The translations under genes and the position numbers were made by a program. Below the pieces are notes generated by a model. That model made no database searches. It saw nothing but the letters and a program-made list of their open reading frames with translations, and was not told the DNA's origin. Below are positions 1-64,000 of a stretch of DNA of 64,000 nt, piece by piece; position 1 is the first letter of the stretch; the number at the start of each line of letters is the position of its first letter. Location of the stretch: positions 11,759-75,758 of the forward strand of contig JAZRRE010000003.1 of NCBI GenBank assembly GCA_045650505.1, read 5' to 3'. The stretch comes from Clostridia bacterium. GTDB taxonomy: Bacteria; Bacillota; Clostridia; Christensenellales; UBA1242.

Positions 1-669
1 GGACAAAAAGTTAATCCACACGGAATCAGAGTTGGTATTAACAAGAGTTGGGATAGCAACTGGATTGCTGATAAAAAGCATGTTGCTGCTTACATTCTTG
101 AAGATAACAAAATTCGTGAATTCATTGAAAACAAATACAAAAATTGTGGAATTTCAAAAGTAGTTATTGAAAGAAGCAATGAAAACAAAGTTTTACTTTC
201 ACTCTATACTTCTAGACCTGGTATGGTTATCGGTCAAAAAGGTGCAGGTGTTGAAGCTATGAAGGCTGCTATTTCTAAAGTAGCAGGAAAGAAGGAAGTT
301 AATATCAATGTTATTGAAATTAAAACTCCAGACCTTGATGCTCAACTTGTTGCTGAAAGTATTGCTCAACAATTAGACCAAAGAATTGTTTGTCGTCGTG
401 CAATGAAACAAGCTATTGCAAGATGTCAAAAAGCTGGCGTTAAAGGTATTAAAGTTATGGTTTCTGGCCGTATCAACAATGCTGAAATCGCTAGAAGTGA
501 AACATTACACTATGGTTCAATTCCACTTCAAACACTTCGTGCTGATATTGATTATGGCTTCGCTGAAGGCACAATCTATGGAAGACTTGGTGTTAAAGTT
601 TGGATTTACAAAGGAGAAATCCTTGGTAAAGTTAACCTCGCTAAAAATGTAGAAGGAGGTAAGAACTAA
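1..669 (+). CDS. rpsC: 30S ribosomal protein uS3, 5'-truncated by window edge
   Basis: Frame 1 is open from base 1 ([21 protein letters not shown]...) and runs into the ORF-track protein. Stop at 667-669, and rplP starts 2 nt later. Confidence 0.95.
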
Positions 670-670
670 T

Positions 671-1114
671 ATGTTAATGCCAAAAAGAGTTAAAAGAAGA
701 AAAGTTCAAAGAGGCAGAATGACTGGTAAGGCTACACGTGGCAACAAACTTGCTTACGGTGAATACGGTCTTGTTGCTCTTGAACCATGTTGGATGACAT
801 CAAACCAACTTGAATCTGGACGTATCGCAATCAACAGATGCTTCCAAAGAGGTGGTAAGGTTTGGATTGATGTTTTCCCAGACAAACCAGTAACAAAGAA
901 ACCTGCAGATACTCGTATGGGTTCTGGTAAAGGTTCTCCAGAATATTGGGTTGCTGTCGTTAAACCAGGTAGAGTTATTTTTGAAGTTACAGCTAACTCT
1001 AAAGAGCTTATGATTAGAGCTCTTAAGAAAGCTCAATACAAACTTCCTTGCGCTACAAAGATTATTTCAAGAGAAGCACAAGAAGCAGCTGCTACCGAGA
1101 AGGAGGCTGAATAA
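671..1114 (+). CDS. rplP: 50S ribosomal protein uL16
   Basis: [24 protein letters not shown]... is the uL16 N-terminus. GGAGG RBS upstream and conserved operon position. Confidence 0.96.
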
Positions 1115-1116
1115 TT

Positions 1117-1383
1117 ATGAAAATCAATGAAATTAGTTCATTAACAGATAAAGAACTTGCTGAAAAACTTGCAAGCTTAAAATCTGAATTATTCAATTTA
1201 AGATTCACTCATGCAACAGGAAGTTTAGCAAACAATATGCAAATTTCAGTTTGCAAGAGAAACATTGCTAGAGTTAAAACCGTTATGAGACAAAGAGAAC
1301 TTGGAATGGTTGAAGCTCCTAAAGCAGCTCCAAAGAAAACAACAAAAAAATCTGCAAAAGTCGATGCAGAAGTTAAAGGTTAA
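1117..1383 (+). CDS. rpmC: 50S ribosomal protein uL29 with a K/A-rich C-terminal tail
   Basis: LSTDKELAEKL..LKSELFNLRF core typical of uL29. The last ~25 aa (APKAAPKKTTKKSAKVDAEVKG) are extra. Confidence 0.92.
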   Translation: MKINEISSLTDKELAEKLASLKSELFNLRFTHATGSLANNMQISVCKRNIARVKTVMRQRELGMVEAPKAAPKKTTKKSAKVDAEVKG

Positions 1384-1394
1384 GGTGAAAAAGT

Positions 1395-1661
1395 ATGGCA
1401 AATGAAATCGTAAGAAATGAAAGAAAAACAAGAATCGGTGAAGTTGTTTCTAATAAAATGGACAAAACAATCGTAGTTCTTATCAAAACAAAGGTTTTAC
1501 ACCCTGTATACGGAAAAACACTTAATCACTCAACAAAAGTTAAAGCAGACGATCCTGAAAACATTTGTGATATTGGCGATACAGTTGAAATTGCTGAAAC
1601 TCGTCCAATTAGCAAAGATAAGAGATGGAGACTTGTTCGTATTGTTGAAAAAGTTAAATAA
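1395..1661 (+). CDS. rpsQ: 30S ribosomal protein uS17
   Basis: [19 protein letters not shown]...[10 protein letters not shown] is a uS17 pattern. Conserved operon order. Confidence 0.94.
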
Positions 1662-1680
1662 TGAGTAGGAGAAATTAGTT

Positions 1681-2052
1681 ATGATACAACCACAAACTAG
1701 ACTTAGAGTTGCTGACAACTCTGGTGCTAAAGAAATTATGTGTTTCCACGTTACCGGTGGATCAGTTGTTAAAACTGCTAATATTGGCGACATTATTAAA
1801 GCTTCTGTTAAATCTGCTACACCAGGCGCTGCTATTAAAAAGGGTGATGTTGTTACCGCTGTTATCGTAAGATCAACAAAGGGTGTTCGTAGAGAAGACG
1901 GCAGTTACATCAAATTTGACGACAATGCTGCAGTTATTATCAATAGTGAAGGTAACCCAAAAGGTACTCGTATCTTTGGGCCTGTTGCTCGTGAGCTTCG
2001 TGCTAATCCAAAATTTATGAAGATTATTTCACTTGCACCAGAAGTTTTATAG
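1681..2052 (+). CDS. rplN: 50S ribosomal protein uL14
   Basis: [18 protein letters not shown]... is the canonical uL14 start. Confidence 0.97.
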
Positions 2053-2064
2053 GAGGAAGGATAA

Positions 2065-2583
2065 ATGAAGGTTAGTGTTAAAGTAGGCGATACCGTTTTA
2101 GTTAATTCCGGAAAAGACTCTGGTAAAAAGGGAAAGGTACTCGCAGTAAAGAAAAATAAAGATTCAGTTAGACTTATTGTTGAAGGTGTTAACATTATCA
2201 CCAAAGCAAAAAAAGCTAGAACTGCTCAAGAAAAGAGTGAAATCATTAAAACTGAAGGAACAATTGATGTTTCTAATGTTAATGTTATTTGCTCAAAATG
2301 CGACAAAGCTGTTCGTGTTAAACACACAGTTGTTGATGGCAAAAAAGTTAGAGTTTGCCCAAAATGCGGTGCTGTTTTAGATGTTAAATACAGCAAAGAC
2401 TCAAAAGTAAAGAAAGCTGCTAAAGCTGAAAATGCTGAAGCAAAAGAAACAAAGAAAGCTGAAAAAGCTGCAAAAACAGAAAAGTCGAAAGTTACAAAGT
2501 CAGTTAAATCTGATGAAAAAGCAACAAAAGTTGCAGTAGCTAAAAAGCCACAAACTGGTAGAAGTGCTCAAAGAGGAGTGTAA
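2065..2583 (+). CDS. rplX: 50S ribosomal protein uL24, long form (172 aa) with Cys4 insertion and K/A/E tail
   Basis: KOW motif [18 protein letters not shown]. Contains CSKC-x18-CPKC, then a ~60-aa lysine-rich tail. RBS GGAGGAAGG. Confidence 0.9.
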
Positions 2584-2589
2584 TAAATT

Positions 2590-3156
2590 ATGGCAACAAA
2601 GAAAATCGAATCTGGTGTTAGATTAAAAGATAAATATGTTAACGAAGTAGTTCCTGCACTCTTAAAAGAGTTTGGTTACAAAAATGTTAACGAAGTTCCA
2701 AAAATCGAAAAAATCGTTTTAAGCATGGGACTTGGTGCAGAAAAAGATAACTCAAAGAGCTTTAACATTGCTGTTGAAGAACTTGCTTCTATTTCTGGAC
2801 AAAAACCAGTTGTTACAGCTGCTAAAAAATCTATTGCAAACTTTAAACTTCGTGAAGGTCAAAAAGTTGGTGCTAAAGTTACTCTTCGTGGAAACAGAAT
2901 GTATGAGTTTTTAGATAGACTTATTGCTATCGCTCTTCCAAAAGTTCGTGACTTTAGAGGTATTGATTCTACCACAGGTTTTGATGGTAGAGGTAACTAT
3001 TCTTATGGTATTAAAGAACAACTTATCTTCCCAGAAATTATCTATGATAAAATCGAAAAGATTAGAGGTTTTGATATCAATTTTGTTACAACTGCAAAAA
3101 CTGACAATGAAGCTAGAATGCTTCTCAAACTTATGGGAATGCCTTTTAAGGCCTAG
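2590..3156 (+). CDS. rplE: 50S ribosomal protein uL5
   Basis: [34 protein letters not shown]... is a uL5 pattern in the expected operon position. Confidence 0.96.
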
Positions 3157-3187
3157 CGAATAATTTAAGGTAAGCAAGGAGAGAAAA

Positions 3188-3373
3188 ATGGCAAAGAAAT
3201 CAATGATTAATAAACAACAGGCTCCACAAAAATATAAAACACGTGAATACACAAGATGTTCAATTTGTGGAAGACCTCATTCAGTTCTCAGAAAATATGG
3301 CATTTGCCGTATCTGCTTCAGAGAACTTGCATACAAAGGTCAAATTCCTGGAATTAAAAAATCTAGCTGGTAA
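3188..3373 (+). CDS. rpsN: 30S ribosomal protein uS14, zinc-binding type Z (61 aa)
   Basis: Short form with CSICGRP...CRIC cysteine pairs. Lies between rplE and rpsH. Confidence 0.95.
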
Positions 3374-3393
3374 TATAGGAGGAAAAGAAGAAA

Positions 3394-3786
3394 ATGGTTA
3401 ATGATTCTATCGCAGATATGCTCACAAGAATTAGAAATGCTCAAACAGCAAGACACGAAACTGTTACACTTGAAACTTCAATTATGAAGAAATCAATTGC
3501 ACAAATCTTGCTTGATGAAGGTTACATTTCTGCATTCGAAGAAGTTGATGCTGGCAAAAACAAAAATCTTGTTATTAGCTTGAAATATGTAAACAAATCT
3601 AAAGTTATTACCGGACTTAAGAGAATCTCTAAACCAGGTAGAAGAATCTACGCTGGCGCTCAAGATTTACCAAAAGTTCTTGGTGGTCTTGGCATCGTTA
3701 TTGTTTCAACATCTAAAGGTGTTATGACAGATAGAGAAGCTAGAAAGCTCGGTATTGGTGGCGAAGTTCTCGCCTATGTATGGTAA
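3394..3786 (+). CDS. rpsH: 30S ribosomal protein uS8
   Basis: [14 protein letters not shown]... is the uS8 signature start. Confidence 0.96.
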
Positions 3787-3801
3787 GGAGGATAGAAGAG
3801 T

Positions 3802-4359
3802 ATGAGTCGTATAGGTAAAGCTCCGATTGTTCTCCCAGAAAATGTTACTGTTGATGTTGACGCTTCAAATATGGTTACTGTTAAAGGACCAAAAGGTGAA
3901 CTTAAACAACAAGTTCTTGGTAACATTTCAGTTACAAAGGTAGAACAAGCTGGTAAAAACGCTATTTTATTAGTAGCTAATGACAATCAAAAAGATACAA
4001 ATGCAAAACACGGTTTATATCGTGCACTCATCGCTAACTTGGTTACAGGTGTTTCTAATGGATTCACAAAATCTGTTACTATTAACGGTGTAGGTTACAA
4101 ATGTGCTGTTCAAGGCAACAAATTAGTTTTAAATATCGGTTTTTCACACCCTGTAAATATGGAAATTCCAGCAGGTTTAACTGTTACATGTCCATCTGCA
4201 ACTGAAATCGTTGTAGCTGGTATCAGCAAAGAACAAGTTGGACAATTTGCAGCTGATATTAAAGCTAACAAGAAGGTTGAACCATATCATGGATATGGTA
4301 TCTACTATACTAACGAACACGTTAGAAGAAAAGAAATTAAGAAAACAGGTAAGAAGTAA
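3802..4359 (+). CDS. rplF: 50S ribosomal protein uL6
   Basis: MSRIGKAPIVLPENVTVDV... is the uL6 signature start. Confidence 0.96.
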   Translation: MSRIGKAPIVLPENVTVDVDASNMVTVKGPKGELKQQVLGNISVTKVEQAGKNAILLVANDNQKDTNAKHGLYRALIANLVTGVSNGFTKSVTINGVGYKCAVQGNKLVLNIGFSHPVNMEIPAGLTVTCPSATEIVVAGISKEQVGQFAADIKANKKVEPYHGYGIYYTNEHVRRKEIKKTGKK

Positions 4360-4370
4360 GGAGTAGAGTT

Positions 4371-4739
4371 ATGTTTAAGAAAATAGACAAAAATGAAGTT
4401 AGAAAAGCAAAACATAGTCGTATTAGACATACCTTGAAAGGTACTGCTGATATGCCTAGACTTAATGTTTATCGTTCAACAAATGAGATTTATGCTCAAA
4501 TTATTGATGATAAAGCTGGTAAAACACTTTGCAGCGCTTCAAGCAAAGATAAAGCACTTGCTAAAGTTGTTGAAGGCAAAAACAAAGTTGACCAAGCTTT
4601 TGAAGTTGGTCAAGCAATCGGTGCTGCTGCACTTAAACTTGGAATTAAAAAAGTCGTATTCGACCGTAGTGGTTACATCTACACAGGTCGTGTTCAAAAA
4701 TTAGCTGACGGTGCTAGAGCCGCTGGTCTTGAGTTTTAG
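4371..4739 (+). CDS. rplR: 50S ribosomal protein uL18
   Basis: RKAKHSRIRHTLKGT..PRLNVYRSTNEIYAQIIDD...FDRSGYIYTGRVQKLADGAR is a uL18 pattern. Confidence 0.95.
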   Translation: MFKKIDKNEVRKAKHSRIRHTLKGTADMPRLNVYRSTNEIYAQIIDDKAGKTLCSASSKDKALAKVVEGKNKVDQAFEVGQAIGAAALKLGIKKVVFDRSGYIYTGRVQKLADGARAAGLEF

Positions 4740-4748
4740 GAGGAAATT

Positions 4749-5363
4749 ATGTCAGAAGAATTAGAAACTAAAGTTGAAAATACTGAAGTAGTTGAAAATG
4801 CTGAAGTAGTTGCTCCAGCTGAAAACAAAAAAGATGCTAAAGGTTCTAGAAAACCAAGAAGAGAAAATCGTCGTCCTGAAAGAGTTTCTGATGGACTTGA
4901 AAAGAGAATGGTTAGCCTTAACCCAATCACCAAAGTTACAAAAGGTGGTAAAACAATGCGTTATGACGCACTTATGGTTGTAGGTGATAAAAACGGTAAA
5001 GTAGGTATCGGTCTTGCTAAAGCTCTTGACGTTACAAACGCTATTGAAAAAGCAACTCTTCTTGCTAAAAAGAATATGATTAGTGTTTGCATCGATGGAA
5101 CAACAATTCCACACGATATTATTGGTAAATTTGGTACAACCAAAGTTATCATGATGCCATCTCCAGAAGGTAAAGGTATCATCGCTGGTGGTGCTGTTCG
5201 TGATGTTGTTGAACTTGCTGGTATCAAAGATATCACAACAAAACTTTATGGTTCAAACAACCCTGTAAACTGCGTTAAAGCAACATTTGAAGGCCTTAAA
5301 GCTTTAAGAAGTGCTGAACAAATTGCAGCTCTTCGTGGCAAAAAGGTTGAAGAAATTAGATAG
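4749..5363 (+). CDS. rpsE: 30S ribosomal protein uS5 with a ~45-aa charged N-terminal extension
   Basis: The core (VSLNPITKVTKGGKTMRYDALMVVGD...GKGIIAGGAVR) is uS5. The N-terminus (EELETKVENTEVVENAEVVAPAENKKD...) is extra. Confidence 0.93.
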   Translation: MSEELETKVENTEVVENAEVVAPAENKKDAKGSRKPRRENRRPERVSDGLEKRMVSLNPITKVTKGGKTMRYDALMVVGDKNGKVGIGLAKALDVTNAIEKATLLAKKNMISVCIDGTTIPHDIIGKFGTTKVIMMPSPEGKGIIAGGAVRDVVELAGIKDITTKLYGSNNPVNCVKATFEGLKALRSAEQIAALRGKKVEEIR

Positions 5364-5376
5364 GAGGAAGATTTAA

Positions 5377-5790
5377 ATGGCAGAAACAAAGAAAACAACA
5401 GAAACAAAAGCAGTTAAGTCTTCTGAAACAAAAACAGCTGCTAAAACAACAGCTGCTAAAAAGACAACAACAGCTGCTAAAGCTACAACAGCTAAAGCAA
5501 CTGAAACAAAAACAACAGCTACAAAGAAAACTCCAGCAACAGAAGCTAAAACAGCTCCTGTAGCTGAAGTTAAAGCTGAAGTTAAAGCTGCTCCAAAAGC
5601 AAAAGCTAAAGGTGATATGCTTAAAGTTACTCTTGTAAAGAGCAGCTCTGGCAGACTCATCAAGCAAAAGAGAACACTTGAAGCTCTTGGACTTGGTAAA
5701 ACAAATTCATCAAACATTGTTCCAGATAATGCTGCAACAAGAGGTATGATTTTTGTTGTTAAGCATCTTGTAAGTGTTGAAAAAGTATAA
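5377..5790 (+). CDS. rpmD: 50S ribosomal protein uL30 with an 80-aa T/A/K low-complexity N-terminal extension
   Basis: The C-terminal 57 aa (MLKVTLVKSSSGRLIKQKRTLEALGLGK...) are uL30. A strong RBS (GGAGGA) precedes ATG 5377. An internal start at 5617 cannot be excluded. Confidence 0.85.
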   Translation: MAETKKTTETKAVKSSETKTAAKTTAAKKTTTAAKATTAKATETKTTATKKTPATEAKTAPVAEVKAEVKAAPKAKAKGDMLKVTLVKSSSGRLIKQKRTLEALGLGKTNSSNIVPDNAATRGMIFVVKHLVSVEKV

Positions 5791-5808
5791 TAAGGAGAGA
5801 TACAACCT

Positions 5809-6252
5809 ATGAAAATTCATGAATTAAGACCAGCTGATGGTTCTACATCAAAGACAAAAAGACTTGGTCGTGGTATTGGTTCTGGTTTAGGTAAGACTTC
5901 TGGTAAAGGCCACAAAGGTCAAAATGCTAGAAGTGGTGGTGGTGTTAGACCTGGTTTTGAAGGTGGACAAATGCCACTTATTAGACAACTTCCTAAAATT
6001 GGCTTTACAAATAACTTCAGAAAGGTTTATACTACAATTAATGTAGGTGAACTTGAAGTTTTAGAAGCTGGAACAACTGTTACAGCAGAACTCTTAAAAT
6101 CTAAAGGTTTAATTGCAAAAGTTGAACCATTCGGTTTAAAAGTTCTTGGAAACGGTACACTTACCAAAGCTTTAAATGTTCAAGCTGCTAAATTTACTGA
6201 TGGTGCAGCAAAGAAAATTGCCGCAGTTGGCGGAACTATAGAGGTAAAATAA
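5809..6252 (+). CDS. rplO: 50S ribosomal protein uL15
   Basis: [40 protein letters not shown] is a uL15 pattern. Confidence 0.96.
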
Positions 6253-7556
6253 TGTTCAAAACCCTTGGAAGCGCTTTTAAAAATCGCGAATTACGAAAGA
6301 GTATGATAATAACAATATGTCTTTTACTCGTTTATCGTTTGGGTTGCTTTTTGCCAACCCCTGGACTTTCAAGTGACCTTTATGCGAATCTTGTTGGTGA
6401 TGATGTAACAGGCGTTTTATCGTTATTAAACGCAGTGTCTGGTAGCGCTCTTGCGAACGCTGCTATCTTTGCGCTTGGTGTTACACCATATATCAACGCA
6501 TCTATTATTGTGCAACTTTTAGCAGTTGCAATTCCTCCACTTCAAAGACTTTCTAAAGAAGGGGATGAAGGTAAACAAAAATTAAATCTTGTAACAAAAA
6601 TTACAGCACTTGTACTCGCACTTGCTCAAGGTCTTGGCATTGTTCTTGGCCTTGGCAGCGACTACATTCAACCAATCTTTGGTGAAAACCTTAAATGGCT
6701 CACTAGCTTGATTGTTATTGTAATTTTAATGGCAGGAACTTGCTTTACTATGTGGCTTGGTGACAAGATTACAGAGCAAGGTGTTGGCAACGGATTATCT
6801 CTTATAATCTTCGTTGGTATCATCGGAACTGCTGGTCAATCAATTTTAAATGCTATTAAGAATATTTCTAATAGCTTGGTATATTTGTGGGAACTTTTAG
6901 GTTTCTTTGTGCTTGTTATTTTGCTTTTCTTCCTTATCGTATTTGTAGATATGGCAGAAAGAAAAATTACAGTTCAATATGCTAAACAAGTGAAGGGAAG
7001 AAAAATGTATGGTGGACAAGCATCACACATTCCTATGAAGGTTAACTCTAGTGGTGTTATGCCTATCATCTTTGCATCTGCAATCATTACATTCCCAACA
7101 CTCATTATGTCACTTTGCGGCCTCAATGCAGAAAGTGGTGGTTTTGCAGGATTCTGGTTCAAATATCTTGGAACCGGTTCAGTTGTTTATAGCATTTTAA
7201 CAGCATTGCTTATTTTGTTCTTTGCATATTTCTATGCACAAATTCAATTTAACCCAACTGATGTTAGCTTAAATATTCAACAACACGGTGGATTTATTCC
7301 AGGTATCAGACCAGGAAAACCAACAACCGAATACTTGAGAAAAGTATCAGGTAGAATAACACTCTTTGGTGCAATATTCCTTGCGTTTATTGCTCTTATT
7401 CCATCAGTATTATTCTCTGCTGTTGCTGTTGGTTCACAAGGATTATTAAACTCATTCACAGCAACCGGTATGCTTATCGTTGTTTCTGTTGCTATTGAGT
7501 TTAGAGACCAACTTGAAGCACAACTTATGATGAAAAGACATAAAAACATTTTGTAG
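6252..7556 (+). CDS. secY: Preprotein translocase subunit SecY
   Basis: 434 aa, multi-TM, with ...LGVTPYINASIIVQLL... The start overlaps the rplO stop (TAATG). Operon position fits. Confidence 0.97.
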   Translation: MFKTLGSAFKNRELRKSMIITICLLLVYRLGCFLPTPGLSSDLYANLVGDDVTGVLSLLNAVSGSALANAAIFALGVTPYINASIIVQLLAVAIPPLQRLSKEGDEGKQKLNLVTKITALVLALAQGLGIVLGLGSDYIQPIFGENLKWLTSLIVIVILMAGTCFTMWLGDKITEQGVGNGLSLIIFVGIIGTAGQSILNAIKNISNSLVYLWELLGFFVLVILLFFLIVFVDMAERKITVQYAKQVKGRKMYGGQASHIPMKVNSSGVMPIIFASAIITFPTLIMSLCGLNAESGGFAGFWFKYLGTGSVVYSILTALLILFFAYFYAQIQFNPTDVSLNIQQHGGFIPGIRPGKPTTEYLRKVSGRITLFGAIFLAFIALIPSVLFSAVAVGSQGLLNSFTATGMLIVVSVAIEFRDQLEAQLMMKRHKNIL

Positions 7557-7613
7557 CTAGTTCATTAAAATGATATATTATAATTAGGATTTAAAATCAA
7601 AAGGAGAAAATAT

Positions 7614-8279
7614 ATGAAATTTTTAATGTTCGGAGCACCTATGGCAGGCAAGGGTACACTTGCAAATATGTTATCAGAGAAGTATAACCTTCCAACAATC
7701 TCTATGGGTGACATCTTAAGAGCAAGCATTGCTCGTGGTGATGAAGAAGGAAAACTTGCTAAACACTATATGGACCAAGGTCAAATGGTTCCAATTGAAG
7801 TTGTTTGTGCAATGATTAAGAAAAGACTTGCAGAGCCAGATGTTCAAGAAGGATTCATTTTAGATGGTTTCCCAAGAACACCTGAACAACTTGATTATTT
7901 CGTTAAAGAAAAAATCGCTGAACTCGATGCAGTTGTAAGCCTTGAAGTTCCTTATGAAACACTCTTATCACGTGTTGTTGGCAGAAGAACTTGCAAATCT
8001 TGTGGTTATATCTATAACACAAGCTGGAATCTTGGATATAAAGTATGTCCAAAATGTAACGGTGAATGGGGAATTAGAAGTGATGACAATGAAGAAACTT
8101 ATAAAACTCGTTATGATGTTTATATGAGTGAAACACTTCCAATTTTAGACTATTTCAAAAAAGAAGGAAAAGTTGTTGAAGTTGTTGGCGATAAAGAGCC
8201 AGAACAAAGCTACAACAATATGGTTGAAGCTTTCAAAAACAGCTCAATTCCTGGACTTAAAGAATTCATTGAAGGTTAA
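7614..8279 (+). CDS. adk: Adenylate kinase (zinc-lid type)
   Basis: P-loop GAPMAGKGT and lid with CKSCG...CPKCNG. Follows secY. Confidence 0.95.
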   Translation: MKFLMFGAPMAGKGTLANMLSEKYNLPTISMGDILRASIARGDEEGKLAKHYMDQGQMVPIEVVCAMIKKRLAEPDVQEGFILDGFPRTPEQLDYFVKEKIAELDAVVSLEVPYETLLSRVVGRRTCKSCGYIYNTSWNLGYKVCPKCNGEWGIRSDDNEETYKTRYDVYMSETLPILDYFKKEGKVVEVVGDKEPEQSYNNMVEAFKNSSIPGLKEFIEG

Positions 8280-8303
8280 TAACCTTTAAAGCATAAATCT
8301 CTA

Positions 8304-8337
8304 GAATATTAACCCCAGAATATTGGGGTTAATATTC
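8304..8337 (+). terminator. Strong hairpin after adk (13-bp perfect arms, 8-nt loop), terminator-like
   Basis: GAATATTAACCCC-agaatatt-GGGGTTAATATTC. The T-run is displaced ~7 nt downstream, so termination efficiency is uncertain. Confidence 0.55.
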
Positions 8338-8381
8338 GACAAGATTTTTTTAATTTTATTAAAAAATTTTTATGTTATATC

Positions 8382-8409
8382 TTGACAAAAATTGATATTT
8401 AAATATAAT
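8382..8409 (+). promoter_or_regulatory. Sigma-A-type promoter upstream of infA-rpmJ
   Basis: TTGACA (8382-8387), 16-nt spacer, TATAAT (8404-8409). Confidence 0.6.
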
Positions 8410-8614
8410 TATTAAAGAGGGAATATTCCCGATTTTTTGCGTGTTTAGATATTTTTTTCAATAATTTTTGTCGAAAAATAACCGAAATTTGGCAATGATT
8501 GTTAAAATGTTTAGTTTTAATAATAATTACGCAAGAAAAATTAGCGTTTTGCTACGAATTTTGCTTGGAAAACTTCAAGTAAAAACAAAATCTTCAATTT
8601 GGAGGAATAATCTT

Positions 8615-8833
8615 TTGAGTAAAGATGATGTAATTGAAACAGAGGGCGTTGTGGTTGAGGCTATGCCTGGCGCAACATTTAAAGTTCAAATTGCTGGTGG
8701 ACATATTGTCACAGCATATTTATCTGGAAAACTCTGGAAAAATTTTATTCGTGTTTATGAGGGCGACACAGTAAAACTTGAAATCAGCCCTTATGATTTA
8801 ACTCGTGGAAGAATTATCTGGCGTAGCAAATAA
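8615..8833 (+). CDS. infA: Translation initiation factor IF-1 (TTG start)
   Basis: SKDDVIETEGVVVEAMPGATFKVQ...RGRIIWRSK is IF-1. GGAGG at 8601-8605 lies 9 nt before in-frame TTG 8615. The ORF-track N-terminal extension is non-homologous. Confidence 0.9.
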   Translation: MSKDDVIETEGVVVEAMPGATFKVQIAGGHIVTAYLSGKLWKNFIRVYEGDTVKLEISPYDLTRGRIIWRSK

Positions 8834-8865
8834 AACGGGTGTAAATAAATTCGAGGAGAAAAAAA

Positions 8866-8982
8866 ATGAAAGTTAGACCTAGTGTAAAACCTATGTGTGA
8901 TGGTTGCAAAGTTATTAAGAGAGACGGTAAAGTAAGAGTCATTTGTAGCAAAAACCCAAAACATAAACAAGTTCAGGGTTAG
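8866..8982 (+). CDS. rpmJ: 50S ribosomal protein bL36 (38 aa, Cys/His zinc form)
   Basis: Hand translation gives [47 protein letters not shown] upstream. Below the ORF-track size cutoff. Confidence 0.93.
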
Positions 8983-9191
8983 TTTTCTCTTTGGTTTTGT
9001 TTATGGAAGATGATGCTTGGGGAAACAAGACATTCCACTTGCCAAACATTATCTTTCATATACAAAACTAATTTGAACATAAAATCAAAAGCGGCAGGGA
9101 GAAATCCTTTTTGAAATTATGTTATATCGCAGAGGCAATTGCCTCAAAAACTTATTTTTAAAACAAATTAATTATATCTGTGGAGGATAAA

Positions 9192-9584
9192 ATGGCACGT
9201 ATTGTTGGTGTAGATTTACCAAATGAAAAGAGAGTAGAAATCGGCCTTACATACATTTATGGTATCGGCAGAGTTACCTCTAACAAAGTTTTAAAAGATA
9301 CTGGAATTGATCCAGATACAAGAGTTAAGGATTTAACTGAAGAACAAATCGGTAAAATCCGTGAATATTTGGATAAGAATTTAACAACTGAAGGTGAACT
9401 TCGTAGAGTTGTTAATATGAACATTAAAGCTCTTCAAGAAATTAAGAGCTATCGTGGTTTGAGACACAAAGCAGGCCTTCCTGTTCGTGGTCAAAACACA
9501 AAATCAAACGCAAGAACAAGAAAAGGACCTAAAAAAGTTGGCGGTAAGAAAACAAAACAAATGCCAGCAAAAGGTAAGAAATAG
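9192..9584 (+). CDS. rpsM: 30S ribosomal protein uS13
   Basis: [26 protein letters not shown]... RBS GTGGAGG precedes ATG 9192. The ORF-track start at 9180 lies inside the RBS. Confidence 0.95.
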
Positions 9585-9603
9585 TTAAGGAGAAGGAAAG
9601 AAA

Positions 9604-10008
9604 ATGGCAGAAAAGAAAGTTAAAAAAGCTGCATCATCTAGAAAGCGTAAAATTACTACTAATGTTGATAAAGGTAGAGTTTATATTCAATCTTCTTTCA
9701 ACAACACTATTGTAACTGTTACTGATGCTGCAGGAAACGCACTCGCTGCTTGTTCAGCAGGTGCTCTTGGATATAAAGGTAGCAAGAAAAGCACACCTTT
9801 CGCAGCTGGTCAAGCTGCTGAAAAAGCTGCTAAAATCGCTAAAGAATATGGTCTTAAATCAGTCGAAGTTTATGTTAAAGGACCTGGCAATGGTAGAGAA
9901 TCTGCTGTAAGAAGTCTTGCAGCTGCTGACCTTGAAGTTACTATGATTAGAGATGTATCTCCAATCCCACACAATGGTTGCCGTCCACCAAAACCAAGAA
10001 GAATCTAA
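9604..10008 (+). CDS. rpsK: 30S ribosomal protein uS11
   Basis: [25 protein letters not shown]...[10 protein letters not shown]...[13 protein letters not shown] is a uS11 pattern. Confidence 0.96.
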
Positions 10009-10028
10009 TATAACCCAAGGAGAAAATA

Positions 10029-10649
10029 ATGGCAAAATATATTAATGCAGACTGCAGACTTTGCAGAAGAGAAGGTACAAAGCTTTTCCTTAAAGGTGAA
10101 AGATGTACTTCTAAAAAATGTGCTTTGGATAGACGTGCAGGTGTTCCTGGTGTGCATCCAACAACAAGAAAGAAAGCAAGTGAATATGCTATCCAACTTC
10201 GTGAAAAACAAAAAGTTAAAAGAGCTTATGGCTTATTAGAAAAACAATTTAGAGGCTACTATGAAGAAGCTGCTAGACAAAAAGGTAAAACAGGTGAAAC
10301 AATGTTAAGTTTACTTGAAAGAAGACTTGATAACGTTGTTTATAGACTTGGACTTGGTGCTAGCCGTGACCAAGCTCGTCAAATTGTTAACCACACTCAC
10401 ATTTTAGTTAACGGAAAAATGGTAAACATTCCATCATATCAAATTAAAGTTGGTGATGTTATTTCTGTTAAAGAAAAGAGTGCAAAGAGCGAACTTTTCG
10501 CTAGCGTTAAAGAAGCAAGAGTTATCGTTCCAAAGTGGCTTGAATTTGAACCATCTAAACTTACTGGTAAAGTTACTGCACTTCCAGCAAGAGAAGATAT
10601 TGACTTGACAATCGCTGAAAACCTTATCATTGAATTTTATTCTAAATAA
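10029..10649 (+). CDS. rpsD: 30S ribosomal protein uS4 (Cys4 N-terminal form)
   Basis: [23 protein letters not shown] zinc-ribbon-type N-terminus, plus an S4 RNA-binding domain ([23 protein letters not shown]). Confidence 0.95.
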
Positions 10650-10671
10650 TAAATAAATTGGGGGAGCTAAT

Positions 10672-11625
10672 ATGTTAGAAATCGAAAAGCCAAGGATTGA
10701 ATGTGTTGAAGAAAAAGGTGGTTCTTATGCAAGATTTGTTGTTGAACCATTAGAAAAAGGATTTGGTGTTACAATTGGTAATGCCCTTCGTAGAATCCTT
10801 CTTTCAAGCCTTCCTGGTTCAGCTATTACTAATATCAAAATAGCTGGTGTTGATCACGAATTTATGGCACTTAAAGGTGCTAAAGAAGATGTTACTGAAG
10901 TTGTTTTAAATATGAAAGGACTTGCAGTAAAAATCGATAGTGATGACAAAAACTTTAAAAAGACCTTAAAACTTAAGGCACAAGGACCATGTGTTGTTAC
11001 TGCCGCTGATATCGCTGATGATGACGAAGTTCATATTATGAATAAAAATATGTACATCTGCACTCTTGAAAGCGACGGTGTTTTAGATATGGACATTATG
11101 GTTGGTCAAGGCAGGGGATATGTTCCTGCTGATAAAAACAAGGATATGAGCCTTCCAATTGGATACATTGCAATTGATAGTATTTATACCCCTGTAAGAA
11201 GAGCAAGCTATGTTGTTGAAAACACTCGTGTTGGTCAAAACACAGACTTTGATAAACTTACACTTGAAGTTACTACAAATGGCACTGTTTCAGCTAAAGA
11301 AGTTGTTAGCTTATCAGCTAAACTTATGAACGAATACAATGAACTTTTCATTGAACTTGTTGAAAATATGGCAAACACATCAATCTTGGTTAGCCGTGAA
11401 GAAGACAAAGTTCACAAACTCTTGGTTATGAGCGTTGAAGATATGGACCTTTCAGTTCGTTCTTACAACTGCTTAAAGAGAGCTGGTATCAATACTGTTG
11501 AAGATTTAATCAAGAAAACTGAAGATGATATGCTTAAAGTTAAAAATCTTGGTAGAAAATCACTTGATGAAGTTATTCATAAACTTGAAAGTCTTGGACT
11601 CGGTCTTAAGACTAATGAAGATTAA
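10672..11625 (+). CDS. rpoA: DNA-directed RNA polymerase subunit alpha
   Basis: N-terminal assembly domain (GFGVTIGNALRRILLSSLPG) and alpha-CTD (VRSYNCLKRAGINTVEDL). Confidence 0.97.
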   Translation: MLEIEKPRIECVEEKGGSYARFVVEPLEKGFGVTIGNALRRILLSSLPGSAITNIKIAGVDHEFMALKGAKEDVTEVVLNMKGLAVKIDSDDKNFKKTLKLKAQGPCVVTAADIADDDEVHIMNKNMYICTLESDGVLDMDIMVGQGRGYVPADKNKDMSLPIGYIAIDSIYTPVRRASYVVENTRVGQNTDFDKLTLEVTTNGTVSAKEVVSLSAKLMNEYNELFIELVENMANTSILVSREEDKVHKLLVMSVEDMDLSVRSYNCLKRAGINTVEDLIKKTEDDMLKVKNLGRKSLDEVIHKLESLGLGLKTNED

Positions 11626-11636
11626 GGAGAAAAAAT

Positions 11637-12146
11637 ATGGACACAAGAAAATTAGGAAAACCATCTGACCAAAGACTTGCACTCGTTTCAAACCTTGCAA
11701 CTGACCTTTTATGGTTTGGCCATATTGAAACAACTTTCGATAGAGCAAAGGCTGCTGCTAGAGTTGCTGAACAAATCATCACTCTTGCTGTTAATACATA
11801 TGAAGATGTTGTAACTGCTGAAAAAGTTACTCTTGACAACAATGGTAAAGAGAAGAAAGTTACAGTATCTAAAGATGGCGTTAAAAAACTTGCTGCTAGA
11901 AGAAAGATTATTGCAATGGTTCAAAACAGACAAGAACAAAGAAAGAAAGGTGAAAAACTTGCTGACTTTGAAGCTAGAACTCAAGGTATCGAAATGCCTT
12001 TAGTTGAAAAAATCTTTGATGACCTTGCTCCAAAATATGCAGAGCTTGCAAAAGAATCAGGTCGCAAAGGTGGCTACACAAGAGTTATCAAAACTTCTAT
12101 TCGTCGTGGCGATAATGCTCAAATGGCACTTGTTGAATTAATTTAA
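11637..12146 (+). CDS. rplQ: 50S ribosomal protein bL17, long form with internal insertion
   Basis: N-terminus (RKLGKPSDQRLALVSNLATDL) and C-terminus (GGYTRVIKTSIRRGDNAQMALVELI) are bL17. The middle ~45 aa are extra. Confidence 0.9.
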   Translation: MDTRKLGKPSDQRLALVSNLATDLLWFGHIETTFDRAKAAARVAEQIITLAVNTYEDVVTAEKVTLDNNGKEKKVTVSKDGVKKLAARRKIIAMVQNRQEQRKKGEKLADFEARTQGIEMPLVEKIFDDLAPKYAELAKESGRKGGYTRVIKTSIRRGDNAQMALVELI

Positions 12147-12152
12147 TTTTAT

Positions 12153-12183
12153 AAAGCAACTTGAAAATCAAGTTGCTTTTTTT
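12153..12183 (+). terminator. Rho-independent terminator of the ribosomal operon
   Basis: GCAACTTG-aaaat-CAAGTTGC followed by T7. Confidence 0.85.
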
Positions 12184-12296
12184 ATTCAAAAAATTTTGGA
12201 AATACTTGACCGTTAGTTATAAATAAGACTATACTTAAAATAGTGTTTAATAAAGGTGAAACCTTTATTAAATTAAATAAAATTAAGGAGTTTGAA

Positions 12297-15023
12297 ATGT
12301 TAAGTGTTAGAAATTTAGTTAAAACTTACAAAACAAAGAAAGCAGATACAGTTGTTGCGCTTAATAATGTTTCAATTGACTTTCCTGAAACAGGTTTAGT
12401 TTTCTTGCTTGGTAAATCAGGTTCTGGTAAATCTACACTTTTGAATGCTATTGGTGGTCTTGATACTTTTGATAGTGGTGAAATTATCATTAAAGGCAAG
12501 TCTTCAGCAGATTTTTCACAAAGTGATTTTGATAGTTATCGCAATACATTTATCGGTTTCATTTTCCAAGAATATAATATTTTGGAAAACTTTACTGTGC
12601 ATAAAAACTTGGCTCTTGCTCTTGAACTTCAAGGCAAAAAGGCAGATAATAATGAAATCAACAAATTGCTCGAACAAGTTGAAATGACACAATATGCAAA
12701 ACGCAAACCAAATCAACTTTCAGGTGGTCAAAAACAAAGAGTTGCGATTGCTCGTGCGCTTGTTAAAAATCCAGAAATTATTATGGCAGATGAACCAACC
12801 GGTGCACTTGATTCGAATACCGGAAAACAAGTTATGGATACTTTGAAACAACTTTCAAAAACAAAACTTGTAATTATTGTTTCTCACGATAGAGAATTTG
12901 CTGAAATTTACGGTGATAGAATTATTGAACTTAAAGATGGAAAAATTCTTCAAGATATCACTAAAAAAGAAATCGAAGCAAAAGAAACTGCTTCAGGTAT
13001 TAAAGTTATTGATGATAATATTCTTTATATCAAAAAAGGTCATCAAATGACTGAAGGTGATATCAAAGCAATCACAAAAGTTATCACTGAAAATGCAAAA
13101 AATAATGACACTTTCATTTCGTTTGATAAGGAAGCAAATGACAAACTTAAAGAAGGTGCAAAAATCAATGATTCAGGCAACAAAGAAGCCTTCCTTACAA
13201 CTGAAAAAGAAGACATCAAGGTTAAACAATATAACCCTAACAGTTTGCAACTTATTAAGTCAAGACTTAAATTTATTGACTCATTAAAAATGGGTGCAAG
13301 TGCACTTAAAAATAAAGTTGGTAAACTTATTTTCACAATCATTCTTTCATTGTTTGCTTTTACTGTGTTTGGTATTGTTGACGCACTTTCTTGTTGGAAC
13401 AGAGCAGATTCTGTTTATCAAGCAATGCAAATGACAAACCAAACAAATATTGCTATGAGAAAGGGTGTGAAAAAAGATTCTTGGATTGATAATCAAGCAA
13501 CATTGCTTTCAGATATAGAAAATCTTCAAAAAGAGTTCCCTAAACACATAATTAAAGGTGTTGTTAAAGGAAACTATTATGAGCCAAACATTACAATTAA
13601 AGAAATTTCTTTAAAAAATAATAACAATCCTTTATATCAAACAATTGCTGGTGGTTATGCTTATCTCACAAAAGCAGAACTTGACACTATGAAAGTTTCT
13701 CTTGAAGGAAGAGTTCCTGCAACAGAGGGTGAAGTTTGTATTTCAAAGCATACATTTGAAGCGATGATTAAGAGAACTGCTGAAAATGAAGGTGATAAAA
13801 AGATTACAAGTTTCTCACAATTTACTGATGAAAAACCATTAATGATAAACATTGAAGGTTTTGTTGATGGTGGTCATGAATCATATGTTCGTGTTGTTGG
13901 TGTCTTTGATGACAAGACAAATCTTGATACATATAAAGCAAAAACAGATGAAGAACTTATGGAAAAGGGCTATCAAATTAGTGATGCTTTAAATTACAGT
14001 TGGGCAAGACTTGTTATTGTTAATGAAACCAAATATGATGAATTATCAAACAAAGGTTCTAGCATTGATTATGCAATGGATTATGGTCAAGGCAAAAATA
14101 ATGGTTATTACACATTAAGTGGCAGCAATTATTATGATATTAATGAATTTATTACAAATAGATATTATGGAGATGAGCAAGAAAAGGTAGAAGATTTCAT
14201 TAATCATTATCAAGTAGTAATGAAATCAGGAAAGACAATTGCAAATCTTGCTGATGATGAAATTATTGTTTATGCTTATTCATTAGAAAATTATTATTCT
14301 GATTTAGATGCTGCACTTGAAGAAGGTATTACTTTAAAATTAAAACCTGATATGTATGATGATGCTGTTGTTAAAGAGTTTAAAGTTGTTGGTTATCATA
14401 CTAATGGTTCTGGTTGCTTTGTTAATGCAAAAGCAAAAGAAGGACTTGACCCACTTTTTGCTGGTTGTGAATTTATGATTTCAGCGCTTATTGATGACGA
14501 GACTGAAGATAAGAGATTTATTACCAGACTTGAAACATTAGATGAAAACAATGTTAAATTCTCAATTCAAAACACAACAACATCAATGCTTGATATGCTT
14601 GAAGATATTTTATATATGATGACAGATATCTTCTTCTATGTTGCTATTGGATTTGCTGTGTTTGCTGCGCTTATGCTTATGAACTTTATTTCAACCTCAA
14701 TTTCTTACAAAAAGAGAGAAATTGGTGTGCTTCGTGCACTTGGTGCAAGGGGAAGTGATATCTTTGGAATCTTCTTCAATGAAAGTATGATTATTGCTCT
14801 TATTAACTTTGTGCTTGCAACAATTGCAACATTTGTTGGTTGCTACTTTATCAATGCAGCAATTCTTTCTGAATTACAACTTGATATTGTGCTTTTGAAT
14901 GTAAGCATTAGACAAATGATACTTATTCTTGCTGTTTCTTCAGGTTCTGCATTTATTGGAAGTTTCCTTCCTACATTCAAAATTTCAAGAAAGAAACCTA
15001 TTGATGCAATTAATAACAGATAA
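12297..15023 (+). CDS. ABC transporter, fused ATP-binding and MacB/FtsX-type permease
   Basis: Walker A GKSGSGKST, signature LSGGQKQR and Walker B IIMADEPT. Then one TM, a large extracytoplasmic domain and a C-terminal FtsX-like 3-TM bundle. ATG 12297 follows AAGGAG, and the track start at 12243 is unlikely. Confidence 0.85.
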   Translation: MLSVRNLVKTYKTKKADTVVALNNVSIDFPETGLVFLLGKSGSGKSTLLNAIGGLDTFDSGEIIIKGKSSADFSQSDFDSYRNTFIGFIFQEYNILENFTVHKNLALALELQGKKADNNEINKLLEQVEMTQYAKRKPNQLSGGQKQRVAIARALVKNPEIIMADEPTGALDSNTGKQVMDTLKQLSKTKLVIIVSHDREFAEIYGDRIIELKDGKILQDITKKEIEAKETASGIKVIDDNILYIKKGHQMTEGDIKAITKVITENAKNNDTFISFDKEANDKLKEGAKINDSGNKEAFLTTEKEDIKVKQYNPNSLQLIKSRLKFIDSLKMGASALKNKVGKLIFTIILSLFAFTVFGIVDALSCWNRADSVYQAMQMTNQTNIAMRKGVKKDSWIDNQATLLSDIENLQKEFPKHIIKGVVKGNYYEPNITIKEISLKNNNNPLYQTIAGGYAYLTKAELDTMKVSLEGRVPATEGEVCISKHTFEAMIKRTAENEGDKKITSFSQFTDEKPLMINIEGFVDGGHESYVRVVGVFDDKTNLDTYKAKTDEELMEKGYQISDALNYSWARLVIVNETKYDELSNKGSSIDYAMDYGQGKNNGYYTLSGSNYYDINEFITNRYYGDEQEKVEDFINHYQVVMKSGKTIANLADDEIIVYAYSLENYYSDLDAALEEGITLKLKPDMYDDAVVKEFKVVGYHTNGSGCFVNAKAKEGLDPLFAGCEFMISALIDDETEDKRFITRLETLDENNVKFSIQNTTTSMLDMLEDILYMMTDIFFYVAIGFAVFAALMLMNFISTSISYKKREIGVLRALGARGSDIFGIFFNESMIIALINFVLATIATFVGCYFINAAILSELQLDIVLLNVSIRQMILILAVSSGSAFIGSFLPTFKISRKKPIDAINNR

Positions 15024-15034
15024 AATAAACAAAA

Positions 15035-15067
15035 TAAAAATAGGAAGATTTTTCTTCCTATTTTTTT
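15035..15067. terminator. Bidirectional terminator between the ABC gene and mgtE
   Basis: A-run, then TAGGAAG-attttt-CTTCCTA, then T7. Confidence 0.75.
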
Positions 15068-15084
15068 ATGTTTAAAATTTAAAA

Positions 15085-16773
15085 TTAAAGCAATGTGATT
15101 GAGAATAAGCAGAAGATTAAAAGCGAAATCACATCGACAATGGTTGTGATGAATGGGTTTGCAACAACTGCTGGGTCAAGTTTGATTTTCTTTGCTAAAA
15201 GCGGCAAAATTGCCCCCACAAGTTTGGCAATACATATAGTTGCAAATAGTGATAATGAAACCACAAATGAGATTTTAAAGGTATAATCATAGCCAAAAAT
15301 CAAGTTGTCAATAAGCATAAGCTTTCCAAAGCAAGCTACTGCTAAAACAAATGCAACAATCACTGCAACGCGAATTTCTTTCCAAATAACTTTCAGAACA
15401 TCTTTCAGTTCAACTTCTCCTGTTGCAAGTGACTGAATTATGGTTACTGATGCTTGGCTTCCAGAGTTTCCACCGGTTCCCATAAGCATTGGAACACAGG
15501 CAAAAAGAAGGGGAGAAAGGCTGTTTAATGTGCTTTCATAAACGTTGATAATAATACCTGTAAATGTGGCCGAAATGAGCAAAATTAAGAGCCAAGGCAA
15601 ACGGTTTTTGAAAATAGAGAACACATTTGTTTGAAGATATGGTTTTGTGGTTGGTGCGATACCGGCCATTTTGCTGATATCTTCTTGGCTTTCTTCTTGA
15701 ATAATGTCGATAGCATCGTCAATAGTAACGATACCGGTGATTCTATTTTCATTGTCAACAACAGGAACTGCAAGAAGGTCGTATTTTTGAAGCATATTAG
15801 AAACTTCTTCTCTGTCTGTGCTTGTATGGGCATAAATGACATTTTCTTGCATAAAATCACCAATTTTATCGTTTGGCTTGTGCAAAATTATGTCTTTTGC
15901 AGAAACGGTTCCAAGAAGGCGTTTTTTGTCATCTGTAACATAACAAGTATAGATTGTTTCTTTGTCAATTGCTTGTTTTCTCATTTTCTTGAGTGCTTCT
16001 GAAACAGTCATTTTTGTTCGAAGTGTAACGAACTCTGTTGTCATAATGCTTCCAGCGCTATCTTTAGGGAAACCTAAAATTTTATTTAATGTTGCTCTTG
16101 TTTCAGGATTTGAAAGCTTTAAAAGTCTAATTACGACATTTGAAGGCATTTCTTCAATAATATCAACAGTATCATCGACAAAAAGCTCATTAATAATGTT
16201 AGAAACTTCGGCATCAGTGAATGTGTTGATAAGCATTTTTTGTCTATCTACGTTCATATCGACAAAAACTTCACTAGCAAGGTCTTTTGGAAGAAGTCTG
16301 AAAATAACTACAACTTTTTCTTTATCGATATCGTTCATAATGTCTGCAATATCAGCTGGTTCCATTTCTGCAAGAAGTGGTTTTAATGATGAAAACTTTT
16401 TGTTTTCAATGTTATCAATAATCTCAAGAAGTTTTTCGTGGCGAGTGTCAGCTTCAGCTTTTAAAAGAATTTCATTAAGCACTTTTTGGTTGACATCATT
16501 TTCAACATCACTGTCTAAAAGCTCTTCTGAAATTTCTTTAAATTCAAAGCCACTGATGTTATCAATTAAATATTGTTGAAGGTCTGTTTTAAATTTAACG
16601 AAAACTCTTGCAGAAACTTCTTCTGGAAGTTTAGGGAGAATTTTAACAAGTTCATCGCGTTCAATTCTTGAAAGGGCACGAGCGAGGTCGGTTGTTGTTA
16701 TTTTTTCAACCATTTCGTTGAGCTCATCAAACTTTTCTTCGTTAAATAATTCCTCAATTCTATTGTTTAACAT
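15085..16773 (-). CDS. mgtE: Magnesium transporter MgtE (562 aa, extended N-terminus)
   Basis: MgtE_N-like repeats, a CBS pair and a C-terminal TM domain with GTGGNSGSQ. Preceded by an M-box leader. Confidence 0.92.
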   Translation of the reverse strand: MLNNRIEELFNEEKFDELNEMVEKITTTDLARALSRIERDELVKILPKLPEEVSARVFVKFKTDLQQYLIDNISGFEFKEISEELLDSDVENDVNQKVLNEILLKAEADTRHEKLLEIIDNIENKKFSSLKPLLAEMEPADIADIMNDIDKEKVVVIFRLLPKDLASEVFVDMNVDRQKMLINTFTDAEVSNIINELFVDDTVDIIEEMPSNVVIRLLKLSNPETRATLNKILGFPKDSAGSIMTTEFVTLRTKMTVSEALKKMRKQAIDKETIYTCYVTDDKKRLLGTVSAKDIILHKPNDKIGDFMQENVIYAHTSTDREEVSNMLQKYDLLAVPVVDNENRITGIVTIDDAIDIIQEESQEDISKMAGIAPTTKPYLQTNVFSIFKNRLPWLLILLISATFTGIIINVYESTLNSLSPLLFACVPMLMGTGGNSGSQASVTIIQSLATGEVELKDVLKVIWKEIRVAVIVAFVLAVACFGKLMLIDNLIFGYDYTFKISFVVSLSLFATICIAKLVGAILPLLAKKIKLDPAVVANPFITTIVDVISLLIFCLFSITLL

Positions 16774-16786
16774 AGCTTTTCTCCAA

Positions 16787-16820
16787 TAAAAAAATCCCGC
16801 AATAATTAAAGCGGGAATTT
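16787..16820 (-). terminator. Intrinsic terminator, the expression platform of the M-box leader
   Basis: The minus strand reads AAAATTCCCGC-tttaattatt-GCGGGATTTTTTT immediately upstream of the mgtE RBS. Confidence 0.8.
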
Positions 16821-16825
16821 TAAAA

Positions 16826-16992
16826 GTATATCGACTTTTGAATACCCGTTCAAGCTTTAGCTCCGCAGGGCAGTGGCATTGCGTTAAATTTCCCCTTGAA
16901 AATGTTGTCGAGAAAATTTGTTAACCTGCAAACAAAAGTCTCCTTTTGAGAGCGGCAGCAACCCGTATCCCTGTGGTAGCCTTACCTACCGA
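16826..16992 (-). promoter_or_regulatory. M-box (ykoK-type) magnesium riboswitch
   Basis: The minus strand contains GGTAGGTAAGGCTACCACAGGGATACGGGTTGCTGCC...GCTAAAGCT. This matches the conserved M-box core as I remember it from the B. subtilis mgtE leader. It sits upstream of mgtE. Confidence 0.85.
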
Positions 16993-17008
16993 TTTATCAT
17001 ACAATTTG

Positions 17009-17038
17009 ATTATACAACTATAACTTAACTAATGTCAA
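17009..17038 (-). promoter_or_regulatory. Promoter of the M-box/mgtE unit
   Basis: Minus strand: TTGACA (17038-17033), 18-nt spacer, TATAAT (17014-17009). Confidence 0.6.
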
Positions 17039-17340
17039 TAGTTTAACAAAATTCTTGTTATATTTTATTCATAATTAAATTTTTATGAAACAGAATAAAT
17101 TTTGCATATAATCATTAATTTTAAGAAATTAAAATTATGCTTAAATTGTATAATTGAAAAATGGAAACGCTAAAAAATACATTTTTATGTAAAGTTTTAA
17201 AATAATTTCAAAATCTAAATTTTGCAAAAATTTTAGTTGAAATTTATAAAAGTTATAAAAAAGATAATTTTATAAATTATTCATTTGTTTGTGTTTTTGA
17301 TTTTATTCAGTTATAATAAGCACAGAAGGTGGAGATTTTT

Positions 17341-19653
17341 ATGAATTTTATTGAAACAATTTACAGCAAAATTTTACTTATGAGAAAGAATAAATTTAGT
17401 TTCCATGATGTTGCAAAAGCAACAGGGCTCACTTATGGTTTTGATAAGCGAACCCTAATTGACACTCTTGAAACACTTGTTAAACAAGAGAAACTTGGCA
17501 AACTTAAAAATGGTGATTATGTTGTTCTTAAAAAATCTCAAACAATTAAATGCACAATTTTAGGCACCAGCAAAGACTATGCTTTTGCAAGACCATTCAC
17601 AGGTGAAAAAGATAAAGACATTTTTATTGCTGAAGCAAATCTTAATGATGCGTGTCATGGTGACACAGTTCTCGTTGAAGTTGGAATTTCAGGTAAAGAT
17701 AGAAATTATAAACGCAATTTGCCACTTGTTGCAAAAGGAAAACAAGAAGGCAGGGTTGTTAAAATTTTAGAACGTGGATTTCAAGTGGTTGTGGGCATTA
17801 TGTCGATAAACGAAAGGGGAATCGCAACAGTTATTCCTGATGATAGGCGTTTTGCAGATTCGGTTTTTGTGTCTAGTGAAGACGTTAATGGTGCAGCAAA
17901 CAACACAAAGGTTGTGCTTGACATTCTTGATTATCCATCAAACATCAAAATGGCAAGAGGTCGCGTTCGTGAAATTTTAGGTGACCCAAATGATGCAAGA
18001 GTGACCACTCTTTCAATTATTCGCTCATTCAACTTGATTGAAGAGTTTCCTGATGATGTTGTTGCTGAAGCAGACAAGGTTTCGATTCCGGTTTCAAAAG
18101 AAGACCAAAAGGGCAGAAAAGATTATCGTGACAAACTTATCATCACAATTGATGGTGATGATGCGCGTGACTTTGATGACGCGATTTCTCTTGAAAAAGA
18201 TGGTGAAAATTATAAACTTGGCGTTTATATTGCCGATGTTTCGCACTATGTTCGAGGGGGTTCTAAAATTGACCAAGAAGCGTTCAAAAGAGCAACTTCT
18301 GTATATTTTCCTGACCATGTTCTTCCAATGCTTCCGGTTTCACTCTCAAACGGAATCTGCTCACTCAACCCAAAAGAAGACAGATTCACAATGGCTGTTG
18401 AAATGCTAATCAGCCCTGCAGGAAAAGTGCTTGACTATGAAATCCATAAAGGCATTATGCAGTCAAGTTATCGTATGACATACACAAAAGTTACCAAAAT
18501 TTTAAACGGTGATAAGAAACTTTGTGAAGAATATAAAGAAATTGTGCCAATGCTTGGGCTTATGGCAGAACTTGCCAAAATCTTGATTACAAGAAGAGAT
18601 AATGCAGGAAACCTTGATTTTGACATTCCAGCACCAGAAATTCATTTGAACGAAGATGGAACTGTTAAAGAAATCATTAGAAAGCCTCGTGATATTTCTG
18701 ACAGAGTTATTGAGCAGTTTATGGTGCTTACAAATGAAGTGGTTGCACGCCACTTTGATAAAATGAAAGTTCCTTTTGTTTATCGTATTCACGAAACACC
18801 AACAAGTGAAAAAGTTCAAAAATTCAGGGCTTTTGCAGGCAGTTTGGGGCTTCGTTTCCAAACAACAGGAACAGAGGCAAGCCCAAAAGATTTCCAAACA
18901 CTTTTGAAACTTTCAAAGGGTCAAGATTATTCAACTGCGCTTTCAAAAGTTATGCTTCGAAGTATGCAAAAGGCAAGATATGAAGTTCAAAACCTTGGTC
19001 ACTTTGGTTTGGCACTCAAAGATTATTGCCATTTCACTTCTCCGATTAGAAGATATCCTGACCTTACAATTCACAGAATTATGACTGAAATTTTAGAAGG
19101 CAGATTTGATAAGAAAAAGTATGAATTTTTCGAAGAATTTGCTGTTCAATCAGCAGAGCGTTCAAGCACAATGGAGCGACAAGCTGAAGAAGCAGAACGT
19201 GCGGTTGATGCTCAAAAGATGACCGAATATATGCAAACCAAAATTGGTGAAACATTTGAAGGCATCATTTCAGGCGTAACACAAAATGGCTTCTTTGTTG
19301 AACTTGAAAACACCATTGAAGGTTTTGTTTCAGTTTTAAGACTTCCAAAAGGTCATTATGATTATAACGAAAATAATTATAGTTTGAGCGGGCTTGGAAA
19401 AGTTTATCGCATTGGTGATAAAATTGAAATTCGCGTTGTTTCAACTGATATCGTGCTTCGCAGAATTGATTTCGAACTTGCAGACTTCCATAGAGAAGTT
19501 AGTGAAGATGAGTTTAATCACTTCAATGAAGACAGGAGAGATGAGAGAAATAATGACAGAAAAGGTTCTTCTAGAAGAAATGATAGAGATGACCAAAGGG
19601 GCAAAGAAAGAAAAGGCTCAACAAAAGGCAGGGGCAGAGGTTCAAGAAGATAA
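17341..19653 (+). CDS. rnr: Ribonuclease R
   Basis: RNB catalytic motif ITIDGDDARDFDDAISL, a C-terminal S1 domain and an R/G/K/D-rich basic tail. ATG 17341 follows AAGGTGGAG. Confidence 0.93.
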   Translation: MNFIETIYSKILLMRKNKFSFHDVAKATGLTYGFDKRTLIDTLETLVKQEKLGKLKNGDYVVLKKSQTIKCTILGTSKDYAFARPFTGEKDKDIFIAEANLNDACHGDTVLVEVGISGKDRNYKRNLPLVAKGKQEGRVVKILERGFQVVVGIMSINERGIATVIPDDRRFADSVFVSSEDVNGAANNTKVVLDILDYPSNIKMARGRVREILGDPNDARVTTLSIIRSFNLIEEFPDDVVAEADKVSIPVSKEDQKGRKDYRDKLIITIDGDDARDFDDAISLEKDGENYKLGVYIADVSHYVRGGSKIDQEAFKRATSVYFPDHVLPMLPVSLSNGICSLNPKEDRFTMAVEMLISPAGKVLDYEIHKGIMQSSYRMTYTKVTKILNGDKKLCEEYKEIVPMLGLMAELAKILITRRDNAGNLDFDIPAPEIHLNEDGTVKEIIRKPRDISDRVIEQFMVLTNEVVARHFDKMKVPFVYRIHETPTSEKVQKFRAFAGSLGLRFQTTGTEASPKDFQTLLKLSKGQDYSTALSKVMLRSMQKARYEVQNLGHFGLALKDYCHFTSPIRRYPDLTIHRIMTEILEGRFDKKKYEFFEEFAVQSAERSSTMERQAEEAERAVDAQKMTEYMQTKIGETFEGIISGVTQNGFFVELENTIEGFVSVLRLPKGHYDYNENNYSLSGLGKVYRIGDKIEIRVVSTDIVLRRIDFELADFHREVSEDEFNHFNEDRRDERNNDRKGSSRRNDRDDQRGKERKGSTKGRGRGSRR

Positions 19654-19693
19654 TTTTTGAAATCTGTTCATAAAAATCGAAAAAATTATGCAC

Positions 19694-19724
19694 AAAAAAA
19701 CAGGTGAAATTCACCTGTTTTTTA
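19694..19724. terminator. Bidirectional terminator (rnr and the convergent orphan gene)
   Basis: A7, then CAGGTGA-aat-TCACCTG, then T6. Confidence 0.85.
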
Positions 19725-20612
19725 TTGTGGTTGAAAACTTGAAGTATCTGGATTTGGCATTGAAACAAGAGGTTCTCTGTCGGTGTAAGGTTTTTGTTTT
19801 TTTGCTTTATAATCTTCTATAAAACCAAGTTCAAGGTCGTGTTTTCTTCTAAAATAAGAAAGTTCAACCAATTTTTTTGCATAACTTGCAATAGTTGCTG
19901 GTGTTTGTGGTTTTTCAAGCCCAACAAAATTTGTATTGAAACCATAAACAATTGCAAGGTTGTTGTTTTTTCTGTTTTCAGTTGCGTGAGTTTTTGCAAA
20001 GCTATAAAGTGCATCTTCAAAGGTTTGTTTTGGTTCAACATAAAGCTTCACCGGAGTAATGTTTTTAGAGGTGAACTTGTCAAGGTTATATTTTTCTCTA
20101 ACAATGGTTAAATTTTTAATATAGTCAAGGGTTTCTTGTGGGGCAGTTTTTCCATTATAAAGAATGAAATATAAATCAAGAAGCTCTGCTCTGATAAACT
20201 CTTTAATCATTTCTTCATGTTCACGAACAAGTGTTGAAAAGGCTCTTTTTTGTTTTGCAGCCGCTTTTTCAGTTTCTTGCCTAATCATTTCAGGTGAGGC
20301 ATAATAAGCAAGTTTGTTTGCACTTTGATAATCGGTTATATTTGAATCCATAAGGGTTGGAAGCACAACAAAATTTATGGTGCTTAAAACTTCATTTGGC
20401 ATTGTTTTGAGCTTAATTTCAACATTAGCAGGCATACCTGTTTGGTTGCAAGAATCAATAATTTCACCAACGCTTTCGTTTGAAAAACTTTCAGACCAAA
20501 GTTCATCGGAGTCTTTTGTTCCGTGAGTGTTGTGGAAAGTTGCGTGAAAATCAAGATATTTTCTTGTTCCAACGCTAGTTTTTGTGTGTTCATAAATTTG
20601 ACGACTATCCAT
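19722..20612 (-). CDS. Hypothetical protein (296 aa), no recognisable domain
   Basis: Long clean ORF convergent with rnr, placed between rnr and smpB. I recognise no motif. Confidence 0.6.
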   Translation of the reverse strand: MDSRQIYEHTKTSVGTRKYLDFHATFHNTHGTKDSDELWSESFSNESVGEIIDSCNQTGMPANVEIKLKTMPNEVLSTINFVVLPTLMDSNITDYQSANKLAYYASPEMIRQETEKAAAKQKRAFSTLVREHEEMIKEFIRAELLDLYFILYNGKTAPQETLDYIKNLTIVREKYNLDKFTSKNITPVKLYVEPKQTFEDALYSFAKTHATENRKNNNLAIVYGFNTNFVGLEKPQTPATIASYAKKLVELSYFRRKHDLELGFIEDYKAKKQKPYTDREPLVSMPNPDTSSFQPQ

Positions 20613-20768
20613 AAAAGCCCCTTAAAATCAGTTTATTTATTTCTAATTATATAATAATAAATTCAATAAGAAGTGTCAATAACTATTAAAATTTTGGGGT
20701 ATTTTTCAAAATTTAATTTGTTTAAATATTCTATTGATAATTAAAAATAGTTATGATATAATATTTTT

Positions 20769-21212
20769 ATGAAAATTTTAACAGAAAATAGAGAAGCAAG
20801 ACATAATTACTTTTTAGAGCAAGCCTTTGAGGCGGGCATTGTTCTTGTTGGCAGCGAAGTTAAGTCTATTCGCGCAGGCAAAGCAAACCTTAAAGATAGT
20901 TATGTGCTTATTCGAAATGGTGAAGTCTTTCTTTTAAACTGTTTCATTTCAAATTTTGACAAAACAGGAATGTTTAAGCCAGATGAAAGAAGAACAAGAA
21001 AACTTTTGCTCAACAAGGCTGAAATTTTGAAGTTAGAGAGAAAAACAAAAGAGCAGGGTTACACCATTGTTCCAACAAAAATGTATTTAGTTGGTGACAA
21101 AGTTAAAGTTGAAATTGCTCTTGCAAAAGGTAAAAAACTTTACAACAAAAAAGAAGACAAAATGAAAGCAGACCTTAAGCGTTATGCTGAAAGGCAAATC
21201 AAAGTTGGTTAA
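20769..21212 (+). CDS. smpB: SsrA-binding protein SmpB
   Basis: ENREARHNYFLEQAFEAGIVLVGSEVKSIRAGKANLKDSYV... is an SmpB pattern. tmRNA lies immediately downstream. Confidence 0.96.
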   Translation: MKILTENREARHNYFLEQAFEAGIVLVGSEVKSIRAGKANLKDSYVLIRNGEVFLLNCFISNFDKTGMFKPDERRTRKLLLNKAEILKLERKTKEQGYTIVPTKMYLVGDKVKVEIALAKGKKLYNKKEDKMKADLKRYAERQIKVG

Positions 21213-21230
21213 AATTTTCGTGAACAATAT

Positions 21231-21597
21231 GGGGGTGTTTCTGGTTTCGACAGGGAGCAAGAAATGCTATTTATAAGCGTGTGTGTAGCCTCGGCCTACA
21301 TTAAAAACGAGAAAAAAATAAACGCAGATAACTATTCTGTTGCTACTGACGTAGCAGTTGCTGCTTAATTTTAGCGGCTCGGCAATTTAAAATTTCTCAC
21401 TGGTTTTAAGTTGTTGTCATAATAAGTGGGGTGAACACTGTTGATGTTCGTGCATCAGTGTTCGAGATTTAACGGACTGGCTCAAAATGATTTTGTTTAT
21501 TTAAAGTTTTGTGTGAGACAATAAAATAAACTAGCACACGTAGAAGGGGTAGTCTTTCGCTTTTTGGACGCGGGTTCAAGTCCCGCCACCTCCACCA
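21231..21597 (+). ncRNA. ssrA: tmRNA (SsrA)
   Basis: 5' GGGGGTG pairs with 3' CACCTCCACCA, including a G3:U pair. T-arm GGACGCGGGTTCAAGTCCCGCC. The internal tag frame ends ...ADNYSVATDVAVAA-TAA (21324-21368). Confidence 0.93.
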
Positions 21598-21600
21598 AAT

Positions 21601-21630
21601 AAAAGCCTTGGAATTTTCCAAGGCTTTTTC
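21601..21630 (+). terminator. tmRNA terminator
   Basis: AAAAGCCTTGG-aatttt-CCAAGGCTTTTT. Confidence 0.85.
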
Positions 21631-21718
21631 TTATAGTCGGTGGCTGGGACAGTTTGAAATGAGTGACGCTCGAAATTTTCTCGCTATTCTGTCGCAAGAT
21701 AAACTTGCTCCTTACACG

Positions 21719-21735
21719 CCCGCCACCTCCACCAA
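21719..21735 (+). repeat. Direct repeat of the tmRNA 3' end (att-like)
   Basis: CCCGCCACCTCCACCAA is identical to 21582-21598, the last 17 nt of ssrA including one flanking base. Confidence 0.9.
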
Positions 21736-21742
21736 TATTTCA

Positions 21743-21774
21743 AATCGAACCTAATACATTGGGTTCGATTTTTA
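21743..21774 (+). terminator. Second terminator, following the duplicated tmRNA end
   Basis: ATCGAACC-taatacattg-GGTTCGAT followed by T5. Confidence 0.75.
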
Positions 21775-21790
21775 TTTGTGGCGCACTTTC

Positions 21791-21819
21791 TTGAATTGGC
21801 AAATTTTGGGTGTTAAAAT
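21791..21819 (+). promoter_or_regulatory. Promoter of the barnase-barstar cluster
   Basis: TTGAAT (21791-21796), 17-nt spacer, TAAAAT (21814-21819). Confidence 0.5.
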
Positions 21820-21858
21820 TTTTATATAATTGCTAAATTCAAGGAGAAATGCTAAAAT

Positions 21859-22428
21859 ATGAGTATATTTGATGATATAAAAGAATCAGTAGAAAATTTT
21901 TTCAAAGAAAAAACAACTAAATATAACAAATCTTCAAAATGGAAAGAATATAAACTTGGAGCAACTTTAACACATTGTGCAACTTGTTATGATAGAAATA
22001 ATAAAATTTACGAAGCATATTATAATGAACCAAAACTTCCAGAACACGATAATTGCAAATGTTATCTTGAGTGGCTCAAAAGTTTGGGTGTTGGAAAAGC
22101 AACGGAACTTGGAATAAATGGTGCAGATTTTTATCTAAAATATTATGGGCGTTTGCCAGAGTATTATATAACAAAACAAGAAGCAAAAAGTTTAGGTTGG
22201 AAGTCTTATAAGGGAAATTTTGACAAAGTTGCACCTGGAAAAATGATGGGTGGAAATATATATAAAAATAAATTGGGTATATTGCCAAACAAAGAAGGTC
22301 GAGTTTGGTATGAGTGTGATATTGATTATCAAGGTGGATACAGAAACAATGCAAGGCTTGTTTATTCAAATGATGGTTTGATATTTAAAACAGATAGTCA
22401 TTATACAAATTTTATAGCGATTGAATAA
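21859..22428 (+). CDS. Barnase-family ribonuclease toxin with an N-terminal MuF-type CxxC...HxNCxC motif
   Basis: The C-terminal ~110 aa align by eye with B. amyloliquefaciens barnase (LPEYYITKQEAKSLGWK...VAPGKMMGGNIYKN...GRVWYECDIDY...RNNARLVYSNDGLIFKTDSHYTNF). The N-terminus has CATCYDRNNKIY...LPEHDNCKCY. Confidence 0.88.
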   Translation: MSIFDDIKESVENFFKEKTTKYNKSSKWKEYKLGATLTHCATCYDRNNKIYEAYYNEPKLPEHDNCKCYLEWLKSLGVGKATELGINGADFYLKYYGRLPEYYITKQEAKSLGWKSYKGNFDKVAPGKMMGGNIYKNKLGILPNKEGRVWYECDIDYQGGYRNNARLVYSNDGLIFKTDSHYTNFIAIE

Positions 22429-22438
22429 GGAGAAAACT

Positions 22439-22717
22439 ATGGTAAAGTATGAATTTAATAGAAATGAATTTGAATGGGCAGAAGAGTTTTATGACATTAT
22501 TCAAAAGAAAATGAATTTGCCAGATTGGTTTGGAAAAAATCCAGATGCATTGTGGGATATGCTTACAGGTCACATTGAAACGCCTTGTGAAATTACACTA
22601 GTGGGTTTTAGTAGAGAAGAAAATGAATATAATAAAAAGGTTTTGGGTTATATATTTGACATTTTACGAGATGCACAAGAAGAGTTCCCAGACGAGTTTA
22701 AAATTATAATAAAATAG
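22439..22717 (+). CDS. Barstar-family immunity protein, copy 1
   Basis: F.DIIQKKMNLPDWFGKNPDALWDMLTGHIE matches the barstar YYGENLDALWDCLTG helix. AAGGAG RBS. ATG 22439 lies within the track ORF. Confidence 0.88.
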   Translation: MVKYEFNRNEFEWAEEFYDIIQKKMNLPDWFGKNPDALWDMLTGHIETPCEITLVGFSREENEYNKKVLGYIFDILRDAQEEFPDEFKIIIK

Positions 22718-22725
22718 GTGTTGCT

Positions 22726-23007
22726 ATGGTAAAGTATGAATTTAATAGAAATGAATTTGAATGGGCAGAAGAGTTTTATGATGTTATTCAAAAGAAAATG
22801 AATTTGCCAGATTGGTTTGGAAAAAATGCTGATGCTTTGTGGGATATGCTTACAGGTCACATAGAAACACCTTGTGAAATTATACTTATTGGTTTTAATA
22901 AAGAAGAAACAAATAAATATAATAAATTAATAATTGATAGAATACTTTTTTGTTTTGAAGAAGCAGAAAAAGAATATCCAGACGAATTTAAAATAATTAA
23001 AAAGTAG
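22726..23007 (+). CDS. Barstar-family immunity protein, copy 2
   Basis: The N-terminal ~55 aa are nearly identical to copy 1 (NADALWDMLTGH). The C-terminus has diverged. Confidence 0.88.
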   Translation: MVKYEFNRNEFEWAEEFYDVIQKKMNLPDWFGKNADALWDMLTGHIETPCEIILIGFNKEETNKYNKLIIDRILFCFEEAEKEYPDEFKIIKK

Positions 23008-23013
23008 GTTTTT

Positions 23014-23292
23014 ATGGTTAAATATGAATTTAATAGAAATGAATTTGAATGGGCAGAAGAGTTTTATGACATTATTCAAAAGAAAATGAATTTGCCAGAT
23101 TGGTTTGGAAAAAATCCACCTGCATTATGGGATATGCTTACAGGTTACATAGAAACACCTTGTGAAATTACACTTATTGGATTTAACAAGGAAGAAAATG
23201 ATTACAATAAAAAAGTTTTAGGGTATATACTTGAGAGATTTGAAGATGCAGAAAAAGAATTTCCTGATGAATTTAAAATAATTAAAAAGTAA
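23014..23292 (+). CDS. Barstar-family immunity protein, copy 3
   Basis: Same N-terminal block, but NPPALWDMLTGY. The first Asp of the barnase-binding helix is replaced by Pro. Confidence 0.85.
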   Translation: MVKYEFNRNEFEWAEEFYDIIQKKMNLPDWFGKNPPALWDMLTGYIETPCEITLIGFNKEENDYNKKVLGYILERFEDAEKEFPDEFKIIKK

Positions 23293-23378
23293 AAGTTCAA
23301 TTTAATTATGATGTTCTTCACCAATAATTAAGGCAAGTTTTGGCTTGTCTTTTTTTGTTTCGAAAAATTTATATTTAA

Positions 23379-23412
23379 TGTCCGTTTTTTTGGACAATAT
23401 GTTTGGTATGAT
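23379..23412 (+). promoter_or_regulatory. Operator-promoter module A: TGTCC-N8-GGACA dyad plus extended -10
   Basis: Dyad at 23379-23396, then 10 nt, then TGGTATGAT (-10 hexamer 23407-23412). Preceded by GAAAAATTT, as in modules C and D. Confidence 0.6.
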
Positions 23413-23445
23413 GTGGATAATAACAAAAAGCCAAAGGAGAAAACT

Positions 23446-24729
23446 ATGAAAGAGTTTGATAGAGTTATTGGATATGAATCAATTAAAAAAGAATTAAAAA
23501 GAATTTGTGATATTTTGGTGAATCCTGAAAAATATGACAAATTTGGGGTTAAAGCCTCACAGGGCTTGCTTTTGTTTGGTGACCCAGGTGTGGGCAAAAG
23601 TTTAATGGCGGAATGCTTCATTAATGCCACAAAAAGAAAGTGTTTTGTTTGCAGAAAAACCAAGCCAAACGGTGAATTTGTGAATGAAATCACAAAAACA
23701 TTTGAAGATGCCAAAGCAAATGCGCCATCAATTGTATTTCTTGATGATATGGATAAGTTTGCAAATGAAGATGAAAGAAGACCTGACACCGAAGAATATG
23801 TGACCATTCAATCTTGCATTGATGGAATTAAAGGCAGTGATGTGTTTGTTGTTGCGACCGCAAATGATATTTACAAACTTCCTTATTCACTTCGAAGGAC
23901 AGGCAGGTTCTCAAAAAGAATTGAAGTAAGAGCACCTGAAGGCAAAGATGCAGAAAACATTATTAAGTTTTATTTAAGCCAAAAAGACAAAGTCGGTGAT
24001 ATCAACTTAACCGAAATTTCAAGACTTCTCACAACAAAAACCTGTGCCGATTTAGAAATTATTGTAAATGAAGTAGGGGTTTATGCTGCAGCAGAAGGCA
24101 AAGAAAAAATTGAGCATAATGATATGGTTAGGGCATGTTTAAGAGTGTTATATGATGCACCTGAAGCAGAAGAATCTGTGTTTTCAAACAGCAGTGAGAA
24201 AAACAAGATGACTGCTTATCACGAAGCAGGGCATATTGTTGTTGCAGAAATTTTAGAGCCCGAAAGTGTAACCCTTGCATCTATTGCAAATTACACAGGT
24301 GATGCTGCAGGAATCACCTCAACTTATCAAACAAATGATTATTATCATTCAATCAAATATATGAAAAACAGAGTGAAAGTTGTGCTTGGTGGAAAGGCTG
24401 CAACTGAAATTGTGTTTGGTGAAATTGATGTTGGTGCAACAAATGATTTAAACAGAGCATTTAAAATTGCATCAAGATTTGATGATGACTATTGTGGAAT
24501 AGGTTTCGATTCAAATATTCGATACAACCATGATACATCAGATATGCAGAGAGAAAGACATAATCAAAAACTTGCAGTTGAACTTGAAAAATCTTATTTA
24601 GAAGTGAAAGAAATTATTGTTAAAAATCGTGAGTTTTTAGAAAAATTGGCTAACAAACTTTTAGAAAAAACAACAATTATGATGAGTGATATTCAAGAAA
24701 TTAAAAAGACTTGCAACATTTCAAGGTAG
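23446..24729 (+). CDS. Soluble FtsH-like AAA+ ATPase fused to an M41 zinc metalloprotease domain (no TM segments)
   Basis: Walker A GDPGVGKS, Walker B IVFLDDMD, SRH/Arg-finger ATANDIYKLPYSLRRTGRFS, and M41 motifs AYHEAGH...GGKAATEIVFG...GATNDL. ATG 23446 follows AAGGAG. The track start at 23413 directly abuts the predicted -10. Confidence 0.85.
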   Translation: MKEFDRVIGYESIKKELKRICDILVNPEKYDKFGVKASQGLLLFGDPGVGKSLMAECFINATKRKCFVCRKTKPNGEFVNEITKTFEDAKANAPSIVFLDDMDKFANEDERRPDTEEYVTIQSCIDGIKGSDVFVVATANDIYKLPYSLRRTGRFSKRIEVRAPEGKDAENIIKFYLSQKDKVGDINLTEISRLLTTKTCADLEIIVNEVGVYAAAEGKEKIEHNDMVRACLRVLYDAPEAEESVFSNSSEKNKMTAYHEAGHIVVAEILEPESVTLASIANYTGDAAGITSTYQTNDYYHSIKYMKNRVKVVLGGKAATEIVFGEIDVGATNDLNRAFKIASRFDDDYCGIGFDSNIRYNHDTSDMQRERHNQKLAVELEKSYLEVKEIIVKNREFLEKLANKLLEKTTIMMSDIQEIKKTCNISR

Positions 24730-24736
24730 GTGATTT

Positions 24737-25429
24737 ATGAGATATGTGGTTTCAGACATTCATGGCAATTATGATTTGCTTGTAAAATTATTAAATAAAA
24801 TTAAATTTTCAAAAGAAGACACATTGTTTGTTTTGGGTGATGTGATTGACAAGGGCAAAGATGTTCAAAAATTGTTAAATTTGCTTTTTGGTGAACTTCG
24901 TGATAACTCTTTTGTTCTTGCTGGAAATCATGAGTATGAGTTTGTGAAAATGGTTACCAACTTAATAACTCAAAATGCAAGTGACAAGAAAATTTTAGAG
25001 GAAAGCAAAAAGTTTTTGGGTGTTAAAAACTTAACACTTCAAGATGTTGATGACATTATGAATTTGCCTTATTTTCACGAAGAAGATGATTTTATTTTGG
25101 TTCATGCTGGTGTTCCATTCGATATGCGCGGAAATCAAATTCCTTTAGAACAAGCGGCTCTTGAAGATTTGGTTTATGATAGAAGATTTAAAAGAGAATG
25201 TTTTTTGCCTGAAAATTGTAAGTGTGTAATTTTTGGGCACACGCCAACATTTTATATTGAAGGGCATAGTGGCAAGATTATAAAATATCAAAAACCTAAA
25301 ACAGTGGGAAACAAGCCAAAAGATTATTACAAAATCCATATTGACACCGGCAATTATTTAACCGGAATTTTGGGCTGTTTGTGTCTTGATGATATGACAG
25401 AATATTATGTTAGTGAAATTGTTGAATAA
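24737..25429 (+). CDS. PPP-family metallophosphoesterase (PrpE/ApaH/lambda-phosphatase-like)
   Basis: Motifs VSDIHGN, GDVIDKG, GNHE, VHAG and GHTP occur in canonical order. Starts 8 nt after the protease gene. Confidence 0.85.
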   Translation: MRYVVSDIHGNYDLLVKLLNKIKFSKEDTLFVLGDVIDKGKDVQKLLNLLFGELRDNSFVLAGNHEYEFVKMVTNLITQNASDKKILEESKKFLGVKNLTLQDVDDIMNLPYFHEEDDFILVHAGVPFDMRGNQIPLEQAALEDLVYDRRFKRECFLPENCKCVIFGHTPTFYIEGHSGKIIKYQKPKTVGNKPKDYYKIHIDTGNYLTGILGCLCLDDMTEYYVSEIVE

Positions 25430-25433
25430 ATAG

Positions 25434-25467
25434 AAATGTGTCCAAAATAATGGACACATTTTGTTTT
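25434..25467 (+). terminator. Hairpin terminator that also contains a TGTCC-N8-GGACA dyad (module B)
   Basis: AAATGTGTCC-aaaataat-GGACACATTT followed by TTTTGTTTT. TGATATTAT (-10 hexamer 25475-25480) follows 18 nt after the dyad. Confidence 0.7.
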
Positions 25468-25517
25468 AAAATGATATTATGGAAATGATAAAAATTAGAA
25501 AATTAAAAAGGTTGAAA

Positions 25518-26510
25518 ATGGCTTACACAAACAATAAAAAATTATCCATAATTTATATTTTAGAAATTTTGAAAGAATATTCAGATGAAAAACACCCGCT
25601 CACACAAAATGAAATCTTGAAAAAACTTTATGATGTTTATGGAATGGAATGTGAAAGAAAATCTGTTGGTGCAAACATTGAAAATTTGATTGAAGCGGGC
25701 TATGACATCGTTAAATGTGAGGGTGGTGGCTGCTATCTTGGTGCACGCGATTTTGAGCAGAGTGAAATTTCGTTTTTGGTTGATGCAGTTTTTTCAAGCA
25801 AATCAATAGACAGCAAAAAATCGCGAGATTTGGCAAAGAAAATTTCGGCATTTTCAAGCAAATATGATAGAAAGAAATATAATTATATTTACAAAAGTGA
25901 TGAAATTTCAAGAACAAACAACAAGCAGTTGTTTTACACCATTGACATTTTGCACGAAGCAATAGAGCAGAAAAAACAGGTTGAATTTTCTTACGACAGA
26001 CCTTATGTTTCTAAAGCAAATCAAGAGAAACAACAAAATAAAAGATATATTGTGAATCCTTATTTTTTGGTTAATAATCAGGGCAGATATTATCTTGTGT
26101 GCAATTATCATTATTTTGATGATATTGCAAACTATAAACTTGACCAAATTAAAGATATCAAAATTTTAGAAAAAGATGCAAAACCAATTGAAAAGGTTAA
26201 AGGTTTTGAAAATGGACTTGATATTGCAAAGTATGCAAATGAAAATATTTATATGTTTTCAGCCGAAACTATTGATGCAGTTTTAAAACTTTCAGATGAG
26301 TATGCGGTTGGAATTTTAACCGATTGGTTTGGAACAAATGCAAGGGTTTATCAGCAAAATGGAGAGATTTTTGCTGATGTGAAAGCAAATGAAAAAGCCA
26401 TAGTTTATTGGGCACTTCAATATGGTGAGCACTTTGAACTTTTGTCACCACAACAAACACGCGAAAAAATCAAACAAGCAATAGAAACTTTAAACAAAAA
26501 ATACAATTAA
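25518..26510 (+). CDS. WYL-domain transcriptional regulator (wHTH-WYL-C-terminal extension)
   Basis: N-terminal wHTH-like region (IIYILEILKEYSDEKHPLTQNEILKKL...) and a central RYIVNPYFLVNNQGRYYLVCNY WYL signature. Start chosen downstream of the predicted -10, while the track start at 25479 overlaps it. Confidence 0.8.
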   Translation: MAYTNNKKLSIIYILEILKEYSDEKHPLTQNEILKKLYDVYGMECERKSVGANIENLIEAGYDIVKCEGGGCYLGARDFEQSEISFLVDAVFSSKSIDSKKSRDLAKKISAFSSKYDRKKYNYIYKSDEISRTNNKQLFYTIDILHEAIEQKKQVEFSYDRPYVSKANQEKQQNKRYIVNPYFLVNNQGRYYLVCNYHYFDDIANYKLDQIKDIKILEKDAKPIEKVKGFENGLDIAKYANENIYMFSAETIDAVLKLSDEYAVGILTDWFGTNARVYQQNGEIFADVKANEKAIVYWALQYGEHFELLSPQQTREKIKQAIETLNKKYN

Positions 26511-26527
26511 ACACAGGAGAAAAATAG

Positions 26528-27214
26528 ATGTTTCAACAAAAAAGTATAAAAGATATTGTGGATGAAATTTATCAAGATATTGTTAATGGTAAAATTATTT
26601 TTGCAAATGAAAATCAATTTCAGTTTGAATTGGCGTGGAGAATTAAAAATGAGTATAAAAATTATGATGTAATTTTTGAGGCTGTCTATTTAGACAACAC
26701 AGGAAAGAAATGTTACACTGATTTAGTTGTGTTAGATAAAAACAATAAAAAATACACTCCAATTGAACTTAAATATAAAACAAAGAGTAGATATAAAAAT
26801 GATTTATTATTAAAAAATCAAGATGCACAAGGGCTTGCAGCATATGATTATTTAATGGATTTAATGAGAATAGAATTTTTACAACAAAATCCACAGCAAC
26901 AATTAAAATTTTATGAGTATTATGATAATAATCAAAGTTATTCATTTGATACAGGCTATGCAATAATGTTCACAAACGATAAATCTTATTATAACGGAGA
27001 TTGGATAAATAATCAGGCTAGAGATTTCTCAATAAAAGAGGGTTTAAACAAAACAGGAACTCTTAATTGGAATTTAAAAATCAATAAAGTTAATAATTTT
27101 GGAAAAAACAGACAAAATTCAATTATTTTAAAAAACAACTATTTGTGTGAATGGGCACCAAAAATTGCGATAAATAACAATAATTATTTTCGCTATTTAA
27201 TACTAGAAGTTTAG
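26528..27214 (+). CDS. Hypothetical protein, possible PD-(D/E)xK nuclease fold
   Basis: Ordered E (FQFELAWRI), D (CYTDLVVLD) and ExK (TPIELKYK) motifs. This is weak, motif-level evidence only. Confidence 0.45.
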   Translation: MFQQKSIKDIVDEIYQDIVNGKIIFANENQFQFELAWRIKNEYKNYDVIFEAVYLDNTGKKCYTDLVVLDKNNKKYTPIELKYKTKSRYKNDLLLKNQDAQGLAAYDYLMDLMRIEFLQQNPQQQLKFYEYYDNNQSYSFDTGYAIMFTNDKSYYNGDWINNQARDFSIKEGLNKTGTLNWNLKINKVNNFGKNRQNSIILKNNYLCEWAPKIAINNNNYFRYLILEV

Positions 27215-27224
27215 GAGAACATTT

Positions 27225-28100
27225 ATGGAAGAAAATAAAATTATGTTAAATGATATATTAAACTTTACAGAAGAAGAAATTAAAAATGCAAAAATAACAT
27301 TAAATATGACTGCTGGACATGATGGTAAAAGTTTTTTAGATTACTGGCTTGAAACAAATGATTTAAAAAATGCACAAAAACATTGTTATTGGTCACATGG
27401 AGGAGAAAAGGAAGAAAATAATAGAAATTTTACAAGAGAAGGACAGATAAATGTTGGATTTGTAAGAATGAATGAAAATGATAAGTGGTTATTAGTTACA
27501 ATAGGTAAGATTACAAAAATACCACAAAAACCGGACCATTGTGAATTTGAAGAATATAAAGAAAAATATATTGGGTTATATGGTAGGTTAATTATTAGGT
27601 GTAAAAAAGGTAATACATTTGCTAGATATTGTTTTAATTTAAGCACATTTTTAGATAATTGCGAAGTGCTAGAAATATTACCTAAAAGATATGAAGGGGA
27701 AGAATTTAAAGGATTTGACCAAATATCATTAAAATATGATGAGTTAAAAGATATGTTAGCGGAAAAATCAAGAAAGACTTGGAAAGAAGCATTAAGTCAA
27801 ATTAAAGGTGTATATTGTTTAACTGATAAAAAAACAGGGAAATTATATATTGGTTCTGCAACAGGTGAAAATGGTTTTTCTCAAAGATGGAATGATTATT
27901 TAAAAACAAAAACTGGTGGAAATGTTGAGTTAATAAAATTATATGAAAAAGAAGGTGAGCAATATTTTATTGATAATTTCCAATATACGGTATTAGAATG
28001 GTTTGGTTTAAATTATGATAATAAAAAAATTCTTGAAAGAGAAAATTATTGGAAAAATGCTTTTTCAACTCGTGAAGGAAATGGATACAATAAAAACTAA
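27225..28100 (+). CDS. GIY-YIG nuclease domain protein with an uncharacterised ~185-aa N-terminal domain
   Basis: C-terminal KGVYCLTDKKTGKLYIGSA...RWNDY...ERENYWK...N gives the GIY, YIG, Arg and Glu elements in order. Confidence 0.8.
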   Translation: MEENKIMLNDILNFTEEEIKNAKITLNMTAGHDGKSFLDYWLETNDLKNAQKHCYWSHGGEKEENNRNFTREGQINVGFVRMNENDKWLLVTIGKITKIPQKPDHCEFEEYKEKYIGLYGRLIIRCKKGNTFARYCFNLSTFLDNCEVLEILPKRYEGEEFKGFDQISLKYDELKDMLAEKSRKTWKEALSQIKGVYCLTDKKTGKLYIGSATGENGFSQRWNDYLKTKTGGNVELIKLYEKEGEQYFIDNFQYTVLEWFGLNYDNKKILERENYWKNAFSTREGNGYNKN

Positions 28101-28215
28101 AAAAGAAATCTTTTGATTTCTTTTTTTTTGCTGAAAAATTTAAAATCATTATGTCCGTTTTTTGGGGCTTGGTTTTTGATATTATAGGGTTAAGCAAAAG
28201 GAAGAATGATTATGA
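28093..28215 (+). repeat. Module C / repeat R1: terminator hairpin + dyad + extended -10 + RBS
   Basis: The first 38 nt are identical to 29221-29258 (AAAACTAAAAAAGAAATCTTTTGATTTCTTTTTTTTTG). The rest looks ~85% similar by eye. Dyad 28152-28169, -10 hexamer 28180-28185. Confidence 0.85.
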
Positions 28216-29222
28216 GTAAAATTGAATCAAGAAAAATATTGGTTGTTAACGATGGTGGAAAAAAATTAGAAAAAAGCGATTTATTATTTTCAACTATTGT
28301 ATCTATTTGGGAACAAGGCAGAGAAGAAATTGAAGATTTAATAAATATTATAAATAAAAAAGGTCAAGGCTTTAATTTTGACAATGATTTCATTATGAGA
28401 ACATGTCTTTATTTAATGTGTCCATCGTCTGAATTGAAAATTGAAAATTTGGGTTCAGAAAACATAAAAGCAATTAAAGATAATTGGGAAAATATTAAAA
28501 ACAGCATTATTAAAGCAGTTGATTTACTTAATTGTTTTGGTTTTTGTTCAGGAAATTTGGTTTCTAAAAATGTTGCAATCCCGGTTATTTATTACATTCA
28601 TAAGGACGGCAAATTAGATGAAGAGTCTATAAGTGAATTAAGAAAATATTTAATTATAGCACAAGTGAAACAGTTGTTTGGTGCTGCAGGCAATTCGGCT
28701 TTAGCAAAAATAAAAAAAGAATTAAACAACCACAAACTCAAAAAAGAAGGCTTTAAATTATCTTATTTTAATGAATTGAAATTTGTTGCACAAAGAGATT
28801 TTTCTGTTAACGAAGACTTGTTAGAAATAGTTTTAAATTATGATAAGGGTAGCCCTTATGCGTTTATGATATTATCTTTGTTATATCCAGAAATTAAAAT
28901 GAATGAAGTTCAATGGCATCAAGACCATATGCACCCATATGCGAAATTTAACACGAAAAATTTAAAGAGTTTGGGAATAAATGAAGGAAAAATTATTGAA
29001 TGGCAAAAAATGAGAGATAAATTACCAAATTTGCAATTACTTGTAGGAAATGTAAATGAAAGTAAAAATGATATGGATTTGGAAGAATGGCTCAATAAAG
29101 GTAATATTGATAAATATTTGCCTAGAAAAATTTCTTATAAACTTGTTGATTTTGAAAAATTTTATGAAAAAAGAAGAGAACTTTTAAAAGATGAATTAAA
29201 AAAGATATTTGATATTAAATAA
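28212..29222 (+). CDS. GmrSD-family fragment: distal DUF262 part + DUF1524 His-Me finger, N-terminal catalytic part missing
   Basis: Starts at the ...NDGGKKLEKSDLLFS... motif that lies mid-DUF262. The DGQQR-type N-terminal motifs are absent. C-terminal HQDHMHP...NLQLLVGNVNESKN is a DUF1524/HNH-like motif. Confidence 0.7.
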   Translation: MSKIESRKILVVNDGGKKLEKSDLLFSTIVSIWEQGREEIEDLINIINKKGQGFNFDNDFIMRTCLYLMCPSSELKIENLGSENIKAIKDNWENIKNSIIKAVDLLNCFGFCSGNLVSKNVAIPVIYYIHKDGKLDEESISELRKYLIIAQVKQLFGAAGNSALAKIKKELNNHKLKKEGFKLSYFNELKFVAQRDFSVNEDLLEIVLNYDKGSPYAFMILSLLYPEIKMNEVQWHQDHMHPYAKFNTKNLKSLGINEGKIIEWQKMRDKLPNLQLLVGNVNESKNDMDLEEWLNKGNIDKYLPRKISYKLVDFEKFYEKRRELLKDELKKIFDIK

Positions 29223-29347
29223 AACTAAAAAAGAAATCTTTTGATTTCTTTTTTTTTGAAAAAATTTGAAATTATTTTTCAAATCCGTTTTTTGGGATTC
29301 TTCTTTTGATATTATAGAGTTATACAAAAGGAGGAAGGAAATATGAG
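29221..29347 (+). repeat. Module D / repeat R2: terminator hairpin + dyad + extended -10 + RBS
   Basis: Direct repeat of 28093-28215. Dyad AATCC-N8-GGATT at 29282-29299, then 10 nt, then TGATATTAT (-10 hexamer 29310-29315). Confidence 0.85.
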
Positions 29348-29579
29348 TGAAAATGAATTAAGAAAAAAAATTGATGAATTATTGGTGGTTGATGATGTGA
29401 GCATGGCAAGAATGAAAAGTGTGCTCAAAATTGGTTACACAAGGGCTGCAAAAATTATAAACTTTCTTGATGAAGAAGGTTATTTGATTGAAATGGGTTG
29501 TTATCAAAAGAAGTTTAACTTCGATTTTTATGATGAACTCAAAGATGTGATTTTTGAATGGTTTTGTGAAGTTGCCTAA
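29343..29579 (+). CDS. Small stand-alone FtsK-gamma-like winged-helix protein (78 aa)
   Basis: VSMARMKSVLKIGYTRAAKIINFLDEEGYLIE resembles the FtsK gamma domain core (LQR.L.IGY.RAA.I.D.LE..G.I). Confidence 0.65.
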   Translation: MSENELRKKIDELLVVDDVSMARMKSVLKIGYTRAAKIINFLDEEGYLIEMGCYQKKFNFDFYDELKDVIFEWFCEVA

Positions 29580-29593
29580 ATGAATTTAGTGCA

Positions 29594-29625
29594 TAAAAAA
29601 ACAGCCTAATTTTAGGCTGTTTTTG
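29594..29625. terminator. Bidirectional terminator between convergent island genes
   Basis: A7, then CAGCCTA-attt-TAGGCTG, then T5. Confidence 0.8.
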
Positions 29626-29639
29626 GCATTTATTATTTA

Positions 29640-31298
29640 TTAAAATGAGCGATATTTTTCAAAATATTCTTGAAGTGTTTTGCACTCTTTCATTTTTTTG
29701 AGGGTGCTTGCTTGAAGTCGTTGTTTATATTCTTCGGTTTCGGCTTGGTTTTGAATTTTGCCTTCAAGAACAGATTTTAAAATTCTAGACATTGTTCCAG
29801 ATGATTTGAAAAGATTGTGTGAAGAAGCATAAGCATCTGCCATATCAATCATTTCAGGAGTTGGGGTGGCATATGAACCATCAGGCATAATGAATTTGGC
29901 ATTTCCACTTGAATACATACCATAGTCAAAATCGGCTGAATATGAATCAAGTTTTTTGTATAAACCTGTTTTTTTGTTGAAAAGTTTATTTCTGGCATCA
30001 GGTGAAATTTGATTTGAAACGATTACAAAAGGTTTTGCAAACTCATTTCCTAAATTTATTGTTGCACCAGACTTTCTTTTATGGGCAACTAATGCAGTCA
30101 TTAAAAATTTAACTTCTGCATCTGTTAATCTCTTTAAAATTTCACTTTCTTCGGTTGAGTTTGAATCATATGAGTGAATTCGTTCATAATAATATGAAAT
30201 AATGTTTTCAGCAAAACGAATGATGTGAGTATTGTCAACGGTTGAAAGTCCAATATCCATAACAGTTGCAAGGCTTTTCATTTGTGATTGATTTGTCAAC
30301 ATTTCAGGAATATCAAGTTTGCCTTCGGCAATATCTTCAATTTGGTGTTTTATTATTGCAACATATGCTTGAGATTTTCTCTTGCTGTTTTCTTTATAAA
30401 ATTCTGCAAATTCAGGGTTTAAAAGAGAAACTTTTTCACACATTTTCTTAAAACCGGCAACATTTTCAATTTGAAACACACGGCAGAACTCTGTTGCTGA
30501 TAAACCACTATTCATAAAATAGTTCGCAATAAAAAAGTAGTCTTCAGCAGAAGTGATTTTCATTCCATCAGCAAGTTCAAAAAGTTGCATTAGTTCACCG
30601 TTGTCATCTGTCCAAGACATCTTTTTCACAAGGCGAATTTGTTGTTGAATCGCAGAGGTTTTCTTTCCGTGTTCACTTTGAAATTTGCGAAGTTGTTCGT
30701 CACCTTCAATATAAGCCAAAATAGCTTCAGGAACTTTGCTTTTATCTTCGATTTGGCTGTAATGTTCAACAACGTTTTGTCTTCCAAATGGGCTGATTGA
30801 ACTTGTTCGTGTCATAACAAATTTCAATTTGTCAGGAGCGTGAACTGCAATCCATTCAAGGGCTTCCCAAGGCTTATCTTCAGGAATTGAGTAGAGAAGT
30901 CTGTCATCAACTTTGTGTTGAACTTTCATTTTATAAATGTTTTCAGGGTGAACAATAACTTCGCGGCAAAGTTTTGGAAGTGTTAAAATTTGTTCTTTTG
31001 AATATTCTTTAAAATCTTTTGGTGAAAGTGTTTTAAACATTATTGGCCAAAACAAAACATCATAAGCAACTTCTGGGTGTTTTAAACAAAAGTCAATAAT
31101 GGTTTTTTTGTTTAAAATAAGGTTTTGAATGAGATCCATTTCATCATATTCAAGATGTGCGCGTTCGTAATAACCAGCATCTTTATGCGAAAGCAATTTT
31201 TCAACGATGTGATATGCATAGAAATGGCTATGGTTATTTGTTCTTACATAATTAAAATTGTTAAGCAATTCTTCTCTTAAAATCTCTCGTTTTTCCAT
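29640..31298 (-). CDS. Hypothetical protein (552 aa), no recognisable domain
   Basis: Clean long ORF. Its ATG overlaps the stop of the upstream 54-aa ORF (TAATG). No motif recognised. Confidence 0.7.
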   Translation of the reverse strand: MEKREILREELLNNFNYVRTNNHSHFYAYHIVEKLLSHKDAGYYERAHLEYDEMDLIQNLILNKKTIIDFCLKHPEVAYDVLFWPIMFKTLSPKDFKEYSKEQILTLPKLCREVIVHPENIYKMKVQHKVDDRLLYSIPEDKPWEALEWIAVHAPDKLKFVMTRTSSISPFGRQNVVEHYSQIEDKSKVPEAILAYIEGDEQLRKFQSEHGKKTSAIQQQIRLVKKMSWTDDNGELMQLFELADGMKITSAEDYFFIANYFMNSGLSATEFCRVFQIENVAGFKKMCEKVSLLNPEFAEFYKENSKRKSQAYVAIIKHQIEDIAEGKLDIPEMLTNQSQMKSLATVMDIGLSTVDNTHIIRFAENIISYYYERIHSYDSNSTEESEILKRLTDAEVKFLMTALVAHKRKSGATINLGNEFAKPFVIVSNQISPDARNKLFNKKTGLYKKLDSYSADFDYGMYSSGNAKFIMPDGSYATPTPEMIDMADAYASSHNLFKSSGTMSRILKSVLEGKIQNQAETEEYKQRLQASTLKKMKECKTLQEYFEKYRSF

Positions 31299-31462
31299 TA
31301 TTCTTCTCCAATTTCTTCAGTTAAAAATTTTTTCTTGTCACTTAAATATTCATCTAAAATTTCAAGTTCTTTAACACTTAATTTATTTATCACAGATTTG
31401 TCATTTTCAATAAGACTTAAAACTTCTTCAATTTCGTTATCGATTGTGAAAAATTTACTCAT
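31298..31462 (-). CDS. Small acidic protein (54 aa), translationally coupled to the 552-aa gene
   Basis: Hand translation gives MSKFFTIDNEIEEVLSLIENDKSVINKLSVKELEILDEYLSDKKKFLTEEIGEE*. AAGGAG lies 8 nt upstream. Below the ORF-track cutoff. Confidence 0.6.
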   Translation of the reverse strand: MSKFFTIDNEIEEVLSLIENDKSVINKLSVKELEILDEYLSDKKKFLTEEIGEE

Positions 31463-31504
31463 AACAAATCTCCTTAAAAATTACATTTTTAAATCACACC
31501 AATT

Positions 31505-31533
31505 ATTATATCATAACTTTTTATATTTGTCAA
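31505..31533 (-). promoter_or_regulatory. Consensus promoter of the 54-aa/552-aa operon
   Basis: Minus strand: TTGACA (31533-31528), 17-nt spacer, TATAAT (31510-31505). Confidence 0.7.
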
Positions 31534-31569
31534 TAGGGGCATAAATGGGTTTTATAATGCGTGCATAAT

Positions 31570-31596
31570 AAAAACAGGGGCAAGCCCTGTTTTTGT
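31570..31596. terminator. Terminator downstream of the helicase gene
   Basis: ACAGGG-gcaag-CCCTGT flanked by A- and T-runs. Confidence 0.75.
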
Positions 31597-34293
31597 TTAT
31601 TGTTTTTTAAATGGTGCTTTTGGAAGTTTTTTTCCTTTTTTCACAACAGATTTAGTTGTTATTTCAAAGCAGTTGTTGAAATAAGACAAGTTTTTAACTT
31701 TTTGAAGCACTTTAAAACCCTCATCGGTTCTGGTGTAAACATTTAAATATAAGCCCATTTTTCTGCTAATGCATTTGCTGAAATAGGTGGTTTTATCTTT
31801 GTTTGAACCAATAAGTTTTGGCACGCAAATTGAAAGCCTGAAGTTTTTTGAAATAATTTTTTTCTTAACAAGAATGTATCTTGGGTCTTGAACGGGTCCT
31901 AAAACTTCTTGCATTGCTTTTAAAAAGATATTTGATTGCTCTTTGTTTTCGGTTTTGATAAGGGAATAGAAAACACTATTTTTATCATTCTCAAAAGTTT
32001 TAATGTTAACTTTAGCACCAAAATTAATGACATCATCTCTTTTTAATGATTTCAAAACTGCACTTGAGAGTGATTTGATTAAATTTTTTAAGTTTCGTGT
32101 GTTAACCACAAAATAAACTTGTCTTAAAATAAGCACGATAAATCCGACGGCAACAACTGTTATTGATAATGTTTTAAATGTTTGATTTTTGATTATCATA
32201 TTAACAAGCATTAAGGCGATTGCAAAGATTGAAAACTTAAATGCTGGTTTCAAAAAGTCATAAAGCCCAATAAAAGGTGCTTTGGCTTTCGATTTAATAA
32301 TGTTTCCTTGAATCACTTCGCTTGGTCCATTTCCAAGTGCGATGTCCCAAGATTTTGAAGTGTTTTCACGGTCAGCAGCAAGAGCCATAATCTTCTCGTT
32401 ATATTCAGGCAAATTTTCCTGATTAAAGGTGAGTGGAATTTGACATCTTTCAATTCCGTATTCAATTTCGTTTGTTTCGTAGTTTGGTGCTAAAAAGGTT
32501 TTAAACCTACGCTCAAGTGTTTGATAATCTGTCAGGTTATAACTGCAAATTTCTTCACTTGAATTATCTTCGTTAGGCATAACGGTTACGAGGTGCCAAA
32601 TGTTTGAAATTTTGTTTGGCTGATTTTTGTCAACACGAATGGCTCTGCCACGAACTTGGTTTGAAAGCATAAAACTTCCAACAAAACTAGCAAATATGAG
32701 TGAGTTGATGTTAGGGGAATCCCAACCCTCACCAAGAAGTGATTTTGTGCCAATTACAATTTGAATGTGTCCTGCTTGGAAAAGTTCGGTCACAATGTTT
32801 ACTTTGTTTTTGTTGTTAACACCAATAAACGCACACTCAACATAATCAGTGTTTTCAAGTGGTTTAAGAGTATATTTACAGCCATAGTTTTTGCAGGTTT
32901 GTTCAAACTCTTTCAAGATGTTGTTTCGAATAATCACAAGAGTTCCACAAAGCACTGCAAGGTTGGTTTCAGGGTTTTGACGTCTTGCATACTCAAAAAT
33001 GCTGACAACAGAAATGTTGTCGATATCATTTTCAGTGCCAATGGCTTTCATTCCAGCTTTTTTGATATAGTCGGTCAAAATGAGCATACGAAGGTCTGCT
33101 TTAAGGTTTTCTTTTTCGTGTTTTATGATTTCAAGAATGCTTTGCATTTTGCTTTGGCTGGTCATAATTTCTTTATTGATTTTTGGGTTTGAACCAAGAT
33201 AAATCTTATTTTTAGAAATCAAGCCGTATCCTTTCAAAATGGTTTCAAAAGAAGTGTAATATTCTTCACCATAAAACTTTGCGTTTGTTTTTAAATCATT
33301 AAGCCATTTCAAAACAACTGAAAGAGAATAAGCCCCTAAACTTGTTTTGTTTTTTAAATATTTCAAAACTTTCGCGTTTGAAGGAATGGCAAAATGTTCG
33401 GCAATAGTGTAAGCCCCTGAAAACATAGGCAAATATTCAAGAAATTTGTCCATACTCGTTTCAAAATGGGTGATGGAAAGCAACATAATGTTTTGAAATG
33501 TTTCACTTTCAGCAATTTCTTTAATTGCAAGTTCAGTTTTTTCTTGGTATTTTTTTGCAACCTCAATTTCTTCATTGGTTGGAAAGTTGCAATAAATGAA
33601 ATCTTGATGTTTGCAAAGATTCTTTTTTTGCACAAGTTCAGGAACAAGCACTTCTTGGTCAATTTCACCGCAAAGTGAAATATATTTATTCCATTCGTTG
33701 TCATCAGAATCATAAGGTGGGGTGGCAGTTAAGGCAATAATTTTAATGTCACTGCCAAGAGCACCCAAAAACTCAATGAGTGCCTTGTGCCACTCATTTC
33801 TTAAGTGATGTGCTTCATCTAAACAAATAGTTTTGATTCCTTGATTTTTAACGGTTGCAATAAGGTCAAAATCTTCAAAGTTTTCGTCTTGTTCTTCTTC
33901 AAGAGATTCATCATCGCTTTCAAGTGTTTCTTTTGTGCCTTTTTTAAGTTTGTTCATTGCAGAGTGCAAACTTTGATATGTGGTTGAGGTTAAAAGCAAA
34001 GGCTCTTTAAGATTTAATGAAAACAATTCATCATTTTCTTTTTCTGTGTCAACAAACATTTCAAAACGCGATTTCCATTGGTTTTTAATTGTGATTGTTG
34101 GCGAAAAGATAAGGGCAGGTTGTTTTAGCCTTGAAATAAGTTCAAGCCCCAAAATGGTTTTTCCACTTCCTGGTGCAGCCACAATATGAATTTTTCCATT
34201 CTTGAGATATTTATTTGAGTTGTCAAGAACGTTTTGTTGATAATCTCTAAATGTGCCTTTAAATTGCACTTTGTTAAAATTTAATTTTTCCAT
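31597..34293 (-). CDS. SF2 (ResIII/DEAH) helicase with a two-TM hairpin and a ~168-aa C-terminal domain
   Basis: Motif I AAPGSGKT, motif II CLDEAHHL, motif III LTATPP, and motifs V/VI GEGWDSP...QVRGRAIR. Hydrophobic segments FKFSIFAIALMLVNMII and LSITVVAVGFIVLILRQVYFVV are encoded at ~32104-32250. Confidence 0.85.
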   Translation of the reverse strand: MEKLNFNKVQFKGTFRDYQQNVLDNSNKYLKNGKIHIVAAPGSGKTILGLELISRLKQPALIFSPTITIKNQWKSRFEMFVDTEKENDELFSLNLKEPLLLTSTTYQSLHSAMNKLKKGTKETLESDDESLEEEQDENFEDFDLIATVKNQGIKTICLDEAHHLRNEWHKALIEFLGALGSDIKIIALTATPPYDSDDNEWNKYISLCGEIDQEVLVPELVQKKNLCKHQDFIYCNFPTNEEIEVAKKYQEKTELAIKEIAESETFQNIMLLSITHFETSMDKFLEYLPMFSGAYTIAEHFAIPSNAKVLKYLKNKTSLGAYSLSVVLKWLNDLKTNAKFYGEEYYTSFETILKGYGLISKNKIYLGSNPKINKEIMTSQSKMQSILEIIKHEKENLKADLRMLILTDYIKKAGMKAIGTENDIDNISVVSIFEYARRQNPETNLAVLCGTLVIIRNNILKEFEQTCKNYGCKYTLKPLENTDYVECAFIGVNNKNKVNIVTELFQAGHIQIVIGTKSLLGEGWDSPNINSLIFASFVGSFMLSNQVRGRAIRVDKNQPNKISNIWHLVTVMPNEDNSSEEICSYNLTDYQTLERRFKTFLAPNYETNEIEYGIERCQIPLTFNQENLPEYNEKIMALAADRENTSKSWDIALGNGPSEVIQGNIIKSKAKAPFIGLYDFLKPAFKFSIFAIALMLVNMIIKNQTFKTLSITVVAVGFIVLILRQVYFVVNTRNLKNLIKSLSSAVLKSLKRDDVINFGAKVNIKTFENDKNSVFYSLIKTENKEQSNIFLKAMQEVLGPVQDPRYILVKKKIISKNFRLSICVPKLIGSNKDKTTYFSKCISRKMGLYLNVYTRTDEGFKVLQKVKNLSYFNNCFEITTKSVVKKGKKLPKAPFKKQ

Positions 34294-34301
34294 ACACTTT
34301 G

Positions 34302-34351
34302 ATTATATCAAAACCAATTATAGTTGACAATTTTTTTGAGAGTCTTATAAT
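34302..34351. promoter_or_regulatory. Back-to-back divergent promoters sharing the -35 region (helicase and NUDIX)
   Basis: Plus strand: TTGACA 34324-34329, 16 nt, TATAAT 34346-34351. Minus strand: TTGTCA 34330-34325, 17 nt, TATAAT 34307-34302. Only 8 nt separate the minus -10 from the helicase ATG. Confidence 0.6.
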
Positions 34352-34394
34352 GAAATAGGCTAGAAAGTTAAAGGTAAAAAAAGGAAACAAAAAA

Positions 34395-34865
34395 ATGGAA
34401 AAAAGAATAAGCTGCAGAGCAATCATTTTAAACGATGACGGACTAGTTGTTATGTATCGAAACAAAAACGGAAGCGAATATTATACACTTCCTGGTGGAG
34501 GAATGGAAAATGCTGAAACCGAACACGAATGTGTGAAAAGAGAATGCATTGAAGAATTTGGAATTTCTGTTGAGCCACTCAAAAAACTTTATGTTTTAGA
34601 AGACACAAAAACCATTCAACACATTTATTATTGTAAGTGGGTTTCTGGAAAACTTGGAACCGGCACAGGTGAAGAGTTTGAAGCAGGTAATGGAAAGGGC
34701 GTTTACAACCCAATGCAAATTGTGTTTAATAAACTTGCTGAAACAAATTTAGTTCCACCAGAAATCAAAGAGAGAATTTTGAAAGATTATAACGCCGACA
34801 AAAATTTTGTGGGTGACAGATTTGAATCTGTTTCAAGTGTTATAAAATTAGAGAGTGACTATTAA
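34395..34865 (+). CDS. NUDIX hydrolase
   Basis: Nudix box GGGMENAETEHECVKRECIEEFGI (GX5EX7REUXEEXGU). Confidence 0.88.
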   Translation: MEKRISCRAIILNDDGLVVMYRNKNGSEYYTLPGGGMENAETEHECVKRECIEEFGISVEPLKKLYVLEDTKTIQHIYYCKWVSGKLGTGTGEEFEAGNGKGVYNPMQIVFNKLAETNLVPPEIKERILKDYNADKNFVGDRFESVSSVIKLESDY

Positions 34866-34894
34866 AAAAGTGCCGACTAGTTCGGCATTTTTTA
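34864..34894 (+). terminator. Terminator after the NUDIX gene
   Basis: A6, then GTGCCGA-ctagt-TCGGCA, then T6. Confidence 0.8.
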
Positions 34895-35104
34895 TTTGCT
34901 GGTTTTAATTATTCAAAAAACGCAAATCTGCTCTTAATCTTGATAAAATAGGGTATTATGTTTCACATAACACTTTATTTTTCTCATATTTTTAGGCTGC
35001 TAATTAAAAAATTAATGCCTTTTGAAGTTTGGTTAATTTGTTATTGCGTAGTTATAGATTTTATGATAATATATAATCACCGAGCAATTATTTAGGAGAC
35101 AAAA

Positions 35105-35503
35105 ATGGAAGAAGAAAAGAAATATACAATGGCTGAACTTTTAGCTGAAGAAGATGCCAGACTTGCAGAAGAGGCAAAAAAAAGAGAGCAAGAAAGAATT
35201 GAGTATCAAGAAAAACTTCGCATTGAAAAAGAGCAAAGACATCAAGCATATCTTGAAATGAAAGAACAAAAACGCCTTGAGTGGGAAGCAGAGAAAGAAA
35301 GAAGAAGACTTGAGTGGGAAGCAGAAAAAGAAAGACGCGCTAACACTTTTGAAGATAAAACACTTACTTGCAAAAAATGTGGCAAAGAATGGGTGTGGGA
35401 AGCAAGTGAACAAAAGTTCTTTAAAGAAAAAGGTTTCTTTAGACCATCAATGTGCAAAGACTGCAGAAAATCAATCAAGGTTATTAACAATTTTAGACAA
35501 TAA
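35105..35503 (+). CDS. Coiled-coil protein with a C-terminal zinc ribbon (zf-trcl-like)
   Basis: CKKCGKEWVWEASEQKFFKEKGFFRPSMCKDCR, plus an internal direct repeat (RLEWEAEKERR x2). Confidence 0.7.
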   Translation: MEEEKKYTMAELLAEEDARLAEEAKKREQERIEYQEKLRIEKEQRHQAYLEMKEQKRLEWEAEKERRRLEWEAEKERRANTFEDKTLTCKKCGKEWVWEASEQKFFKEKGFFRPSMCKDCRKSIKVINNFRQ

Positions 35504-35536
35504 TTTATTGGTTTAAAAAAATAAAAATTTTTTACG

Positions 35537-35566
35537 AAATTGCTGACTTTTCAGCAATTTTTTTTA
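35537..35566 (+). terminator. Rho-independent terminator
   Basis: ATTGCTGA-cttt-TCAGCAAT followed by T8. Confidence 0.8.
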
Positions 35567-35589
35567 TTATATTCAAGAGAAATAATGCA

Positions 35590-35642
35590 TTTAGACAATA
35601 TTCGACAAAACAAGTCAAAATAAGACAAAATTCAACAAAACA
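35590..35642 (+). promoter_or_regulatory. Phased array of 0A-box-like repeats upstream of spo0A
   Basis: TTAGACAAT, TTCGACAAAA (a perfect reverse 0A box TGTCGAA at 35601-35607), AGTCAAAA, AAGACAAAA and TTCAACAAAA are spaced ~10 nt apart. Confidence 0.45.
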
Positions 35643-35736
35643 AAATTTGTGAATCTTTGCGATAATAGATTAAAAGATGCTAAAATTTTCGTGTTGCGAT
35701 TTTTAGCAAAAAATAAAATTTTCAAGGAAGTTTTTT

Positions 35737-36498
35737 ATGGAGAAAAATTTTAATCTGCTTATTGCAAATGATAACGAAGAAGAATCAAAATTGATTTGTG
35801 AAAAACTTACAAAAGACAACGACTTATATGTGATTGAAAACACTAAAAGTGGAAAAGACGCGATTAATTTTGTTAAAGATAAAGAATATGATATTGTAAT
35901 TCTTGATTTAGTGCTTGAAGGCAGTGATGGTTTTGAAGTTATTGAAACAATCAAAAATGCTGGCTATAAAACCAAGATAATTGTCATCACTTCACTTTGC
36001 AGTGAAACTTTTATCAATAAAGCAATTTCAATGGGTGTTGATTATTACATTTTAAAACCTATTAGCACAGATGTGCTTTCAAAAAGAGTGAAAGATTTGC
36101 TTGCACCAACAAAACTTAAAGTTGCTGGTGGTGCTCCAATGCTTACCGGCAGAGAAGTTGAAGAGAGAATAACCAATATATTTATCACTGTTGGAATTCC
36201 TGCTCATATTAAAGGCTATCAGTTTTTGAGAGAGGCAATCAAACTTGCGATGGAAGACCCAGACATTATTAATTCAATCACAAAGAAACTATATCCATCT
36301 ATTGCTGAAAAATTTGACACCTCTGCTTCAAAGGTTGAAAGGGCAATCAGGCACGCAATTGAAGTGGCTTGGAATAGGGGCAAAATTGAAAATATAAACA
36401 GCATTTTTGGGCTTACAATTTATGCAAACAATGAAAAGCCAACAAATGGTGAATTTATTGCGTTAGTTGCTGATAAAATGCTGTTAGATGTTAATTAA
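35737..36498 (+). CDS. spo0A: Sporulation master regulator Spo0A
   Basis: Receiver domain (DIVILDLVL) plus the Spo0A-specific C-terminus (GIPAHIKGYQFLREAI...SKVERAIRHAIEVAWNRG). Confidence 0.95.
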   Translation: MEKNFNLLIANDNEEESKLICEKLTKDNDLYVIENTKSGKDAINFVKDKEYDIVILDLVLEGSDGFEVIETIKNAGYKTKIIVITSLCSETFINKAISMGVDYYILKPISTDVLSKRVKDLLAPTKLKVAGGAPMLTGREVEERITNIFITVGIPAHIKGYQFLREAIKLAMEDPDIINSITKKLYPSIAEKFDTSASKVERAIRHAIEVAWNRGKIENINSIFGLTIYANNEKPTNGEFIALVADKMLLDVN

Positions 36499-36504
36499 AA
36501 ATAA

Positions 36505-36532
36505 AAAGTGCAGTTCTGCACTTTATTTTTTT
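36505..36532 (+). terminator. spo0A terminator
   Basis: AAAGTGCA-gttc-TGCACTTT followed by a T-run. Confidence 0.8.
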
Positions 36533-36657
36533 GGGTAATTTTGCCTAAAACTAGTTATTTTAAGGGCTTTTTTAATACAAAACATTTATATTCATTAGAC
36601 TTTTTAGATTTATTTGTATAAAATAGTCGGGTAAGCATAAAAAAAGGAGACTTAAAT

Positions 36658-39273
36658 ATGGATATTTATGTTAAAGATGAAGAGTCATTGCTTGCGCAAA
36701 TAAAGCAAATTAAGGATGCTCAAAAAGAATATTCAACTTACACCCAAGAACAAGTTGATAAAATCTTTAAGGCAGTTGCTATGGTTGCTAACGATAATAG
36801 AATCAACCTCGCAAAAATGGCTCACGAAGAAACAGGTATGGGCGTTATGGAAGACAAGGTTATTAAAAACCATTTTGCTTCTGAATATATTTATAACGCA
36901 TACAAAGACACAAAAACTGTTGGTGTTGTTGAAGAAGATAAGGCTTATGGTTATGCAAGAATTGCTGACCCAATCGGTATTATTGCCGCAATTGTTCCAA
37001 CAACAAACCCAACTTCAACCGTTATTTTCAAAGTGCTTTTAGCCTTGAAAACAAGAAATGGTATTATTATCAGTCCACACCCAAGAGCAAAAAATTGCAC
37101 AATTGAAACTGCTAGAATTTTGCTTGAGGCTGCTGTTAAAGCAGGTGCTCCAAAAAATATCATTGGTTGGATTGATGAACCAAGCGTTCCACTTTCAAGT
37201 GTTGTTATGAAGAGTTGTAACATTATTCTTGCAACAGGTGGTCCTGCAATGGTTAAGGCTGCTTATAGTTCAGGCAAGCCAGCAATCGGTGTTGGTCCTG
37301 GAAATGTTCCTGCAATCATTCACAAATCTGCAGACATTAAACTTGCTGTAAGTTCAATCATTCATTCAAAGATTTTTGATAATGGTATGATTTGTGCTTC
37401 AGAGCAAGCAGTTTTAACTGATGAATCAATTTATGATGAAGTTAAAGCAGAATTTCAAAAGAGAAATTGCTATTTCTTAAATGATGAAGAAAAGGCAAAA
37501 GTTGTTGAAGTTATGTTCAAAGAGGGTGCTCTTAACGCTAACATTGTTGGAAAATCAGCATTTGCAATTGCTGATATGGCAGGGGTTAAAGTTCCTGAAA
37601 GCACAAAAGTTTTAATGGCTGAAATCACAGATTATAATATTGCCACTGAAAAGTTTGCTCGTGAAAAACTTTCACCGGTTCTTGCGTTCTATAAATACGC
37701 TGATTTTGAAGAAGCAATTATTGGTGCTAAACGCCTCATCAAAGATGGTGGTTACGGACACACTTCTTCACTTTATATCAACACAGTGACAGAATCAGAA
37801 GATTTTGCTCATTATCAAGATAAAATGAGAACTTGTCGTATCGTTATCAACTCACCATCAGCATTTGGTGGAATTGGTGATGTTTACAACTTCAAACTTG
37901 CTCCATCACTCACACTTGGTTGTGGAACTTGGGGTGGAAACTCTGTTTCAGAAAACGTTGGTGTTAAACACCTTCTCAATATTAAAACTGTTGCAATTAG
38001 GAGAGAAAATATGTTGTGGCTTCGACTTCCAGAAAAAGTATATTTTAAAAAGGGCTGCCTTCCTGTGGCTCTTAAAGAACTTAAAGAAGTTATGAACAAA
38101 AAGAAAGTTTTTGTTGTTACTGATAACTTCTTATTTAACAATGGTTATGTTAAACCTGTTATTGACGCTCTTTATGATATGGGCATTGAATCACAAGTGT
38201 TCTTTGATGTTCCACCAGACCCAACACTTTCTTGCGCGAAGAAGGGTGCTGAACTTATGAAATCTTTTGCACCTGATGCAATCATTGCTGTTGGTGGTGG
38301 TTCTGCTATGGACGCTGCTAAAATTATGTGGGTTTTATATGAACACCCAGAAGTTGAATTTGCTGATATGGCAATGAGATTCAGCGATATTAGAAAGAGA
38401 GTTTACACATTCCCAAAAATGGGTGAAAAGGCATACTTTATTGCTGTTCCAACAAGTTCAGGAACCGGAAGTGAAGTGACTCCATTTGCAGTTATCACTG
38501 ATGACGCAACAGGAATTAAATATCCACTTGCTGATTATGAACTTCTTCCAAATATGGCTATTGTTGAAACTGATATGATGATGAGTGCTCCAAAGGGCTT
38601 AACTGCTGCTTCTGGTATCGATGCTCTTATTCATAGTTTAGAGGCTTATGTTTCAGTTATGGCTTCTGATTACACCGATGGTCTTGCACTTCAAGCAATC
38701 AAAATGATTTTTGAATATCTTCCAAGATGTTATAACGACGGTCAAACAGACTTTGTTGCTCGTGAAAAAATGGCAAATGCTGCAACAATGGCAGGTATTG
38801 CTTTTGCAAACGCATTCCTTGGTGTTTGCCACAGTTTGGCACACAAACTTGGTGCTTTCCACCACATTCCTCACGGTATTGCAAATGCTCTTGTTATTGA
38901 AGATGTAATTCGTTTTAATGCAAGTGAAACACCAACAAAGATGGGAACATTCCCACAATATGACCACCCAAAGACACTTCGCAAATATGCAGAAATTGCT
39001 GAAGCTCTTGGTCTTAAAGGCAAAACTGATGAAGAAAAACTTGAATCACTCATCAAAGCAGTTGCTGACCTTAAAGAAAAAGTGGGAATCAAGAGAACCA
39101 TTGCTGAATATAATGTTACTGAAGAAAACTTTGTTAAATCTCTTGATGATATGTGTATGCAAGCATTTGATGACCAATGCACAGGTGCAAACCCAAGATA
39201 TCCACTTATCTCTGAACTTAAACAAATTTATGAAAATGCATTTTATGGCACTTTCGGAAGAAATATAAAATAA
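36658..39273 (+). CDS. adhE: Bifunctional acetaldehyde-CoA / alcohol dehydrogenase
   Basis: 871 aa. The N-terminal ALDH domain and C-terminal iron-type ADH domain (GGGSAMDAAK, ...HSLAHKLG...HG) are colinear with AdhE. Confidence 0.95.
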   Translation: MDIYVKDEESLLAQIKQIKDAQKEYSTYTQEQVDKIFKAVAMVANDNRINLAKMAHEETGMGVMEDKVIKNHFASEYIYNAYKDTKTVGVVEEDKAYGYARIADPIGIIAAIVPTTNPTSTVIFKVLLALKTRNGIIISPHPRAKNCTIETARILLEAAVKAGAPKNIIGWIDEPSVPLSSVVMKSCNIILATGGPAMVKAAYSSGKPAIGVGPGNVPAIIHKSADIKLAVSSIIHSKIFDNGMICASEQAVLTDESIYDEVKAEFQKRNCYFLNDEEKAKVVEVMFKEGALNANIVGKSAFAIADMAGVKVPESTKVLMAEITDYNIATEKFAREKLSPVLAFYKYADFEEAIIGAKRLIKDGGYGHTSSLYINTVTESEDFAHYQDKMRTCRIVINSPSAFGGIGDVYNFKLAPSLTLGCGTWGGNSVSENVGVKHLLNIKTVAIRRENMLWLRLPEKVYFKKGCLPVALKELKEVMNKKKVFVVTDNFLFNNGYVKPVIDALYDMGIESQVFFDVPPDPTLSCAKKGAELMKSFAPDAIIAVGGGSAMDAAKIMWVLYEHPEVEFADMAMRFSDIRKRVYTFPKMGEKAYFIAVPTSSGTGSEVTPFAVITDDATGIKYPLADYELLPNMAIVETDMMMSAPKGLTAASGIDALIHSLEAYVSVMASDYTDGLALQAIKMIFEYLPRCYNDGQTDFVAREKMANAATMAGIAFANAFLGVCHSLAHKLGAFHHIPHGIANALVIEDVIRFNASETPTKMGTFPQYDHPKTLRKYAEIAEALGLKGKTDEEKLESLIKAVADLKEKVGIKRTIAEYNVTEENFVKSLDDMCMQAFDDQCTGANPRYPLISELKQIYENAFYGTFGRNIK

Positions 39274-39286
39274 TTAAAAAATAAAC

Positions 39287-39325
39287 AAAAAAGGGTTCTA
39301 TTTTAGAACCCTTTTTGTTTTTGTT
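39287..39325 (+). terminator. adhE terminator
   Basis: GGGTTCTA-ttt-TAGAACCC followed by T-runs. Confidence 0.85.
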
Positions 39326-39398
39326 TGACTTTGAGTTTTTAATGTTGATATACTTAACTTAATTATAGAAAAATTAAGACTTAAGAGGATTTTACACT

Positions 39399-42300
39399 AT
39401 GAGTATTTTAGGGGATATTAAAAAGACTGTTGTTGACAGAACAATACTTGTTGTTCAATTAAAGCAAGTTACAAAAGAATTAAAAGAAGTGTTGGCATGG
39501 ACAGCTGGTATTGCGTTAAGAAGAACAGGGGCTGAAAATGTAGAAGACAGAGTTAAAGGACTTATTGCAAAAAAAAGGGAGTTAACTGCTGCTATTCATA
39601 AAATTGACAAAGAAGCAATAAGTAAGAAGATAGATTCGGCTAAAGAAGGTGAAAAGTCTGGTTTTGTTGCAAAGAGAGATTCTTTGGATATGTCTTTTTG
39701 TGAATCGGAAATCGAAAGTTTAAGAGAATTGTTGTTAGCTTCAAGACAAACAGCAAAAGCTTATCAATCAAGAATAGAAATAGCTGAAAGTTTTATTCAA
39801 GATGCTCAAAGAGAGTTTGAAAGTGGAAAAATAACACAAGAACAATTTGAAGGGCGTGTTCAAAATCACAAACTTACAGTCGCACAACTCAAAAAGTCTA
39901 TAGAAGAGTGTCAAGAAGAACAAGTTGCAATAAAAACTCAAATTCTTGAAAACGAAGAATCAAGAGATGCTGCTTTTAAAAGTTACAGTTCAGAAACTCC
40001 TGAAAACGAAGGGTTGATTGATATGGAGAAATCAATAAAAACTTCAGAAGTTGATTTTGAAATTGCATCTATAGAAAGAACAATAAAAGCGATTGATGAA
40101 GCGTTAGAACGTGCAAATCAAAATATAACAAGTACCAAGGAAGAGATAAAAACTTATTCTGAAAAGTATAGTGGTGAACAGCTAAAATATATGGAAGAAA
40201 TGGCAAAAGAACGTATAAGTCATTTCGAAAATGAAATAAGTGCTCTTCAAAAAAATAAATCAGCATTTGAAGATATCCGAATGAATTTAACTTCAAAAAA
40301 GATAGGTATAGAAAATGAAGTTTCAAGAGAACATTTTGCAAGAGATGCAGAACATATTAGTGAAATTTCTAATAGATTTCGTTCTGGAGAAAGCATATCA
40401 ACACCTTCAGAGGGGGGAATTTCAACAACCCCTGAAGCACCAAAGCCAACTTTTGCTGATAGAATAAAAAAGGCTGGAGAGTTTATTGGCAAAGCTATAG
40501 AATCTGCAAGTGAAAAGTTAGAAGAAATTGGCGAAGCTATTGATGAAGGCAAAAAAGAAAGAGAAATTGAAAAACGTTTAAAAAAGGACCCTGTTGGGTA
40601 TTATAGAGAACTCATAAGCTTTAACGGTGAAAATATAAAGGAAGTAAATATTTCTAAACTTACTCATTCTGAATATAAACAATTATGTATCGAAGCAGTT
40701 AAATCAAATCCTACTGCATATAATTATATTCAAGGTCCACTTAAAGATGATATAACAATTTGTAAAATTGCAAAAGTTGCGATGGCAAGAAGAAAGATTG
40801 GACATTCTGAAGAACAATTAAATGAAGCCTATCCAACTGTAGTAAAAGAATTTCCATCAGAAATGAAAGATTTTAGTGCGACAGAATTTGTTGAATCACA
40901 TAACGGTGATTTTAGTAAAGCAATAGAAGATTTGATTGAAGCTGATAAGGCAAAAGAAGCAGCTGAAATTGAAAATTCAAGAAGAGAATTTGAAGAAAGA
41001 AATGCAGAAGCTGCTCAAGAATCTAAACCAGAAGAAAAAGGTGGTTTTGCCGGAATTGTTGCAAAATTAATTGGAAAAATTGGTGTTGCAAAAGAGGCGA
41101 AAAGAGAACTTGATGATTCAATTGAAAAAGTTGAAGAAATTGTTGAAGAAGTCCCAGAAGATGAAAGTGAGTTAGAAGCTCCAGCAGAAGAAGGTGAACT
41201 TGTTGTTGATGAGGGTGGAACAGATACAACTTCACCAAAAGATAAAGAACAAGATAAAAAGCCAACATTTAAAGAAAGAGTTTCTGGGTTGTTTGCACCA
41301 TTAGTGACTCTTGCAAAAGGTGTAAAGGAAAAACTTGAATCTGCAATTGAAACTGGTGAAATGGAAGTTGAAGCTACAAAAAAAGCTGAAAAAGATGAAA
41401 TTGAAAATTCTGCATTAGTTGAAGAAAATCCAGATAAGAAAAATGATGGCAAAGACAATGAAGTCAATCAGGCAGAAATTGATGAAGAAGAAGCTGCTAG
41501 AATTGCAGCCCTTGCAGAAGCAAGAGCAGCAGAAGCTGCAGAAGTGGAAGCAAAATTAGCTGAAGAAAATAAAAGAAAAGCAGAAGAAGCTGCGGTTGTT
41601 AAAAACGATAGTGAAATAGAAAATAATGCCACTGTGACCGATGGTTCAAAAATTGCGGGTAGTGAAGTTTTAGAAGATGCAGAAAAAGCAGCTGAACCTC
41701 CAAAGAAGAAAAAAGGTTTCTTTGCAAGACTTTTTAGAAGAGGTAAAGAAAAAGCTGTTGAAGAGAAAAAAGAAGACAACAAAGATGTTGAAGTTATTGA
41801 GAATGGTAGAGATGATTCAGCAGCCGTTGTAACCACTGTTACACCAGAAGAAATAGACAAAGAGAAAAAATCAGAAACCACAGTTATTGCAGGTGACAAG
41901 AAGTTAGAAGATGAAACTATTGAAGCTGAAATTACTGTTGACAAACCTGTTGCAGAAGAAGATAAAAGTGTTAAAAAAGAAGATAATTTAGAAGTAGATG
42001 TTATCGAAAATTCAGGTGATAGTTTAGAAGTTAAAACAGATGTTGTGCAAAATGACAATGCATCTCAAAATATTCAACCAAGCAATGTTGGTGGTGAAAG
42101 TGATGTTATTGTTAAAGAAGATAAAGATGCAGACCCAATAGAATTTACTTCTAAAAAACCATATCCTCAAGGTCAATCAAGATTGAAACTTTCAGCTGAA
42201 CAATTAAGGGCAATTGAGGCTGAAGCTGAAGCCGAAGTTAGGGCTCAAGTTACAGAACAACAATTCAAGAGATATAAAAGAACAAAGAGTGGCAAAGTTG

Positions 42301-42974
42301 CTAATATGATTAGAGATGCTATTGCTAAAAAGAAAGGTCAAGCTCTTGGAAAAATGGCAGAAGAAAGAAATAAACCAAAAGTTGAAGAGGTTGTTATTGA
42401 AGCTGCTCCAGAAGTTGTTGAGGTTGAAGAAATTGTAGAATCTACTCCAGAGGTTGTTGAGGCTGAAGAAGTTGTAGAGGTTGCTCCTGAAGAACCAAAG
42501 GTTAGCAAAGTTGCAGAATATATTTCAGCTTATGCTCAAGAATATAGCAGATTCTATTCAGTTAACACAGGTTCTCGTGGAACATCTATGGTTGATAAAC
42601 AAAGAAGACTCAACAGTTCAATGAAAAACTTTATTGAAAATCAAGTGGAACAGGTTTCTGTTAACAATAACGGTGAACTTAATGTTGATATGATGAAAAA
42701 AGTTAGTCACCCAATTAGCGAAGCAGATATGGCAGATTTGGTTGCTGATGAAAAAGCTATTTTAAGATTATTTGCAATTGCTTCAAATGATGGTTATAGA
42801 GGTGAAGATGGCAAGTGGAATAAGCTTACAGAAAAGAGAAGAATAGCACTTGCAGGAGTTCTTGTTAGTGTTGCTGAAAGAAAGATGGAAATTGAAAACA
42901 AAAGAGTTCAAGAGGCACAAGCACGCAAGGCTCAAGGATTACAAACAGACGGAGTTGAAAGAGAAAATGACTAA
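39399..42974 (+). CDS. Large (1191 aa) E/K/A-rich, predicted coiled-coil/low-complexity protein, unknown function
   Basis: Uninterrupted ORF with no signal peptide or TM. Short ordered segments occur near residues ~400-500 and in the C-terminal ~200 aa. Confidence 0.7.
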   Translation: MSILGDIKKTVVDRTILVVQLKQVTKELKEVLAWTAGIALRRTGAENVEDRVKGLIAKKRELTAAIHKIDKEAISKKIDSAKEGEKSGFVAKRDSLDMSFCESEIESLRELLLASRQTAKAYQSRIEIAESFIQDAQREFESGKITQEQFEGRVQNHKLTVAQLKKSIEECQEEQVAIKTQILENEESRDAAFKSYSSETPENEGLIDMEKSIKTSEVDFEIASIERTIKAIDEALERANQNITSTKEEIKTYSEKYSGEQLKYMEEMAKERISHFENEISALQKNKSAFEDIRMNLTSKKIGIENEVSREHFARDAEHISEISNRFRSGESISTPSEGGISTTPEAPKPTFADRIKKAGEFIGKAIESASEKLEEIGEAIDEGKKEREIEKRLKKDPVGYYRELISFNGENIKEVNISKLTHSEYKQLCIEAVKSNPTAYNYIQGPLKDDITICKIAKVAMARRKIGHSEEQLNEAYPTVVKEFPSEMKDFSATEFVESHNGDFSKAIEDLIEADKAKEAAEIENSRREFEERNAEAAQESKPEEKGGFAGIVAKLIGKIGVAKEAKRELDDSIEKVEEIVEEVPEDESELEAPAEEGELVVDEGGTDTTSPKDKEQDKKPTFKERVSGLFAPLVTLAKGVKEKLESAIETGEMEVEATKKAEKDEIENSALVEENPDKKNDGKDNEVNQAEIDEEEAARIAALAEARAAEAAEVEAKLAEENKRKAEEAAVVKNDSEIENNATVTDGSKIAGSEVLEDAEKAAEPPKKKKGFFARLFRRGKEKAVEEKKEDNKDVEVIENGRDDSAAVVTTVTPEEIDKEKKSETTVIAGDKKLEDETIEAEITVDKPVAEEDKSVKKEDNLEVDVIENSGDSLEVKTDVVQNDNASQNIQPSNVGGESDVIVKEDKDADPIEFTSKKPYPQGQSRLKLSAEQLRAIEAEAEAEVRAQVTEQQFKRYKRTKSGKVANMIRDAIAKKKGQALGKMAEERNKPKVEEVVIEAAPEVVEVEEIVESTPEVVEAEEVVEVAPEEPKVSKVAEYISAYAQEYSRFYSVNTGSRGTSMVDKQRRLNSSMKNFIENQVEQVSVNNNGELNVDMMKKVSHPISEADMADLVADEKAILRLFAIASNDGYRGEDGKWNKLTEKRRIALAGVLVSVAERKMEIENKRVQEAQARKAQGLQTDGVEREND

Positions 42975-43146
42975 TTTAGAAAATGAAGAATTAGAGCAAG
43001 TTCAAGAACAAGAAGAAGTTTCTGCTCCTGCTAAAATTGAAAAGATTTCACTTACTGAAATTACACAGGAAAAAGAAAAACAAGAAGATGAGAAAACAGA
43101 TGCTTTAGTTAAGCGAATTTTAGATAAGATTCTTGAAATAGAATAA
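42967..43146 (+). CDS. Possible small acidic protein (59 aa) overlapping the end of the 1191-aa gene
   Basis: Its ATG lies 8 nt before the upstream stop (ATGACTAA). MTNLENEELEQVQEQEEV...ILDKILEIE. Coding status is uncertain. Confidence 0.4.
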   Translation: MTNLENEELEQVQEQEEVSAPAKIEKISLTEITQEKEKQEDEKTDALVKRILDKILEIE

Positions 43147-43178
43147 AAAAAAGAAGAAGGGTAACCTTCTTCTTTTTG
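43146..43178. terminator. Bidirectional terminator
   Basis: A-run, then AAGAAGAAGG-gtaa-CCTTCTTCTT, then a T-run. Confidence 0.8.
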
Positions 43179-43185
43179 ATTGTTT

Positions 43186-43457
43186 AAAAAAGTCGAGCAC
43201 ACATTTCGTTATACAACACCGAAGTGGAAACCAAGTAGCCAGCTACTTCAAAGCTACCTCAAGGCACATAGAAGATTTCGCTTAATGCTGCTGCGGTCAG
43301 GCTCTGACATGGTTCACGAAGTTCTATTGCTTAAGACCTTGATATCAACACCGCTTGCTTGGTGCGACCTCCCATATCATATACCTAGATGTGCGGTCTA
43401 TCCTGCTATAGTAGATCTCAGGTTACAGGGCACTACTAGCTCCCCATATAGCTCGAC
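43186..43457 (-). ncRNA. ffs: Signal recognition particle RNA, long Bacillus-type (scRNA) with Alu domain
   Basis: The minus strand reads GTCGAGC..GGGGAGCTAGTAGTGCCCTGTAACCTG...TAGCAGG...GTGAACCATGTCAG..GCAGCAGCATTAAGCG...GCTCGAC+T6. This matches my recollection of B. subtilis scRNA blocks. Upstream promoter: TTGATT, 16 nt, TATAAT (43491-43464). Confidence 0.8.
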
Positions 43458-43562
43458 AAAAGTATTATATCATATCCACGCAAAAAATCAAGTGAAAAAT
43501 TTATACAAAAAGGTATTTAAAAGTAAAAAAATGTGTGATATAATGGCTCGTGGAGATTTTAT

Positions 43563-44468
43563 ATGAGTGAATTTAGACTTAAAAACAACGAAATGATGTT
43601 TTTTTTAGACTTCAACAACACTCTTGTTGATTACACTAATGAGTATGATATTCCAAGGCGTTATTTTGACAATATGGATTATGTGAACCCTTATCACACA
43701 AGAACAATGATTGCAAAAGCACTTATTGATTTTGAAAGACAAACGGGAATCACTCCGGTTGTTTGCATTGTTACAAATGCAAGGGTTAGTGTGATTGACA
43801 ATAATGGTTTTGAAGGGATTTGCAACGATTTATATCGAACATTTTTCTATGAAGAAGAAAGAACAAGCATTCACCCTAAAGCAGATGGCAGAAGGTTTTT
43901 TAAATATTTAATGCATTTTGAAAATGATGCTTTTATAAGACTTCATCCATCAGCCTCAACTTATGATGATATTTTTGAAGTGATTCCATTTCACCAAAAA
44001 GCACTTGATATTAGATATACCGAGCAATTTAAGAAAAAGGAAAGTGTTGATAGGCTAATGACTGTGGTTGACCCTAAAAAAAATACTTCAAAGTTTATTT
44101 TGTTTGCAGGTGATTCAATTAAAGATGATTATCCAATGAAGGAAATTTGGACACCAGAAGGGGTTTCAAAAATCTTCATAAGACCTTCAAGGTCGCAAAA
44201 GTTATCTTATTCGTTGATGCGTGAATTTTGTGAAGCAAAGGGTGACACATTTTCAAGCATAAACCCTAAAAACGGCAAAAAGGTTATTTGCACAGACCTG
44301 ACTTCATTTGCACTTTTGTCACCAGAAGACCAGGCAAAGATTTTAAACTATGATAGTGGTGATTATGTTTATTTAACCACAAAAAACACAAAAGGTTTGA
44401 CCGAAGGTATAAAAATGGCGGCAGATTTAATTGCAGACGGAAATGCACAAGAAAAACAAATGTTTTAG
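43563..44468 (+). CDS. Hypothetical protein, possibly HAD-superfamily-like
   Basis: N-terminal FFLDFNNTLVD resembles HAD motif I with Asp-to-Asn at the second position. A later GDSIKDD resembles motif IV. Weak evidence. Confidence 0.45.
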   Translation: MSEFRLKNNEMMFFLDFNNTLVDYTNEYDIPRRYFDNMDYVNPYHTRTMIAKALIDFERQTGITPVVCIVTNARVSVIDNNGFEGICNDLYRTFFYEEERTSIHPKADGRRFFKYLMHFENDAFIRLHPSASTYDDIFEVIPFHQKALDIRYTEQFKKKESVDRLMTVVDPKKNTSKFILFAGDSIKDDYPMKEIWTPEGVSKIFIRPSRSQKLSYSLMREFCEAKGDTFSSINPKNGKKVICTDLTSFALLSPEDQAKILNYDSGDYVYLTTKNTKGLTEGIKMAADLIADGNAQEKQMF

Positions 44469-44531
44469 CGTGCCTTATAATTTTTGACTTGTGTAAATAT
44501 TTTTGTTATTATGGTAATATAAGGAGCAAAT

Positions 44532-45248
44532 ATGGAAAAAAACGAATTAGCTAAAAGATTTATATCTGCTTACAACAGATTAGACCAAGGGCTTCGAGAT
44601 ATTTACTCAATTAAAAGAACCCTTAATTTTGCCGATATGATTAGAAAAGTTGCAACAGTTAACACTGTTGTTAAAAAGTTTGAAGAAGACCTTATTGACT
44701 ATGGCAGACTTCGTAATGCAATTGTGCATAGAAGTAGTGATGAGATTATTGCTGAGCCAAATGTTGATGTGGTTGAAAAATTAGAAAAAATCGCAAGAAT
44801 AATCAACACTCCACCAAGAGTTATTGAATGTTTGCGCCCTAGAGAGGTTTTCTCTGTTAGTGGTGATGAAACACTTCACAATGTTGTTGGTGAAATGTGG
44901 AAAAAGGGTTATTCAGTTGTTCCTGTTTATATTTCAGGAACACTTGTTGGTGTAATTAACAGAAAAATGATTGTTGATGGCATCGGCAGATTTATTGCAA
45001 ACGGAAAAGATATTGATGATGCAATGATGGAACCGGTTTCAAAATGTTTAGACATTTTCAATGAAACCAGCCACTATGAAGTTGCACCAACAAGTCTTAC
45101 TGTTGAAAATTTGATGTATATGTTCCAGCAAAACAGAAAGCTTTCAAGTGTTATTCTCACTGAAAATGGCAACTACACAGAGCCTGCGAAAGTTATTATT
45201 GTTAGTGCTGATATTATTGATTTGAACTTAATTTTAGACAACTATTAG
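44532..45248 (+). CDS. CBS-pair protein with an N-terminal HEPN-like (Rx4H) domain
   Basis: YGRLRNAIVH (R-x4-H) ends an all-helical N-terminal domain. A C-terminal CBS tandem follows (VFSVSGDETLHNVVGEMWKKGYSVVPVY...). Confidence 0.6.
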   Translation: MEKNELAKRFISAYNRLDQGLRDIYSIKRTLNFADMIRKVATVNTVVKKFEEDLIDYGRLRNAIVHRSSDEIIAEPNVDVVEKLEKIARIINTPPRVIECLRPREVFSVSGDETLHNVVGEMWKKGYSVVPVYISGTLVGVINRKMIVDGIGRFIANGKDIDDAMMEPVSKCLDIFNETSHYEVAPTSLTVENLMYMFQQNRKLSSVILTENGNYTEPAKVIIVSADIIDLNLILDNY

Positions 45249-45256
45249 AGAGTATT

Positions 45257-46123
45257 ATGAAAATTGCAAGTGAATGGAAAGATTATAAAGTTATAGCAAC
45301 CGGTGACGGAGAAAAGCTTGAGAATTGGAATGGCGTTGTTTTGCTTCGCCCAGACCCTCAAGTTATTTGGCATGCAAAAAAAGAACTTAATAAAGATAAA
45401 AGCATTAACGCTTGGTATCACAGAAGTGAAACAGGTGGTGGTGCTTGGGAATATAAGAAGAAAACTCCTGAAGAGTGGACAGTTTCTTATAAAAACCTTA
45501 AATTTGCACTCAAAACAATGGGTTTTAAACACACAGGATTGTTTCCAGAACAAGCCTATAATTGGGACAGAATGACAGATTTAATCAAAAATGCTGGCAG
45601 ACCAATTTCGGTTTTAAATTTGTTTGGTTACACCGGTGGTGCAACTGTTGCGTGTGCCGCAGCAGGGGCTTCTGTTTGCCATGTTGATGCAGCAAAAAAT
45701 ATGGTTGACCGTTGCAAAGAAAATATTAGAATTTCGGGGCTTGAAGATAAGCCGGTTAGATATATTGTTGATGACTGCACAAAATTTGTGAATCGTGAGA
45801 TAAGAAGAGGTCACAAATATGACGCAATCATTATGGACCCACCAAGTTATGGCAGGGGTTCAAATGGTGAAGTTTGGAAACTTGAAGAAAATCTTTATGA
45901 TTTTGTTGCACTTTGCAAACAGGTGCTTTCAGAAAAGCCACTTTTTGTGCTTATAAACAGTTACACAACAGGGCTTGGCGCAACTGTTTTAGAGAATATT
46001 TTAAACTTAACACTTGCCGATTTCAAAGGAAAAGCTGAAGCTTATGAACTTTGTCTTCCAACAGAAGAAAAGGGAGTGCTTCTTCCTTGTGGAACAAGTG
46101 GAATATTTATTGGAGAAGAATAA
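45257..46123 (+). CDS. Class I SAM-dependent methyltransferase, RlmI/RlmK-like short form
   Basis: LNLFGYTGGATVACAAAGA (motif I) and IIMDPPSYGRG (motif IV), similar to the RlmI catalytic domain. Confidence 0.7.
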   Translation: MKIASEWKDYKVIATGDGEKLENWNGVVLLRPDPQVIWHAKKELNKDKSINAWYHRSETGGGAWEYKKKTPEEWTVSYKNLKFALKTMGFKHTGLFPEQAYNWDRMTDLIKNAGRPISVLNLFGYTGGATVACAAAGASVCHVDAAKNMVDRCKENIRISGLEDKPVRYIVDDCTKFVNREIRRGHKYDAIIMDPPSYGRGSNGEVWKLEENLYDFVALCKQVLSEKPLFVLINSYTTGLGATVLENILNLTLADFKGKAEAYELCLPTEEKGVLLPCGTSGIFIGEE

Positions 46124-46833
46124 TGGAAGTTTTATATGAAGATAACCACATTGTTGTTGTAAGCAAACCTCAAGGTGTGCCTAGTCAAGCAGATGAGAGT
46201 GGTGATAAAGATATGCTCACAATGGTTAAAGAGTATGTAAAAGAAAAATATAATAAGCCGGGTGAAGCTTTTATTGGGTTAGTTCACAGACTTGACAGAC
46301 CAACAGGTGGTGTTATGGTTTTTGCAAGAACCAGCAAATCAGCTTCAAGACTTGCCGAGCAGATGAAAGAAGGTGATTTTGATAAGAGTTACCTTGCTGT
46401 TGTTTGTGGAAGACCTAGAGAAGCGAAAGGTAAACTTGTGAACTATTTAAAGAAAGACCCAAAAACAAATATGGCAAAGATTGTTCCTCAAACAGAAGAA
46501 GGTGCAAAAAGGGCCGAACTTGATTATGAAGTTTTAGAACATAATGGTGAAACAAATAGAAGTCTTGTTAAAGTTAAACTTTATTCAGGAAGGGGTCATC
46601 AAATTCGTGTTCAAATGAAAGGCATAAAGTGTCCAATCTATGGTGACCAAAAATATGGTGGCGAGGGAATGGATAAAGTTATGCTCAATTTGTTTGCAAG
46701 TGAACTTTCATTTAATCATCCAACCACAAAACAAAAACTTATTTTTAGAGTGTATCCACCTGAAACAGAAAGTGCTTGGAATGAGTTTAGACTTGATAAA
46801 TATTTATCACTCAAAACAAATTATGATGACTAA
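46123..46833 (+). CDS. RluA-family pseudouridine synthase
   Basis: VVVSKPQGVPSQ...GLVHRLDRPTGGVMVFA contains the catalytic HRLD motif. The start overlaps the upstream stop (TAATG). Confidence 0.88.
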   Translation: MEVLYEDNHIVVVSKPQGVPSQADESGDKDMLTMVKEYVKEKYNKPGEAFIGLVHRLDRPTGGVMVFARTSKSASRLAEQMKEGDFDKSYLAVVCGRPREAKGKLVNYLKKDPKTNMAKIVPQTEEGAKRAELDYEVLEHNGETNRSLVKVKLYSGRGHQIRVQMKGIKCPIYGDQKYGGEGMDKVMLNLFASELSFNHPTTKQKLIFRVYPPETESAWNEFRLDKYLSLKTNYDD

Positions 46834-46930
46834 AAATATGGAGAAGAAAACCTCCATATTTTTATTTAAAAAGTGATGTAAAATTAGAAAAATTAGGGTG
46901 TTATGTTTCACATAACACTTGGAGAATGCT

Positions 46931-47869
46931 ATGCAGTTGCCGTTATCTTTACAAGAAAAAGTGAACGCTCTTTACAGTGAGTTAAAAAGAGGTGAACTTT
47001 CAAAAGTACAGAAAGATTTAACTTATAAATATAAAAACGAAACGGGCGAAAGCAAGTCATTAATTGATTCAAAGGCAGATAGTTTGCTTTATGCAATTTC
47101 AAGAATGCCAGCAACTTATGCAGTGATTTATACACTCATAAATCAACTTATTGAACAAGGTTTTATTTCTAATATTGAATCTGTTTTTGATGTTGGGTCG
47201 GGAACAGGTGCTGGTTATTTTGCAGTTAAAGAGTTTGGTGAAGATATAAAAATAACTCTTGCTGAACGTGATGAAAATATGATTAAAGTTTTTGAGCATT
47301 TAAAAAATGATAGTGTTTCTGTTCAAAAACTTGATATTGTTCGTGACAGACTTGAAACAAAAGCTGATTTGGTGATGACAAGTTATGTGCTTTCAGAAAT
47401 GAAAGAGCAAGATAGATTAAATTCAGTTCTAAAACTTTTAGAATCTGCAAATAAATATCTTTTAATCATCGACACAGGCACACCAAGAACTTATGAAAAT
47501 ATGATGACAGTTAAGCGTTTTGTGATTGAAAAAGGGTATAAAGTTATTGCTCCGTGTCAAAGTGATAAGTGTGGGCTAAAAAACGATTATTGTCAGTTTT
47601 ATGCAAGAGTTGAAAGGTCTGCACTTATGAGACAAGCAAAACAGGGTGAACTCTCTTATGAAGATGAAAAGTATTTTTATCTTTTAATTTCTAAAGAAAA
47701 TGTAGAAACTTGCAGTAAAAGAGTTATTCGAAGACCGATAATCAAACCAAATAATATTGAACTTATACATTGTTCAAAAGATGGTGTGCAAAAAGAAATT
47801 TTCACAAAAAAGAATAAAGAATTGTTTAAACAAGCGAAAAAGTCAAAGATAAACGATTTGATAAAATAG
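46931..47869 (+). CDS. Rsm22-like SAM-dependent methyltransferase
   Basis: VFDVGSGTGAG motif I and a Cys-rich C-terminal module (APCQSDKCGLKNDYCQFYARVERS) typical of the Rsm22 family. ATG 46931 follows GGAG. Confidence 0.6.
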   Translation: MQLPLSLQEKVNALYSELKRGELSKVQKDLTYKYKNETGESKSLIDSKADSLLYAISRMPATYAVIYTLINQLIEQGFISNIESVFDVGSGTGAGYFAVKEFGEDIKITLAERDENMIKVFEHLKNDSVSVQKLDIVRDRLETKADLVMTSYVLSEMKEQDRLNSVLKLLESANKYLLIIDTGTPRTYENMMTVKRFVIEKGYKVIAPCQSDKCGLKNDYCQFYARVERSALMRQAKQGELSYEDEKYFYLLISKENVETCSKRVIRRPIIKPNNIELIHCSKDGVQKEIFTKKNKELFKQAKKSKINDLIK

Positions 47870-47879
47870 GAAAGATAAT

Positions 47880-48677
47880 ATGGAATTTAAAATTGAAGAA
47901 TTAAATAAGAAAAAAGAATATTTTGAAATTAATGAAAAAACTGCAAAAGATTTAAAAAATGAATTGAAAACTGCAAAATTTAGTGATATTTCAGTTAATT
48001 TTGAATACTTAAATTTGGGCAATAAACTTTATGGTGATAGCAAAAAGGCAAGCATTAAAATTCAACAAGAAAACTGCAAACAAATGATGTTGGTTTATAA
48101 GGCTTGCAAAAAGTTTGTTAAACTCGCAAAAAAGTTAAAAATTGAATGGAATGGCGTGTTTTATGTTGATGGTTTGAAAGATAAAAAGAATAACAATGAT
48201 TTAATGCTTCTTGCCTTGCTTGACACTCATTTTAACTATAACATTTTTAAAAGACTTGGAAGTGCTGTGCATTATTCGTGTGATTATCTTGATAAAGAAA
48301 ATGAAATCAACAATATGTGTGATTTTAAAGATAACAAATGTGTTAAACACAGAGAACTCAACATTGACAAAAAAACCGGTTGCTGTCCATCATTTTGCAA
48401 ATATGTTGACTGCAAGGTTTGTAATGTTAAAAACTTGTCTTGCAAAATCTTTATGTGTAACTTTTTAGAGGATAGGGGTTATTATTTCACACCACACACA
48501 ATTCCTGTTTTAAAGAAACATTTAAACATTGTTGAAAGATTTATGTGTTTTGGGTTATTATTCAAAACAACAAAGAGAACTATTAGCAGATTATGGTTTA
48601 TAAGAGTGCTTTTAGCGCTTGCAGGGGTTGTTGTTTCGGCAGCACTTGTTATGGCAATTTTAGCAATCATATTATAA
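47880..48677 (+). CDS. Cysteine-rich tail-anchored membrane protein, unknown function
   Basis: A central cluster of ~13 Cys (CDYLD...CDFKDNKCVKH...GCCPSFCKYVDCKVCNVKNLSCKIFMCNF) and a C-terminal TM (VLLALAGVVVSAALVMAILAIIL). Confidence 0.65.
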   Translation: MEFKIEELNKKKEYFEINEKTAKDLKNELKTAKFSDISVNFEYLNLGNKLYGDSKKASIKIQQENCKQMMLVYKACKKFVKLAKKLKIEWNGVFYVDGLKDKKNNNDLMLLALLDTHFNYNIFKRLGSAVHYSCDYLDKENEINNMCDFKDNKCVKHRELNIDKKTGCCPSFCKYVDCKVCNVKNLSCKIFMCNFLEDRGYYFTPHTIPVLKKHLNIVERFMCFGLLFKTTKRTISRLWFIRVLLALAGVVVSAALVMAILAIIL

Positions 48678-48854
48678 AGAAAACCACATTTTGTGGTTTT
48701 TTATTTTGCGAAAATGTAAAAATGCTACAACTCGTGAATTTGCCCAGTTTTTTATTGCCAAAAAGGGTTTGTGTTTGTTAAAATAAATATGATGAGAATT
48801 GTTAGCTTTTAAGTTTTTTATTGGCTAGTTTTGCAAACAATAAGAGGTGAGTAT

Positions 48855-49529
48855 ATGAAATTTTTTAATAATGGCTGGGACGAAGTTTTAGAAGATGAAT
48901 TTGAAAAGCCATACTTTAAAAATCTTTTAGATAAGGTTGATGAAGAATATGAAAATTATAAGGTGTATCCACCTCGTGGAAAGATTTTTTCAGCGCTCAC
49001 TCATTGTGACATTAAAGATGTTAAGGTTGTGATTTTAGGTCAAGACCCATACCACGAAGAAGGTCAGGCTCACGGAATGTGTTTTTCAGTTATGCCAGGT
49101 GTGGTTGTGCCTCCATCACTTAAAAACATTTATAAAGAAATTGAGGCGGAGTATGGCTTCAAACCACCAAATCACGGATATTTAGTTTCGTGGTCAAATC
49201 AAGGTGTGTTGCTTTTAAACACAACACTCACTGTTCGTGAACATGAAGCAAATTCACACTCGACTTATGGTTGGCAAAAATTTACTGATAGAATCATTCA
49301 AGAAGTTAATAAGCAAGAACAACCGGTTGTATTTTTGCTTTGGGGCAGAAATGCAATCAGCAAACAAAAGTTTATTGATGAAAACAAGCATTTGGTTTTA
49401 ACTTCTGCACACCCAAGCCCACTTTCAGCTTATCAAGGCTTTTTGGGAAATGGACATTTCAAAAAGACAAACGAATTTTTGAAAATGCAGGGCAGAAAAG
49501 AAATAAATTGGCAAATTGAGGATATTTAG
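48855..49529 (+). CDS. ung: Uracil-DNA glycosylase (family 1)
   Basis: VVILGQDPYH...GVLLLN...HPSPLSA motifs. RBS AGAGGTGAG lies before ATG 48855. Confidence 0.93.
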   Translation: MKFFNNGWDEVLEDEFEKPYFKNLLDKVDEEYENYKVYPPRGKIFSALTHCDIKDVKVVILGQDPYHEEGQAHGMCFSVMPGVVVPPSLKNIYKEIEAEYGFKPPNHGYLVSWSNQGVLLLNTTLTVREHEANSHSTYGWQKFTDRIIQEVNKQEQPVVFLLWGRNAISKQKFIDENKHLVLTSAHPSPLSAYQGFLGNGHFKKTNEFLKMQGRKEINWQIEDI

Positions 49530-49536
49530 AAAATTT

Positions 49537-50967
49537 ATGAAAAAGCAATTAAGTTTTATTTTGGTGCTCATCGTTAGCATAACAAGTGTTATGCTTGCTT
49601 TTTCGTGGCTTTTTCAGCCAAAGGTTAAGGCAAGTGCAGAAAGTGTTGTGTTTGATGAAGATAATCTTATAAATAGGGTTGATATTATTGACCCAAATAA
49701 TATGAATGCATCATTTTTTAGTGATATGGTTGAAAATCAAAATCCTTTTGATTTAACCACAAAAGAAATGATGACGGGTTATTCGGTAGTTCCCAAAACA
49801 ATTAATTCTTTAAAAGATATTAATTCGGCGTATGTTATTGATGAATTTTCAATTGTGCCAGATGAATCTGTGTTTATGTGGATATTTATTCCAAGTGACT
49901 ATTATCTTGATTTAACCATTTCATTTGAAGATTCATCTTCAAATGAAATATCGTGGACTTTTTCAAGAGCAGAACTTACAGTTATGTTAGAAAATTCAAA
50001 GTTAGACAAATATGCTTATGGTTGGAGACTTTTTGAATTTTGTGTTAGTGATGCAGATATGGAAGAGTCTGTGAGAGATAATATTGCATTTCATAAGTTT
50101 AAAACATTGAAAATTTCTTATATAAACAACACCGGAACTTATATGGAATCAAATAAAAACAAACTTTCTTTTTACAGTCTTTTTATGGCAAAAAGTTTTT
50201 CCAACTATTCGGGTATTGTAGATTCTCAAACTTATGTGCAATATAAACTCAACTCAAATTTTGTTGGTGAAAGAGCTTATTATGTTGATGATGAAGTTTT
50301 GTTTACTAATGTAAAAAGCATTTTTGATGTTTTGATTATTGGTCAAGTGAATTTGAGAGATTATTCAAACAGCAACTATTCATTTGAAATTTCTGTGCAA
50401 GACCCAAATGGAGATGTTGTGAATAAATATTTTGGAGAAAAATTTATTTTTGATTCGATTGGTTATCACAGAGTTTCAGTGATGATAAAAGAATATCGCA
50501 CAGACAGCAGTGAGGTTGTTTTGTATGAGCAGTTAGATTTCTATGTTGATTATTTTGCAATGGGTGCATTCACTAACGTAAATTATATTTTTGAAGAAGG
50601 TGAAAAAACTGCTATTACTTTCAAATTTTCACCATCATTTTTGACAACCGAAGATGATATTGAAGTTAAATCAAGTGATAAAACAATTGCAGAAGTGACA
50701 CACTATATAAAAGATGGTGTGTGTTATGTTTACGTTACAGGTTTAAAAGAGGGTGAGTTTGACCTTGTTGTTAAGGCAAAAGGCGAAAGACTTGGCACTA
50801 ATGATGTGAAAGAATATAGCGTTACAACTGCGGCAAAAATTGTTGATAGTGATAAAAAAAGTAGTTCAGAAATTTTTTTGTTGGTAATTTTGGCAGTTTA
50901 TGGGGGTGGATTTACCATATTTGTCGTTATTTCACTTGTAAAAGCAAGGCGTGTTAGTGTAAAATAA
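49537..50967 (+). CDS. Secreted/membrane-anchored protein with an Ig-like (Big_2-type) domain, unknown function
   Basis: N-terminal signal/anchor (LSFILVLIVSITSVMLAF), a C-terminal TM, and a DIEVKSSDKTIAEVTHYIKDGVCYVYVTGLKEGEFDLVVKA segment. The start codon is uncertain (49516 TTG or 49537 ATG). Confidence 0.65.
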   Translation: MKKQLSFILVLIVSITSVMLAFSWLFQPKVKASAESVVFDEDNLINRVDIIDPNNMNASFFSDMVENQNPFDLTTKEMMTGYSVVPKTINSLKDINSAYVIDEFSIVPDESVFMWIFIPSDYYLDLTISFEDSSSNEISWTFSRAELTVMLENSKLDKYAYGWRLFEFCVSDADMEESVRDNIAFHKFKTLKISYINNTGTYMESNKNKLSFYSLFMAKSFSNYSGIVDSQTYVQYKLNSNFVGERAYYVDDEVLFTNVKSIFDVLIIGQVNLRDYSNSNYSFEISVQDPNGDVVNKYFGEKFIFDSIGYHRVSVMIKEYRTDSSEVVLYEQLDFYVDYFAMGAFTNVNYIFEEGEKTAITFKFSPSFLTTEDDIEVKSSDKTIAEVTHYIKDGVCYVYVTGLKEGEFDLVVKAKGERLGTNDVKEYSVTTAAKIVDSDKKSSSEIFLLVILAVYGGGFTIFVVISLVKARRVSVK

Positions 50968-51006
50968 AATTGAATAAATCATAAAGAAATCATAAAGGAG
51001 GCGTCA

Positions 51007-52278
51007 ATGAGCTACTACGAAGGCGGCTATGGCGACAACTATTCTGGTGAAAAGATTCCTTATGATGAAATTCCAATCTCAAGAAAAGCTCAAAAGAAAA
51101 AGCATCAAAGAGTTTCGGTTTCAAATTTCAACATATTGGTTTCGATAGTTGCTGTTATGTTCATCATAAACATTGGTTTATGCATAGCGTTAGTTTATCA
51201 TATGAAGCATGCAGTGGTGAAAAATGTTATTGTTAATCATAACAATATAACGGCTGTGGGAAATGCATCTAACTTTGCTGTTGAAACAGCAGAGTCTAGT
51301 TCTGTGTGTGTTGCCGCTGGCGGAACCTGTTATGATAAAAATTCATTCTATAAAAACACTTCGAGCAGAGGTTCGGGTGTTATCTATAAAATTGATGAAA
51401 CAAAAAATGAAATTTATTATATAACTTGTCATCACGTTGTAGATGGTTATGATAAATTTTATGTATTGCTTCCAAGTGAACAAATTGAAAGGGCTACACT
51501 TATTGGTTATTCAGCTTATTATGATATCGCAGTTTTAAAAACCGATGCTGATAATGCTGAAATCAGCACAGCAATTCAAATTTTTGATAGTACATTTTTA
51601 ACTACAGGAGAAGAAGTTTATGCTGTGGGAAATCCACTTTCTGGTGGTCCAAGCGTTACAAAAGGTATTGTTTCTAGAATCAATACTTTAATAAATGTTG
51701 AGGGAAATAACTTTCAATCTCGTGAAATTCAAATTGATGCTGCAATCAACCCAGGAAACTCTGGTGGTGGAGCGTTTAACAATGAAGGAAAGTTTATTGG
51801 GCTTGTTAATGCAAAACTAAACAATGCACAATCAGGAAACACAAGCATTTCTGTTGCAGGAACTGCGTATGCGATTCCAAGCAGACTTGTTATCTCAATT
51901 GCAGATAATATAATTCAAAATAATGGTGCGCCAACTTGTGTAAATTTAGGAATAAAGCTTGAACATAATTCAGATTTTGCTTTTGAAAAATATGAATTTG
52001 AAGATAATAAATATATCAAGGATTACAAAGTTCAAGTTGATTCTGTTTCATCAGGTTCGATTGCTGAAGGAAAATTTTATAATAATGATGAATTGATTTC
52101 AGCTAAATTTACTGATATTTTTGGAAAAACTCAAGAAATAACAATGTTCAATATGTATTCGTTTGAAGATATTAAATTCATAATTAAACCTTATTCAACA
52201 ATCACATTCATTGTTGATAGAGAGTTTAAAGGTGAGGTGATTGTCACTATTGATGCTTCAAGTTTTTCAACTTATTAG
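51007..52278 (+). CDS. Membrane-anchored trypsin-like serine protease (S1C/HtrA-like, no clear PDZ)
   Basis: N-terminal TM and the catalytic triad context TCHHVV...YDIAVLK...NPGNSGGGAFN. Confidence 0.85.
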   Translation: MSYYEGGYGDNYSGEKIPYDEIPISRKAQKKKHQRVSVSNFNILVSIVAVMFIINIGLCIALVYHMKHAVVKNVIVNHNNITAVGNASNFAVETAESSSVCVAAGGTCYDKNSFYKNTSSRGSGVIYKIDETKNEIYYITCHHVVDGYDKFYVLLPSEQIERATLIGYSAYYDIAVLKTDADNAEISTAIQIFDSTFLTTGEEVYAVGNPLSGGPSVTKGIVSRINTLINVEGNNFQSREIQIDAAINPGNSGGGAFNNEGKFIGLVNAKLNNAQSGNTSISVAGTAYAIPSRLVISIADNIIQNNGAPTCVNLGIKLEHNSDFAFEKYEFEDNKYIKDYKVQVDSVSSGSIAEGKFYNNDELISAKFTDIFGKTQEITMFNMYSFEDIKFIIKPYSTITFIVDREFKGEVIVTIDASSFSTY

Positions 52279-52338
52279 ATTTTGTTGCAAAATAAATTTA
52301 AATATGATAATATAAAATTAGTTTTTGGAGGATATACT

Positions 52339-52581
52339 ATGGAAAATAAAGAAATGACAGCAAAAGTTACAGAAATTATTGCTAATCAACTTTCAGTTCC
52401 AGCTGAAAAAGTTAAAGGCGACACAAATATTGCTGAAGAACTTGGTGCGGATTCTCTTGATTTGGTTGAAATTTTAATGTCACTTGAAGATGAATTTGGA
52501 ATTTCAATTCCTGATGAAGCAATTCCACAAATCAAGACTGTTAATGATATCGTTAATTTTATTGAAACAAACAAGAAATAG
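52339..52581 (+). CDS. acpP: Acyl carrier protein
   Basis: LGADSLDLVEILMSLEDEFG contains the phosphopantetheine Ser motif. GGAGGA lies before ATG 52339. Confidence 0.9.
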   Translation: MENKEMTAKVTEIIANQLSVPAEKVKGDTNIAEELGADSLDLVEILMSLEDEFGISIPDEAIPQIKTVNDIVNFIETNKK

Positions 52582-52779
52582 AAAACAAAAAAGTGCGAAA
52601 GCACTTTTTTCTTTTGCTTAAAATTTACCGAAAAATTATAAATTTTTTATTTATGAAAATTTGTGTATATTTTTTTGTTTTAGTAATAAAATATAAAAAT
52701 AAAAAAAATTGCTAAAGTAGTTTACAAATGCAAAATTTTGTTATACTATATGGGCAACACGAAAGCAAGGAGAGCTTAT

Positions 52780-53334
52780 ATGGCAAAAAAATATATTAAA
52801 TGTCCTAGATGTGAACTTAACTATATTTTAGAAGGCGAGGATTATTGCAGTGTTTGCAAAAATGAAATGAAACATCATAACGAGGCTGATTATGATGAAG
52901 ATTTATTAGATTTTGATGATATGGAGTTGTGTCCTGTTTGTGGTCAAAATTATATCAAAGAAGACCAATCTATGTGTGATGAATGCAAAAAGAAACGCAA
53001 TGGAACTGAAAAAGATTTTGAAGATGAAATGTCTTCTCCTGTATCTGATATTGATAGTGAAGATGAAGAAGATGAAGAATACAATTCAGGGTTCAGTGAA
53101 ATTGATGAAAATGGCGAAGAAATTGACCCATTTAAAGAGACTTCACTTTTAGATGATGATTCTTCTTTAGACTTTGCATTAGATGATGAAACTGATATTG
53201 ATGATGAAATTGTTGAAACAATGAAAGATGATTTTGAAATTGTTGATGTTTCAGATGATGATGAAGAAGATGAAGAAGATGAAGATGATTATGACTTTGA
53301 TGATGACGATATGCTAGGAAAGAAAAATAAATAA
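52780..53334 (+). CDS. Double zinc-ribbon protein with an extremely acidic C-terminal tail
   Basis: CPRC...CSVC and CPVC...CDEC, then a ~110-aa D/E-rich region. AAGGAG lies before ATG 52780. Confidence 0.7.
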   Translation: MAKKYIKCPRCELNYILEGEDYCSVCKNEMKHHNEADYDEDLLDFDDMELCPVCGQNYIKEDQSMCDECKKKRNGTEKDFEDEMSSPVSDIDSEDEEDEEYNSGFSEIDENGEEIDPFKETSLLDDDSSLDFALDDETDIDDEIVETMKDDFEIVDVSDDDEEDEEDEDDYDFDDDDMLGKKNK

Positions 53335-53393
53335 AAATAAAAACACCACTTTTTAAGTGGTGTTTTTTTGTGTCAAAAATTGGTGTTTTTAGT

Positions 53394-53636
53394 TTAGTTG
53401 ACTTTTAATCCATTAATCACAACATCGCCGCAAAGCACTTCGGTGTAAGAGTATGAAAGTGGGCTTTTTCCTTCACCAATGTTAACGGTGAAAATGCTAG
53501 GGTAAACATTTTCAATAATTCCTTGATATTTTTCAATTTTTTTTCGGCCCTTGTTGATTTGCATTGAAATATATTCTCCTTTAAGTCTTTCAATTTCTTC
53601 AATAATGTTTGATACGCTATAATTCACTTTTCTCAT
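53394..53636 (-). CDS. veg: Veg protein (biofilm formation stimulator family)
   Basis: NKGRKKIEKYQGIIENVYPSIFTV...LSYSYTEVL parallels B. subtilis Veg ([23 protein letters not shown]...VSYSYADIL). Confidence 0.88.
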   Translation of the reverse strand: MRKVNYSVSNIIEEIERLKGEYISMQINKGRKKIEKYQGIIENVYPSIFTVNIGEGKSPLSYSYTEVLCGDVVINGLKVN

Positions 53637-53739
53637 ATAAATTCTCTCCTAAACAAATTATTGTCAAGTCTTAAATTTTTATTCAAAAAAGTTCTAATAT
53701 AATTTCTAAAATAATAGACTATTTCTAATGGGGGAATTT

Positions 53740-55209
53740 ATGGAAAATTTAATTGTTCAAGCAAAGAAAAAAATTACTTTAGACAAGTTTGTTTCATCAG
53801 TCAAAATTTTGACAACAAATGAGATTAAATCGATTTTGAATATTTCAGCAAAAGCAGTTTTGAGTCAGATTGAACAGTCTAATAATGTGATTACCTTAAG
53901 TGGAAAAATTATTGCGAATGTGATTTATTTGAGTCAAGATAATCAAATTTTATCAGCTGAAACGATGATGGATTTTATTGAAAAACAACAGGTTTTAACA
54001 TCACTTCAAGAGATGACTGCAATTGATAATGTAAGTGTTAAAATTGACACTTTTTCAGGCACTGAAATTCTATGCTCTGTCACACATAATACCTATATTT
54101 TCGGAATTTACAGCTATGAAATTGCAGATTTTGTTGGAGAGAACACTGCTTTTGTTTTAAACAAAAAAACATTTAATTCAAAAAAATTTGTGACTGCTTG
54201 CAGTGATAATTTTGTGGTTGCAGAAGAACAAGAAAGCAACATTTTAAACTTAAAAGTTTTAGAGTGTAAAGCCAAGGTTTTAAACTATGAAGCATCAGCG
54301 GGGGTTGATAAAATTATTGTTTCAGGCAAGCTTTTAGTTGAAACAATTTATGATGATGGAGAACTTTCGGTGATTACAAAAGATTTTGAGTTCAAACAAG
54401 AAATTGAGGCTCAAGGTGTTGTTCCAAATATGTTTGTTGATGCTCTTTTAAATGTGAATAATGTAACTGTTACACCAGAAGATAGAGAGAATAAAACTAA
54501 CATTGTTTATGTGCTTGATGCATTTGCAAAAGGTTATGTTTTTGAAGATTATGAATATGAAATTGCAACAGATATGTTTGCACTAGACAGTGAAATTCAA
54601 AACACCTTTGAGTTTTTAGAGTTTAGAAATTTTAGCAGTGAAAACGCCACAAGTGATATATTTATCAGTCAAACAGATGTTTCAAAGATAGAAAATTTCG
54701 ATGATATTATTGGTGTGTTTGATGCAAAAACCAAATTAAACGAGGTGATTTTAACTAATGATAAAGCAGTAATTGATTTTACTGTTTCAGCATTTGCACT
54801 TTATAAGTCGGGTGAAAATGTTAAAAGATTAGATGTTTCACATTTGGCAAAGTTTGAATTTGACAAAACTCAAGAAGAATTTGTTGAGGATGTAAGGCTT
54901 ATTGCTGAAATTTCTTCATTTAAGGTTAAAGCAGGAAAAGAGTTAGAAGTGGCATTTAAAGTTAGTGCAGAAGTTAAAAAATCAACAGAAGTTAGTGAAA
55001 AGTTTGTTAAGTCTTATGAAATTAAAGAAGTAAAAAACATTTCTAATGATGGAATTAAAGTTTATGTAACTAGAGCAGGTGAAACGCTTTTTGATGTCGC
55101 AAAAGTGCTCTGTGTTAGACCTGAAATTATTGAAGAACAAAATCAAATTGATGGTGTTTTTGAAGAAGGTGAAAAAATTTATGTTTATTCACCAATAAAC
55201 ATTATTTAA
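53740..55209 (+). CDS. DUF3794-repeat protein with a C-terminal LysM domain (SipL / SpoVID-functional-analog-like)
   Basis: C-terminal LysM (IKVYVTRAGETLFDVAKVLCVRPEIIEEQNQI...GEKIYV). The size and architecture match clostridial SipL as I recall it. Confidence 0.65.
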   Translation: MENLIVQAKKKITLDKFVSSVKILTTNEIKSILNISAKAVLSQIEQSNNVITLSGKIIANVIYLSQDNQILSAETMMDFIEKQQVLTSLQEMTAIDNVSVKIDTFSGTEILCSVTHNTYIFGIYSYEIADFVGENTAFVLNKKTFNSKKFVTACSDNFVVAEEQESNILNLKVLECKAKVLNYEASAGVDKIIVSGKLLVETIYDDGELSVITKDFEFKQEIEAQGVVPNMFVDALLNVNNVTVTPEDRENKTNIVYVLDAFAKGYVFEDYEYEIATDMFALDSEIQNTFEFLEFRNFSSENATSDIFISQTDVSKIENFDDIIGVFDAKTKLNEVILTNDKAVIDFTVSAFALYKSGENVKRLDVSHLAKFEFDKTQEEFVEDVRLIAEISSFKVKAGKELEVAFKVSAEVKKSTEVSEKFVKSYEIKEVKNISNDGIKVYVTRAGETLFDVAKVLCVRPEIIEEQNQIDGVFEEGEKIYVYSPINII

Positions 55210-55265
55210 ACAATTTACAAAACCATTCAAATGTGTTAAAATTTTCATAGAAAAGGAGTGATTCT

Positions 55266-56270
55266 ATGGAAGAAACATCAAAAAATAAAATTGATACAAC
55301 ACTTTATAATGAAAAATCACTATATTTGCTCAATATTCGTGAGCTTCGTGATATGGGCAGAAAATTTGGGGTTCCATCTCCAACAACTTTGAAAAAACAA
55401 GATTTAGTTGAATATATCTTAAAGATTGTTTATGGCGAAGTTGCTCCAACAAGAAGCAATTATGGCAGACCAAATGTTCGTGAATTTGAAATGGATAAGT
55501 GTTTAGATAAGATTAAGAAAAATACAGATATAACTGATGAACTTTTAAAATTTACACTTGATGACTTTTCGGCAATTGCTGATTTGAAAGTTGCAATGCC
55601 AAAGGAAAAGCAAATTGCAGATAACATTAAAACTTTGGTTTATATTGAAGAAGATGATAAGTGTTTTTTAAAAAAACACGCGTTTGTGTCATCGAAAGAT
55701 GATATTAAAATTGGAAAAGAACTTGCAGAAAAACTTGAGCTTGTGGATTATGATGTTATTGAAGCAAGGGTTGAAGGTGAGTTGTTTAAAATAATCACCG
55801 TTAATGGAAATCGAAAAAATAACAAGTTTAAAGATTTTGTTATTAAAAGCAACACCCTTGAAGCTGGAAAACAAACAGTTTTTGATATTGAAACTAATGA
55901 AGAAAAAGAAAACATCATTTTAAACATTCAAAATGAATGTCAAGAACGTGATTTGAATCTTGTTATTTTTGCAAATAAAAAATGCACCGGTTGGTGCACT
56001 AACTGTGTTGAATATAATTTAGAAGATGATTTTTCAATCACTTACAAAAACTTTATGAAGTTTATGGGAGAATGTGAAAAACACATTTTCAAAGGCGAAG
56101 ATATTGTTGTTTTGATTGATGAAATGGCTGTTGTTAACAATGTTTTAGATGCTTTTGATGAAGATGTTAACAAAAGAGCAAAAACAAATGTAAGTGAAGC
56201 GGTTAACAAAATTTTGGCACTTGAAAATCTTGTGATTGCATTTAGAAAAATAGAAGTTAAAGAATTTTAA
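55266..56270 (+). CDS. Hypothetical protein with an N-terminal Rho_N/SAP-like motif
   Basis: LYLLNIRELRDMGRKFGVPSPTTLKKQDLVEYIL resembles the Rho N-terminal helix-extended-helix. Confidence 0.6.
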   Translation: MEETSKNKIDTTLYNEKSLYLLNIRELRDMGRKFGVPSPTTLKKQDLVEYILKIVYGEVAPTRSNYGRPNVREFEMDKCLDKIKKNTDITDELLKFTLDDFSAIADLKVAMPKEKQIADNIKTLVYIEEDDKCFLKKHAFVSSKDDIKIGKELAEKLELVDYDVIEARVEGELFKIITVNGNRKNNKFKDFVIKSNTLEAGKQTVFDIETNEEKENIILNIQNECQERDLNLVIFANKKCTGWCTNCVEYNLEDDFSITYKNFMKFMGECEKHIFKGEDIVVLIDEMAVVNNVLDAFDEDVNKRAKTNVSEAVNKILALENLVIAFRKIEVKEF

Positions 56271-56537
56271 TTAATTTGAAACACTTGCGTTTTCGATAAT
56301 AAATTTATCAAAATCAATAGATTCAATAAAATCTCTTGGTAAAAATACACTATTATTAAAGTCCACATAATTTGTTATGTGGCTTTTTAATATTGCTGGG
56401 GTGGGAATATCAAGTTCGTGACACATTTTTTCAATGTGGAAGTGGAATTTGTCTTCAACAAAATTGTCGATACTTTCATAAATATAAGACCTTGTAATTT
56501 TTCCGTCAACAACGGTTCTTGCCCAAATTCTAATCAT
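56271..56537 (-). CDS. Small hypothetical protein (88 aa)
   Basis: MIRIWARTVVDGKITRSYIYE... with a GAGGT RBS. No family recognised. Confidence 0.55.
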   Translation of the reverse strand: MIRIWARTVVDGKITRSYIYESIDNFVEDKFHFHIEKMCHELDIPTPAILKSHITNYVDFNNSVFLPRDFIESIDFDKFIIENASVSN

Positions 56538-56605
56538 AATTACCTCTAAAAAATATGATATCAAAACACAAAAAAATAATCAAGCAAAACATTTTCAAAT
56601 TTAGA

Positions 56606-56634
56606 TTGACAATAAATATATTTTATAATATAAT
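56606..56634 (+). promoter_or_regulatory. Consensus promoter upstream of greA
   Basis: TTGACA (56606-56611), 17 nt, TATAAT (56629-56634). Confidence 0.7.
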
Positions 56635-56680
56635 ACACTCAATTTTTGGGGCAAATTTATTTGCTATAAGGAGAGAAATA

Positions 56681-57148
56681 ATGGCAGAATTATTTATCAC
56701 AGCAGCAGGAAAAGCTGAAAAAGAAGAAAGATTAAGATATTTAAAGAATGAGAAAAGACCAGAAGTTTTGGAAAAACTTAAAGTAGCTCGTGATTTTGGT
56801 GACCTTTCTGAAAATGCTGAATATGATGCAGCAAAGAAAGAACAATCAATTTTAGAAACAGAAATTGCTTCAATTGAAGAAACTTTAAGAAAAGCAAAAA
56901 TCATTGATAGCACAGATGTAACAATGGATACAGTTGGTGTTGGAAATGTGGTTACAGTTTTTGATGAAGACTTTGGAGAAGAAGATACATACACAATTGT
57001 TGGTGTTATTGAAAGTGACCCAAACAGGAATTTGGTTTCAAACGAATCTCCAATTGGCAGTGGTTTGATGGGCAAAAAGGTGGGTGACACAGCAGAAATC
57101 ACAACACCTGGTGGCATTATCAAAATGAAAATATTAAAGATTTCTTAA
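56681..57148 (+). CDS. greA: Transcription elongation factor GreA
   Basis: RPEVLEKLKVARDFGDLSENAEYDAAKKEQ is the GreA coiled-coil signature. AAGGAGAG lies before ATG 56681. Confidence 0.93.
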   Translation: MAELFITAAGKAEKEERLRYLKNEKRPEVLEKLKVARDFGDLSENAEYDAAKKEQSILETEIASIEETLRKAKIIDSTDVTMDTVGVGNVVTVFDEDFGEEDTYTIVGVIESDPNRNLVSNESPIGSGLMGKKVGDTAEITTPGGIIKMKILKIS

Positions 57149-57182
57149 AAAAAAACATAGCAATTTTGCTATGTTTTTTTTG
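57148..57182 (+). terminator. greA terminator
   Basis: A-run, then CATAGCA-atttt-TGCTATG, then T8. Confidence 0.85.
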
Positions 57183-57258
57183 TGCACAAAAAGTTGTGGA
57201 TTTTTATATATTTCTTGACTTTAAACCATATTTTTATTACTCTATAATAAGAGGGATT

Positions 57259-58245
57259 ATGCTAGATTATTCAAAAGTTATTGAAAATTCAAATGCATTT
57301 AAAACCATTGAGCTTGATATTTCAAGGTCAAGGCTTTCTCATGTTTATTTATTTGTGAGTGCCGATGAAAATTATTTAAAGAGTTTTGTAGAAATTGTTG
57401 CTAAAAGATTTATCAATTTAAACGAAACTGAATTTGCTGAAAAAAACAATTCAAGAATTGAAAAAAGAATTCACCCTGATGTTATTTTTTATGGTGAAGA
57501 CAAACAAGTTGATGTTTCAGCAGTGTCTGATATTGTTGAGAGTTCGAATGTTAGCCCATTTGAAGCTGATAAAAAGATATTTATTCTTTTGAATGCTCAA
57601 AAAATGAATGAATCTTCACAAAATAAAATTTTGAAATCGATTGAAGAACCACCAAAAAACACATTTTATTTGCTCTGTGCGACTTCAATCACAAAAATCC
57701 TTCCAACCATTCTTTCAAGAGTTAAAAAACTTGATTTAGATAATCTTTCTGTTGATGGTATTGTTTCAATGCTAGAAGCCAAGGGTGTTGAAAAACAAAA
57801 AGCAGAGATTCTTTCAAGTTGTTCAAATGGAAATGCAACATTTGCTGAAAAACTTGCAACTGATGAAGGGTTTATTGAGTTTTTTAATAGCATAGTTTCT
57901 TGTTTATTTGAAATCAATGGAAGTCGTGATGTTTTGAAATTTTCAAACATTTTTTCGGGAAAAACTATTGATAAGGAAGAATTTATCAATATTTCAATGC
58001 TTCTTCTTCGTGATATAATGATGATTTTATCAAAGAAAGAGGAACTTGTGGTTTGCAAGAATGTGCTTGCAAAATTAAAAGTCATTTCAGCTGGTCTTAA
58101 TTTAAGTGGGGTGCAGAGTCTTATTTCCGCCTGTCTTGAAGAAAAGAAAAAGTTGGCATTTAATGTTAATACAACAGCTGTTATTGATGATTTTTTGTTT
58201 AAATATGCGGAGGTTAAAGTAAAATGCAGAAGATTGTCGGTGTAA
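57259..58245 (+). CDS. holB: DNA polymerase III delta' subunit
   Basis: LSHVYLF...QNKILKSIEEPP...ILPTILSRV motifs typical of clamp-loader delta'. Followed by ricT, as in Bacillus. The track N-terminus overlaps the greA terminator. Confidence 0.8.
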   Translation: MLDYSKVIENSNAFKTIELDISRSRLSHVYLFVSADENYLKSFVEIVAKRFINLNETEFAEKNNSRIEKRIHPDVIFYGEDKQVDVSAVSDIVESSNVSPFEADKKIFILLNAQKMNESSQNKILKSIEEPPKNTFYLLCATSITKILPTILSRVKKLDLDNLSVDGIVSMLEAKGVEKQKAEILSSCSNGNATFAEKLATDEGFIEFFNSIVSCLFEINGSRDVLKFSNIFSGKTIDKEEFINISMLLLRDIMMILSKKEELVVCKNVLAKLKVISAGLNLSGVQSLISACLEEKKKLAFNVNTTAVIDDFLFKYAEVKVKCRRLSV

Positions 58246-59327
58246 GACGCGTTGATGACAAAAATATATATTATTTTAGCACAAATGTAGAACTTAAGCT
58301 TGATAGCAAGGTTGTTGTTAACTTTGATGAATTTCAAACAATTGCAACAGTTGTTAGAGTTGACCCCAAAGTTGAAGATTCTAGTGCTGAAGAAATTAAA
58401 AAAATTGTTCGTGAGGCAACAGATGCTGATATAAAGAAGTTTGATGAACTTCGAAAGAAGGCAAAATCAAGCATTCCAGCTATCAAGAAAAAGTCACTTG
58501 AACTTGGGTTGATGATGAAGTTTGTTGGTGCTGAATATAGTTTAGATAACTCAAAAATAGTTATTACTTTCTCAAGTGAAGAAAGAGTTGATTTTAGACA
58601 ATTTTTGAAAGATTTGGCTTCAATGCTCAAAACAAGAATTGAGCTTAAACAAATTGGTCAAAGAGATGAAGTTAAGGTTTGTGGCGGTGTTGGACCTTGT
58701 GGTCAACCTTGTTGTTGTGCAAGGTTTTTAAATGATTTTGAGCACGTAACCGTTAAAATGGCGAAAGTGCAAGGTTTGTCACTTTCTCCAACAAAAATTA
58801 ACGGAATTTGTGGCAGACTTATGTGTTGTTTGGGTTATGAATCTGAAGTTTATGAAGAAATATTAGCAAGAATGCCAAAGATTAACAGTGAAGTAAAAAC
58901 TGAAAAAGGCAAAGGCACAGTTGTTTATAATGACATTCTTCGTGAAAGAGTTTCTGTGAAACGCCAAGCAGAAGGTGATACTTTTGTGGTTGAAGATTTT
59001 GCTTTAGAAGAAGTTGAATTTGAAGGTCACCCAGCAAAAAAACAAGAAAAGAAAAAAGAAGAAAAAGTGATTCAAGAAGAAGTTAAGGTTGATGAGAATG
59101 CTGAAAAATTTCAAAACAACAAACAAAACAAAAATAATCACGAACAAAAAGAATTTAAACAAAAAGATAAAAAATTTGCTCAAAAGCTAGAAACAAAAGA
59201 AAGCAAAGAACCTGAAATTATGGAACTTGGTGCAGGTGAAAACAAGACAAATCATAATCATAAAAAGGGTTTTCATTTTAGACCCAAAAACAAAAACAAA
59301 GCAAAATCATATAATAATAAAAACTAA
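58224..59327 (+). CDS. ricT: PSP1-domain protein RicT/YaaT with a K/N-rich tail
   Basis: VVGVRR..KIYYF..., and a Cys cluster (CGGVGPCGQPCCCARFL...CGRLMCCLGYE) characteristic of YaaT. Confidence 0.9.
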   Translation: MQKIVGVRRVDDKNIYYFSTNVELKLDSKVVVNFDEFQTIATVVRVDPKVEDSSAEEIKKIVREATDADIKKFDELRKKAKSSIPAIKKKSLELGLMMKFVGAEYSLDNSKIVITFSSEERVDFRQFLKDLASMLKTRIELKQIGQRDEVKVCGGVGPCGQPCCCARFLNDFEHVTVKMAKVQGLSLSPTKINGICGRLMCCLGYESEVYEEILARMPKINSEVKTEKGKGTVVYNDILRERVSVKRQAEGDTFVVEDFALEEVEFEGHPAKKQEKKKEEKVIQEEVKVDENAEKFQNNKQNKNNHEQKEFKQKDKKFAQKLETKESKEPEIMELGAGENKTNHNHKKGFHFRPKNKNKAKSYNNKN

Positions 59328-59407
59328 TTCAAGATGATAAAAACTCTTGATAAAAAGTATAAATAAGAGTATAATGAGTTTGTTAAATTATTTTAAGGAG
59401 ATAAATT

Positions 59408-59584
59408 ATGGCATATACAATTGACGCTGAAAAATGTATCGGTTGTGGAGCTTGCGCAGGCGCTTGTCCTGTTGCTGCAATCACACCAACAGATGATGGA
59501 AAAATGGTTATTGATGCAGAAAAATGTATTTCTTGCGGAACTTGTCAAGCTGTTTGTCCTGTAGGGGCACCTGTAAGTGAATAA
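59408..59584 (+). CDS. 2x[4Fe-4S] ferredoxin (58 aa)
   Basis: Hand translation gives MAYTIDAEKCIGCGACAGACPV...CISCGTCQAVCPVGAPVSE*. Two CxxCxxCxxxCP motifs. AAGGAG RBS. Confidence 0.88.
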   Translation: MAYTIDAEKCIGCGACAGACPVAAITPTDDGKMVIDAEKCISCGTCQAVCPVGAPVSE

Positions 59585-60305
59585 TCTTTTAAAAAACGAT
59601 GAAAGATTAGACGACCTAGAGCTTGATAATCTAATGATTATACAGCGAAAAAATGGCTACAAATTTTCAACTGATTCTGTGCTCCTCGCAAACTTTGCAA
59701 AGGGTAAACCTAGTGATGTTTGTGTGGACCTTTGCAGTGGGGGTGGAGTTGTAGCCATTCTTTTTTCATACAAGAATAAAATTAGAAAAATGTATGCTGT
59801 TGAAATTCAAGAGAGACAGGCTGAAATGTCAAAACGTTCAATTGAGTATAATAAGCTTAATATTGAAGTTATTAATGATGACCTTAAAAATTTAAAGCAA
59901 ATTTTAGGTGCTGAAACCGTTGATATTATTACTGTCAATCCGCCTTATAATAAAGTTGGAGAAACTAGTGAACTTGATGAAATTGCAATATCAACTCACG
60001 AAATCAAAACAAACATTGAAGAGATTGCAAAAGCATCTAGCACTGCTTTAAAGTTTGGTGGAAAACTCTATATGGTGCATCGTGCCGACAGGCTTGCTGA
60101 TATTATTTGGAATTTAAAGAAATATAATCTTGAACCAAAGGTTTTGAGAGTGGTGTATCCAAAGATAAAGAAAGAGCCAAACCTTGTTTTGATTGAAGCG
60201 AAAAAAGGTGCTAAATCGGGGCTCAAAATTATGAAGCCACTTGTTTTAAATAATGAAGATGGTTCTGAAACTGATGAACTTAAACAAATCTATGGTAGAA
60301 AATAA
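59577..60305 (+). CDS. N6-adenine (NPPY) methyltransferase, tRNA1(Val) m6A37 / YabB-like
   Basis: ERLDDL...IIQ...GYKFSTDSVLLANF N-terminus and the VNPPY motif. The GTG start overlaps the ferredoxin stop by 8 nt. Confidence 0.75.
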   Translation: MNNLLKNDERLDDLELDNLMIIQRKNGYKFSTDSVLLANFAKGKPSDVCVDLCSGGGVVAILFSYKNKIRKMYAVEIQERQAEMSKRSIEYNKLNIEVINDDLKNLKQILGAETVDIITVNPPYNKVGETSELDEIAISTHEIKTNIEEIAKASSTALKFGGKLYMVHRADRLADIIWNLKKYNLEPKVLRVVYPKIKKEPNLVLIEAKKGAKSGLKIMKPLVLNNEDGSETDELKQIYGRK

Positions 60306-60321
60306 TAAAAAGGAAAATTTT

Positions 60322-60993
60322 ATGATTGATAAAAATCACTTTAAAGAAATAGTAAAAAATAGAAAAGCAGAAGATTTTTTAGATTCAAGAGAAACTATTT
60401 TATGGAGGGGTATTCCTAAAAAATCTGCTTATGTGTTAGGCAAAACCATATCAATGGCACCTATTGCAATTGTTTGGCTCATATTTGACCTTGGTTTTAT
60501 TATTGCGGCTGCAACACTTGGAGATATTGGAGCAATTTGGCTTTTTTTGATTCCATTTTTTGCAATTCATATGACACCCGTTTGGATTTGGCTTGCTGGT
60601 TTGCTTAAAGCGGGAAAAGAAACAAAAACAATTGAGTATGTAATTACCGATAAGAGAATCATTGAATTTAAAGGTGAAGTAAAATATATTTCTTCGCAAA
60701 TCTTTTTAAAAGAATTAAAAGGTGCAAGACTTTCAAGAAATATTGTTGATAAAATCTTGAGAGTTGGCGATATTTACATTGAAGAAAATGGTGGCAGAGA
60801 GCTTGTGCTTTTTGATATTCCTAATAGTGAATTTATGCATACTAAAATTCTTGAACTTTGTGGAACAAAATCAAAAACTGATGAGTTTTATGAAAATCAT
60901 TCAGCTTGTGAGCATTGTGGTTCATATTACAGCAACACAAGTTCAAAATGTCCAAATTGTGGTGCACCTAAAGATAAAGTTAAAAGAAAATAA
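60322..60993 (+). CDS. Membrane bPH (YdbS/YdbT-like) domain protein with a C-terminal zinc ribbon
   Basis: ILWRGIPKK, then two TM segments, then ITDKRIIEFKG..., and finally CEHCG...CPNCG. Confidence 0.65.
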   Translation: MIDKNHFKEIVKNRKAEDFLDSRETILWRGIPKKSAYVLGKTISMAPIAIVWLIFDLGFIIAAATLGDIGAIWLFLIPFFAIHMTPVWIWLAGLLKAGKETKTIEYVITDKRIIEFKGEVKYISSQIFLKELKGARLSRNIVDKILRVGDIYIEENGGRELVLFDIPNSEFMHTKILELCGTKSKTDEFYENHSACEHCGSYYSNTSSKCPNCGAPKDKVKRK

Positions 60994-61112
60994 AAAACAC
61001 CCAGACTCAACATTGAGTTTGGGGTTTTATTTTTTAAAACAAGCTAAATGATTATGTTTAAAATATTCTATATGTTAAAATAAAAGTATCTTTTTGTTTA
61101 GGAGAACAGATT

Positions 61113-61532
61113 ATGATAAAAGACTATGTGCATAAAGTGCAATATTATGAAACAGACAAAATGGGGGTTACTCACCATTCAAATTACATAAGGTTTATGG
61201 AAGAGGCAAGAGTTGATTTTATGGACCAAATTGGTTATGGTTATGATAGAATGGAAAATGATGGATTTGCTGCTCCTGTTATAAATGTGGATTGTGATTT
61301 TAAAAAATCAACCACTTATGCCGATATTATTTCTGTTTCAGTAAAAGTTGTTGAAATTAGCCAAGTTCGAATAAAATTTGAATATATTATGAGGGTTAAA
61401 GATGAAGTTGTGTTTAAAGGCACAAGTTCTCATTGTTGTTTAAATCAAGAAGGAAAGGTGATTTCATTAAAACGTGAAAAGCCTGAAATTTATGAATTAT
61501 TTTTAAGTTATTTGGAAAATAAAGAAAAATAA
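61113..61532 (+). CDS. Acyl-CoA thioesterase, 4HBT/YbgC family
   Basis: HKVQYYETDKMGVTHHSNYIRFMEEARVDF is a hotdog-fold thioesterase signature. Confidence 0.85.
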   Translation: MIKDYVHKVQYYETDKMGVTHHSNYIRFMEEARVDFMDQIGYGYDRMENDGFAAPVINVDCDFKKSTTYADIISVSVKVVEISQVRIKFEYIMRVKDEVVFKGTSSHCCLNQEGKVISLKREKPEIYELFLSYLENKEK

Positions 61533-61668
61533 TAACTCAAATCAAAATTTTTCAGAAAAAGTGAAAATATTTGATGATAATGGTGTAATTTGATATATAA
61601 AAATAACTATTGCTATTGACTTAAATTGATTTTTAAGGTATAATGCTTATATAATAAGAGAGGTGTTT

Positions 61669-62220
61669 ATGAATATAGATGAACTTCAAGATGCAGGTGT
61701 TGAGTTTTTCGATGTTTCTGAAAATGAGTTATTTCCATTTTCAACAACTTGGAAAAAAACTTTTGAAGCGATTGAAAAATCACTTAAAGAACTTAACAAC
61801 GAACAAGAAAAAGAAAGAATTTTGCAAAAAGTTTCAAATATCGTAAATGTGCTTGTTAGATATGGAACAACTTATGAAGATATTGTTCTTGAAATTGCCG
61901 AGCTTTATATTTTTGCAAGAGAAGCAAAAATTGCTCCAGATTTTTTTGAAAAATCATACGGAAAAGGAATTGTTGAGTCTGTTATTTGTTTGAATAACGC
62001 ACTTGACACAGAAGAAAAGAGAAAAGCAGTTTTTGAAAATGAAAAACACAGATATTTAGGAAAAATCAAAATTGCAGACTATTTAGTTGAACTTGTAGAG
62101 AATAAATCAATTTCAAAAGAATATAAAAAGGAAATTGATGAAGTTATTAAACATTATGAAAATAGAAGCCACAAGGCATTAATGAGAATGTTAATTGCCG
62201 AAAGAAAAAGAATAAAATAA
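61669..62220 (+). CDS. Hypothetical helical protein (183 aa) upstream of the RelA/SpoT-like fusion gene
   Basis: Clean ORF with a GAGAGGTG RBS. No motif recognised. Ends 19 nt before the next gene. Confidence 0.55.
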   Translation: MNIDELQDAGVEFFDVSENELFPFSTTWKKTFEAIEKSLKELNNEQEKERILQKVSNIVNVLVRYGTTYEDIVLEIAELYIFAREAKIAPDFFEKSYGKGIVESVICLNNALDTEEKRKAVFENEKHRYLGKIKIADYLVELVENKSISKEYKKEIDEVIKHYENRSHKALMRMLIAERKRIK

Positions 62221-62239
62221 AGGGAGAAAAATTTTTATT

Positions 62240-64000
62240 ATGGCAGAACAAAAAAAACAAAACGACAATTTAACACCAGGAGGCAGTGACCAACCAGAAG
62301 TTTTATCAGAAATTTTTGATAAACTTTACAGTAAACAGGAAAGAAGTGTTTTAGAAGATTGGATTGCTAACATTAAATCAGACCTTGAAAGCGTTCCAGA
62401 TGTTGATGGGTTTGTTATGTCGAGAATTAAAGGACCTCTTTCAATCTTGAAGAAGGTTAATGGAGATAGCAAATATTTAGCTGAATGGAACACAATGAAA
62501 GACCTTTTAGGATTTATGGTGGTTGTTGATTCAAATGCTGAAATTGATACTTTGCTTTATTATATGCAAACACACTTTGGTATGTTAAAAAATCCTAATG
62601 CAAAGACTTTTATTAGTGATTTTAGAAAGAAACCAATTCGTGAACCAGACCCAACAAGACCAAAAATTTTTGATGCTCCATCACCAAAGGGATATCAAGT
62701 TAACGATGGTTATAAAAACGTTAGAATAAACTTGATGGTTTCAGAATATCCTGTTGAAATTCAAGTTAAAACACGTGAACAATATGTTGCTCATATGGCA
62801 ACTCACGACCCTGTTTATAAGTCTAAAATTATTCCAGATGAAATTTCAGCTCATCGTTTTTCTGATGCACTTTTCCCATATTTTGAAGCTTATGCTCATT
62901 TAAAACTTAAAGAAGATGAGATGACTCCAACTCAAATGGAAAACTGCAAAAAGGATATGAGAGCTATCTTTGAAAGAAATAAAGATATTTATGAACAATA
63001 TCCTGAAGTTTATAATGAAGCTTGTAGCATTTTTGCGGTTTATGTTTTTGTTATGAAAAACCGTGAACAACTTTATGCTGATGCACTTTTAGATGATTCA
63101 GTTGTAAACAATCAACTTTTAGAAGCAGAAATCTTGAGAATTTTCCACTATAAACAAAAAGAATTGCTTAAAAAAGATAAGTCACTCACTGACAGTAAGT
63201 CGTTTATGAAAACTGCTGAAGAAATTATGAGTATGTCTTATGATGAATACAAAGAAACATCTAAAAAGCTTGCGGGTGAATATCGTAAAGAGCTTTGCAT
63301 TATTTCAGGTGTATTTGATATGATTCGTGAACAAGATATCAACCTTATTAAAAGATGTGCAAAAAGCTTTAGAAGGGTTGTTGTGTCTGTTTATGATGAT
63401 GACCTTGCAAAACTTTATCTTGGAATTGAACCAATGTACACAACAGCTGAAAGAATGAAAGCACTTGAAATGATTGATGATGTTGCAAGTGTCAGTGTTG
63501 TTGGAATTGATGGTTCTGTTAATGATAAAGAAATGGTTGAACCATTCATCATTGATAAACCGGTTCAAAAGAAATATAAACTTGGATATCTTCCAGGTGT
63601 GTTTGATTTATTCCACCCGGGACATATTGAGTATATTCAAGAAGCATCAAAACTTTGCGAAAGACTTGTTGTTGGCATTAAAACTGATGATTATGTTATG
63701 CTTAACAAAAAGAAAACAACCATTCAAAATGAAAGAGAAAGAGCAATTATTGCAGATGCTCTTGTTTGTGTTGATGGTGTTGAAATTACCGGTTATGATA
63801 TCACACCGCCAATTAGAGTGCTTCACGAATTAGAAGAAGTTGGAAAAAATGGTGAGGGTGCAGTTATTTTCTTGGGTTCAGATTGGCATAAGCCAGAAAC
63901 TTTGAAGAAAAAGAGCCCTTTAAGTTTGGGTGAGTATGAAATGCTTCAAAAAGGTTACCCAATGATTGAATTTGGAAAAATTCCAAGAGGCGAAAGCAAA
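62240..64000 (+). CDS. RelA/SpoT-like nucleotidyltransferase domain fused to two cytidylyltransferase-like domains (3' end outside the window)
   Basis: Hand-translated with no stop to base 64000 (587 codons). Motifs: SRIKGPLSILKK...DLLGFMVVV...GYKNVRINLMVSEYPVEIQVKTREQYVAHMATHDPVYK (RSH synthetase-like), ISGVFDMIREQD... (degenerate HIGH), and GVFDLFHPGHIEYIQ...GSDW...IPRGES (TagD-like). Absent from the ORF track because it is open-ended. Confidence 0.8.
   Translation, partial: MAEQKKQNDNLTPGGSDQPEVLSEIFDKLYSKQERSVLEDWIANIKSDLESVPDVDGFVMSRIKGPLSILKKVNGDSKYLAEWNTMKDLLGFMVVVDSNAEIDTLLYYMQTHFGMLKNPNAKTFISDFRKKPIREPDPTRPKIFDAPSPKGYQVNDGYKNVRINLMVSEYPVEIQVKTREQYVAHMATHDPVYKSKIIPDEISAHRFSDALFPYFEAYAHLKLKEDEMTPTQMENCKKDMRAIFERNKDIYEQYPEVYNEACSIFAVYVFVMKNREQLYADALLDDSVVNNQLLEAEILRIFHYKQKELLKKDKSLTDSKSFMKTAEEIMSMSYDEYKETSKKLAGEYRKELCIISGVFDMIREQDINLIKRCAKSFRRVVVSVYDDDLAKLYLGIEPMYTTAERMKALEMIDDVASVSVVGIDGSVNDKEMVEPFIIDKPVQKKYKLGYLPGVFDLFHPGHIEYIQEASKLCERLVVGIKTDDYVMLNKKKTTIQNERERAIIADALVCVDGVEITGYDITPPIRVLHELEEVGKNGEGAVIFLGSDWHKPETLKKKSPLSLGEYEMLQKGYPMIEFGKIPRGESK

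Follow-up and report, generated by a model that had tools for sequence, protein, structure and literature searches.

A divergent RelA/SpoT-type synthetase fused to a tandem cytidylyltransferase module in a predicted three-gene operon of gut Clostridia

The analysed window, a 64,000-nucleotide stretch of a Clostridia bacterium contig, ends inside a gene that encodes a RelA/SpoT-type (RSH) synthetase domain followed by two cytidylyltransferase (CT)-fold domains (RSH-CT; Table 1). A sequence-only reading of the same DNA had proposed a 587-codon frame that remains open at the window end. No stop codon was found in this frame, and its absence from the open reading frame list, also pointed out in that reading, is explained by the omission from the list of frames that run off the source. 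Complete RSH-CT homologs contain about 614 residues. Approximately 60 homolog clusters exhibit the same length and architecture as the window protein, and RSH-CT is therefore a real gene rather than a chance frame.

Table 1. Features at the RSH-CT locus (window coordinates; residue numbers refer to RSH-CT)
Feature	Coordinates	Strand	Basis or remark
Putative operon promoter, sigma-70-like TTGACT-17 nt-TATAAT (11/12)	61616..61644	+	Consensus match only
Pseudo-SAH gene, 183 aa, all-helical HD-fold	61669..62220	+	hhalign, AF2, Foldseek
RSH-CT fusion gene	62240..64000	+	First 587 of ~614 codons, no stop within the window
RelA/SpoT-type synthetase (3'-pyrophosphokinase) core, residues 56-196	62405..62827	+	Pfam, motifs, Foldseek
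Helical region, residues 197-345	62828..63274	+	AF2 secondary structure all helix
Degenerate half cytidylyltransferase CT1, residues 346-425	63275..63514	+	MIREQD at HxGH position
Intact cytidylyltransferase CT2, residues 445-587 onward	63572..64000	+	GVFDLFHPGH, K481, GSDW, PRGESK

RSH-CT is preceded at a distance of 19 nt by a gene for a 183-residue protein, whose ATG follows a Shine-Dalgarno sequence (AGAGAGGTG). The putative promoter upstream of this gene is the top match within positions 60900-64000, a region in which the total number of matches does not exceed shuffle expectation, and an identical site is retained in the relative L002 at 1868-1896. The last ~27 codons of RSH-CT and the gene that follows it lie beyond the window and are described from relatives with 87-89% identity. 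The following gene is predicted to encode a DHH/DHHA1 protein. In L002, the Shine-Dalgarno sequence of this gene is embedded in the final part of RSH-CT, and its stop codon is succeeded by a hairpin. The order of promoter, pseudo-SAH gene, RSH-CT gene, NrnA-like DHH/DHHA1 gene and terminator thus defines a predicted three-gene operon with RSH-CT in the middle. Among public sequencing runs, matches were obtained only in DNA metagenomes (5-8% of sampled words), and no RNA runs were found.

The 183-residue protein has no Pfam match. In an hhalign comparison, its family alignment (A4) matches a genuine small alarmone hydrolase (SAH) of the HD_4 type from locus L017 over 145 columns with a probability of 89% and an E-value of 2e-6. 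The AF2 model (pLDDT 83) retrieves exclusively SpoT-type HD hydrolases (Mesh1, Pa SAH and the Rel NTD) among the top 25 Foldseek matches in the PDB (25/25), with TM scores of up to 0.67 and E-values of only 0.05-0.7. The H...HD...D metal ligands of these enzymes are replaced in the pseudo-SAH: the first histidine by lysine, the HD dyad by Y[IV/L/A] and the ED pair by [RK]E. The family HMM matches the upstream reading frame in 19 related cassette loci, none of which retains the HD dyad. Two lineages, represented by four loci (L005, L012, L014 and L015), lack the gene and preserve intact RSH motifs. From sequence comparison and modelling, the 183-residue protein is a small alarmone hydrolase homolog that lacks the HD metal ligands and is predicted to be catalytically dead. 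The suggestion of the sequence-only reading that this gene is a partner of RSH-CT holds in part: small alarmone hydrolases form a class that includes some toxSAS antitoxins, but the loss of the HD ligands and the two lineages devoid of the gene count against a classical toxin-antitoxin pairing.

The synthetase core of RSH-CT matches the Pfam RelA_SpoT family (PF04607) over residues 61-195 with 33 bits, above the cutoff of 27; some distant members of the RSH-CT family score below this threshold. The motifs align with those of Rel_Seq and RelQ. Residues R62, K64, S68 and K72 of the ATP site, D88-x-x-G91 of the Mg site, Y158-K159 (acceptor stacking), E173-x-Q175-x-K177-T178, which contains the catalytic glutamate, and H189...Y193-K194 are invariant in 76 sequences. 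The synthetase assignment of the sequence-only reading is borne out by these results, and the possibility raised there that the region is a structural relic without the catalytic Asp/Glu fails in the alignment since the catalytic residues are intact and invariant. The core is the most constrained part of RSH-CT, with a mean identity of 53% and 20 invariant residues, and no family member has lost the RSH motifs, including those in which the CT module is dead. Two features set the domain apart. A methionine replaces the arginine of the DxxGxR motif, and a family-specific insertion of ~40 residues (about residues 117-156) is located at the acceptor site. The insertion contains invariant residues of its own, which suggests an unusual acceptor. 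The synthetase domain is thus very divergent, with intact core catalytic residues.

An AF2 model was obtained for P0001, a complete homolog that is 89% identical to the window protein (pLDDT 89.2, pTM 0.84). Foldseek matches of the RSH-CT model include CapRel (7e-7), RelQ (1e-5), RelP and Rel_Seq. The synthetase core is connected to the CT module via the helical region, which has no Pfam match. P213, in a conserved FPYFE helix, and D239 are invariant in this region, and its first part is common to stand-alone small alarmone synthetase (SAS) relatives. A CapRel-like ancestry of the helical region was considered but finds no support in sequence: RelP is the match of the outgroup SAS, and the SAS of L017 yields only weak Rel matches.

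Pfam CTP_transf_like (PF01467) matches the whole RSH-CT protein in two stretches with 61.9 bits. The CT1 piece alone (residues 355-422) scores 26.7 bits against a cutoff of 21 and covers positions 2-67 of the 133-position profile. CT2 scores 41-62 bits with HPGH present and also matches NCBIfam cyt_tran_rel with 62 bits (cutoff 27.7). The Pfam matches on both domains, together with the motif table, agree with the earlier description of one degenerate domain that lost the HxGH motif and one intact domain. The IPRGES motif reported at the distal end is present but incomplete, being the first part of a PRGxSxRSSTxYR motif that the window cuts after PRGESK; in the homologs, the full motif can be read as the counterpart of RTxGISTT. 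CT2 remains under the NCBIfam equivalog cutoffs for rfaE_dom_II (75.1 against 181.5 bits), TagD (45.8 against 165.4) and CoaD (35.8 against 103.3). Its sequence matches in the PDB are ECT, HldC, TagD and CCT, and its model superimposes on TagD with a TMt of 0.76 in Foldseek. CT1 and CT2 together align over 323 columns with the tandem-CT enzyme ECT (3elb). The dead half-domain and the intact domain are combined into a predicted pseudo-dimeric CT module similar to that of the eukaryotic ethanolamine-phosphate cytidylyltransferase. HxGH, GSDW and RSST are jointly retained in ~88% of clusters and jointly decayed in the rest (~7/60 clusters). Because these motifs are kept and lost together, CT catalysis appears to be under selection.

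Wherever the CT site is intact or only mildly altered and the downstream DNA is known, the DHH/DHHA1 gene follows RSH-CT; these 19 relatives comprise 15 genome loci and four further independent loci (L018/L019, L020, L027 and L029). By CT state, the gene is kept in 17 of 17 CT-intact loci and in both mildly altered loci. The spacing between the two genes ranges from a 17-nt overlap to a gap of 16 nt, with a distance of 186 nt in L014. The linkage holds down to 32% RSH-CT identity (15/15 genome loci with downstream DNA) and is maintained between subclades whose flanking genes are wholly different. The DHH partners of the relatives match Pfam DHH with 70 bits and DHHA1 with 39 bits, and their catalytic motifs, including DHH and GGGH, are invariant in 15 sequences. 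Against the NCBIfam NrnA equivalog they score 62-90 bits, below the cutoff of 350. In three independent lineages with a dead CT module (P0054/L025, P0043/L026 and P0036/L028), the DHH gene is absent, and the pseudo-SAH gene and intact RSH motifs are retained. The association between CT state and DHH presence has a Fisher p-value of ~9e-4, which is uncorrected for phylogeny and is based on only three loss events.

Members of the same DHH subfamily stand alone, at 52-64% identity, in genomes that lack RSH-CT. A dedicated enzyme confined to the cassette was rejected on this ground, and the DHH partner may therefore be the ordinary NrnA of the lineage that was co-opted. A role of the DHH protein as hydrolase of the RSH product, in place of the dead HD partner, was also considered and is weakened because RSH and the pseudo-SAH persist in the lineages with a dead CT whereas DHH is dropped there.

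RSH enzymes were long believed to make (p)ppGpp alone. They pyrophosphorylate 3'-OH groups on nucleotides or at the CCA end of tRNA, and they also make (pp)pApp, with further chemistries predicted (bioRxiv 10.1101/2021.04.30.441581). The RSH-CT architecture was not found in RSH surveys or in full-text searches for SAS, RelA_SpoT or alarmone together with cytidylyltransferase, in line with the earlier impression that the combination had not been described. The family is small: among 1.84 billion proteins, it forms ~20 clusters when grouped at 50% identity. RSH-CT occurs in 16 of 185,579 species genomes, and every carrier is a gut Clostridia/Christensenella metagenome-assembled genome.

The leading interpretation, held tentatively and given slightly less than an even chance, is that the cassette is a coupled module for the synthesis and turnover of a modified nucleotide, with the pseudo-SAH as a regulatory partner. 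The RSH domain would transfer the beta,gamma-pyrophosphate of ATP to an acceptor nucleotide, at the ribose 3'-OH. CT2 would nucleotidylate a phosphate monoester from an NTP with release of PPi; most economically, this phosphate would be one carried by the substrate or product of RSH, and the outcome would be a hyperphosphorylated (di)nucleotide with a pyrophosphate linkage. Hydrolysis of the CT-dependent product would fall to the DHH/DHHA1 enzyme. The pseudo-SAH would bind or regulate the RSH domain without catalysis of its own, in a role comparable to that of the inactive hydrolase domain in RelA. Of the two functions proposed from the DNA alone, the synthesis of an unusual nucleotide is still the best reading, and the DHH/DHHA1 partner downstream, outside the window, lends it further support. 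Counting against coupling, the fusion is kept with a dead CT module in several lineages, and RSH activity would therefore be of value by itself and need not feed CT2. The methionine in DxxGxR and the solitary occurrence of the DHH subfamily elsewhere are further points against this reading. A stronger version, in which the cassette is a complete synthesis-degradation system for a new nucleotide messenger of gut Clostridia, is considered unlikely; here, RSH would 3'-pyrophosphorylate the acceptor, CT2 would cap a phosphate with an NMP, DHH would be a dedicated phosphodiesterase and the pseudo-SAH would be a sensor or regulator. The fusion of an intact RSH synthetase with an intact HIGH-motif nucleotidyltransferase, together with the retained dead hydrolase homolog and a DHH phosphoesterase whose linkage follows transferase activity, makes the two-step nucleotide product hypothesis testable with three small proteins. 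If true, it would provide a function for genes of abundant uncultured gut and rumen Clostridia that are labelled 'adenylyltransferase/cytidyltransferase family protein' or are unnamed.

The persistence of RSH-CT with a decayed CT site in ~7/60 clusters also fits a regulated alarmone synthetase, a possible but rather unlikely alternative. In that case, RSH would make (p)ppGpp or (pp)pApp, the tandem CT would be a nucleotide or metabolite sensor in place of TGS/ACT, the pseudo-SAH would be a second regulator and DHH would be a housekeeping NrnA that is co-transcribed by synteny. The invariant RSH motifs in the most constrained domain of the protein, the occurrence of the DHH subfamily apart from RSH-CT and the identity of the nearest sequence relatives of solved structure, the alarmone makers RelP, RelQ and Rel, are all consistent with this. 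However, the joint retention of three CT catalytic motifs goes beyond the needs of ligand binding, the DHH linkage outlives full turnover of the flanks and vanishes in just the lineages with a dead CT, and the acceptor-site insertion with its invariant residues suggests an unusual acceptor. An uncoupled bifunctional fusion, in which CT2 makes an ordinary CDP-alcohol, ADP-sugar or cofactor intermediate and RSH makes an alarmone, is improbable. The fusion would then serve only to co-regulate two unrelated activities, for instance by tying envelope or cofactor synthesis to growth rate. The best CT2 matches (heptose-1-phosphate adenylyltransferase, TagD, ECT and CCT) and a YbgC-type thioesterase gene upstream within the window point in this direction. 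The thioesterase is found only in the closest relatives, however; no subclade examined has conserved genes of an envelope or cofactor pathway beside the cassette, CT2 falls far short of every equivalog cutoff, and the DHH linkage and its tracking of CT activity would be left unexplained. With no linked envelope-polymer genes and CT2 scores far under those required for TagD and HldE, the coupling of alarmone signalling to envelope-polymer precursors that had been entertained in the sequence-only reading is unsupported.

In L017, an SAH and SAS pair that adjoins an integrase provides the closest relatives that could be detected for the two window genes, an arrangement that recalls toxin-antitoxin systems. 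If the cassette were a toxSAS-type toxin-antitoxin or anti-phage module that had been domesticated, RSH would pyrophosphorylate the tRNA 3'-CCA end or flood the cell with (pp)pApp; the antitoxin would be the pseudo-SAH, acting by direct binding (type II), and DHH would serve detoxification. CapRel, a tRNA pyrophosphokinase, is the second-best Foldseek match, SAH enzymes are known to counteract toxSAS, and one CT-dead RSH-CT copy adjoins Zeta_toxin genes. Against this module, the pseudo-SAH is missing in four loci with intact RSH, which is unexpected for an essential antitoxin, and the outgroup SAS resembles RelP rather than CapRel in sequence. The cassette is present as one copy per locus examined, and its window neighbours are housekeeping genes (greA, holB and ricT) in a context common to close relatives. 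PADLOC returned nothing but a match to the candidate family PDC-S33 at 18.6 bits, and neither PADLOC nor PHROGs gave a pointer to a defence or phage origin. The module is thus judged improbable, and the toxSAS-like pairing raised earlier for the two window genes is not supported as a classical toxin-antitoxin pair because the pseudo-SAH lacks the HD ligands, is lost in two lineages with intact RSH and occupies a housekeeping site.

Compared with known systems, RSH-CT shares the RelA_SpoT fold and the RxKxxxSxxxK, DxxG, GY, EIQx[RK]T and HxxxYK motifs with RelQ, RelP and Rel_Seq. It differs in its very remote sequence (profile E-value of about 1e-4 to PDB sequences), the methionine in DxxGxR and the acceptor-site insertion. 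Single-domain SAS enzymes have about 200-380 residues; with 614 residues and two extra CT-fold domains, RSH-CT is therefore not a 'small' synthetase. Like the toxSAS enzymes CapRel, FaRel2 and PhRel2, the cassette places an RSH synthetase beside an RSH-hydrolase-fold gene, its fold resembles CapRel, and a mobile SAH and SAS pair is among the nearest relatives. Unlike in toxSAS, the hydrolase homolog is predicted to be catalytically dead and some lineages dispense with it, the neighbourhood is housekeeping and not recognized by PADLOC, and the synthetase carries CT domains and is linked to a DHH enzyme. The long RSH enzyme RelA likewise combines a degenerate HD-fold partner with an active synthetase, and the Foldseek matches of the pseudo-SAH include Rel/RelA N-terminal regions; in the cassette, however, the pseudo-HD is a separate polypeptide and a tandem CT replaces TGS, ZFD and ACT.

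ECT/Pcyt2 (3elb/4xsv) is the top sequence and fold match for residues of about 346-614 and has the same tandem CT-fold pseudo-dimer. The identity is only 16%, CT1 of RSH-CT is truncated without HxGH, and ECT has no RSH domain; the comparison gives no support for phosphoethanolamine as a substrate. CT2 has the HxGH, conserved lysine, (G/H)xDW and C-terminal (R)SST elements of TagD, HldE domain II, HldC and CCT, but it scores under the equivalog cutoffs, lacks the pathway neighbours and is fused to RSH. The downstream partner has all the catalytic motifs and a similar length (315 aa) to NrnA/Pde2-type DHH-DHHA1 enzymes (pAp phosphatase, nanoRNase and pApA hydrolase), differing in its score far under the NrnA cutoff and its translational coupling to RSH-CT. 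The Mycobacterium smegmatis dual-domain SAS (PMC7591505) and DUF429-SAS (PMC3153485) come from other taxa and have neither a HIGH-motif nucleotidyltransferase nor a pseudo-SAH/DHH operon, but they share with RSH-CT the fusion of an RSH synthetase to a nucleic-acid- or nucleotide-related domain.

The reading frame at the end of the window encodes RSH-CT, a fusion of a RelA/SpoT synthetase (RSH) domain, a helical region and two cytidylyltransferase domains (CT1 and CT2). The frame runs for 587 codons from the ATG at 62240 without a stop up to the window end, and is missing from the mechanical ORF list solely because ORFs running off the source go unlisted. The frame, domain calls and neighbour gene spacing of the sequence-only reading were all borne out. 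The Pfam RelA_SpoT profile matches residues 61–195 (33 bits; gathering cutoff 27), and CTP_transf_like matches two stretches (61.9 bits), the best of which is residues 451–551. CT1, proposed to be degenerate, carries MIREQD at the HxGH site; residues 340–445 scanned alone score above the CTP_transf_like cutoff (26.7 versus 21 bits) with a match to the first half of the profile only (positions 2–67 of 133). CT2 (residues 445–587) is intact, as had been claimed, with GVFDLFHPGH, K481 and GSDW. The distal IPRGES motif assigned to this domain is present but not complete: full-length homologs of ~614 residues read on as PRGESK-RSSTGYR, so IPRGES is the start of a longer motif truncated at the window end, which falls short of the last ~27 codons of RSH-CT and of the next gene. 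The longer motif may be read as the counterpart of the RTxGISTT motif of the cytidylyltransferase family.

The RSH domain is very far from all solved RSHs (best profile E ~1e-4, against Rel_Seq, RelP, RelQ and FaRel2). Despite this divergence, its catalytic motifs match those of solved RSHs residue for residue. R62-x-K64-xxx-S68-xxx-K72 (ATP phosphates), D88-xx-G91 (Mg2+), G157-Y158-K159 (acceptor-stacking Tyr), E173-I-Q175-x-K177-T178 (catalytic Glu) and H189-xxx-Y193-K194 are invariant in 76 sequences. Family-specific features are an Arg-to-Met replacement in the DxxGxR motif and a ~40-residue insertion in the acceptor-binding region, in which further residues, N118 and Y152 among them, are invariant. 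No other part of the protein is as constrained as the RSH core (53% mean pairwise identity; 20 invariant residues versus one in CT2), and loss of the RSH motifs occurs nowhere in the family. The RSH part is related to a stand-alone small alarmone synthetase (SAS) at locus L017 (probability 97%, E 7e-11), with a match that runs into the FPYFE helix.

The 183-residue protein encoded upstream of RSH-CT has no Pfam match. BLAST ties it to a textbook HD_4 small alarmone hydrolase (SAH; THIQEV...ALHDVLEDT...IKLADRIHNL) encoded at L017, and profile comparison relates the two (probability 89%, E 2e-6, 145 columns). The metal ligands of the SAH are replaced in the 183-residue family (H to K, HD to Y(I/V) and ED to (R/K)E). 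In an AlphaFold2 (AF2) model of the protein (pLDDT 83), the top 25 PDB matches are all SpoT-type HD hydrolases, including Mesh1, the P. aeruginosa SAH and Rel N-terminal domains, with TM scores up to 0.67 and weak E values of 0.05–0.7. A family HMM detects the ORF preceding RSH-CT at 19 related cassette loci, none of which keeps the HD dyad. Given this homology and the missing dyad, the protein is a pseudo-SAH.

In relatives 87–89% identical to the window RSH-CT, a 315-residue DHH/DHHA1 gene starts 2 nt past the RSH-CT stop and has its Shine-Dalgarno sequence inside the RSH-CT gene. Every one of the 15 genome loci that extend downstream has DHH after RSH-CT, to as low as 32% RSH-CT identity, and the two genes overlap by up to 17 nt or lie up to 16 nt apart (186 nt in L014); the same order recurs in further loci reached independently. 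All DHH catalytic motifs (PDxDS, NIDHH, DTNxF and GGGGHKKEAGF) are kept, and the protein scores 62–90 bits against the NrnA equivalog (cutoff 350). The same subfamily occurs as a stand-alone gene (52–64% identity) in genomes without RSH-CT nearby; the dependence is therefore one-way.

Pseudo-SAH, RSH-CT and DHH are the only genes that travel together, and the flanks differ wholly between subclades. Neighbors on the upstream side include a thioesterase gene with a bPH gene, holB/trmH/mrnC-like genes, His_Phos_1 or a GIY-YIG gene; those on the downstream side include Phage_30_3 with greA, Vut_1, or MscL together with SUF genes. Both the window and L002 have a near-consensus promoter (TTGACT-17-TATAAT) ahead of pseudo-SAH, and in L002 the DHH stop is followed by a 14-bp hairpin and T-runs.

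Coordinates of the cassette genes and of other features in the window and in loci of relatives (L numbers)
Location	Strand	Feature	Observation
Window 53728-55209		493-aa protein	SipL/SPOCS domains (61.9 bits); marker of a spore-forming Clostridia lineage
Window 55266-56270		334-aa protein	Rho_N only (29.8 bits), without the Rho helicase part; conserved in L001
Window 56555-57148		GreA ORF	From first start codon, ~45-residue N-terminal extension before GreA_GreB_N
L001:12591-13094		Second GreA paralog	39% identical; with a Phage_30_3-like gene just 3' of the cassette in relatives
Window 59408-59584		58-aa ORF	Between ricT and methyltransferase gene; corresponding L001 ORF encodes a small 4Fe-4S ferredoxin (several Pfam matches to Fer4)
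Window 61000-61023; L002:1258-1279		G+C-rich hairpin and T-run	Conserved 3' of bPH_2-domain gene; likely a terminator dividing it from thioesterase gene and cassette
Window 61669-62220		Pseudo-SAH	Ends 19 nt before the RSH-CT ATG
Window 62240-64000		RSH-CT	Open at window end
L001:10834-11754; L004:4533-5489	minus	Second, weakly scoring DHH/DHHA1 gene	DHH 24.9, DHHA1 20.1 bits; convergent to cassette DHH; closest relatives only
L017:6164-7936		HD_4 SAH directly 5' of 391-aa stand-alone SAS	Clostridium sp. MAG; genuine SAH; nearest detectable relatives of pseudo-SAH and RSH-CT; probably a mobile toxic SAS (toxSAS)/SAH pair
L017:2834-4045	minus	Integrase-like ORF	Beside the SAH and SAS pair
L017:4759-5916		DUF6076 ORF	
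L025:4837-5811 and 7825-8685	minus	Zeta_toxin-family genes	3' of RSH-CT in place of DHH

The AF2 model of P0001, a complete homolog 89% identical to the window protein, is confident (pLDDT 89.2, pTM 0.84; 57-sequence alignment). Its top Foldseek match in the PDB is human ethanolamine-phosphate cytidylyltransferase (E 3e-8; 323 columns across CT1 and CT2), itself a tandem-CT enzyme; CapRel (7e-7), RelQ (1e-5), TagD (TMt 0.76), RelP and Rel_Seq are also matched. The best specific models for CT2 are heptose-1-P adenylyltransferase, TagD and CoaD, each far under its equivalog cutoff.

The CT2 motifs HxGH, GSDW and RSST are kept jointly in ~88% of clusters and decay jointly in P0022 and P0031 (both mildly), P0036, P0039/P0043 and P0054/P0055. 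Three independent lineages with fully decayed CT2 (L025, L026 and L028) have no DHH gene downstream of RSH-CT; they retain pseudo-SAH upstream, along with intact RSH motifs. In L028, no reading frame is open across the 108 nt past the RSH-CT stop. DHH is retained in both mildly altered lineages. The DHH present:absent counts are 17:0 for intact versus 0:3 for dead CT2 (Fisher p ~9e-4, uncorrected for phylogeny and comprising three loss events only). L005 and the L012/L014/L015 clade are without pseudo-SAH, with RSH and CT2 intact and DHH kept. Taken together, RSH constancy, joint CT2–DHH loss, pseudo-SAH loss and stand-alone DHH suggest a division into two sub-modules, one pairing pseudo-SAH with RSH and the other CT2 with DHH.

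Cytidylyltransferases of the HxGH family use an NTP to attach an NMP to a phosphate monoester, with release of PPi, and the substrates hydrolysed by NrnA/Pde2-type DHH-DHHA1 enzymes are pAp, dinucleotides and very short RNAs. An RSH synthetase places the beta,gamma-pyrophosphate of ATP on the ribose 3'-OH of GDP/GTP, ATP/ADP/AMP or the tRNA CCA end (bioRxiv 10.1101/2021.04.30.441581). From this family knowledge we tentatively favor a model, held at somewhat below even probability, in which the RSH domain and CT2 would build a modified, hyperphosphorylated nucleotide in two steps, DHH would turn over the CT-dependent product and pseudo-SAH would regulate the RSH domain; it is the model that fits the fusion and the CT–DHH co-variation most economically. 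The main rival, rather unlikely, is a conventional alarmone synthetase with a regulatory CT module and a housekeeping NrnA as its DHH neighbor.

A bifunctional enzyme whose two activities are uncoupled, and which supplies an envelope or cofactor precursor, is improbable and finds no support in the gene neighborhood. A toxSAS module (a pairing raised by the sequence-only reading) or a defense module is also improbable: pseudo-SAH is lost while the RSH motifs stay intact, the gene context is housekeeping and PADLOC gives no support.

A search of 5.8 billion proteins yielded 60 clusters (589–666 residues) with the RSH-CT architecture, whose sole name in any source is [quoted passage not shown]. 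Against 1.84 billion representatives, an N-terminal 340-residue profile gave 25 matches at E<=1e-30 and only ~20 full-length RSH-CT clusters; the tier below consists of stand-alone SAS-like proteins of 330–380 residues with RelA_SpoT and no CT domain. The gene occurs in 16 of 185,579 species-representative genomes, all uncultured gut Clostridia or Christensenella MAGs (the genomes compared were MAGs throughout). Full-text literature searches returned no description of an RSH-cytidylyltransferase fusion, and neither such a fusion nor a DHH linkage is mentioned in the 2011 and 2020 RSH surveys or in the tRNA-pyrophosphorylation paper. Mycobacterial dual-domain SAS proteins are a precedent for RSH fusions (PMC7591505, PMC3153485). 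Each domain belongs to a well-known superfamily, and RSH-CT appears to be a new RSH architecture in a new operon. Unlike small alarmone synthetases, RSH-CT is not small; it is none of TagD, HldE and CoaD. Of its partners, pseudo-SAH is not a functional SAH, and DHH is not an equivalog NrnA.
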